From positions 1 through 31,500 of the IMG/VR virus record IMGVR_UViG_3300016263_000530: a stretch of 31,500 nucleotides of DNA; one strand, given 5' to 3'. The DNA is from a virus. Lineage: Duplodnaviria; Caudoviricetes. Position numbers and translations under genes: made by a program. The notes under the pieces are model-generated. The model was not told the origin of the DNA and ran no database searches. It saw only the letters and a list, made by a program, of their open reading frames with translations. Positions 1 to 31,500 of the stretch are shown piece by piece. The first letter of the stretch is position 1. Each line of letters opens with the position of its first letter.

Positions 1-762
1 TATTGTCTCTATTTTGATACTGAAGCTGCCATTACAAAGTCACTCGTGGAATCACGCGGCATCGACACATCACGTCTTGTCGTGGTTAATGTTGTCACAA
101 TAGAAGAGTTTCGTGGTAAGGCACTCAAAGCAGTAGATCTATACTTAAAAAAACCTGAGGGAGAACGCAAACCTTGCATGTTTGTGTTAGACTCCCTTGG
201 TATGCTTTCAACTGAAAAAGAAATTACTGACGCACTGAACGATAAACAAGTTCGTGACATGACCAAATCTCAACTGGTCAAAGGTGCTTTTAGAATGCTC
301 ACTTTGAAGTTGGGACAAGCAAACATTCCAATGATAGTTACTAATCATACATACGATGTTATCGGTGCTTACGTTCCTACTAAGGAGATGGGTGGTGGTA
401 GTGGTCTTAAGTATGCCGCTTCTAGTATCATATATCTCAGTAAAAAGAAAGAAAAGGATGGAACAGAAGTCGTTGGAAATATTATCAAGGCAAAGACTGC
501 TAAGTCGCGTTTAAGTAAGGAGAATAAAGATGTTGAAGTCCGTCTGTATTATGATGAGCGCGGCCTTGACCGTTACTATGGTCTTCTGGAACTTGGTGAG
601 ATTGGTGGACTCTGGAAGAATGTAGCAGGACGATATGAAATTGATGGCAAGAAACTGTACGCAAAACAGATTCTTGCAGAACCAGAAAAATACTTCACAT
701 CTGAAGTAATGCAGGCCCTTGATGAAATCGCAGATAGAGAATTCTCTTATGGATCGAATTGA
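1..762 (+). CDS. uvsX: UvsX/RecA-like recombinase, 5'-truncated by the window edge
   Basis: Frame is open from base 1 ([10 protein letters not shown]...). Walker B-like [15 protein letters not shown] and [12 protein letters not shown] are typical of T4-like UvsX, and the gene lies upstream of gp41. Confidence 0.95.
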
Positions 763-2119
763 ATCGACTATTCTATCAAACTTAGTCTACAATGAAAAAT
801 ACTGCAGAAAGGTTCTTCCATTTATCAAACCAGAGTATTTCAATGAAAAAACAGATCGGGTAATCTTTGATGAGATTTGTAAGTTTGTTGTCAAATATGG
901 AAACATGGCAACAAAGGAGATTTTAAACATTGAACTTGAGAATAGAAGAGATCTCTCAGATTCTGATTTGAAGACTTCTTGTGATGTTGTAACTTCTCTT
1001 GAAGATAAGGAATCCAACTATGATTGGTTGGTGACTACAACTGAAAAGTGGTGTCGTGATCGTGCAATCTATCTTGCACTCATGGAATCAGTTCAACTTG
1101 TAGATGATGAGAATAATAAGAAGAGTAGGGATTCTATTCCTGAGATTCTGAGTAATGCTCTTGCAGTTTCTTTTGACCATAATATTGGTCATGACTACAT
1201 AGAAGATTATTTGGATCGATATGACTCATATCATCGAACCGAAGAAAAAATTTCTTTTGATCTGGAGTTCTTCAACAAGATTACAAAGGGTGGTCTTCCC
1301 AACAAAACTCTCAATATTGCTCTTGCAGGCACTGGTGTGGGTAAGTCACTTTTTATGTGTCATGTTGCTAGTTCTGTTCTATTGCAAGGTAAGAACGTTT
1401 TGTATGTTACACTGGAGATGTCTGAAGAGAAGATTGCGGAACGTATTGACGCAAATCTTTTGAACGTAAATGTTCAGGATCTCTCTAACATTTCTATGGA
1501 AAACTATGAAACCAGGATTCAGAAACTTTCCAAGAAAACACAAGGCAAATTGATCATCAAAGAATATCCAACTGCTTCTGCACATGCAGGTCACTTTAAA
1601 GCTTTGCTAAGTGAACTGTCGTTGAAGAAGTCATTCAAACCAGATATTATCTTTGTTGATTATCTGAACATCTGCTCTTCTTCTAGATACAAAGGAACAG
1701 TAGTTAACTCTTATACTTATGTTAAGGCAATTGCTGAGGAACTTAGAGGATTGGCTGTTGAACACAACGTCCCCATCGTTAGTGCTACTCAAACTACTCG
1801 TTCTGGGTATGGCAATTCTGATGTTGACCTTACTGACACTTCTGAATCCTTTGGTCTTCCTGCTACTGCCGATCTTATGTTTGCTCTTATTAGTTCCGAA
1901 GAACTAGAAAATCTGGGACAAATTATGGTCAAACAACTTAAGAATAGGTATAATGATCCGACAATGAATAAGAGATTTGTTGTTGGTATTGATCGAGCAA
2001 AGATGAAATTGTTTGATGTCGATCAGTCTGCCCAACGTGACATTGTTGACAGTGGGCAAGAAGAAGAGTATAATTACTCTGATAAACCTAAAAAGTCGTT
2101 TGAAGGATTTAAATTTTAA
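749..2119 (+). CDS. gp41: DnaB-like replicative helicase (T4 gp41)
   Basis: Walker [35 protein letters not shown] and KQLKNRY. Likely start is ATG 749 (MDRIE). Confidence 0.95.
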
Positions 2120-2535
2120 TGGATATTACTACGCATGTTGATTTTTCTCGATATACTGAATTTGTTGATGCTGTAACTAGTTCTGCATCTAAAGACTCCA
2201 ATGTATTTGTATCAAGAATCCAAGAACTTAATGAACAAGGTTGTGATGTTCACCGACTCCTGACTGCTGCTGTTGGTATCAGTGCAGAGGGTGGTGAGTT
2301 TATGGAGATTGTGAAGAAGATGGTGTTTCAAGGTAAACCCTGGAACCAAGACAACATTGAACATCTTCAAATCGAACTAGGTGACATTCTTTGGTATGTT
2401 GCACAAGCATGTATTGCATTAGATGTCAAGTTTGATGATGTTGTTCTGCGTAATGTGAACAAACTGATGAAGAGGTATCCTGAAGGTGCCTTTGATGTTT
2501 ATTTTTCTGAAAACCGTGCTTCTGATGATCGATGA
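2119..2535 (+). CDS. mazG: MazG-like nucleotide pyrophosphohydrolase
   Basis: EGGEFMEIVKK and ELGDILWY acidic motifs and KLMKRYP; usual position after gp41 in cyanomyoviruses. Confidence 0.9.
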   Translation: MDITTHVDFSRYTEFVDAVTSSASKDSNVFVSRIQELNEQGCDVHRLLTAAVGISAEGGEFMEIVKKMVFQGKPWNQDNIEHLQIELGDILWYVAQACIALDVKFDDVVLRNVNKLMKRYPEGAFDVYFSENRASDDR

Positions 2536-2714
2536 GTAAAAAAGATACTATTAAAATTGAACTGAATACAAAGACTGCAATTGAAGTTCTTCTAGTTTTA
2601 GAAACTGCTACTAATGGATATAGTAAAGAGTTTCCTCCCGAGAGGATTGTAAGACTTCGAGAACTTATGTCTGACATTGATTCTAAGTTAGAAAAAACTT
2701 TACTTGGTGAGTAA
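2532..2714 (+). CDS. Hypothetical protein (60 aa)
   Basis: ORF with an ATGA overlap on the mazG stop, followed by a terminator-like hairpin. Confidence 0.7.
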   Translation: MSKKDTIKIELNTKTAIEVLLVLETATNGYSKEFPPERIVRLRELMSDIDSKLEKTLLGE

Positions 2715-2718
2715 CATT

Positions 2719-2754
2719 AACCCCTCCTAAATATTGGGAGGGGTTTTTATTTTT
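2719..2754 (+). terminator. Hairpin plus T-run containing a late-promoter-like CTAAATA (2727-2733) and the SD of the next gene
   Basis: AACCCCTCCTAA pairs with TTGGGAGGGGTT (one G-U), followed by TTTATTTTT and ATG 2755. Confidence 0.7.
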
Positions 2755-3681
2755 ATGGCTAGTTTATCACCTTCGGAATTAACAAAAAGAAATAATTTTA
2801 GTCTTTTCCTTGCAAGAATTCGTGCAGGTCAAGAGTTTACTTTATCAAATGCCGGTGGTAAGAAAATTAGACTCAATAAAAGTATATTGACAAAATTAAA
2901 AAAGATAACTGATTTTGACAAGTTTAAGGTAGGTCAAAGTATAATATTGCCAACTGCAAATAGTGGAACTGTAAAACTAACTGAAATTTATAAAGACTCT
3001 ATCTTCAGTGGAAGAACCCAAAGCACTACTGCAGCTGAAGATGCAGAGGTAAAAGATTTAAATGAACAACTGGAAAAAATAAAACAAAAAGAAGGTGTTG
3101 ATTTTGTTAAAGTGAAAGTTGGAAAAAATGTATACAACGTTACTTCAGTTGTCAGTACTCCAGGAACTCCAAAATCAGATTTTAGTTTTCTTGATGTCAA
3201 TGGAAATAGGGTAGGTCATATATCACACAAAGATGGAACTAATCCAAGAGGATTTCAACAGTGGGCAGGTACTTCTCAAAGAGTAGAACCTTTAATTTAT
3301 GGTCATCCAGAAACACAAGATTTTATTAATACGTTGAAAAATATGTTTCCTGATGGAATGCCACCAGCCACTACAGTTGGGAGAAAAATAAAAGATAATA
3401 CATTAAAAAATCTTGCTGTATATGGGTCTGGATTTGGTGGTTCACCTGGAATCAATAATGTAGATTTAACAGTTCAGGGCAAAATGACACTGAAAAAGCG
3501 TGGTCCACTTTACGAAGTGTCTGGATCCTCGCACGAAAACGTAAATGGTAGTAAAATAGATGGTGGATACGAACCCATCTTCCTTGCGGTCTACAAAGGT
3601 GATAGAAGTGACCATGGAATAAAAAGTGCAAGGATAACAATCAATCCAATTGGTGGAAGAACAGTAAAGCAATTTGTATGA
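2755..3681 (+). CDS. Putative PD-(D/E)xK-like nuclease (308 aa)
   Basis: TPKSDF...ISHKD resembles a D...SxK variant of the restriction-endonuclease motif; GGAGGGG lies upstream of ATG 2755. Confidence 0.5.
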   Translation: MASLSPSELTKRNNFSLFLARIRAGQEFTLSNAGGKKIRLNKSILTKLKKITDFDKFKVGQSIILPTANSGTVKLTEIYKDSIFSGRTQSTTAAEDAEVKDLNEQLEKIKQKEGVDFVKVKVGKNVYNVTSVVSTPGTPKSDFSFLDVNGNRVGHISHKDGTNPRGFQQWAGTSQRVEPLIYGHPETQDFINTLKNMFPDGMPPATTVGRKIKDNTLKNLAVYGSGFGGSPGINNVDLTVQGKMTLKKRGPLYEVSGSSHENVNGSKIDGGYEPIFLAVYKGDRSDHGIKSARITINPIGGRTVKQFV

Positions 3682-4856
3682 AAAACACTCACCTCGAACA
3701 TCTGGAAGACGACATCCTGAATAACGGAACTCAGGGTGGAAAAGATGCAATCGCTTTTCTGAAATCTCTCGGTAAGATGTTGTCTTCTGGTGACTCTGGA
3801 ATGAGAATCACCACAAAGTGGGATGGTGCCCCTGCAGTTATTTGTGGAACTGATCCTGAGAACGGTAAGTTTTTTGTTGGAACTAAATCTGTCTTTAATA
3901 AGACAACTCCCAAAATTTGTTATTCCGAATCTGACGTTGATGCACTATATCCTTCTGGTGGATTGAATGAAAAACTGAAGACTGCATATCGATATCTTTC
4001 TCAACTTGGTATTCGTGGAGTTGTTCAGGGAGATCTTCTTTTCACTGATGATAAACATGTTGGTGTAATTGGTGGTCAACAGGTATACCACTTTACTCCT
4101 AATACAATTACCTATGCTGTTCCTAAAAACTCAGAAATTGGGAAAAGGGTAGAAAATGCTAAGATGGGTATTGTTTTTCATACTACCTATCGTGGTTCTT
4201 CTTTAGGATCTATGTCAGCTTCTTTTGGAGCAAAAGTGAACGGTAGTAATAATGTTTTTGTTGCATCTGCAGATTTCTCAAATGCTAGTGGTGCAGCTAA
4301 CTTTACTACAGTAGAAAGGAATCAATATAATTCTCTTGTCAATCGTGCAGAAGGTTCTCTGAAACAAGCTTCTGTATTTTTAAATATTCTAAATACAAAA
4401 GATAAATTTTCTTATCATGCTCTGTTTAAACAATTCTTTAATTCTTATATTCGATCTGGAGCTAAATTTGGAACCGTGAATGACACAGTTTCTGCTTTTG
4501 CTGCATATTTTTCTCAATTGATTGATAAAGAAATTGCATCAAAAAAGACAAAAACTGCACAAGATAAATATAAGAAGATTAAAGATGATGGATTGAAGTT
4601 TATTAAAGTAAATAAAAACTCAATTTATTTTACTGTTGCTTCGTACTTTAATTTGATCAAGGCAAAAGACTTTGTTATTAAAAAACTATCCTCTGTAAAT
4701 ACTTTTGGAACTTTCCTAAAAACAGAAGATGGTTATCGTGTAACTGCTCCTGAAGGATTTGTTGCAATCAAATCTGGAAGAGCTTTAAAACTTGTTGATC
4801 GTTTAGAGTTTAGTAGAGCTAATTTTACCGCTTCAAAGAATTGGGATAAAGGATGA
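3678..4856 (+). CDS. Ligase/capping-enzyme superfamily nucleotidyltransferase-like protein
   Basis: Motif I TTKWDG, motif III-like VQGDLLF, motif IV-like PEGFV and motif V-like LKLVDR; ATGA-coupled to both neighbours. Confidence 0.6.
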   Translation: MKNTHLEHLEDDILNNGTQGGKDAIAFLKSLGKMLSSGDSGMRITTKWDGAPAVICGTDPENGKFFVGTKSVFNKTTPKICYSESDVDALYPSGGLNEKLKTAYRYLSQLGIRGVVQGDLLFTDDKHVGVIGGQQVYHFTPNTITYAVPKNSEIGKRVENAKMGIVFHTTYRGSSLGSMSASFGAKVNGSNNVFVASADFSNASGAANFTTVERNQYNSLVNRAEGSLKQASVFLNILNTKDKFSYHALFKQFFNSYIRSGAKFGTVNDTVSAFAAYFSQLIDKEIASKKTKTAQDKYKKIKDDGLKFIKVNKNSIYFTVASYFNLIKAKDFVIKKLSSVNTFGTFLKTEDGYRVTAPEGFVAIKSGRALKLVDRLEFSRANFTASKNWDKG

Positions 4857-5932
4857 AAAGTTTTTTAAGATTTCTGTCAGAAGCTGAGACTGCTGCATCT
4901 ACAAAAGCCAAACAAATGGGCTTGCAGGGTAACGGTCATGGCGATTGGTATGACAAAAAGGGTAGGTTGGTAGCCAAGACAGTTAAGGGTCAGTTAAAAA
5001 TATTTGGTCAAGGTGCAGGACCGCAACAACAAGCAACGCCTCAAATTGATCCGCAGGGTCAATTAAATCAGTATGCTCAACAGTCTGCAGCTGCAGAACA
5101 GGAAAGACAAGCTGCAGAACAAGAACAATCTCAAGACTTGGGGACCCTTACAATTGCTTTTGGTAGATTTAATCCACCAACTGCTGGTCATGAAAAACTT
5201 CTTAAGAAGGTTGCAAATGTTGCCAAAGATGGTGATTATGTAATTTACCCATCAAGGTCTCATGATCCTAAAAAGAATCCATTGGACCCTGATACTAAGA
5301 TTGGATTCATGAAACAAATGTTTCCAGATCACGCAGAACATATTCAGAATGATGCAAATGCAAAATCAATATTTGATGTTTTGAAATCTGCTCACGAACA
5401 AGGATACTCTGGTGTAAACATTGTAGTTGGATCTGATCGTCTTCCTGAGTTTGAAAAACTTGCAAACAACTACAATGGAAAACTTTACGACTTCCAAAAC
5501 ATTCAAGTTGTTTCTGCTGGGGAAAGAGATCCTGATGCAGATGATGTAAGTGGTATGTCTGCATCCAAATTGAGAGCCGCAGCATTAGAGAATGACTTCG
5601 ATTCCTTTATGAAAGGAATGCCTAAGGCGATGGATGAGAAAAAATCAAAACAACTTTTCTCTCAAATCCAACAATCAATGAAAGAAAAGGCTAAGAAAAA
5701 GACTAAGAAAGAATCGTTTGAACTTTGGGAAGTTGCTCCCAAACTCGATCAACAGAATCTCAGAGAAAACTTTATCAACAAAAATATTTTTGGTGTAGGT
5801 AAGTTGGTAGAAAATCTAAACACAGGTTTAGTTGGAAGAATCATAAGATCTGGGGCTAACCACCTTATTTGTCTAACTAAAGAGGGAATAATGTTCAAAT
5901 CTTGGATCACTGATGTCAATGAAATTGACTAA
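4853..5932 (+). CDS. Cytidylyltransferase-like (HxGH family) nucleotidyltransferase with N-terminal extension
   Basis: FGRFNPPTAGH, VVGSDR and MSASKLR motifs, preceded by a Q-rich linker. Confidence 0.85.
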   Translation: MKSFLRFLSEAETAASTKAKQMGLQGNGHGDWYDKKGRLVAKTVKGQLKIFGQGAGPQQQATPQIDPQGQLNQYAQQSAAAEQERQAAEQEQSQDLGTLTIAFGRFNPPTAGHEKLLKKVANVAKDGDYVIYPSRSHDPKKNPLDPDTKIGFMKQMFPDHAEHIQNDANAKSIFDVLKSAHEQGYSGVNIVVGSDRLPEFEKLANNYNGKLYDFQNIQVVSAGERDPDADDVSGMSASKLRAAALENDFDSFMKGMPKAMDEKKSKQLFSQIQQSMKEKAKKKTKKESFELWEVAPKLDQQNLRENFINKNIFGVGKLVENLNTGLVGRIIRSGANHLICLTKEGIMFKSWITDVNEID

Positions 5933-5935
5933 TGT

Positions 5936-5943
5936 TATAAATA
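5936..5943 (+). promoter_or_regulatory. T4-type late promoter
   Basis: Exact TATAAATA about 25 nt upstream of ATG 5969. Confidence 0.75.
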
Positions 5944-5968
5944 AAAATAAATTAAAGTCATAGTAAAA

Positions 5969-7528
5969 ATGTCTAATCCCTGGAATAAACCTTTTGAAGA
6001 CCTTAGATCTTCTTTAACTGAAGAAGAAAAAAAGCCACAAGAGAACATTGTAAAAAAAGTTAGACAAGCTGTATACGATATTCGTTATCGTGCTAGAAGA
6101 GAAGACATTCCTCTTGCAAAAGCATTTAGTCAGTACATGGCTAATAGTGGTCTTGGTCCACAGATCAAGTCTCTTGTTAGAGCAAAACTAGGGGAAGAAC
6201 TAGAACTAGATTTGGATTTTATTGAAGAAGAAAAGAAAAAGGGAGATAAGTATAAAGTTAGAGTCAAAGATGCAGCATCTGACAAATCTTATGTTCGTTA
6301 TGCTTCTAGAGAGAAGATCGAACAATTAAGAAAAAATCCACAAATTAGTTCTGTTGAAATGACAGATCACGGCGAACCATACGAAGGTAAGTATAAAAAG
6401 TCTGGCAAAAACACTGTAGGTGATGCTGATGGCGATGGAACTAAGGAGGATGATTCGCATGAATATGCAGGTGTAAAAGATAGGGCAATTAAAAAAGCAA
6501 TTGCAACTCGTAAAGAATCATATTCGAACTGGAGACAAGATTTCGAAAATTTTTTTTTTGAATCAACAATAGAGGAAAAAGTACTACCGTCTTCTCCTTA
6601 TGTTGATGTGATGCCAGAGAAAAAAAATGACTCTGCTTTTGGATCAACTCTTCCTGGAGAGAAAGGAAATAATAGATTAAGACCAAAAAGTGCTTATCAA
6701 GTGAAGACCGAAGAAGTTCAATCAATCATTGAAGAACTTGGTGGAGAATTATTAAATCTTGATGAAGTAGCTCCTCTTGCAATTGGTGCTGGTGCTCTTG
6801 CTTTAAGGGCAGCACCACATGTTATTAGAGCTGTACGAGCCGCTAGAGCTGCACAGACATTAAGTAAAGTTTCAAGATCAACCTCCGCAGTTTCTAAAAT
6901 TATTAAGAGTCCAAGAATTGTTTCTAAGACTGCACCAAAACCAACTACCCCAAAACCAATTCATAGACCTGGGCAAAAACCATCAACACCAAAACCATCC
7001 ACTGCACCAAAACCACCAAAAACTCCTGGACCAAAACCAGGACCAGGAAAACCATCGACCCCAACCACTCCAACTTCTCCACCAAAACCTGGAACTAAAC
7101 CACAACCTCATAGACCTGGGCAAAAACCACAGAAAACTCCTGGACAACCTAAACCAAGTCCATCAAAACCAAGTCCATCAAAACCAAGTCCTGGAAGAAA
7201 ACCATCACCTATTCCGACCAAACCACAACCACAACCACAAGTCCAACCACAACCACAAGTCCAACCTCAAGTTCAACCACAACCACAAAAACTTAAGTTG
7301 CCAGTTAAAACTGCTGTTGGATCTGGACTAGTGGGAACTGCAACTGCAGTTGGGACTAGTTTGATGGATAAACTCAAGAAAAAAATTGGAACCCCACCAC
7401 CTGCAGGTAGAAGAGGGCCTGGCAGCGGTCCAATCAAATCTGGTGGTAGACTGCCTTTACCAAAAATTCCAAAACTTGAAGAACCTAATAGATCAATTGG
7501 AATTGATGTTGCTAGAAAGTTGACCTAA
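5969..7528 (+). CDS. Probable virion/internal head protein with a Pro/Lys-rich low-complexity C-terminal half
   Basis: Late promoter upstream; charged N-terminal half with DADGDG; long PK/PQ-rich tract. Confidence 0.6.
   Translation: MSNPWNKPFEDLRSSLTEEEKKPQENIVKKVRQAVYDIRYRARREDIPLAKAFSQYMANSGLGPQIKSLVRAKLGEELELDLDFIEEEKKKGDKYKVRVKDAASDKSYVRYASREKIEQLRKNPQISSVEMTDHGEPYEGKYKKSGKNTVGDADGDGTKEDDSHEYAGVKDRAIKKAIATRKESYSNWRQDFENFFFESTIEEKVLPSSPYVDVMPEKKNDSAFGSTLPGEKGNNRLRPKSAYQVKTEEVQSIIEELGGELLNLDEVAPLAIGAGALALRAAPHVIRAVRAARAAQTLSKVSRSTSAVSKIIKSPRIVSKTAPKPTTPKPIHRPGQKPSTPKPSTAPKPPKTPGPKPGPGKPSTPTTPTSPPKPGTKPQPHRPGQKPQKTPGQPKPSPSKPSPSKPSPGRKPSPIPTKPQPQPQVQPQPQVQPQVQPQPQKLKLPVKTAVGSGLVGTATAVGTSLMDKLKKKIGTPPPAGRRGPGSGPIKSGGRLPLPKIPKLEEPNRSIGIDVARKLT
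7151..7288 (+). repeat. Coding tandem repeats (KPSPS units, then PQPQVQ units)
   Basis: AAACCAAGTCCATCA twice plus a partial third copy (7151-7191), then CAACCACAACCACAAGTC-type units (about 7220-7288). Confidence 0.85.
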
Positions 7529-7565
7529 TCTAAATAGTGATATAACCTCTTAAGGAGAAAAGACC

Positions 7566-7742
7566 ATGAATGTTCTTTTAAAAGTCGGTGAAAGTTTAGT
7601 TCTTATGTTTTGGCAAAGTTGTGAAGTGAAAAAGTTCACAGTACGTCTTCTTGAAAAATATGTAGATACGACAGATAATGATGTTGACAATATGGTAGTA
7701 GAATTAGTCAAATCAAAACTTTTAATTAATTGTTCTAAGTAA
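7566..7742 (+). CDS. Small hypothetical protein, 58 aa (MNVLLKVGES...TDNDVDN...CSK), absent from the ORF track
   Basis: CTAAATA at 7530-7536, SD TAAGGAG, ATG 7566 to TAA 7742, then a terminator. Confidence 0.8.
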   Translation: MNVLLKVGESLVLMFWQSCEVKKFTVRLLEKYVDTTDNDVDNMVVELVKSKLLINCSK

Positions 7743-7748
7743 TAGTAT

Positions 7749-7781
7749 AGGAGAAGTTCTACTTCTCCTTTTTTATAAATA
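7749..7781 (+). terminator. Rho-independent terminator running directly into late promoter TATAAATA (7774-7781)
   Basis: AGGAGAAGT-TCT-ACTTCTCCT followed by a T-run. Confidence 0.85.
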
Positions 7782-7812
7782 TTTTAAAGATAAATTTTCA
7801 TAGGTAACAAAC

Positions 7813-8577
7813 ATGGCTCTCTGGGGAAACAACGACAATAAAGGATCTGGAGGAACAGTATCTCTAGACTATTCTACTTTAGTTGTTACTGGATCTGGCA
7901 CTTCTTTTGGTCAAGTTGGAGCTGCAGCTACAGGAGATGTGATTCGTTTTGGTATTAGAGGTTCTGGTGGAATTTATTTTGGCGATGCAGTTATCGTTGG
8001 AATTGCAAGCACAACTCAACTTTCTATTGCTTCTACTGCTGGACTGAGTGGTGCAGCTATTGCTTCTACTAGTTTCTATATCAGCCAACTTCCAAAATAT
8101 ACAGTTTTAGACTCTTCTTTCAGTAACAAGAATGATGCTGCATCAACGTTGAGAAATTTTGGTGTTACTGGAACAGCCACTACCAACGCTGGAATTGGTA
8201 CTGATGTAATTCCAGTCGTAACTTCGGGTATTGATGTTAGAGATGGAGATACTCTATTAAACAATGGAAATGATATTGTCATTTCTACCGTAGGTGCAAC
8301 TACAATCTCTCTTGGTTCTACAATTTCTGCTGGGATTGCAACTGGTGCTACTCTTGTTTTCAAGAGATATGTTGATGGATACGATAAGCAGGTTTATGGT
8401 TTGAGTACTAGTGCATATTCGAACGTTTCGACTGCATACAGAACCAGTGGTGAGGGTTGGGTAGGAGTTACTACTTATATCGATACTCATGGCAACCTAA
8501 GAGTTAAGAGTGAAGTCTTAGTTGCTATGTCTGGTATTCAAACAGGTTCTGATGGAATCTTGTATCCAACACCATGA
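7813..8577 (+). CDS. Probable virion structural protein
   Basis: Late promoter; G/T/S-rich composition; MALWG start and GWVGVTTY...RVKSEVLVAMSGI C-terminus recalled from cyanomyovirus structural proteins. Confidence 0.6.
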   Translation: MALWGNNDNKGSGGTVSLDYSTLVVTGSGTSFGQVGAAATGDVIRFGIRGSGGIYFGDAVIVGIASTTQLSIASTAGLSGAAIASTSFYISQLPKYTVLDSSFSNKNDAASTLRNFGVTGTATTNAGIGTDVIPVVTSGIDVRDGDTLLNNGNDIVISTVGATTISLGSTISAGIATGATLVFKRYVDGYDKQVYGLSTSAYSNVSTAYRTSGEGWVGVTTYIDTHGNLRVKSEVLVAMSGIQTGSDGILYPTP

Positions 8578-8583
8578 TAGTTT

Positions 8584-8958
8584 ATGATATTTAATGAGTT
8601 GAATGAGGATAATTATCTCTTATTTGCTATAAAACACTATAATAATTGTCAGTCTACGACAAAAGAAGATTTCTTCAATGATATGAAGAGATTTAAATAT
8701 GTCAAGAGACTTTTGAAGAGGTATCATAATACTGGTGAATTGAAAACTCATTTGATCATTAACCATGTGATTATATTGTTCAATATTTTTTCTGACGCTA
8801 CTATTCCTCTTTTATTTTTTAAACTTGAGGAAGAGTTGTGGTCTTACTTAAAAAGTTTTCTAGTTTTTCTGGATAAAATTCCAGAGTATCCTAGAACAGT
8901 ACTAAATGACTTGACCCCAGATCAAAAAATTATCGAAGAACTAAATCTAATTAAATGA
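8584..8958 (+). CDS. Conserved T4-like cyanophage hypothetical protein
   Basis: MIFNELNEDNYLLFAIKHY...RFKYVKRLL recognised as a recurrent unknown gene upstream of the primase. Confidence 0.75.
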   Translation: MIFNELNEDNYLLFAIKHYNNCQSTTKEDFFNDMKRFKYVKRLLKRYHNTGELKTHLIINHVIILFNIFSDATIPLLFFKLEEELWSYLKSFLVFLDKIPEYPRTVLNDLTPDQKIIEELNLIK

Positions 8959-9173
8959 CTAAGTTAGAGAAAATTATAGAATTAGTTAGATCAAATTTGA
9001 ATGAAGAACCAACAATGTCTGCTGGTTCTGGGGGATTTAGTAATGCATCTTCACCTTCTGGTCCAGTTGCAGGATACGATAAGCCTTTGGATTTTAGAAC
9101 ACGATTAGGCAGAAGGGTTAAATTACAACCTATTGCTAAAAAAGAGGCTAAAAATGTTAGGGTCAAACGCTAA
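8955..9173 (+). CDS. Hypothetical protein (72 aa)
   Basis: ATGA-coupled ORF. Confidence 0.65.
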   Translation: MTKLEKIIELVRSNLNEEPTMSAGSGGFSNASSPSGPVAGYDKPLDFRTRLGRRVKLQPIAKKEAKNVRVKR

Positions 9174-9585
9174 AGATCTTGCTAAATTAGATGTTCTAGA
9201 ATCCAAACTCAATATCTACGAAAGTTTGTCTAGAGAAATGTTGGACAAACTTGAGAGTGCAGTCGATAAAATATCTGAATCAAATCAACGCATCGCTAAT
9301 ATTTTAGCCAAACATGACGAAAGAATTGAACAAAGTATCAAGACTGATGAAATTATTATTAAAATGATTGAGGATGTGAGACATTCGAATTCTGAAGAAC
9401 ACAAGTCTGTCACTACAAGAATTAAAGCAGTTGAAGATAGTGTTGCAGAACTTTCAAAATTTAAATGGCAAGCGCTTGCTTTGGTTGGTGCTGCAGTCAT
9501 CTCTATTGGATTTGTTGTCCCCTTTATTGACAACATGATTGGAACCAACTATAATGGAGGAAGCCGACAAACCCAAGTTAGATAA
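9154..9585 (+). CDS. Coiled-coil protein with one C-terminal transmembrane segment
   Basis: GAGG SD before ATG 9154; heptad-like body followed by WQALALVGAAVISIGFVVPF. Confidence 0.7.
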   Translation: MLGSNAKDLAKLDVLESKLNIYESLSREMLDKLESAVDKISESNQRIANILAKHDERIEQSIKTDEIIIKMIEDVRHSNSEEHKSVTTRIKAVEDSVAELSKFKWQALALVGAAVISIGFVVPFIDNMIGTNYNGGSRQTQVR

Positions 9586-10577
9586 TGAGTTTTATTGATT
9601 CAAAATATGTTGGTATGATATCCACGCGACTGGATAGATTTTCTAAGAAGAAAGAGGGTCTTTATAATTTTCGTTGCCCATATTGCGGAGACTCGCAAAG
9701 GTCAAAGAATAAAACTAGGGGATACTTATATCAGAGGAAGTCGGATTTAAATTTTAAATGTCATAATTGTGGAGTCACCAGATCCTTCACATATTTTCTT
9801 AAAGACATAGATCAAAACATTTATAAAGAATACGTTTTAGAACGATATAAAGAGGGTTTGACTGGAAAGGGAACTACTGCTCCCAATCCAGTTTTTATGT
9901 CTAATAAACCAGTTTTTAAAAAGGTCAAGGAACTAGAATACTTCAAAGAACTAATAAAAATCTCAGATCTAAATAATACACATCCAGCAAGACAATACCT
10001 CAGCAACCGAAAGATACCAGAGAAGTATTTCTTTAATTTCTATTTTGTGGAGGATTACAATGTCTGGGCTAAAACAAATAACTCCAAGAAAGAGTCAAGA
10101 ATCATTATTCCATTACTCACTAAAGATGGTCAACTTTTTGGATATCAAGCAAGATCTTTGGATCCAGCTGCAAAACTTCGTTACATTACGACAATTTTGG
10201 ATCCAGACTATCCTAAAGTATTTGGACTTGATCGTGTAAAGGATGACGAGACGATATATGTTACAGAGGGTCCAATTGACTCATTGTTTATACGCAATGG
10301 AATCGCTATGTGTGGATCTGACGTATCAATTGACTCTTTTTCTTTTGACGATATTGTTTATGTTTTTGATAATGAACCACGAAATAGAGAGATTTGTGAT
10401 AGAATGTCAAAAGTTATTGATATGGGTTATAAAATTGTAATATGGCCTAGTTCAATCAAAGAGAAGGATATAAATGATATGATCCTTTCCAATAATTCTC
10501 CACAAGGAATTATTGATAAAAACACCTTTCAAGGAATACAAGCAAAAATTAAGTTTACCGAATGGAAGAAGGTATGA
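9585..10577 (+). CDS. gp61: DNA primase (T4 gp61)
   Basis: Zn finger CPYCGD...CHNC and TOPRIM motifs VTEGPIDSLF, VFDNEPRN and KDINDM. Confidence 0.95.
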   Translation: MSFIDSKYVGMISTRLDRFSKKKEGLYNFRCPYCGDSQRSKNKTRGYLYQRKSDLNFKCHNCGVTRSFTYFLKDIDQNIYKEYVLERYKEGLTGKGTTAPNPVFMSNKPVFKKVKELEYFKELIKISDLNNTHPARQYLSNRKIPEKYFFNFYFVEDYNVWAKTNNSKKESRIIIPLLTKDGQLFGYQARSLDPAAKLRYITTILDPDYPKVFGLDRVKDDETIYVTEGPIDSLFIRNGIAMCGSDVSIDSFSFDDIVYVFDNEPRNREICDRMSKVIDMGYKIVIWPSSIKEKDINDMILSNNSPQGIIDKNTFQGIQAKIKFTEWKKV

Positions 10578-12886
10578 GTAACGGCATCAAAGTCAAAAAA
10601 AGAAACGGAACTATTGAATCACTAAACCTAGAAAAAATGCATATCATGGTTGATATGGCATGTGATGGTTTATCTGGTGTTTCTGCATCTCAAGTGGAAA
10701 TGCAATCTGGAATTCAGTTTTATGACGGGATCACCACAGCAGAAATTCAAGAGATTTTGATTCGATCTGCTTCAGATTTGATTACTCTAGACAACCCAAA
10801 TTATCAGTATGTAGCTTCAAGATTACTTTTGTTTTCAATTAGAAAACAGATCTATGGAAAGATGATGGAACTTCCTAAACTTTCCCAACATATTTTTTCT
10901 TGTATAGATAGATCAATTTACGATTCTCAAATTATTAAAAAGTATAATTATTCTGAGATGGAAGATCTCAATAGTTATATTGATCATAGTCGTGATTTTC
11001 TGTTTACTTATGCTGGTCTTCGTCAAGTAGTTGATAAGTATTTGGTTCAAGATAGAAGTGCTGGAAGAGTTTTTGAGACTCCCCAGTTTATGTACATGCT
11101 TATTGCAATGACTATCTTTGCAGAGTATCCAAAAGAAACTAGAATTTCATATGTAAAAAGATATTATGACGCAATCTCAAAGCACAAAATCAACATTCCT
11201 ACCCCCATTATGGCAGGCGTTAGGACACCACTTAGACAATTTGCAAGCTGTGTTCTTGTTGATTCTGATGACACCCTCGACAGCATCTTTAGCAGTGACA
11301 TGGCTATTGGTCGTTATGTTTCTCAGAGGGCAGGAATCGGTATTAACGCAGGTCGAATCCGTGGTCTCAACAGTAAAATTAGAGGCGGAGAGGTTGCCCA
11401 TACTGGCGTTGTACCGTTCCTCAAAAAATTTGAGGCAACTGTCCGATGCTGCACTCAAAATGGCATCCGAGGTGGATCTGCTACGGTCCACTTTCCAATC
11501 TGGCATCAGGAAATAGAAGATATTCTTGTTCTTAAAAATAATAAGGGGACGGAGGATAATCGTGTCCGTAAGTTGGATTATAGTATCCAAATTAGTAAAC
11601 TCTTTTATGAAAGATTTATTCAAAATGGAGACATTACACTATTCTCTCCTCATGATGTTCCTGGTCTTTACGAAGCATTTGGAACCGATGCATTTGATGA
11701 GTTGTATGTAAAATATGAAAATGATTCACATACACCTTCCAAGAGTATTGGAGCTCAAGAACTTATCTTGAGTCTCTTAAAAGAACGTGCCGAGACTGGT
11801 CGTATCTATGTTATGAATATTGACCACTGTAATTCGCATTCATCCTTTAAAGATAAGGTGTATATGTCCAATCTCTGTCAAGAGATTACTCTTCCAACTA
11901 AACCACTTCAACATATTGATGATCCAGAAGGCGAGATTGCTTTGTGTATTCTCTCTGCTGTAAATGTTGGTAAACTTAAAAATCTGGATGATCTTGAGGA
12001 ACTTTGTGATCTTTCTGTCCGATCATTGGATGAACTTATTGACTATCAAAGTTACCCAATTAAAGCAGCTGAAGTTTCCACCAAGTCTAGAAGGTCTCTA
12101 GGTATTGGATACATTGGTCTTGCACACTATCTTGCTCGTCATGGGGAACACTATAATGATCCTCTTGCTTGGAAGTTAGTTCATGATTTAACAGAAGCAT
12201 TCCAGTATTATCTTCTCAAGTCATCAAATCAACTTGCTAAAGAAAAAGGTAAGTGTGATTATTTTGACCGCACTAAGTATGCCGATGGTATTCTTCCGAT
12301 CGATACTTATAAGAAAGACATAGATGAAATTGTACCTAATAACTTAAACTATGATTGGGAAACTCTACGTTCCGATATTCAATCATCTGGTCTACGACAT
12401 TCAACATTGTCCGCACAAATGCCATCGGAGAGCAGTTCCGTTGTGTCAAATGAAACAAACGGAATTGAACCACCTAGAGGATATCTGTCTGTTAAGAAGT
12501 CGAAGAAGGGTCCACTCAAACAAATTGTGCCTTCATATCAATCACTTAAGAACAATTACACGCTTCTTTGGGATATGCCTAATAACGATGGTTATATTAA
12601 TGTTGTTGCGGTAATGCAGAAGTTCTTTGACCAGGCAATTTCTGGAAACTGGTCTTATAATCCAGAACATTATCCAGACAATGAAGTTCCTGTAAGTGCC
12701 ATGGCAAATGACCTTTTGAAGACTTATAAGTATGGATGGAAGACGAGTTACTATCAGAATACATATGATATTAAGACTGATGAATATGTAGATGATGACA
12801 AAAAGAAAGAAAGTGTTAAACTACTAATTCAAGACATTTTAAATTCAAACTCGGAGGAAGAGATCTGTGACAGCTGTACAATTTAA
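10574..12886 (+). CDS. nrdA: Class Ia ribonucleotide reductase alpha subunit
   Basis: N-terminal ATP cone (VKKRNG), QFASC, SNLCQEI, NGIEP and C-terminal CDSC; uninterrupted. Confidence 0.97.
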   Translation: MSNGIKVKKRNGTIESLNLEKMHIMVDMACDGLSGVSASQVEMQSGIQFYDGITTAEIQEILIRSASDLITLDNPNYQYVASRLLLFSIRKQIYGKMMELPKLSQHIFSCIDRSIYDSQIIKKYNYSEMEDLNSYIDHSRDFLFTYAGLRQVVDKYLVQDRSAGRVFETPQFMYMLIAMTIFAEYPKETRISYVKRYYDAISKHKINIPTPIMAGVRTPLRQFASCVLVDSDDTLDSIFSSDMAIGRYVSQRAGIGINAGRIRGLNSKIRGGEVAHTGVVPFLKKFEATVRCCTQNGIRGGSATVHFPIWHQEIEDILVLKNNKGTEDNRVRKLDYSIQISKLFYERFIQNGDITLFSPHDVPGLYEAFGTDAFDELYVKYENDSHTPSKSIGAQELILSLLKERAETGRIYVMNIDHCNSHSSFKDKVYMSNLCQEITLPTKPLQHIDDPEGEIALCILSAVNVGKLKNLDDLEELCDLSVRSLDELIDYQSYPIKAAEVSTKSRRSLGIGYIGLAHYLARHGEHYNDPLAWKLVHDLTEAFQYYLLKSSNQLAKEKGKCDYFDRTKYADGILPIDTYKKDIDEIVPNNLNYDWETLRSDIQSSGLRHSTLSAQMPSESSSVVSNETNGIEPPRGYLSVKKSKKGPLKQIVPSYQSLKNNYTLLWDMPNNDGYINVVAVMQKFFDQAISGNWSYNPEHYPDNEVPVSAMANDLLKTYKYGWKTSYYQNTYDIKTDEYVDDDKKKESVKLLIQDILNSNSEEEICDSCTI

Positions 12887-14039
12887 ATTAAACGAAAAAA
12901 TCGAAGGAATGACAGTTTTCAATTCTGAAAAAGTTGATACCAAAAAACAACCAATGTTTTTTGGTAAACCTTTAGGTATTCAACGATATGATTCGTATAA
13001 GTATCCAGTTTTTGACAAATTGACAACTCAACAACTCGGATACTTTTGGAGACCAGAAGAAGTTTCCCTTCAGAAAGATCGTGCTGACTATCAGACTCTT
13101 AGGCCAGAACAAAAACATATTTTTACTTCCAATCTAAAGTATCAGATTATGCTTGACTCTGTTCAGGGTCGTGGTCCTGGCATGGCATTCATTCCATACT
13201 GTTCCTTGCCTGAACTGGAGGCTTGCATGGAAGTGTGGAGTTTCATGGAAATGATTCATTCACGTTCATACACTTATATAATTAAGAATGTTTATTCAAA
13301 TCCATCTGAAGTATTTGATACGATTCTTGATGATGAAAGAATTCTGCAAAGAGCCAGTAGTGTAACTCAATCATATAATGACTTTATTAACTCAGCTCAC
13401 CTTTATGATTCTTCTAATTCTTGGAAATTTGCTAATGAGGACGTTGAGTTGGGTAAACAAGATCGATATGAACTTAAGCGCAAACTATATCGCGCTGTTA
13501 TGAATGTCAACATTTTAGAGGGGATTAGATTTTATGTTTCGTTCGCATGTTCGTTCGCTTTTGGAGAGCTTAAACTCATGGAGGGATCCGCTAAAATCAT
13601 CTCTCTCATCGCAAGAGACGAAAATCAACATCTTGTTCTTACACAAAATATTCTCAATAAATGGAAAGAGGGAGACGACGAAGAAATGATGAAGATCTCT
13701 CAAGAAGAAGAGGGTAATTCATATGAAATGTTTAAGAGAGCTGTAGATGAAGAAAAATCGTGGGCTGAATACCTATTTAAGGATGGGTCGATGATTGGTC
13801 TTAATGATAAATTATTGAATCAATATGTGGAGTGGATTGCTAATAGACGCATGAAGGCTATTGGTATGAAACCCATCTATGACGTTTCTTCGAAGAATAA
13901 CCCATTACCTTGGACTGAGCATTGGATCAGTTCTAAAGGAATGCAGGTTGCACCCCAGGAAACTGAGGTAGAATCTTATATTGTTGGTGGTATCAAACAA
14001 GATGTCACCAAAGACACTTTTGCAGGATTTAAACTGTAA
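12867..14039 (+). CDS. nrdB: Class Ia ribonucleotide reductase beta subunit
   Basis: FWRPEE, EMIHSRSY, EGIRFYVSF, RDENQH and QETEVESY; uninterrupted. Confidence 0.97.
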   Translation: MTAVQFKLNEKIEGMTVFNSEKVDTKKQPMFFGKPLGIQRYDSYKYPVFDKLTTQQLGYFWRPEEVSLQKDRADYQTLRPEQKHIFTSNLKYQIMLDSVQGRGPGMAFIPYCSLPELEACMEVWSFMEMIHSRSYTYIIKNVYSNPSEVFDTILDDERILQRASSVTQSYNDFINSAHLYDSSNSWKFANEDVELGKQDRYELKRKLYRAVMNVNILEGIRFYVSFACSFAFGELKLMEGSAKIISLIARDENQHLVLTQNILNKWKEGDDEEMMKISQEEEGNSYEMFKRAVDEEKSWAEYLFKDGSMIGLNDKLLNQYVEWIANRRMKAIGMKPIYDVSSKNNPLPWTEHWISSKGMQVAPQETEVESYIVGGIKQDVTKDTFAGFKL

Positions 14040-14042
14040 AAT

Positions 14043-14058
14043 TGTATAGCATTTTACA
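14043..14058 (+). promoter_or_regulatory. NtcA-binding site candidate (TGTA-N8-TACA)
   Basis: TGTA-TAGCATTT-TACA matches the cyanobacterial NtcA consensus; -10-like TATTAT (14066) and TATACT (14073) follow. Confidence 0.65.
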
Positions 14059-14081
14059 AAAATAATATTATATATACTGTA

Positions 14082-14167
14082 CGTTCATCCCAGTATGGGA
14101 CGGAAGTAAGCCGACTCGGAACGGATCGTTCATCCTGAATAGGACGCAAAAGCCGACCGAAGGAACG
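14082..14167 (+). ncRNA. Tandem glnA-motif (glutamine-I) riboswitch
   Basis: Two units closed by CGTTC/GAACG (14082-14123 and 14127-14167), each with a short P2 (TCCCA/TGGGA; TCCT/AGGA) and GGAAGTAAG- or CGAAGGAACG-like junctions. Confidence 0.8.
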
Positions 14168-14202
14168 CGCCAATACCTTAAACAAGTAAAGGAGCAAACC
14201 TA

Positions 14203-14331
14203 ATGTCTCAAGTAGTATATCGCGGTGTTCCATATGACACCGAAGTTCGCCGTCAACAACAGGCGCAACAACAACCCCAACAGCACAACGAAACCTATCG
14301 TGGTGTTAAGTTTGTAAAGGAGGGGAAGTGA
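14203..14331 (+). CDS. DUF4278-like small protein, 42 aa (MSQVVYRGVPYD...TYRGVKFVKEGK), absent from the ORF track
   Basis: SD AAGGAG; two YRGV motifs; lies directly after the riboswitch. Confidence 0.8.
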   Translation: MSQVVYRGVPYDTEVRRQQQAQQQPQQHNETYRGVKFVKEGK

Positions 14332-14414
14332 TGAATTGGCTAAACGTAATCCGTAGAAAAATTAAAAAGGAACAACGCCTATATCAGGCTCAACTTGTCA
14401 TGGCTATGAAGTGA
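14331..14414 (+). CDS. 27-aa basic peptide (MNWLNVIRRKIKKEQRLYQAQLVMAMK), absent from the ORF track
   Basis: TGATG overlap with the previous ORF, strong SD AAGGAGG, and a terminator immediately after. Confidence 0.65.
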   Translation: MNWLNVIRRKIKKEQRLYQAQLVMAMK

Positions 14415-14419
14415 ATTTT

Positions 14420-14440
14420 AGGGAGGCTTGCCTCCCTTTT
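14420..14440 (+). terminator. Rho-independent terminator
   Basis: AGGGAGG-CTTG-CCTCCCT followed by T residues. Confidence 0.85.
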
Positions 14441-14479
14441 GTTTTATCAGTAGAATAACTCTGTCAGGGTTCATGAGAA

Positions 14480-14509
14480 ACTTATAGCTAAATATTTAAA
14501 GCTATAAGT
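14480..14509 (+). promoter_or_regulatory. 10-bp hairpin containing late-promoter-like CTAAATA (14488-14494)
   Basis: Perfect inverted repeat ACTTATAGCT/AGCTATAAGT ending 5 nt before ATG 14515. Confidence 0.65.
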
Positions 14510-14514
14510 AAACT

Positions 14515-14850
14515 ATGAAGACTCAAAGTGCAAAAGCTAAAGGAAGAAACCTACAAAAATGGGTAAGGGAACAGTTAATTGAACAGTTAGAAGTTCATCC
14601 TGAGGATATAGAAAGTAGATCTATGGGTGCTGGTGGTGAAGACCTTATCATGGCTAGATCTGCAAGAGAAAAGTTTCCATTCAGTATTGAGTGTAAGAAT
14701 GTAGAGAAACTCAATGTATGGGAAGCATATGAACAATCAAAGTCTAATTGTGGTAATTATGAACCAATAGTGGTTATGAAAAAGAACCATAAGAAACCAT
14801 TAGTTGTCGTAGATGCTGAGTTCTTTATTAGTTTGTTCAAGGGGGCTTGA
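14515..14850 (+). CDS. Hjc/Holliday-junction-resolvase-like PD-(D/E)xK nuclease
   Basis: KAKGR...GEDLI...SIECKN pattern in a 111-aa protein. Confidence 0.65.
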   Translation: MKTQSAKAKGRNLQKWVREQLIEQLEVHPEDIESRSMGAGGEDLIMARSAREKFPFSIECKNVEKLNVWEAYEQSKSNCGNYEPIVVMKKNHKKPLVVVDAEFFISLFKGA

Positions 14851-14876
14851 CATCATTAGTCATAACCTGGTATTAT
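14847..14876 (+). promoter_or_regulatory. Sigma70-type promoter
   Basis: TTGACA-N18-TATTAT with an extended TG. Confidence 0.55.
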
Positions 14877-14949
14877 TATTTTTTCCAAATCTGGAAAAGT
14901 CTAAATACTGAAACATCCAGTTTTTAGAATGAGTTTTTGAGATGTTACT

Positions 14950-15014
14950 AGAGCCCAGGAGATTCCCCTCTGAGAAGAGGGATGTGCGGTTTCTCTATTG
15001 GGATGTAGAGTTCT
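14950..15014 (+). ncRNA. Putative structured leader RNA of rlpA (family not recognised)
   Basis: Nested pairings AGAGC/GTTCT, CCCA/TGGG and GAGA/TCTC plus a CCCTCT-GAGA-AGAGGG GNRA hairpin, ending 10 nt before ATG 15025. Confidence 0.45.
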
Positions 15015-15024
15015 GTTTAACTTA

Positions 15025-15387
15025 ATGCTTTTTAAAACACTTTCAATTCTTGCTTTTGGTCTAGTCGGATTGGCACCCGTAACAGCAAAGGCAGCGAGCG
15101 GATGTTCCCTCGCATCACACTATGGAATCGGTGATGGATATCATGGGCAGACAACTGCCAACGGAGAAACATTCAATGCATATGGTAAATCAGTGGCACA
15201 TAAATGGCTTCCTTTTGGAACTAGGTTGCGTGTAACCAATCAATCAAATGGTAAGTCGGTAATTGTGCGTGTAAATGATCGCGGACCTTATATCGCGGGT
15301 AGAGACCTTGACTTGTCTTACGGTGCATTCTCTACTATTGCTTCACCCAGTCAAGGTGTTGCTAGGATTTGTTACTCGCGTGTATGA
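15025..15387 (+). CDS. rlpA: RlpA-family lytic transglycosylase (DPBB) with signal peptide
   Basis: ASHYG, TANGE, AHKWLPFGT, VRVNDRGP and DLSYGAF; hydrophobic N-terminus ending in AKA. Confidence 0.9.
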   Translation: MLFKTLSILAFGLVGLAPVTAKAASGCSLASHYGIGDGYHGQTTANGETFNAYGKSVAHKWLPFGTRLRVTNQSNGKSVIVRVNDRGPYIAGRDLDLSYGAFSTIASPSQGVARICYSRV

Positions 15388-15406
15388 TGATCTGAAAAAC
15401 TGAATA

Positions 15407-15442
15407 ATAAATAGAGGAGAGCGGTTGCTACTCCTCTTTTTT
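15407..15442 (+). terminator. Terminator hairpin overlapped by late-promoter-like ATAAATA (15407-15413)
   Basis: AGAGGAG...CTCCTCT followed by a T-run. Confidence 0.65.
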
Positions 15443-15871
15443 ATGTTCAATTTTAACTTCGGAAAGAAGAAACCAGATAAGAAGCAGATAATCTTTATAA
15501 GCATCGTACTCAGTGGTATCGTAGCAACCCTCTCCCAGTGTTCAGGAGTCCCCTCAGAGCGTCTCTGGGACCTTCTAGACGAGGTTCAGAGGACTCTTTT
15601 CCCTCAGACCATAATCAACGATATCCTGCTGCAGGATCCTGGTGTGGTCGATAGAAGAGTTAAAAGAGATGTCGATAATGCCATTCGTGAATATGAACGC
15701 TTGACAGGTGACGATGGTGTTGTTAGAATACCACCACCGAAGTACATTGAAAATCCAATCAACACAGATTTGTGTTACACTAAAGAGTGTCAATCTCTTG
15801 GTGGAGAAATGAGACTATGTTCTCCCTGGAACCCTGATTGCCCAGGGGGGTTGCCAAGGTCCGAGAACTGA
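15443..15871 (+). CDS. Hypothetical membrane-anchored protein with Cys-rich C-terminus
   Basis: ATG 15443; basic N-region, then hydrophobic IIFISIVLSGIVATL; four C-terminal Cys. Confidence 0.65.
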   Translation: MFNFNFGKKKPDKKQIIFISIVLSGIVATLSQCSGVPSERLWDLLDEVQRTLFPQTIINDILLQDPGVVDRRVKRDVDNAIREYERLTGDDGVVRIPPPKYIENPINTDLCYTKECQSLGGEMRLCSPWNPDCPGGLPRSEN

Positions 15872-15879
15872 GGTATTAT
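15851..15879 (+). promoter_or_regulatory. Sigma70-type promoter for the tRNA array
   Basis: TTGCCA-N17-TATTAT. Confidence 0.6.
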
Positions 15880-15926
15880 AGTCTAGTGTGAAGGAAGTGC
15901 GAGGGAGGAATAAATCCTCCCAACCA

Positions 15927-15999
15927 GCCCGTGTAGTCCAGCGGAAGAGACAGAGGACTTAAAATCCTTCCAGGGTCGGTTCGAATCCGACCACGGGTA
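15927..15999 (+). tRNA. tRNA-Leu(UAA) with a short variable loop
   Basis: Acceptor GCCCGTG/CACGGGT, anticodon arm GAGGA-CTTAAAA-TCCTT, T arm GTCGG-TTCGAAT-CCGAC. Confidence 0.85.
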
Positions 16000-16031
16000 T
16001 TATCTCTGTTAAATACAAGTAACAGAGATAA
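16000..16031 (+). promoter_or_regulatory. 12-bp hairpin containing late-promoter-like TAAATA (16010-16015)
   Basis: Perfect inverted repeat TTATCTCTGTTA/TAACAGAGATAA ending 4 nt before ATG 16036. Confidence 0.6.
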
Positions 16032-16035
16032 CAAT

Positions 16036-16305
16036 ATGAAGTATAGAATCACATCAAATTATCATTGGTTTGAAAATGGTGAGATGATAGTGAGAATGTA
16101 TTTCATTAATGGTGTTCCTTATACTTTTGAGGAACTTCTGTTTATTACACAAACAGATCCTTATGTTATGAGTATAGCTGACAAAAACAGAGACTATGAT
16201 ATGGAAGACCTTTACAACTCAACTGATTATTTAATTGCTGAAGAATGTCATCCATGTCTCTTTGAGTTAGAACTAGAAAATCCTGACGATCTTTTGTGTA
16301 ATTAA
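16036..16305 (+). CDS. Hypothetical acidic protein (89 aa)
   Basis: ORF fills the gap between tRNA-Leu and tRNA-Arg. Confidence 0.7.
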   Translation: MKYRITSNYHWFENGEMIVRMYFINGVPYTFEELLFITQTDPYVMSIADKNRDYDMEDLYNSTDYLIAEECHPCLFELELENPDDLLCN

Positions 16306-16311
16306 CTTTTT

Positions 16312-16385
16312 GTCTCAGTAGCTCAGTTGGAAAGAGCATCTGCCTTCTAAGCAGTTGGTCGGGGGTTCGAGTCCCTCCTGAGACG
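16312..16385 (+). tRNA. tRNA-Arg(UCU)
   Basis: GTCTCAG/CTGAGAC acceptor, CTTCTAA loop, TTCGAGT T-loop. Confidence 0.95.
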
Positions 16386-16541
16386 TTACCACTTGCGCTG
16401 GAAAGATAAACCAGAATGCCGTGGTAAGATAGAGGGTAAGCCTCTGTTATATCCTTATGAGGTATATCACGCTTACTCCATCAATAACACCCCTCAAGCC
16501 TATCTCGGGACGCCGAATGATGCTCAAACAGAGGGGTCACT

Positions 16542-16623
16542 GTCGATGTGGCGGAATTGGTAGACGCGCTGGGTTTAGGTTCCAGTGTCTTAAGACGTGG
16601 AGGTTCAAGTCCTCTCATCGACA
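16542..16623 (+). tRNA. tRNA-Leu(UAG)
   Basis: GTCGATG/CATCGAC acceptor, TTTAGGT loop, long variable arm, TTCAAGT T-loop. Confidence 0.95.
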
Positions 16624-16624
16624 C

Positions 16625-16657
16625 TTGACAATCAAACTAAAATAGTTTATGATTGTC
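16625..16657 (+). promoter_or_regulatory. Sigma70-type promoter embedded in an inverted repeat
   Basis: TTGACA-N17-TATGAT, spanned by GACAATC-AAACTA...TAGTTT-AT-GATTGTC. Confidence 0.7.
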
Positions 16658-16663
16658 TCATAA

Positions 16664-16734
16664 GCGAATGTGGTGTAGCGGTAACATCCCATCCTTCCAA
16701 GTTGGTGTCACGGGTTCGATCCCCGTCATTCGCT
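16664..16734 (+). tRNA. tRNA-Gly(UCC)
   Basis: GCGAATG/CATTCGC acceptor, CTTCCAA loop, U discriminator. Confidence 0.95.
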
Positions 16735-16774
16735 CTTGGTAGTCGCTATTCTCATTGAATAGAAAGACACCAAA

Positions 16775-16844
16775 GGAAGTTAAGTCAAAGAATCGAGACA
16801 AGCAGACAATGCCCTTTGAACTGGTGTAAGTCCAGTAACTTCCT
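16775..16844 (+). ncRNA. tRNA-like RNA with acceptor stem and T arm but no D or anticodon arm
   Basis: GGAAGTT/AACTTCC 7-bp stem stacked on ACTGG-TGTAAGT-CCAGT; inner TCAAAG/CTTTGA stem. Confidence 0.55.
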
Positions 16845-16848
16845 ATAT

Positions 16849-16920
16849 TCCACAATAGCTCAGCGGTAGAGTCGGTGACTGTTAATCACTTGGTCCCTGG
16901 TTCGAATCCAGGTTGTGGAG
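16849..16920 (+). tRNA. tRNA-Asn(GUU)
   Basis: TCCACAA/TTGTGGA acceptor, CTGTTAA loop. Confidence 0.95.
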
Positions 16921-17010
16921 TTGGAAGTGATCCTGCGATAACCTCAAGAGCTCTCCTTCCAACTAAAACCTAGAATATTTTTAGGTCAGGGGGATGGCCT
17001 CCCCTGTTTC

Positions 17011-17082
17011 GGGAGATTAACTCAGCGGTAGAGTGACTGCCTTACAAGCAGTAAGTCATTGGTTCGAATCCGATATTTCCCA
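17011..17082 (+). tRNA. tRNA-Val(UAC)
   Basis: GGGAGAT/ATTTCCC acceptor, CTTACAA loop. Confidence 0.95.
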
Positions 17083-17109
17083 CTAAATATTTTTTTAAAT
17101 ATTTTCATC

Positions 17110-17589
17110 ATGATTCATATTCACGAAGAACTCTTAAGCGAAGAACAATGCGACGAATTGATCGCATTTTATAATAAAAATTCTAACCGAATCGAACCTT
17201 ATGAATCAACTCAAACTATTAGATTGAGACCATTTAAACATGATCCTTTCATCTTTTCGATACTGAATAGAATTGATAAATTATGTAAAAGTTTTTGGTT
17301 ACCTCCGTCATATACAATCACTCTTCAGAATATGGAACTAGTGAGATGGCCAGTTGGTTCTTATAAAGGTGAACACATTGATAATCCAGAAGATGTCTTT
17401 GCAGTAATCGTATACTTGAATGACGATTATGAAGGTGGAGAAACATTTTTTACACCAACGTTGGTAATCAAACCAGAGACTGGTAAAGGTGTGATATTTT
17501 CAAACTCAAAATATGCACATTCTGTACCTGAAGTTAAAAATAAAGATAGATATACTCTAGCACTTTGGTATACTAAGGTTTATAAATAA
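17110..17589 (+). CDS. 2OG-Fe(II) oxygenase (prolyl-4-hydroxylase-like)
   Basis: HID...YLNDDYEGGET...H...RYTL; TAAATA motifs at 17084 and 17096. The ORF-track start at 17059 falls inside tRNA-Val, so ATG 17110 is preferred. Confidence 0.9.
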   Translation: MIHIHEELLSEEQCDELIAFYNKNSNRIEPYESTQTIRLRPFKHDPFIFSILNRIDKLCKSFWLPPSYTITLQNMELVRWPVGSYKGEHIDNPEDVFAVIVYLNDDYEGGETFFTPTLVIKPETGKGVIFSNSKYAHSVPEVKNKDRYTLALWYTKVYK

Positions 17590-17626
17590 TCACAATGTAA
17601 TAATGTGATGGTAGGTAACATCAATA

Positions 17627-17878
17627 ATGCTAAGTATAAGATGTAAAGGATGTAATGTGGAAATTACATCTCACCCAACTCAAACTAGATGTTGTGGATG
17701 TTCAAACATGACAACTATTAAAGGAAATATGATCACAGCTGTTGACTTATCCAAGGTTGTCATGTTAAACTCTCTTAAAGAAGATAAGAAGTTAAATCTT
17801 CTTTCTTCTGAAGATCTAGCCTTTCAAGAAGCTAGAAGAAAAAGAAAAGTTCGTAAACTGGACTTTGAAATCCGTTAG
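17627..17878 (+). CDS. Small putative Zn-ribbon protein
   Basis: CKGC...CCGC; TATAAATA at 17581-17588. Confidence 0.7.
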   Translation: MLSIRCKGCNVEITSHPTQTRCCGCSNMTTIKGNMITAVDLSKVVMLNSLKEDKKLNLLSSEDLAFQEARRKRKVRKLDFEIR

Positions 17879-17964
17879 GAAGGGTGGCCGAGTGGTTTAA
17901 GGCAGCAGTCTTGAAAACTGCCGTGTTCGTAGCACCGTGGGTTCGAATCCCACCTCTTCCGCCA
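17878..17964 (+). tRNA. tRNA-Ser(UGA) with encoded CCA
   Basis: GGAAGGG/CTCTTCC acceptor, CTTGAAA loop, long variable arm, GCCA end. Confidence 0.95.
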
Positions 17965-18037
17965 GGGGTCTTAGCTCAACTGGTAGAGCATTCGGTTTGC
18001 ATCCGAAAGGTTAGGGGTTCAAGCCCCCTAGATTCCA
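17965..18037 (+). tRNA. tRNA-Ala(UGC)
   Basis: GGGGTCT/AGATTCC acceptor with G3-U70, TTTGCAT loop. Confidence 0.93.
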
Positions 18038-18081
18038 TTCAGTCTTGACAAAAGACTGAATTTTTGATAAATTATAATTAT

Positions 18082-18155
18082 CGGGGTGTAGCGCAGTTTG
18101 GTAGCGCAACTGCTTTGGGAGCAGTGGGTCGGGGGTTCGAATCCCTCCACTCCGA
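18082..18155 (+). tRNA. tRNA-Pro(UGG)
   Basis: CGGGGTG/CACTCCG acceptor, TTTGGGA loop. Confidence 0.95.
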
Positions 18156-18180
18156 CTCATAAAATAATCTTTATGAAACT

Positions 18181-18363
18181 ATGAGAAAATTTACTGTAGA
18201 AGAATTTCAGGAAAATTTTGATACTCTTATGGAGAGGGTTGAAAATGGAGAAACTTTTGTTATCTCAAGTGAGTATGGAGAGACTATGATTATGCCCTAC
18301 AAATATTATGAAAGTGCAATTAAAGTCCATTCTCATTTTAATGATCATGATGATGGATGTTGA
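18181..18363 (+). CDS. Phd/YefM antitoxin-like protein
   Basis: FTVEEFQENFDTLMERVENGETFVIS fits the Phd/YefM N-terminal pattern. Confidence 0.6.
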   Translation: MRKFTVEEFQENFDTLMERVENGETFVISSEYGETMIMPYKYYESAIKVHSHFNDHDDGC

Positions 18364-18384
18364 TAAATAAAAACAAAAAATTAT

Positions 18385-18543
18385 ATGAATTATTCCACAG
18401 TAGAACTAAGAGAAGATGAGAATGGGGATTTAATTCTTCCAATTCCAGATGAAATCATCGAACAATTAGGATGGGAAATTGATGACTTATTAGAATTTCA
18501 ATTGGATGGTGATGGATGTAGAATCATTAATCTATCCAAATAG
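18385..18543 (+). CDS. AbrB/MazE/SpoVT-like protein, 52 aa, absent from the ORF track
   Basis: MNYSTVELREDENGDLILPIPDEIIEQLGWEIDDLLEF...; LxIPxEIxxxLGW pattern; ATAAATA at 18363-18369. Confidence 0.7.
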   Translation: MNYSTVELREDENGDLILPIPDEIIEQLGWEIDDLLEFQLDGDGCRIINLSK

Positions 18544-18546
18544 TGC

Positions 18547-18639
18547 GGGAGTGTAGCTCAATTGGCAGAGCGAGAAGCTTATACCTTCTGTATGCACCAG
18601 ATTAGTGCGCGGTTGGGGGTTCGACTCCCTCCACTCCTA
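18547..18639 (+). tRNA. tRNA-Ile(UAU) with a long variable arm
   Basis: GGGAGTG/CACTCCT acceptor, AGAAG-CTTATAC-CTTCT, 25-nt variable region, GGGGG-TTCGACT-CCCTC. Confidence 0.8.
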
Positions 18640-18656
18640 TAATATGCGATAGATAC

Positions 18657-19445
18657 ATGATACCAAAAATTATTCACCACATTGCTCCCCAAAACAAACA
18701 AGTGTGGCATCCTCTTTGGAGATCTTGTTATCAATCTTGGTTGAATCAGTTTCCAGAAAATGAATTTGAACTTATTTTATGGAACGATGAAGAAGACATT
18801 GATAATTTAATTCAATCGAGTTATCCAAATTACTTACAATTTTATAACAGTCTTCCATATCACATCATGAAAATAGATGTGTCTAGATTGTTAATACTTC
18901 ATAAGTATGGTGGGATATATTCTGATATGGATGTTTATTGTTATAAAAATTTTTATGATCAGATTTCAAATTCCATTACCTTGATGCAAGCTGCATGTGT
19001 TGGAGAAACAGTTCAAAATTGTTTAATGTCGTCAGTCCCCAATTCTAATTTTTTTATTGAATGTATAGAAGTCATTAAAAATAAATTTTTTGACTATGAC
19101 CGAAAAGTTCCCTGTGTTTATGATGTGACCAGAGAAGCATTTGATGATTATGTGAAAGATATTACTGGACCACATATTTTATCAGAAATTTATAATAAAT
19201 ATTCCTATGACATTGGATTTTTTCCGAAAGAATTATATAATGCAAATTCTAGGTATTATTCTGAAGAGTTAATAACCAGACACTTTCTGACTGGAATATG
19301 GGGTTCTGAAATTATAAAAGAATTTATTTTTAACACAGGCAATCCAAACACAGATGACATGATGATTTTAAAATATGAAGAGTCTAGAAAACTTAATGTT
19401 AAAAACATAAATTTTTATAAAAATTATTTTGTGGACAGAGAGTAA
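18657..19445 (+). CDS. GT32/OCH1-like glycosyltransferase
   Basis: MIPKIIHH, KIDVSRL...YGGIYSDMD (DxD) and TGP. Confidence 0.85.
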   Translation: MIPKIIHHIAPQNKQVWHPLWRSCYQSWLNQFPENEFELILWNDEEDIDNLIQSSYPNYLQFYNSLPYHIMKIDVSRLLILHKYGGIYSDMDVYCYKNFYDQISNSITLMQAACVGETVQNCLMSSVPNSNFFIECIEVIKNKFFDYDRKVPCVYDVTREAFDDYVKDITGPHILSEIYNKYSYDIGFFPKELYNANSRYYSEELITRHFLTGIWGSEIIKEFIFNTGNPNTDDMMILKYEESRKLNVKNINFYKNYFVDRE

Positions 19446-19489
19446 ATTGTCCATAGCCCCTTGACAATTGATTTAAAAGACCCTATACT
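19432..19489 (+). promoter_or_regulatory. Early sigma70-type promoter with upstream palindrome
   Basis: TGGACA-N10-TGTCCA, then TTGACA(19461)-N17-TATACT(19484). Confidence 0.8.
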
Positions 19490-19512
19490 ATAAAGGTAAA
19501 CAAATTCAACTG

Positions 19513-19740
19513 ATGTCCAACACTTCGTTTGTTTCTAAATTTCAAAAGTACTTCAATACTCTAACTAAAGTTGTAGAGGGTAGTGCGGATCTCGAAATGG
19601 TTAACCCCAAACTTTATAAAAAACTTCGTAAGTTTTATGAGTCAAATGGTGTTCAATTTTATGATGATCCTAGTGATGATTATGAACTTTTAATTGACTG
19701 TCTTTCTGAAGATCTCGAACGTTCTGGAGTTCTGGCATGA
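19513..19740 (+). CDS. Hypothetical protein (75 aa)
   Basis: ORF directly after a strong promoter. Confidence 0.7.
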   Translation: MSNTSFVSKFQKYFNTLTKVVEGSADLEMVNPKLYKKLRKFYESNGVQFYDDPSDDYELLIDCLSEDLERSGVLA

Positions 19741-19991
19741 TGGAAACAAAAAACAAACCTGTTGTCCTTCTTGAAAGAGAAGGTTATCGATTCGTTCAAA
19801 AAGGTATTATTCAATTAAACGGTAAACCTGATTACCGTCTTCAAAAGAAAAATGAGTATACTGGTAAATGGTACGACATTTACGAATTTGACAATCAAAT
19901 GCAATGTGAAATTGCAATGGAAGATATCGAGTATGCAAAATGGTTAGATCCTGATGGTGTTTATTGTTATCGACATTTGAGATCTGATTGA
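19737..19991 (+). CDS. Hypothetical protein (84 aa)
   Basis: ATGA-coupled ORF with GGAG SD. Confidence 0.7.
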   Translation: MMETKNKPVVLLEREGYRFVQKGIIQLNGKPDYRLQKKNEYTGKWYDIYEFDNQMQCEIAMEDIEYAKWLDPDGVYCYRHLRSD

Positions 19992-19996
19992 TCTAT

Positions 19997-20187
19997 AGTC
20001 TCGGGATGACTCTAAAAGCGCCCTGGTCGGGACGTTCCCCTCAAGTTTCCTAGTTCTTAAAACTAGGTGGTGGAGTCAAGTTGACCCTCATTGTTTTCCA
20101 ATTTTTCTCAAAAATTGGTGGTGCGGATGGGGAATTTTTTCTCCGCCGAGTTTCCAGTTTTCTCGCAATCAAAACTGGTGGCGAGCC
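19997..20187 (+). ncRNA. manA-like RNA motif (wcaG motif is the alternative call)
   Basis: About 190 nt non-coding; three TTTCC-stem-TGGYG hairpin units, GGTGCGGATGGGG and a GTGGCGAGCC end; next to a tRNA and upstream of nucleotide-sugar genes. Confidence 0.65.
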
Positions 20188-20218
20188 TAGCACAGGGAGG
20201 ATTGACACCCTCCCATTT

Positions 20219-20290
20219 GCCTCTTTAGCTCAGTGGTAGAGCAACGGTTTTGTAAACCGTTGGTCGTCGGTTCAAATCCGACAGGAGGCT
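20219..20290 (+). tRNA. tRNA-Thr(UGU)
   Basis: GCCTCTT/AGGAGGC acceptor, TTTGTAA loop. Confidence 0.95.
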
Positions 20291-20307
20291 TGAGTTTATT
20301 ACTCCTT

Positions 20308-20466
20308 ATGTCATTGATTTCTCAAACTGACCGCCAAATGGTTATTGAATCTCTTGAGTATTATATTGAACATCTTAAAGAAGACAATTGTACTCAAACT
20401 TCAATTAATGCATTTCAAACTCTTTTAAACTGGATAGAATTGGAACACTTCAAACATGAACCTTAA
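20308..20466 (+). CDS. Hypothetical protein (52 aa)
   Basis: ATG 20308 (MSLISQTDRQ); the ORF-track start lies inside tRNA-Thr. Confidence 0.65.
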   Translation: MSLISQTDRQMVIESLEYYIEHLKEDNCTQTSINAFQTLLNWIELEHFKHEP

Positions 20467-20641
20467 TCCAAACAAAATAACAAGAAATATTTGGTTCAAC
20501 GAAAGAATGAACCAATGGAATTGGGTTTTAATTTATGGTGATCATCCAGATCTTGAAATGCATTCGGGTAATGCTTTGACCAAACAACAAGCTAAACAAG
20601 ATATAATCAAAACTATGCAGTGGATAGAAGAACATCTCTAG
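20456..20641 (+). CDS. Hypothetical protein (61 aa)
   Basis: ORF overlapping the previous stop region; HSG...KQQA pattern. Confidence 0.6.
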   Translation: MNLNPNKITRNIWFNERMNQWNWVLIYGDHPDLEMHSGNALTKQQAKQDIIKTMQWIEEHL

Positions 20642-20658
20642 ACACTGCTTTTTTGTTG

Positions 20659-20687
20659 TTGACAACTGATCATAATTTGAGTATAAT
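20659..20687 (+). promoter_or_regulatory. Consensus sigma70 promoter of the sugar cluster
   Basis: TTGACA-N17-TATAAT. Confidence 0.85.
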
Positions 20688-20707
20688 TTAAAAAAATATT
20701 CTACTAT

Positions 20708-21709
20708 ATGAGAGTTGCATTAATTACTGGGATTACTGGTCAGGATGGATCCTACCTTGCAGAACTTCTTCTAGAAAAAGGATATGAAGTTCATGGAATT
20801 GTTAGGAGGTCATCCTTAATTAATACTGACAGAATTGATCACATCTATAAAAAACTTCATCTTCACTATGGAGATCTTACTGATTCTACCAATCTGATTA
20901 GTGTTATTCGGAAAGTTCAACCTGATGAGATTTACAATCTAGGAGCTCAGAGTCATGTAAAGGTTTCTTTTGAAATGCCTGAGTATACTGCACAAACCGA
21001 TGCATTAGGAACTCTTCGTATTCTGGAAGCAGTTAGACTTCTTGGGATGGAGACGAAGACTAGAATCTACCAAGCATCTACTTCTGAGATGTATGGTAAG
21101 GTTCAGGAAATTCCTCAAAAAGAAACTACACCTTTTTATCCTCGATCACCTTATGGAGTCGCAAAAGTTTATGGATACTGGATCGTCAAAAACTATAGAG
21201 AGTCTTACGGTTTACATGCATCTTCTGGAATTCTTTTCAATCACGAATCCCCTAGAAGAGGAGAAACTTTTGTCACAAGAAAAATCACTCGCGGACTATC
21301 ATCTATTTCAACTGGGCAACAAGATGTACTATATCTCGGGAATCTGAATGCAAAACGTGATTGGGGTCATGCCAAAGACTTTGTGGAAGCAATGTGGTTA
21401 ATGCTTCAGCAAGATCAACCAGATGACTTTGTGATTGCTACTGGGGTTCAGTATTCAGTTAGAGAGTTTGTAGAGGAAGCATCACCATACTTTGGAATGA
21501 AAATTAGATGGGAAGGTGAAGGTCTAGATGAAGTTGGTATTGATGAATACAGTGGTAATGTGATCATTAGAGTCAGTCCTAAATACTTCAGACCTGCTGA
21601 AGTAGAGACTTTATTAGGTGATGCCACGAAGGCAAAGAAAAAATTAGGTTGGGAACCTAAGATTTCTTTTAAACAATTAGTTGAGGATATGTGCATTTAT
21701 GGACAGTGA
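20708..21709 (+). CDS. gmd: GDP-mannose 4,6-dehydratase
   Basis: [28 protein letters not shown] and NHESPRRG. Confidence 0.97.
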
Positions 21710-22652
21710 TTCTAGAGTATTAGTTTGTGGTGCCAATGGGATGGTTGGTTCTGCAATTGTAAGAAACCTTAAGAGTAAAGGATATTATGTTAATGAAGCG
21801 ACTCGTGATAGAGTTGACTTTACTAATCAAGAAGAGACTAAGGAATATTTTGAAAAAAATAAACCTGAGTATGTGTTTGTTGCTGCTGCCAAAGTAGGTG
21901 GCATTATGGCAAATAATAATTATAAGGGAGATTTTCTGTATCAAAACCTAATGATACAGAATAATATCATTCATTATTCTATGGTGAATGATGTAAAGAA
22001 ACTTTTGTTTTTAGGTTCTTCTTGCATTTATCCAAAGTTTGCCACTCAACCAATCACAGAAGATCAGTTAATGACTGGTCCTTTGGAACCAACCAATGAT
22101 GCTTATGCTATTGCTAAGATTGCAGGCATTAAACTCTGTCAGTCATATAGAGAACAGTATGGGTTTAATGCTATCTCTCTGATGCCTACGAACCTTTATG
22201 GTCCCAATGATAACTTTGATTTGGAAACATCTCATGTTCTTCCTGCCATGATTGCAAAGTTTCATGAGGCGAAAAAAACTGGATATGTTATAGATCCAGG
22301 AGGTCCTTGGTATGGTCCATCAGTTAAACTGTGGGGAGATGGTTCTGCTATGCGTGAGTTTCTACATGTTGATGACCTTGCTGAAGCATGTTATGTTTGT
22401 ATGCAGCAATATGATGAAGCAGAGCATATTAATGTGGGTACAGGTGAAGACATAAGTATCAGGGAACTGGCAGAAACTATTTCTAGAGTTGTTGGGTTTA
22501 TGGGTGATATTGAATGGGACACATCAAAACCAAATGGAACTCCTAGAAAGGTCTTAAATGTAGATAAGATCAAATCACTTGGATGGGAACCAAAAATTTC
22601 TCTTTCTCAGGGAATTGAATCGACTTATCAATGGTACAAAAAATACAATTAA
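21699..22652 (+). CDS. fcl: GDP-L-fucose synthase
   Basis: [27 protein letters not shown] and SHVLPA. Confidence 0.95.
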
Positions 22653-22656
22653 AATT

Positions 22657-23595
22657 ATGAATACTATTAATTTTTTCAATTGTTTCCATAATGGAGACAT
22701 GTTTGTTTCTAAAGAATTTATTCGACAAATAGTAAACGATCTTCCAGATTTTAATTTCGGATACTATCATTTGAATCATCCTAAAACTACAAAAGATCTT
22801 CTGATTCCTCATCTTGGTGCTCCTAAGTTTAAAGAAAATATAAAATTTGTAGAAGATGATAAGGTTCTGAATGTCAACTCATGGATTGGTGCCTATCATC
22901 CAGTTCACGCAAGTGAACCTCCAATTTTTTGGAACGGTGGAATAAATTATCTTTGTCTTTATGACACTTGGAAATTTATCTTTAATAAAATAAATTCTTA
23001 CTTTGAAACTAATCTAAAAATTAAAGATTCTCCAAATGATTACATTCCAACAATTAACTATGATTTATTTGATGTTAGTGAATGTGATAAGTTTTTAGGA
23101 GAAAGAAAAGACTCTAAGAAAATTCTTTTTTCAAATGGATCAGCAATGTCAGGTCAATCATTTGCATATGACATGTCCAAAATTATAATTGACTTTGCTT
23201 TGAAGTATCAACAACATGATTTTATCTGCACAAGTAAATTTGAAGCGGATTTGGAAAATATATTTTTTACTGATGATATTTTTAAATCTGATGATGAGTT
23301 TTTTGAAACTAAAGTTCCTTGGAATAATAGATCAAATAATAATTGTGACTTGAATGAAATTTCATACCTTAGTCGATCATGTGATCTTATAGTTGGTAAA
23401 AATTCTGGTCCATTTATTTACTGTATGACTAAAGAGAATTTTATGGATCCGAGTAAATACATTATTTCTTTTAATGCTGATATGGAAGATTCTCTTGGAT
23501 ATGGAATTGATATTGAATGTGAATATCTGTTCAGTAATATTTTTGAACACCAATCAGTTGTAGAAACTGTCGAAGAAAAATTATGTCTTTTGTAA
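22657..23595 (+). CDS. Hypothetical protein, possibly a GT-B glycosyltransferase
   Basis: N-terminal HNGD and C-terminal DLIVGKNSGP resemble GT9-like motifs; sugar-cluster context. Confidence 0.5.
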   Translation: MNTINFFNCFHNGDMFVSKEFIRQIVNDLPDFNFGYYHLNHPKTTKDLLIPHLGAPKFKENIKFVEDDKVLNVNSWIGAYHPVHASEPPIFWNGGINYLCLYDTWKFIFNKINSYFETNLKIKDSPNDYIPTINYDLFDVSECDKFLGERKDSKKILFSNGSAMSGQSFAYDMSKIIIDFALKYQQHDFICTSKFEADLENIFFTDDIFKSDDEFFETKVPWNNRSNNNCDLNEISYLSRSCDLIVGKNSGPFIYCMTKENFMDPSKYIISFNADMEDSLGYGIDIECEYLFSNIFEHQSVVETVEEKLCLL

Positions 23596-24155
23596 ATTTT
23601 TATACATCACACTTAAGTTCAATTCAAAACTGTTTGGATAATCTGGATTTGAATAAAGTTGAACAACTAATTGATGAAATTAATTTGTGTGGTGGGAAAA
23701 TAATTTTTACTGGAATTGGAAAAAATGGTCATGTTGCTGCGAAGGCAACATCTACATTTTGTTCTATTGGAGTTCATGCTTTCTTCTTAAATCCAGTTGA
23801 TTCTGTTCATGGAGACATGGGAGTTATAAATGATAAGGATCTTATAATTTCAGTTTCTAAAAGTGGAAACACAGAAGAGTTAATAACTTTTTTGAGAAAC
23901 GTAAGAAGGAAGAAATGTAAGATTGTTTCAATTCATTCAAATGAAAATAATGAAAGCTTGCAGTATTCTGACTTAGATGTTAATCTTCATGTTGATCGAG
24001 AAGCCGATCATTTGAATATTGTTCCAACTTCATCAATTGCTGTGTTTACTGTATTTTTACAATCCATTGCTTGTGAAATTTCAAGTAGAAACAACATGAC
24101 AAGAGAACAGTTTATTTTTAATCATCCTGGTGGAAGTATAGGAAAACTGAAATGA
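23583..24155 (+). CDS. KdsD/GutQ-like SIS-domain sugar-phosphate isomerase without CBS domains
   Basis: TGIGKNGHV, HGDMG, SKSGNTEE, PTSS and HPGGSIG. Confidence 0.88.
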   Translation: MSFVNFYTSHLSSIQNCLDNLDLNKVEQLIDEINLCGGKIIFTGIGKNGHVAAKATSTFCSIGVHAFFLNPVDSVHGDMGVINDKDLIISVSKSGNTEELITFLRNVRRKKCKIVSIHSNENNESLQYSDLDVNLHVDREADHLNIVPTSSIAVFTVFLQSIACEISSRNNMTREQFIFNHPGGSIGKLK

Positions 24156-25666
24156 TTACATCTAAAGACATAGAATATGTGATTGTTCAAGCTGGCGGAA
24201 AAGGAACAAGAATGGGTCACTATACGGTTAATAAACCTAAGTGTCTTGTTCCAGTAAATGATGTTCCTATGATAGTAAACTTATTGCAAGTTTATAAGGG
24301 AAAGAAAGTTATTATTATTGGTGACTATTTGTTAGATGTATTGGAGTCATATTTAAAAACTTTTTGTTTTCAGTATGATTATAAAATTATAAGTACTAAC
24401 GAATCTGGTACTTCTGCTGGTCTCAAAGAATCAGTAAAAAATATTCCAGATGACAAACCATTTATAGTAACTTGGTCTGACTTGTTCTTTTTGAAAGAAC
24501 AAGAATTTTCTTTTAGTACTGATCTTTTGGTTGGGTTGTCTAATACTTTTAAATGTAGATGGAAACTCGAATCGAATAAGTTTATCAATGAGTCATCTAA
24601 TAGTTGTGGAGTTTCTGGATTTTTTGCCTTCAAAGATAAGTCTAGATTTTTAAATATTACTACAGATAAATCTTTGGTTAGAGGATTTTTGACAGACTTC
24701 TATTATGAAGATGACATCTCTAGTTTTTATAATCATGATTGTTTTGAAGTTGGTGAATTGGAAAATTATGAAAATATTTTAAGTCAAAGATTGACTCATA
24801 GATTCTTCAATAGAGTTGAATCTAAAGAAAATAAAATTTATAAAACCTGTATTGATTCTAAGTATGAAGATGTTCATCTGAAAGAGAAACAGTGGTATCA
24901 GTTTGTCAAGGGTAAAGTTGATTGTATTCCATCAATCTATTCAACAGATCCATTGATTATGGAAAAAATTGAAGGAAAACATCTTTGGCAAGTAAAAGAT
25001 AATAAACTAGAAATTATTAACAACTATTGTGATACTTTAGATTCTCTTCATAGGATTGATAGTTTTACGGCAGATAAAAATGATTGTATGTCTGTTTATT
25101 TTTCTAAGTGTTATCATAGAGTTCTTGAGGTTAAAAATTTAATTAAATTTTTAAATGAACCATCCATTAAAATCAATGGAGTAAATTGTTTAAACCCAAT
25201 TTACAATATTAAAGATTTTGAGGATTCAATTAGTTCTATTTCTATGATTGATCAATACAAAGTAATACATGGTGATTGTACTTTCAGCAATACTCTTGTA
25301 GATTTAAATTCTAAAATATGGTTAATTGATCCTAGGGGTATATTTGGATCTACCGAAATTTATGGAGACCCAAGATATGATTGGGCTAAATTTTATTATT
25401 CTGCTTCTGGAAATTATGATTCCATCAATTCAAAAAAATTCAAAGTCTCTATTATTGGAAATGAAGTTGAACTTCAAATAAATTCAAATGGATATGAAGA
25501 CTATTCAGATTTAATTGTTGAAAGGTCTGGAATGTCTAAAAAAGAAATGGAACTAATTCATTCTTCTATTTGGTTATCTTTAACTGGTTATGTGAAAGAA
25601 GATATAGATTCTTTTTTATATGCTTTCTATAATGGATGTTATTTGTGGAGTAAATATTGTGAATAA
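24152..25666 (+). CDS. Fusion of a sugar nucleotidyltransferase and an APH/choline-kinase-like phosphotransferase
   Basis: N-terminal QAGGKGTRM...KPKCL...WSD; C-terminal HGDCTFSN...LIDPRG...YDWAK. Confidence 0.85.
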   Translation: MITSKDIEYVIVQAGGKGTRMGHYTVNKPKCLVPVNDVPMIVNLLQVYKGKKVIIIGDYLLDVLESYLKTFCFQYDYKIISTNESGTSAGLKESVKNIPDDKPFIVTWSDLFFLKEQEFSFSTDLLVGLSNTFKCRWKLESNKFINESSNSCGVSGFFAFKDKSRFLNITTDKSLVRGFLTDFYYEDDISSFYNHDCFEVGELENYENILSQRLTHRFFNRVESKENKIYKTCIDSKYEDVHLKEKQWYQFVKGKVDCIPSIYSTDPLIMEKIEGKHLWQVKDNKLEIINNYCDTLDSLHRIDSFTADKNDCMSVYFSKCYHRVLEVKNLIKFLNEPSIKINGVNCLNPIYNIKDFEDSISSISMIDQYKVIHGDCTFSNTLVDLNSKIWLIDPRGIFGSTEIYGDPRYDWAKFYYSASGNYDSINSKKFKVSIIGNEVELQINSNGYEDYSDLIVERSGMSKKEMELIHSSIWLSLTGYVKEDIDSFLYAFYNGCYLWSKYCE

Positions 25667-26009
25667 ATTAATTTCGAATCTTTCAAATTTAGATAAAACT
25701 TGGATATTTGATCTTGATGGAACTTTAGTTGTTCATAATGGATATAAAAATGATGGAGATTCTTTACTTCCAGGAGTAAAGAAATTTTTTGAAAAAAATA
25801 TTAAAAAGGATGATTATGTTTTAATATTAACTGCTAGGAAATCAAAGTACAAAACGATAACAGAAAAGTTTTTACTTGACAATGAAATAATTTTTGATAA
25901 AATTATCTATGATTTGCCAGTAGGAGAAAGAATTTTATTCAATGATAAAAAAGAAAGTGGATTAATTACATCATACTGTTTTAATTTAAAAAGAAATGAG
26001 GGTCTATGA
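25659..26009 (+). CDS. Minimal HAD-family phosphatase
   Basis: FDLDGT, LTAR and FNDK; probable GTG start at 25659 with GGAG SD. Confidence 0.8.
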   Translation: MNKLISNLSNLDKTWIFDLDGTLVVHNGYKNDGDSLLPGVKKFFEKNIKKDDYVLILTARKSKYKTITEKFLLDNEIIFDKIIYDLPVGERILFNDKKESGLITSYCFNLKRNEGL

Positions 26010-27529
26010 GTATTAAACTTGTTGAAAGTAGTCAAAGGGGGTTTTTGTCTAATTATATTTCAATACTTACTAGTCTTAGGTATTTGGAAAATAATGGGAC
26101 CAACCTTAAAGATGTGAGGATTGGTTCTCAAATGTTTTCCTTATATGGAAATCCATCTAACTGGTTTTCGGAAAAATGTATTTCTGATCAAGGAACAGAT
26201 TTCTCCACTCCAAACACATGGAATCTTTCTATGTGGCCAACTTTTAAAGAGTTGGATTTGATTCAATACACTAAGTATATTCCATTTAATTCTAGAGTGA
26301 AAAAACTTCTTGAAAGTGACAGTAGAGATTACTCAAATGCTTTAGGAATTCATTATCGTGGTACGGATAATAGATCTTCTGGTCATACTCAGTATGTAAC
26401 TGTAGAAAAGTTTTTAGATTCAGCCTTAGAAGAATTTGAAAGAAATAATTACGACTCTATCTTTATTGCTACAGATGAAGTCAATATAATTGAAAGATTT
26501 CAAAATATCTTTTTAGAAAAATATAACTTCACTAATATTTTTTACTTTGATCATATTAGAATTGATAGTAATGTAGGTCTTCATTATAGTAATTTTTCTG
26601 AGGATGTGAAGATTCTTTTAGGTGATCAAGTTTTAGTAGACGCACATGCATTATCTAAGTGCAAAACTGTTATTGGTAAAACTTCTAATGTTACTAATTA
26701 TGCCAGGATATTAAATCCTTATCTTGAGATTTTGTATCAAGATTTGGATACAAATGTTATTAATGGTAGATATGTCTCTGGTGGAAATTTTTCTCAAATT
26801 AGAACATCTGATATTCAACCATTTATTTTTAACTGGAGAAATCAATTTGAAAAAACATGTGTTTCTGAAGATGCTTTAAAACAGATCTTTGGTGAAGTTA
26901 CTGTTATTAATAGTGATGAGGAAAATACCAGACCTGGATGGATTGATATTGGTGAAGAGTCTTATTTCACTGCACAATTTGTAAAAGCTTTAGAGTTGTT
27001 TAAGGACGATAAAAAAGTTTTAATGCATGTTCAGGGTGATACTTCATACGATAACTATGAACAACTAGTTAAAGATGCTAGAAAGTATTATAGTTCTTAT
27101 GAATGGGGAGTTTATGCTCCAGATGTGACTAATGTGTGGTATACTCCAGAGAATACTGACATCGAAGGTATTGTTTCTGAAGATCCTGGAATTAAAATGG
27201 TTGCTTGTACTGATGAAACAGTATGGTTTATCCACAGAGATGTTATTGAAGATTTTTACAAAAGAAATCTTCAACAAATCATGACCCCAGAAAAAATGAA
27301 AATGGGTTGGGGTTGGGATATGGTTATGAATGGCATTTCTTTCTTAATGGGAAGACCAGTCATTAGAGATTATAATCATGAAGTTCAACATGCTATGGGA
27401 ACAAACTATAGTAAAGAACATGCATCAGTTGAGATGGGTAATCTTTGGAATAGTTTGCCCGAAGATCTAAAAGAATGTATCACTTATATTAAAGGTGATA
27501 GAGAAAAACTAGTAAAGTATTTTCAATAA
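26006..27529 (+). CDS. Two-domain protein: NodZ/O-fucosyltransferase-like N-terminus plus an unassigned, possibly GT-A, C-terminus
   Basis: GIHYRGTD, IFIATDE and D...LSKC...GKTSN fucosyltransferase motifs; the second domain starts near FIFNWR. Confidence 0.7.
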   Translation: MSIKLVESSQRGFLSNYISILTSLRYLENNGTNLKDVRIGSQMFSLYGNPSNWFSEKCISDQGTDFSTPNTWNLSMWPTFKELDLIQYTKYIPFNSRVKKLLESDSRDYSNALGIHYRGTDNRSSGHTQYVTVEKFLDSALEEFERNNYDSIFIATDEVNIIERFQNIFLEKYNFTNIFYFDHIRIDSNVGLHYSNFSEDVKILLGDQVLVDAHALSKCKTVIGKTSNVTNYARILNPYLEILYQDLDTNVINGRYVSGGNFSQIRTSDIQPFIFNWRNQFEKTCVSEDALKQIFGEVTVINSDEENTRPGWIDIGEESYFTAQFVKALELFKDDKKVLMHVQGDTSYDNYEQLVKDARKYYSSYEWGVYAPDVTNVWYTPENTDIEGIVSEDPGIKMVACTDETVWFIHRDVIEDFYKRNLQQIMTPEKMKMGWGWDMVMNGISFLMGRPVIRDYNHEVQHAMGTNYSKEHASVEMGNLWNSLPEDLKECITYIKGDREKLVKYFQ

Positions 27530-28365
27530 TGGACAAAAATAAATCAATAGGTAAATTAAAGGGTTTACCTCATATTCTTTGGTTAAATTTGGATAGAGAT
27601 ACTCATAGACGTGAGTATATGGAAACTCAATTTAACTATTGGGAGATCGAAAACCATACTCGTATTTCTGGATTTGATGGAAGGGATGATGATGTTGCTT
27701 TGCATTTGAAGGGAAGATTTCCAGAACAAATGACTCAAAATGAAACAGGATGTGTTTTGTCTCATCTAAAAGCAATTAAGTATTTTTACGAAGAAACTAA
27801 TCTTCCTTACGTCTTGATTTGTGAAGACGATGTTGATTTTGAGTTAGTTAGGTATTGGGATTTTACCTGGAAAGATTTTTTTTCTAAACTTCCATATGAT
27901 TGGGACTCTATTCAACTCGCTGTAATTTCTACAGGAGAAATTTATCTTCAACTTCATCACAGGTTTATTAACGACTTTTCTGCTGCAGCTTATTTGATTA
28001 CTCGTCACCATGCCAAAAAAATTATTACAAATCATGTAAAGGATGATAAGTTTAAACTTGATAATGGTGTAAAACCAAGAGCTGTATCTGAAGATCTTAT
28101 TTTCGAATCTGGTAAAACTTATACCATTCCACTTTTTCTTTATAGACTTGATCTTGGATCCGCAATTCATCCTGAACACATTGATATTTTTCACAAGAAT
28201 AGTCACAATGGGTTGTTGAATTTTTGGCAACAGATGGGATCACAAGTTAAGATTAATGATTTGATGGTTTATGATCCATATCTTGGTCGTATTTCTCAAA
28301 ATGCATCAACAGAGTCTCAACCGACTCAAATGATTGATGAAGTGGTCCAAGCCCCCTTGACATGA
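27529..28365 (+). CDS. GT25-family glycosyltransferase
   Basis: WLNLDR..RR, GCVLSH, LICEDD and AAYLIT. Confidence 0.85.
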   Translation: MDKNKSIGKLKGLPHILWLNLDRDTHRREYMETQFNYWEIENHTRISGFDGRDDDVALHLKGRFPEQMTQNETGCVLSHLKAIKYFYEETNLPYVLICEDDVDFELVRYWDFTWKDFFSKLPYDWDSIQLAVISTGEIYLQLHHRFINDFSAAAYLITRHHAKKIITNHVKDDKFKLDNGVKPRAVSEDLIFESGKTYTIPLFLYRLDLGSAIHPEHIDIFHKNSHNGLLNFWQQMGSQVKINDLMVYDPYLGRISQNASTESQPTQMIDEVVQAPLT

Positions 28366-28390
28366 ACTTGTCACTCATGTATACTAAATA
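28357..28390 (+). promoter_or_regulatory. Overlapping early and late promoters
   Basis: TTGACA-N17-TATACT with CTAAATA (28384-28390) overlapping the -10; internal TGACA-N6-TGTCA. Confidence 0.7.
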
Positions 28391-28445
28391 GGTTCTTGAA
28401 ACTTCATGGTTTCAAAATGTACTTTACTTTAAAAACAAAAACACT

Positions 28446-29324
28446 ATGATTATTCGTTCTTTCATCGCCGCTTCTTCTGTTGCTCTGACTTCTGTTCCTG
28501 TTATGGCACAAGTTACTAGTGTAACGCAATTGCGTGATGTGCAACCTACCGAGTGGTCTTATCAAGCAATCTCCAACCTAGTTTCTCGTTATGGATGCGT
28601 TGCTGGTTATCCTGATGGAACTTTCCGTCCTGGTCAACCTGCTACTCGTGCTGAACTCGCTTCTCTTACGAACGCTTGTCTTGATCGCATTACTGAGTTT
28701 TATACTGCTGCTGACGCACAACTGGCTGCTGCTCTTCGTGCTGAGTTTGCAAAGGAACTGGGTGCTACCAATGCCCGTGTAAGTGCTCTGGAACTTGCTT
28801 CTGCTCGTAAGGCTCAAGGTGTTGGTAACTATCTTGGTGCTGGTGTTCTTCTGAACAAACAAGGTGTTGATGGTAATGGTTATACCGAGAACCGTACTAT
28901 CTCTGGTGCAACTATTCAGGGTCGTTATGCTGTAAAGACTTTTAGTAATCAGAATGCTGTTGCTGTTCGTCCTTATACTAACCTCGTAGGTACTCCTGCT
29001 GGTCAGATTGGTGCTGCTGGTGGTGCTCTGATTTCCTATGACTGGAGTCTTTCCCGTTCTGCTTCTGGTGTAAGTCGTGCCAACATCTACACTGGTGTTG
29101 GTTATCAGATTCCTTTCGTGAACAACACTGATGCCAACTTCCAATCTGCTGTTGGTGAGAAGGGTCAAGTTGTCCTTGCTCTTGGTATTGAAGGTCGTCT
29201 GACCAACTCTCTGGTTGGTTTTGCTGACCTGAAGTTCCCCACCACCAATGCTGCTAATAGCTACGGTGCTACCAACGGAACTTATTCACCTGTGTTCACC
29301 ACTGGTCTGGGTTTCAAGTTCTGA
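28446..29324 (+). CDS. SLH-domain outer-membrane beta-barrel protein with a cyanobacterial porin-like N-terminus
   Basis: Signal peptide; VTSVTQLRDVQPTEW...YGCVAGYPDGTF...TRAE; coiled coil; C-terminal GLGFKF. Confidence 0.85.
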   Translation: MIIRSFIAASSVALTSVPVMAQVTSVTQLRDVQPTEWSYQAISNLVSRYGCVAGYPDGTFRPGQPATRAELASLTNACLDRITEFYTAADAQLAAALRAEFAKELGATNARVSALELASARKAQGVGNYLGAGVLLNKQGVDGNGYTENRTISGATIQGRYAVKTFSNQNAVAVRPYTNLVGTPAGQIGAAGGALISYDWSLSRSASGVSRANIYTGVGYQIPFVNNTDANFQSAVGEKGQVVLALGIEGRLTNSLVGFADLKFPTTNAANSYGATNGTYSPVFTTGLGFKF

Positions 29325-29335
29325 TCTTCTGACAT

Positions 29336-29372
29336 TGGGGGGGTTGACAAAGCCCCCTTTCCCATATATACT
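29336..29372 (+). promoter_or_regulatory. Terminator-like hairpin with an embedded sigma70 promoter for the hli-petF operon
   Basis: G-run/GCCCCC-TTT hairpin encloses TTGACA (29344); N17 to TATACT (29367). Confidence 0.75.
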
Positions 29373-29398
29373 AGTGCAACATTTCGTAATAGAACTAA

Positions 29399-29593
29399 AT
29401 GACAGTTACAACTAATGATCGTGGTCAACAAAATATGTGGGCCAAAGAACCCACTATGTACTACGAAAATTATGGGATGGACACCCCCAATCAAATAAAG
29501 GAAAAGTATAATGGGCGCTGGGCAATGGTCGGTTTTATTTCTGGTCTTGTTTCTTATATGGTCACAGGTAATTTCTTCTTCGGGGTCTTCTAA
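29399..29593 (+). CDS. hli: High-light-inducible protein
   Basis: MWAKEPTMY N-terminus, EKYNGRWAMVGF chlorophyll-binding motif and TG..FG end. Confidence 0.92.
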   Translation: MTVTTNDRGQQNMWAKEPTMYYENYGMDTPNQIKEKYNGRWAMVGFISGLVSYMVTGNFFFGVF

Positions 29594-29680
29594 ATGACCG
29601 AACTCATTTTCACTGTAACAAGCATTGCTTTCTTTGTATTGCTTGCACATTCTGTAAATCAACTTTCTAAAACATACTGA
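29594..29680 (+). CDS. 28-aa single-transmembrane peptide ([28 protein letters not shown]), absent from the ORF track
   Basis: Starts right after the hli stop and ends in a TGATG overlap with petF. Confidence 0.65.
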
Positions 29681-29970
29681 TGGCTTACACTATTACTCTT
29701 CAATCTCCTGACGGCACTGAAAATACTTTTGAATGTGCTGAAGATCAATATATCCTGGAGGCTGCTGAAGAAGCAGGTATTGATTTACCTTCCTCTTGTC
29801 GTGCTGGTGCTTGCTCTGCTTGTGCTGGTAAAGTTGTTTCTGGTGAGGTTGACAATGAAGATCAAACTTTTCTTGATGATGATCAAATGTCAGAAGGATT
29901 CACTCTTCTTTGTGTAGCATATCCTAAGTCTGATTGTGTTATCCTGACTGAACAGGAAGAGAATCTGTGA
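29680..29970 (+). CDS. petF: Plant-type [2Fe-2S] ferredoxin
   Basis: [10 protein letters not shown]...LLCVAYP. Confidence 0.97.
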
Positions 29971-30164
29971 GTGCTGGGATGCTTGGTCAACTTGGAGTTG
30001 CTCTCCAAAGTCTAGATTGGAATGATCTAGAACTCGAAGTTAAAGTTGCAGGTACTTTAAAGAATGACAAGTTTATTGTCATCAAACCTGTTAAAGAAAA
30101 ATTGGTATCTAATCTAGATCCAAACCTTAAACAAAAACACCCTTATAAAGGAGAAACAAAATGA
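29967..30164 (+). CDS. Hypothetical protein (65 aa)
   Basis: GTGA/ATGA-coupled on both sides. Confidence 0.65.
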
Positions 30165-30280
30165 AATTCGGATTTACTGAAGATGCAGAACGTCTTAATG
30201 GTCGTCTTGCAATGATTGGATTTGTAGCTGCTGTTGGTGCATACCTTGCAACTGGGCAAATCATTCCTGGTGTCTGGTAA
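30161..30280 (+). CDS. hli: High-light-inducible protein, 39 aa, absent from the ORF track
   Basis: [39 protein letters not shown]; SD AAGGAG. Confidence 0.95.
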   Translation: MKFGFTEDAERLNGRLAMIGFVAAVGAYLATGQIIPGVW

Positions 30281-30288
30281 TAAATTTT

Positions 30289-30321
30289 AGGGGAGGGCAA
30301 CCTCCCCTTTTTTAATAAATA
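30289..30321 (+). terminator. Terminator followed by late-promoter-like ATAAATA (30315-30321)
   Basis: AGGGGAGG-GCAA-CCTCCCCT followed by a T-run. Confidence 0.88.
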
Positions 30322-30340
30322 TTTTTTTTATAGAAATAAC

Positions 30341-30850
30341 ATGATTGGACCAAAAAAGAGACCGCAAGATTTTGGATTTAAACAAGGTGATACCCATATC
30401 ATAGTTAATGATATTTCAGAGACTGCGAAAGCATATGATTTTTCTGGAAAACTTCTATGGGAACTTCCTGCATTAGCTAGGGGTCAGGGTAGTGATTTTG
30501 AATTTAAATTCACTAATACTGACACTCCTCCAGGTCTTTATAAGATTGGAACAATCTATAAAGATTATGAAAGAGATTCTACGCCACCATATTCTAGAGA
30601 TGTAATGGCTTTTGGTTGGTATAGTTTTGATCTTGTTGAACTTGAGTCGCAAGAAAGCAAGTATGGTCGTGGAGGTATTATGATTCATGGTGGAGGTTCT
30701 GCCTGTGGTTGGCCAGGTGCGTGGCATCCTATGCAACCACTCTATTCAACTCATGGTTGTGTGAGAATGCACAACAAACACCTTAAAGATCATGTTCTTC
30801 CATTGACTAAAACTGGTACAGTCTACGTTTCTGTCTATCAGGAAGGTTGA
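30341..30850 (+). CDS. L,D-transpeptidase (YkuD) catalytic-domain protein
   Basis: TPPG, IMIHGG...STHGCVRM catalytic His/Cys motif and GTVYV. Confidence 0.85.
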   Translation: MIGPKKRPQDFGFKQGDTHIIVNDISETAKAYDFSGKLLWELPALARGQGSDFEFKFTNTDTPPGLYKIGTIYKDYERDSTPPYSRDVMAFGWYSFDLVELESQESKYGRGGIMIHGGGSACGWPGAWHPMQPLYSTHGCVRMHNKHLKDHVLPLTKTGTVYVSVYQEG

Positions 30851-30852
30851 AT

Positions 30853-31467
30853 ATGACTATTAAATTTATTGATGCTGCTGAACATCATAAAGGTTTGCCT
30901 CATCAAAATGATGCCTGGGCATTTCTTCAGGCATCAGTTCATAAAGAAATACTTGATGAGTTTGCTAGAAGATATCGTAATGAGAAAGTAGAACCAACAT
31001 TGGAGGGTCTTCCAATTCCAGGTGTAGAACTAATTAAAGAATTTGAAGGTTGTCATTTAAGAGCATACTATGACCCTCTTACTGGTGGATTGCCTATTAC
31101 AATTGGATGGGGTTCTACCAGAAGAAAAGATGGTTCTAGGTTTATGATTGGAAATACCATCACTCAAGATGAGGCAGATGACCTTCTTTATTATCAATTA
31201 AGAAGAGAGTTTCTTCCTGCACTACAAAAAATACCTTACTGGAGTGAGATGAATGACAACCAAAGAGGGGCTTTACTTTCTTTTGCATATAATCTTGGTG
31301 CAGGTTTTTATGGTGCTTCTAACTTCAATACTATTACAAGGGTCTTGAAGAACAAGGAATGGGATAAAGTTCCTGATGCCTTGTATCTTTACAGAAATCC
31401 TGGTACTAATGTTGAGGCAGGACTAGCAAGAAGAAGAAAAGCAGAAGGGAACTTGTTTAAACTATAA
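30853..31467 (+). CDS. GH24 phage lysozyme with an N-terminal extension
   Basis: LIKEFEG...YYD...TIGWG, ALLSFAYNLG and GLARRRKAE. Confidence 0.92.
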   Translation: MTIKFIDAAEHHKGLPHQNDAWAFLQASVHKEILDEFARRYRNEKVEPTLEGLPIPGVELIKEFEGCHLRAYYDPLTGGLPITIGWGSTRRKDGSRFMIGNTITQDEADDLLYYQLRREFLPALQKIPYWSEMNDNQRGALLSFAYNLGAGFYGASNFNTITRVLKNKEWDKVPDALYLYRNPGTNVEAGLARRRKAEGNLFKL

Positions 31468-31480
31468 ATAACTATAAATA
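31461..31480 (+). promoter_or_regulatory. Tandemly duplicated T4 late promoter
   Basis: ACTATAAATA twice, giving TATAAATA at 31463 and 31473. Confidence 0.75.
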
Positions 31481-31500
31481 ACTAAAAAGTATTCATAAAA

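Follow-up and report, generated by a model that had tools for sequence, protein, structure and literature searches.

The window, that is, the whole stretch of 31,500 nt analyzed here, comes from a T4-like cyanophage and encodes helicase, primase, nrdA and nrdB (gene names read from the translations), 11 tRNAs and a wcaG RNA. Behind nrdB lies a cassette composed of an NtcA-type box, a predicted interlocked glutamine RNA, two small genes and a terminator-like hairpin, which is real, widespread and conserved in many related phages. The first-pass annotation had placed here the box, a 42-aa YRGV ORF, a coupled 27-aa basic ORF and a terminator, and we recovered all of them where it had put them. 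Its description of the cassette as self-contained holds at the 3' end, where the terminator lies, but not at the 5' end, where there is no + strand terminator between nrdAB and the box. The features are, in window positions:

14043..14058, no strand assigned, NtcA-type palindrome TGTA-N8-TACA, marking the onset of the cassette 4 nt past the nrdB stop codon, its centre about 31 nt before the aptamer
14066..14076, + strand, candidate promoter element, either sigma70-type TATTAT (14066-14071) or late-type TATATATA (14069-14076)
14082..14168, + strand, predicted nested double glutamine aptamer as a whole, 87 nt without an inserted gene
14082..14108, + strand, 5' half of the outer core: P1 5' strand 14082-14086, P2a hairpin 14088-14100, long-range G14103, E-loop AGUA 14105-14108
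14109..14116, + strand, 5' strand of the shared P3, predicted partner 14151-14158 (Watson-Crick at 5/8 positions, the others C-A or A-C)
14119..14147, + strand, inner, circularly permuted core: P1 14119-14123/14127-14131, 3-nt loop holding G14124, P2b 14133-14144, C14147
14151..14168, + strand, 3' strand of the shared P3 (14151-14158) and 3' end of the outer core: E-loop GAA 14159-14161, P1 14163-14167, C14168
G14103-C14168 (outer) and G14124-C14147 (inner), + strand, predicted long-range pairs, formed crosswise
14161..14201, + strand, predicted OFF helix: G14167, C14168, C14170 and C14171 with the Shine-Dalgarno (SD) region (AAGGAG 14189-14194), and 14161-14163 with 14199-14201
14203..14331, + strand, ORF1, 42 aa with two YRG motifs, the DUF4278-like "Y module", PHROG 5049
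14331..14414, + strand, ORF2, 27-aa basic amphipathic "B module", matching the N-terminal half of PHROG 545
14420..14447, + strand, terminator-like hairpin (14420-14437) and T run, of the intrinsic-terminator type

Three other elements of the window were recorded in passing. The wcaG RNA (RF01761, 73.8 bits; 20090-20192) lies just before a tRNA-Thr and upstream of a sugar-modification gene cluster, a tRNA with anticodon TAT (18547-18639), called Ile by ARAGORN, is unusually long for its type at 93 nt, and the 519-aa ORF at 5969-7528 has a long, repetitive C-terminal half rich in Pro, Lys and Gln.

The nearest cultured matches of the region are DSL-LC02, S-SRM01, S-CREM1, and S-PM2. In DSL-LC02 the cassette lies 3' of nrdB, S-PM2 and S-SRM01 have it near thymidylate synthase, and in S-CREM1 it stands inverted between a heat-shock gene and the translation repressor; since its genome position differs among these four phages, it appears to move as a unit. 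S-SRM01 and S-PM2 carry relatives of ORF1 and ORF2 under the label of hypothetical proteins, and both ORFs have PHROG families. For comparison we assembled a viral set of 120 loci found by the aptamer pattern, the four cultured phages and the window, from which four short and three duplicate rows were removed; these loci are kin, and their counts overstate independence.

The RNA had previously been read as two glnA-type aptamers in tandem. Two separate matches to the Rfam glnA model (RF01739, cut-off 35 bits) do fall here, that at 14125-14171 passing with 38.4 bits and that at 14082-14123 falling short with 26.3, and tandem glnA RNAs have been described (PMC2864571); the glutamine-II model (RF01704) gave a partial match in the window at 17.6 bits, below its cut-off of 33. 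Neither half is complete, however, and the comparison of loci supports one nested structure instead. The first half contains AGUA and no GAA, the second GAA and no AGUA. The glutamine pocket is reported to close with the long-range pair G23-C60 (PMC6212724; PMC6698751), and pairing within the halves of the window would make this pair G-G in the first half and C-C in the second. Among 69 non-redundant viral doubles, the long-range pairs were preserved crosswise in 69/69 and 68/69 cases, against 58/69 and 58/69 within halves, and all four Watson-Crick combinations were found at these positions. Of the 11 loci that break within-half pairing, 10 are fully crosswise and S-SRM01 (L124) retains the outer pair only, its inner pair being C-A; six further loci also keep the outer pair, the inner one being broken in L494 (C-U). 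The same holds for 16 hand-picked compact copies (crosswise 15/15 and 16/16, within halves 13/16 and 13/15). A tree of the YRG genes downstream (58 sequences) was built from a short alignment, with rough support and possible recombination; the common state requires six changes on it, at least four of them on well-supported branches.

The shared P3 gave a concordant signal. Its paired fraction was 0.79, against 0.65 with permuted partners (maximum 0.72 of 1000), and the strands following AGUA and preceding GAA are complementary, match in length and show compensatory changes, the window copy having three mismatches. Strands of the fused type formed a P3 hairpin of their own in 0/26 cases, compared to 15/17 in independent tandems. 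The P1 strands are identical in both halves and would be equally complementary side by side, so that the P1 register is deduced rather than measured: the first strand is tied to P2a and G14103, the G14103-C14168 pair therefore requires it to pair with the last strand, and the two middle strands are then left to close a 3-nt loop. The linker between these middle strands was never shorter than 3 nt (the parse required at least 2). Two independent aptamers, each folding alone as in SAR86, would thus have to accommodate the G-G and C-C pairs, the missing E-loop strands and the P3 strands that do not fold alone, and we regard this reading as very unlikely in spite of the two Rfam matches and the equal P1 complementarity.

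We consider it highly probable, on the strength of covariation, that a circularly permuted inner core closes off the P3 of an outer type-I core, which would place two pockets on one helix. In this nested reading the outer core has P1, P2, E-loop, P3 and the long-range pair all present. A model of the nested fold found one match in each of 5/5 cultured phage records (two of them in its training set) and none in 101 host-family genomes (41 candidates scored per genome). Plain energy folding recovered neither the nested nor the side-by-side bound fold (minimum free energy -28.4, nested -13.7 and side-by-side -11.8 kcal/mol; z-score 0.66).

In several relatives, including DSL-LC02 (L121), S-SRM01 (L124), L005, L006, and L013, one P2 stem houses a small but complete gene, about 45-68 codons long, that is absent from the window; its product is usually hydrophobic at the start and has two cysteines. 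Among long stem insertions, 93/104 passed a strict test requiring an open frame that starts at most 8 nt in and spans the insertion.

Both ORFs evolve like genes, as indicated by their third-codon-position bias: ORF1 differs from 12 close relatives at codon positions 1/2/3 in 101/68/185 cases, and ORF2, identical to its DSL-LC02 counterpart at 22/27 residues, shows 11 synonymous and 5 non-synonymous codon differences. The ATG of ORF2 (14331) overlaps the ORF1 stop (TGATG) and is preceded by its own GGAGG at 14319-14323. ORF1 matched DUF4278 (PF14105) with E=2e-4 and 21.9 bits, below the cut-off of 25.3, and DUF4278 occurs in 23-59% of the members of its nearest Atlas clusters. Within PHROG 545, ORF2 matches positions 1-24 and ORF1 positions 25-54. 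In relatives the B and Y modules are fused in either order, separate, or alone, and the last part of one natural Y-B fusion shares 19/26 residues with ORF2 (read by eye). Neither peptide matched NCBIfam, and PDB sequence searches with them returned weak, unrelated matches only.

The proposed analogy with the gifB/IF17 effector did not survive, as ORF1 corresponds to the DUF4278-type part alone, which is described as the stabilizing part of IF17, dispensable for inhibition of glutamine synthetase (GS) (PMC6316151), and ORF2 has no detectable similarity to IF7. We rejected ORF2 as an IF7 homologue: its profile compared to the IF7-type gave a probability of 0.17%, and the invariant arginines of the IF7-type alignment (the three-arginine GS-binding region) are missing from it. 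Identifying stand-alone DUF4278 peptides with PirA is also unsupported, the term DUF4278 being absent from the available text of the PirA paper (PMC8092223).

The relationship of the phage peptides to host proteins was more informative. A profile of the ORF2 family with two host rows among its members matched 73/201 genomes of the family of a Synechococcaceae-titled MAG. Among the 20 host loci included in an Rfam scan, drawn from the 24 best new loci and the seeds, 15 had a glutamine-II aptamer (RF01704) upstream of the profile match, and several host proteins are B-Y fusions. As far as the sequences tell, ORF1 and ORF2 are a split, order-swapped form of the picocyanobacterial peptides downstream of glutamine-II, and the cassette would most simply be a captured locus of such peptides, the direction of transfer being our inference.

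Several other aptamer loci deserve to be recorded. Tandem aptamers precede a three-YRG peptide, with no NtcA box, in loci titled SAR86, SAR92, and Porticoccaceae (L289, L311, and L359), so that the Y module extends beyond cyanobacteria. Eleven cyanobacterial loci (L259, L276, L277, L283, L286, L287, L307, L314, L318, L341, and L354) have a type-I aptamer before short IF7-like peptides, with no DUF4278 and no exact upstream box; in the available published text the type-I aptamer is linked to gifB and not to gifA-like genes. Ten viral loci (L008, L031, L033, L046, L048, L068, L088, L096, L097, and L104) combine ordinary aptamers with short basic peptides that resemble neither B nor Y; they lack the box and possibly belong to phages of marine heterotrophs. 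The cassette of L360, titled Chitinophaga pinensis, is nearly identical to a Synechococcaceae one and likely reflects a binning or labelling error.

The box noticed in the first reading is indeed present. In the window alone its count is not beyond chance (GTA-N8-TAC 8 versus 4.46 expected, 7/100 shuffles equally high; TGTA-N8-TACA 2 versus 0.67 expected, 13/100 shuffles equally high), and its reality rests on conservation. The other TGTA-N8-TACA, at 23591-23606 just within a coding start, is probably due to chance. GTA-N8-TAC preceded the first aptamer by 30 nt or more in 62/94 viral loci with a downstream YRG peptide, when shuffles of these loci gave 4.1 boxes on average (maximum 10) and other spacers 1-4, making the box spacer-specific; the exact box is absent from the remaining 32/94. 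It was present in 6/24 viral loci without a visible YRG peptide. Among promoters of one type (7 duplicates dropped), the box occurred in 36/75 with an aptamer versus 0/38 without, an imperfect control that includes seemingly non-cyanophage promoters and some contigs overlapping the viral aptamer set. In 87 bacterial type-I aptamer loci sorted by record titles, we found it in 15/31 cyanobacteria-titled loci, in 2/2 unlabelled ones and in 0/54 others; this confinement to cyanobacteria-linked aptamers matches the prediction of binding by host NtcA. It was also present in 24/25 parsed host peptide loci, and in host genomes lies at -18 to -37 from the aptamer. DSL-LC02 has kept the identical 16-nt box despite differing upstream DNA, and with a pattern permitting 34-45 nt the box-to-aptamer spacing was 38-40 nt in 10/10 aptamer-bearing matches.

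Repressing NtcA sites cluster slightly near -30 and activating ones at -41 to -44 (PMC5714215), and repressing-type sites of pirA are reported at -33.5 and -48.5 (PMC8092223). Depending on which candidate start is used, the box centre of the window would fall at -27.5 or near -31, and we consider it quite likely that NtcA represses the cassette's own promoter.

Two promoter layouts can be distinguished. In the first, seen at most marine loci, the box is followed after 8 nt by TTGACTAWATA and then by a -10 box within an inverted repeat, the box lying near -50; in the second, shared by the window and a smaller group, the box stands 38-40 nt ahead of the aptamer, and TTGAC is absent at the window locus. 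TATACT (14073-14078), earlier taken for the -10 box, is unlikely to play this role because it ends 3 nt before the aptamer and transcription would begin inside P1. The window has TATATA 13 nt past the box, the same distance that separates box and TA[ATG]ATA in 49/68 box loci, which hints at a late-type promoter with transcription starting at the aptamer. TATATATA has one mismatch to the late-promoter consensus TATAAAT(A) quoted in PMC3037559. Against a late-type promoter, the other late-type sites of this phage are [AC]TAAATA, with 19 on the + strand and none on the - strand, and two relatives with equally short spacing have a TGnTATAAT extended -10 instead. A search for window-like promoters yielded 10/121 matches with an aptamer, the rest being mostly noise, too few to decide between late and sigma70 types; sigma70-like or late-like contexts listed on the + strand number 31. 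As a separate observation, the -10 box of L005, L017, L023, L036, L123, and most marine loci lies in an inverted repeat 5-25 nt upstream of the aptamer, whose arms vary between phages yet remain complementary; this repeat is not aptamer-specific, as similar ones occur at 25/38 promoters without an aptamer.

A perfect sigma70 promoter lies at 9527, upstream of primase-nrdAB, and the sole + strand terminator-like site between it and the cassette is a weak one at 10268. Transcription from 9527 may, and probably does, read through primase-nrdAB into the cassette, bypassing the box. The first-pass claim that the effectors are expressed only in nitrogen-replete hosts is weakened by this probable read-through. 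A search for RNA runs that contain the stretch listed none.

As to the direction of the switch, in the minimum-energy fold of the window the SD is masked by G14167 and C14168, the equivalents of the bases in gifB, for which a similar model has been proposed in which the long-range bases mask the ribosome site (PMC6212724). Relatives that end in G allow another pairing, of the E-loop strand with bases directly before the SD, and this alternative helix covaries (G:C 26, G:U 28, A:U 39, A:C 0 in 93/95 leaders, uncorrected for kinship). Given the predicted masking and this covariation, glutamine likely turns translation ON. A crude local-fold estimate of SD accessibility gave no opening in the window (0.50 free versus 0.45 bound); accessibility rose in 6 and fell in 4 of 14 members of the C-ending class, and rose in 9 and fell in 59 of 94 in the G-ending class.

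These elements suggest the following mechanism. Under nitrogen limitation, host NtcA activated by 2-oxoglutarate would occupy the box at about -27 to -31 and block the cassette promoter. In the transcript, the outer core would join the first and last P1 strands and the second, permuted core would cap P3, so that two putative glutamine pockets would share one common helix. Glutamine would then hold G14167 and C14168 in the outer pocket, weakening the helix that masks the ORF1 ribosome site, and ORF1 would be translated, followed by ORF2 through stop-start coupling. The weakest step, which we propose with considerable doubt, is that the two peptides, which occur joined in a single protein in hosts and in other phages, together damp host nitrogen assimilation and save ATP and carbon for phage replication once there is enough glutamine. 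The two-layer logic, an NtcA box at a repressing position followed by a glutamine riboswitch to give nitrogen-replete expression, appears well supported by comparison, the box keeping a fixed spacing, occurring only with cyanobacteria-linked aptamers and having its counterpart in host loci. The explanation as a whole, a conserved cassette whose peptides are likely expressed when host nitrogen is plentiful, we hold to be moderately probable.

As to the function of the peptides, GS is the most likely single target, since published work links DUF4278 to IF17 and has proposed that the host homologues are IF-like (PMC6316151), and even so it remains a doubtful candidate. The regulation could be as described with another target, such as PII in the manner of PirA, a different host regulator, or a function in phage timing, and to this we give a chance only slightly short of even. 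The three-arginine region of the IF7-type is missing, PirA, a small basic protein repressed by NtcA, binds PII (PMC8092223), YRG peptides also stand behind aptamers in the SAR86, SAR92, and Porticoccaceae-titled loci, and the control of picocyanobacterial GS is itself presented as unresolved in PMC6316151.

Other readings concern the box itself. NtcA might use it to activate, or a phage-encoded protein might bind it, so that the cassette would not simply be on at high nitrogen: in 34/36 box-bearing promoters (most marine relatives) it lies 8 nt upstream of TTGACT, near -50, and NtcA-driven phage promoters have been proposed (Sullivan 2010). We find this improbable, given that activating sites cluster at -41 to -44, away from both -27/-31 and -50, that host genomes carry the same box near the aptamer with no phage protein there, and that an activator turning the cassette on under nitrogen limitation would oppose a glutamine-ON switch. 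Alternatively, the box of this phage could be a decaying remnant, with expression by nrdAB read-through and the riboswitch as the sole working layer, as its non-consensus inner bases (TAGCATTT), the lack of TTGAC and the strong upstream promoter with no terminator before the box might suggest. The identity of the box in DSL-LC02 and its constant distance from the aptamer argue against decay, and we judge this reading just as improbable. A cooperative two-pocket sensor evolved in phages, coupled serially to host NtcA that controls a phage late promoter, might form a sharp nitrogen AND-gate that releases a two-part anti-assimilation peptide and, in many relatives, also gates a stem-held gene; we would not expect this full version to be correct.

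If the proposed regulation is true, a lytic phage senses host nitrogen via both known cyanobacterial signals. The element is common rather than a curiosity, the aptamer pattern being matched by an estimated ~2,900 stored viral stretches. It would be a natural riboswitch of two interlocked cores, one circularly permuted, an architecture that Rfam scores as two poor matches, and the window version, at 87 nt, gene-free and with the G-G/C-C combination that discriminates the two folds, makes a good minimal construct. The function of the riboswitch-controlled DUF4278 peptides of picocyanobacteria is a stated open question (PMC6316151), and the phage peptides offer a handle on their role. Their retention by phages under the same control suggests a function worth hijacking. 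In terms of novelty, cyanophage glnA RNAs and predicted cyanophage NtcA sites have each been published before; in a limited literature search we found no published description of the linked cassette of box, RNA and peptides or of the nested fold.

Among known systems, the independent tandems in SAR86 and further marine heterotrophs (PMC2864571) likewise consist of two CGUUC...GAACG units separated by a few bases, but there each unit comes with a separate E-loop, P3 hairpin and long-range pair, and there is no upstream box. The claim that glnA motifs had previously been reported in cyanophages was borne out (S-CREM1, PMC9964418), and predicted NtcA sites have been reported as well (PMC3037559). 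These T4-like cyanophage reports, among them the S-CREM1 annotation, concern the same RNA element and the same box consensus, but in their available text box and RNA are listed separately, with no link to peptides and no nested fold. PirA (Ssr0692) of Synechocystis is likewise small, basic, NtcA-repressed and made on nitrogen upshift, with NtcA sites at -33.5/-48.5 that resemble the two phage box spacings, whereas it binds PII and is reported absent from marine picocyanobacteria (PMC8092223).

The gifB/IF17 leader of Synechocystis (RF01739; PMC6212724) resembles the phage outer core in the P1/P2 core, E-loop and long-range pair, and the phage locus in its NtcA box at a position likely to overlap the promoter, its downstream DUF4278-type gene and a predicted anti-SD starting at the long-range C. 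The phage P3, in contrast, is shared with a permuted core instead of ending in a loop, and the downstream gene is phage-borne and without the IF7-like GS-binding half; the word "phage" does not occur in the main text of PMC6212724. Closest in their peptides are the glutamine-II (RF01704) loci, such as PMM1846 of Prochlorococcus MED4 (PMC6212724, PMC6316151, PMC6698751), which also combine an NtcA box, a glutamine aptamer and a short peptide. The hosts use a single pseudoknotted aptamer where the phage has a nested double core, and their peptides contain the same B and Y modules, often fused as B then Y, where those of the phage are split as Y then B. Both phage modules are similar to the picocyanobacterial downstream peptides and stand, like them, behind an NtcA box and a glutamine aptamer.
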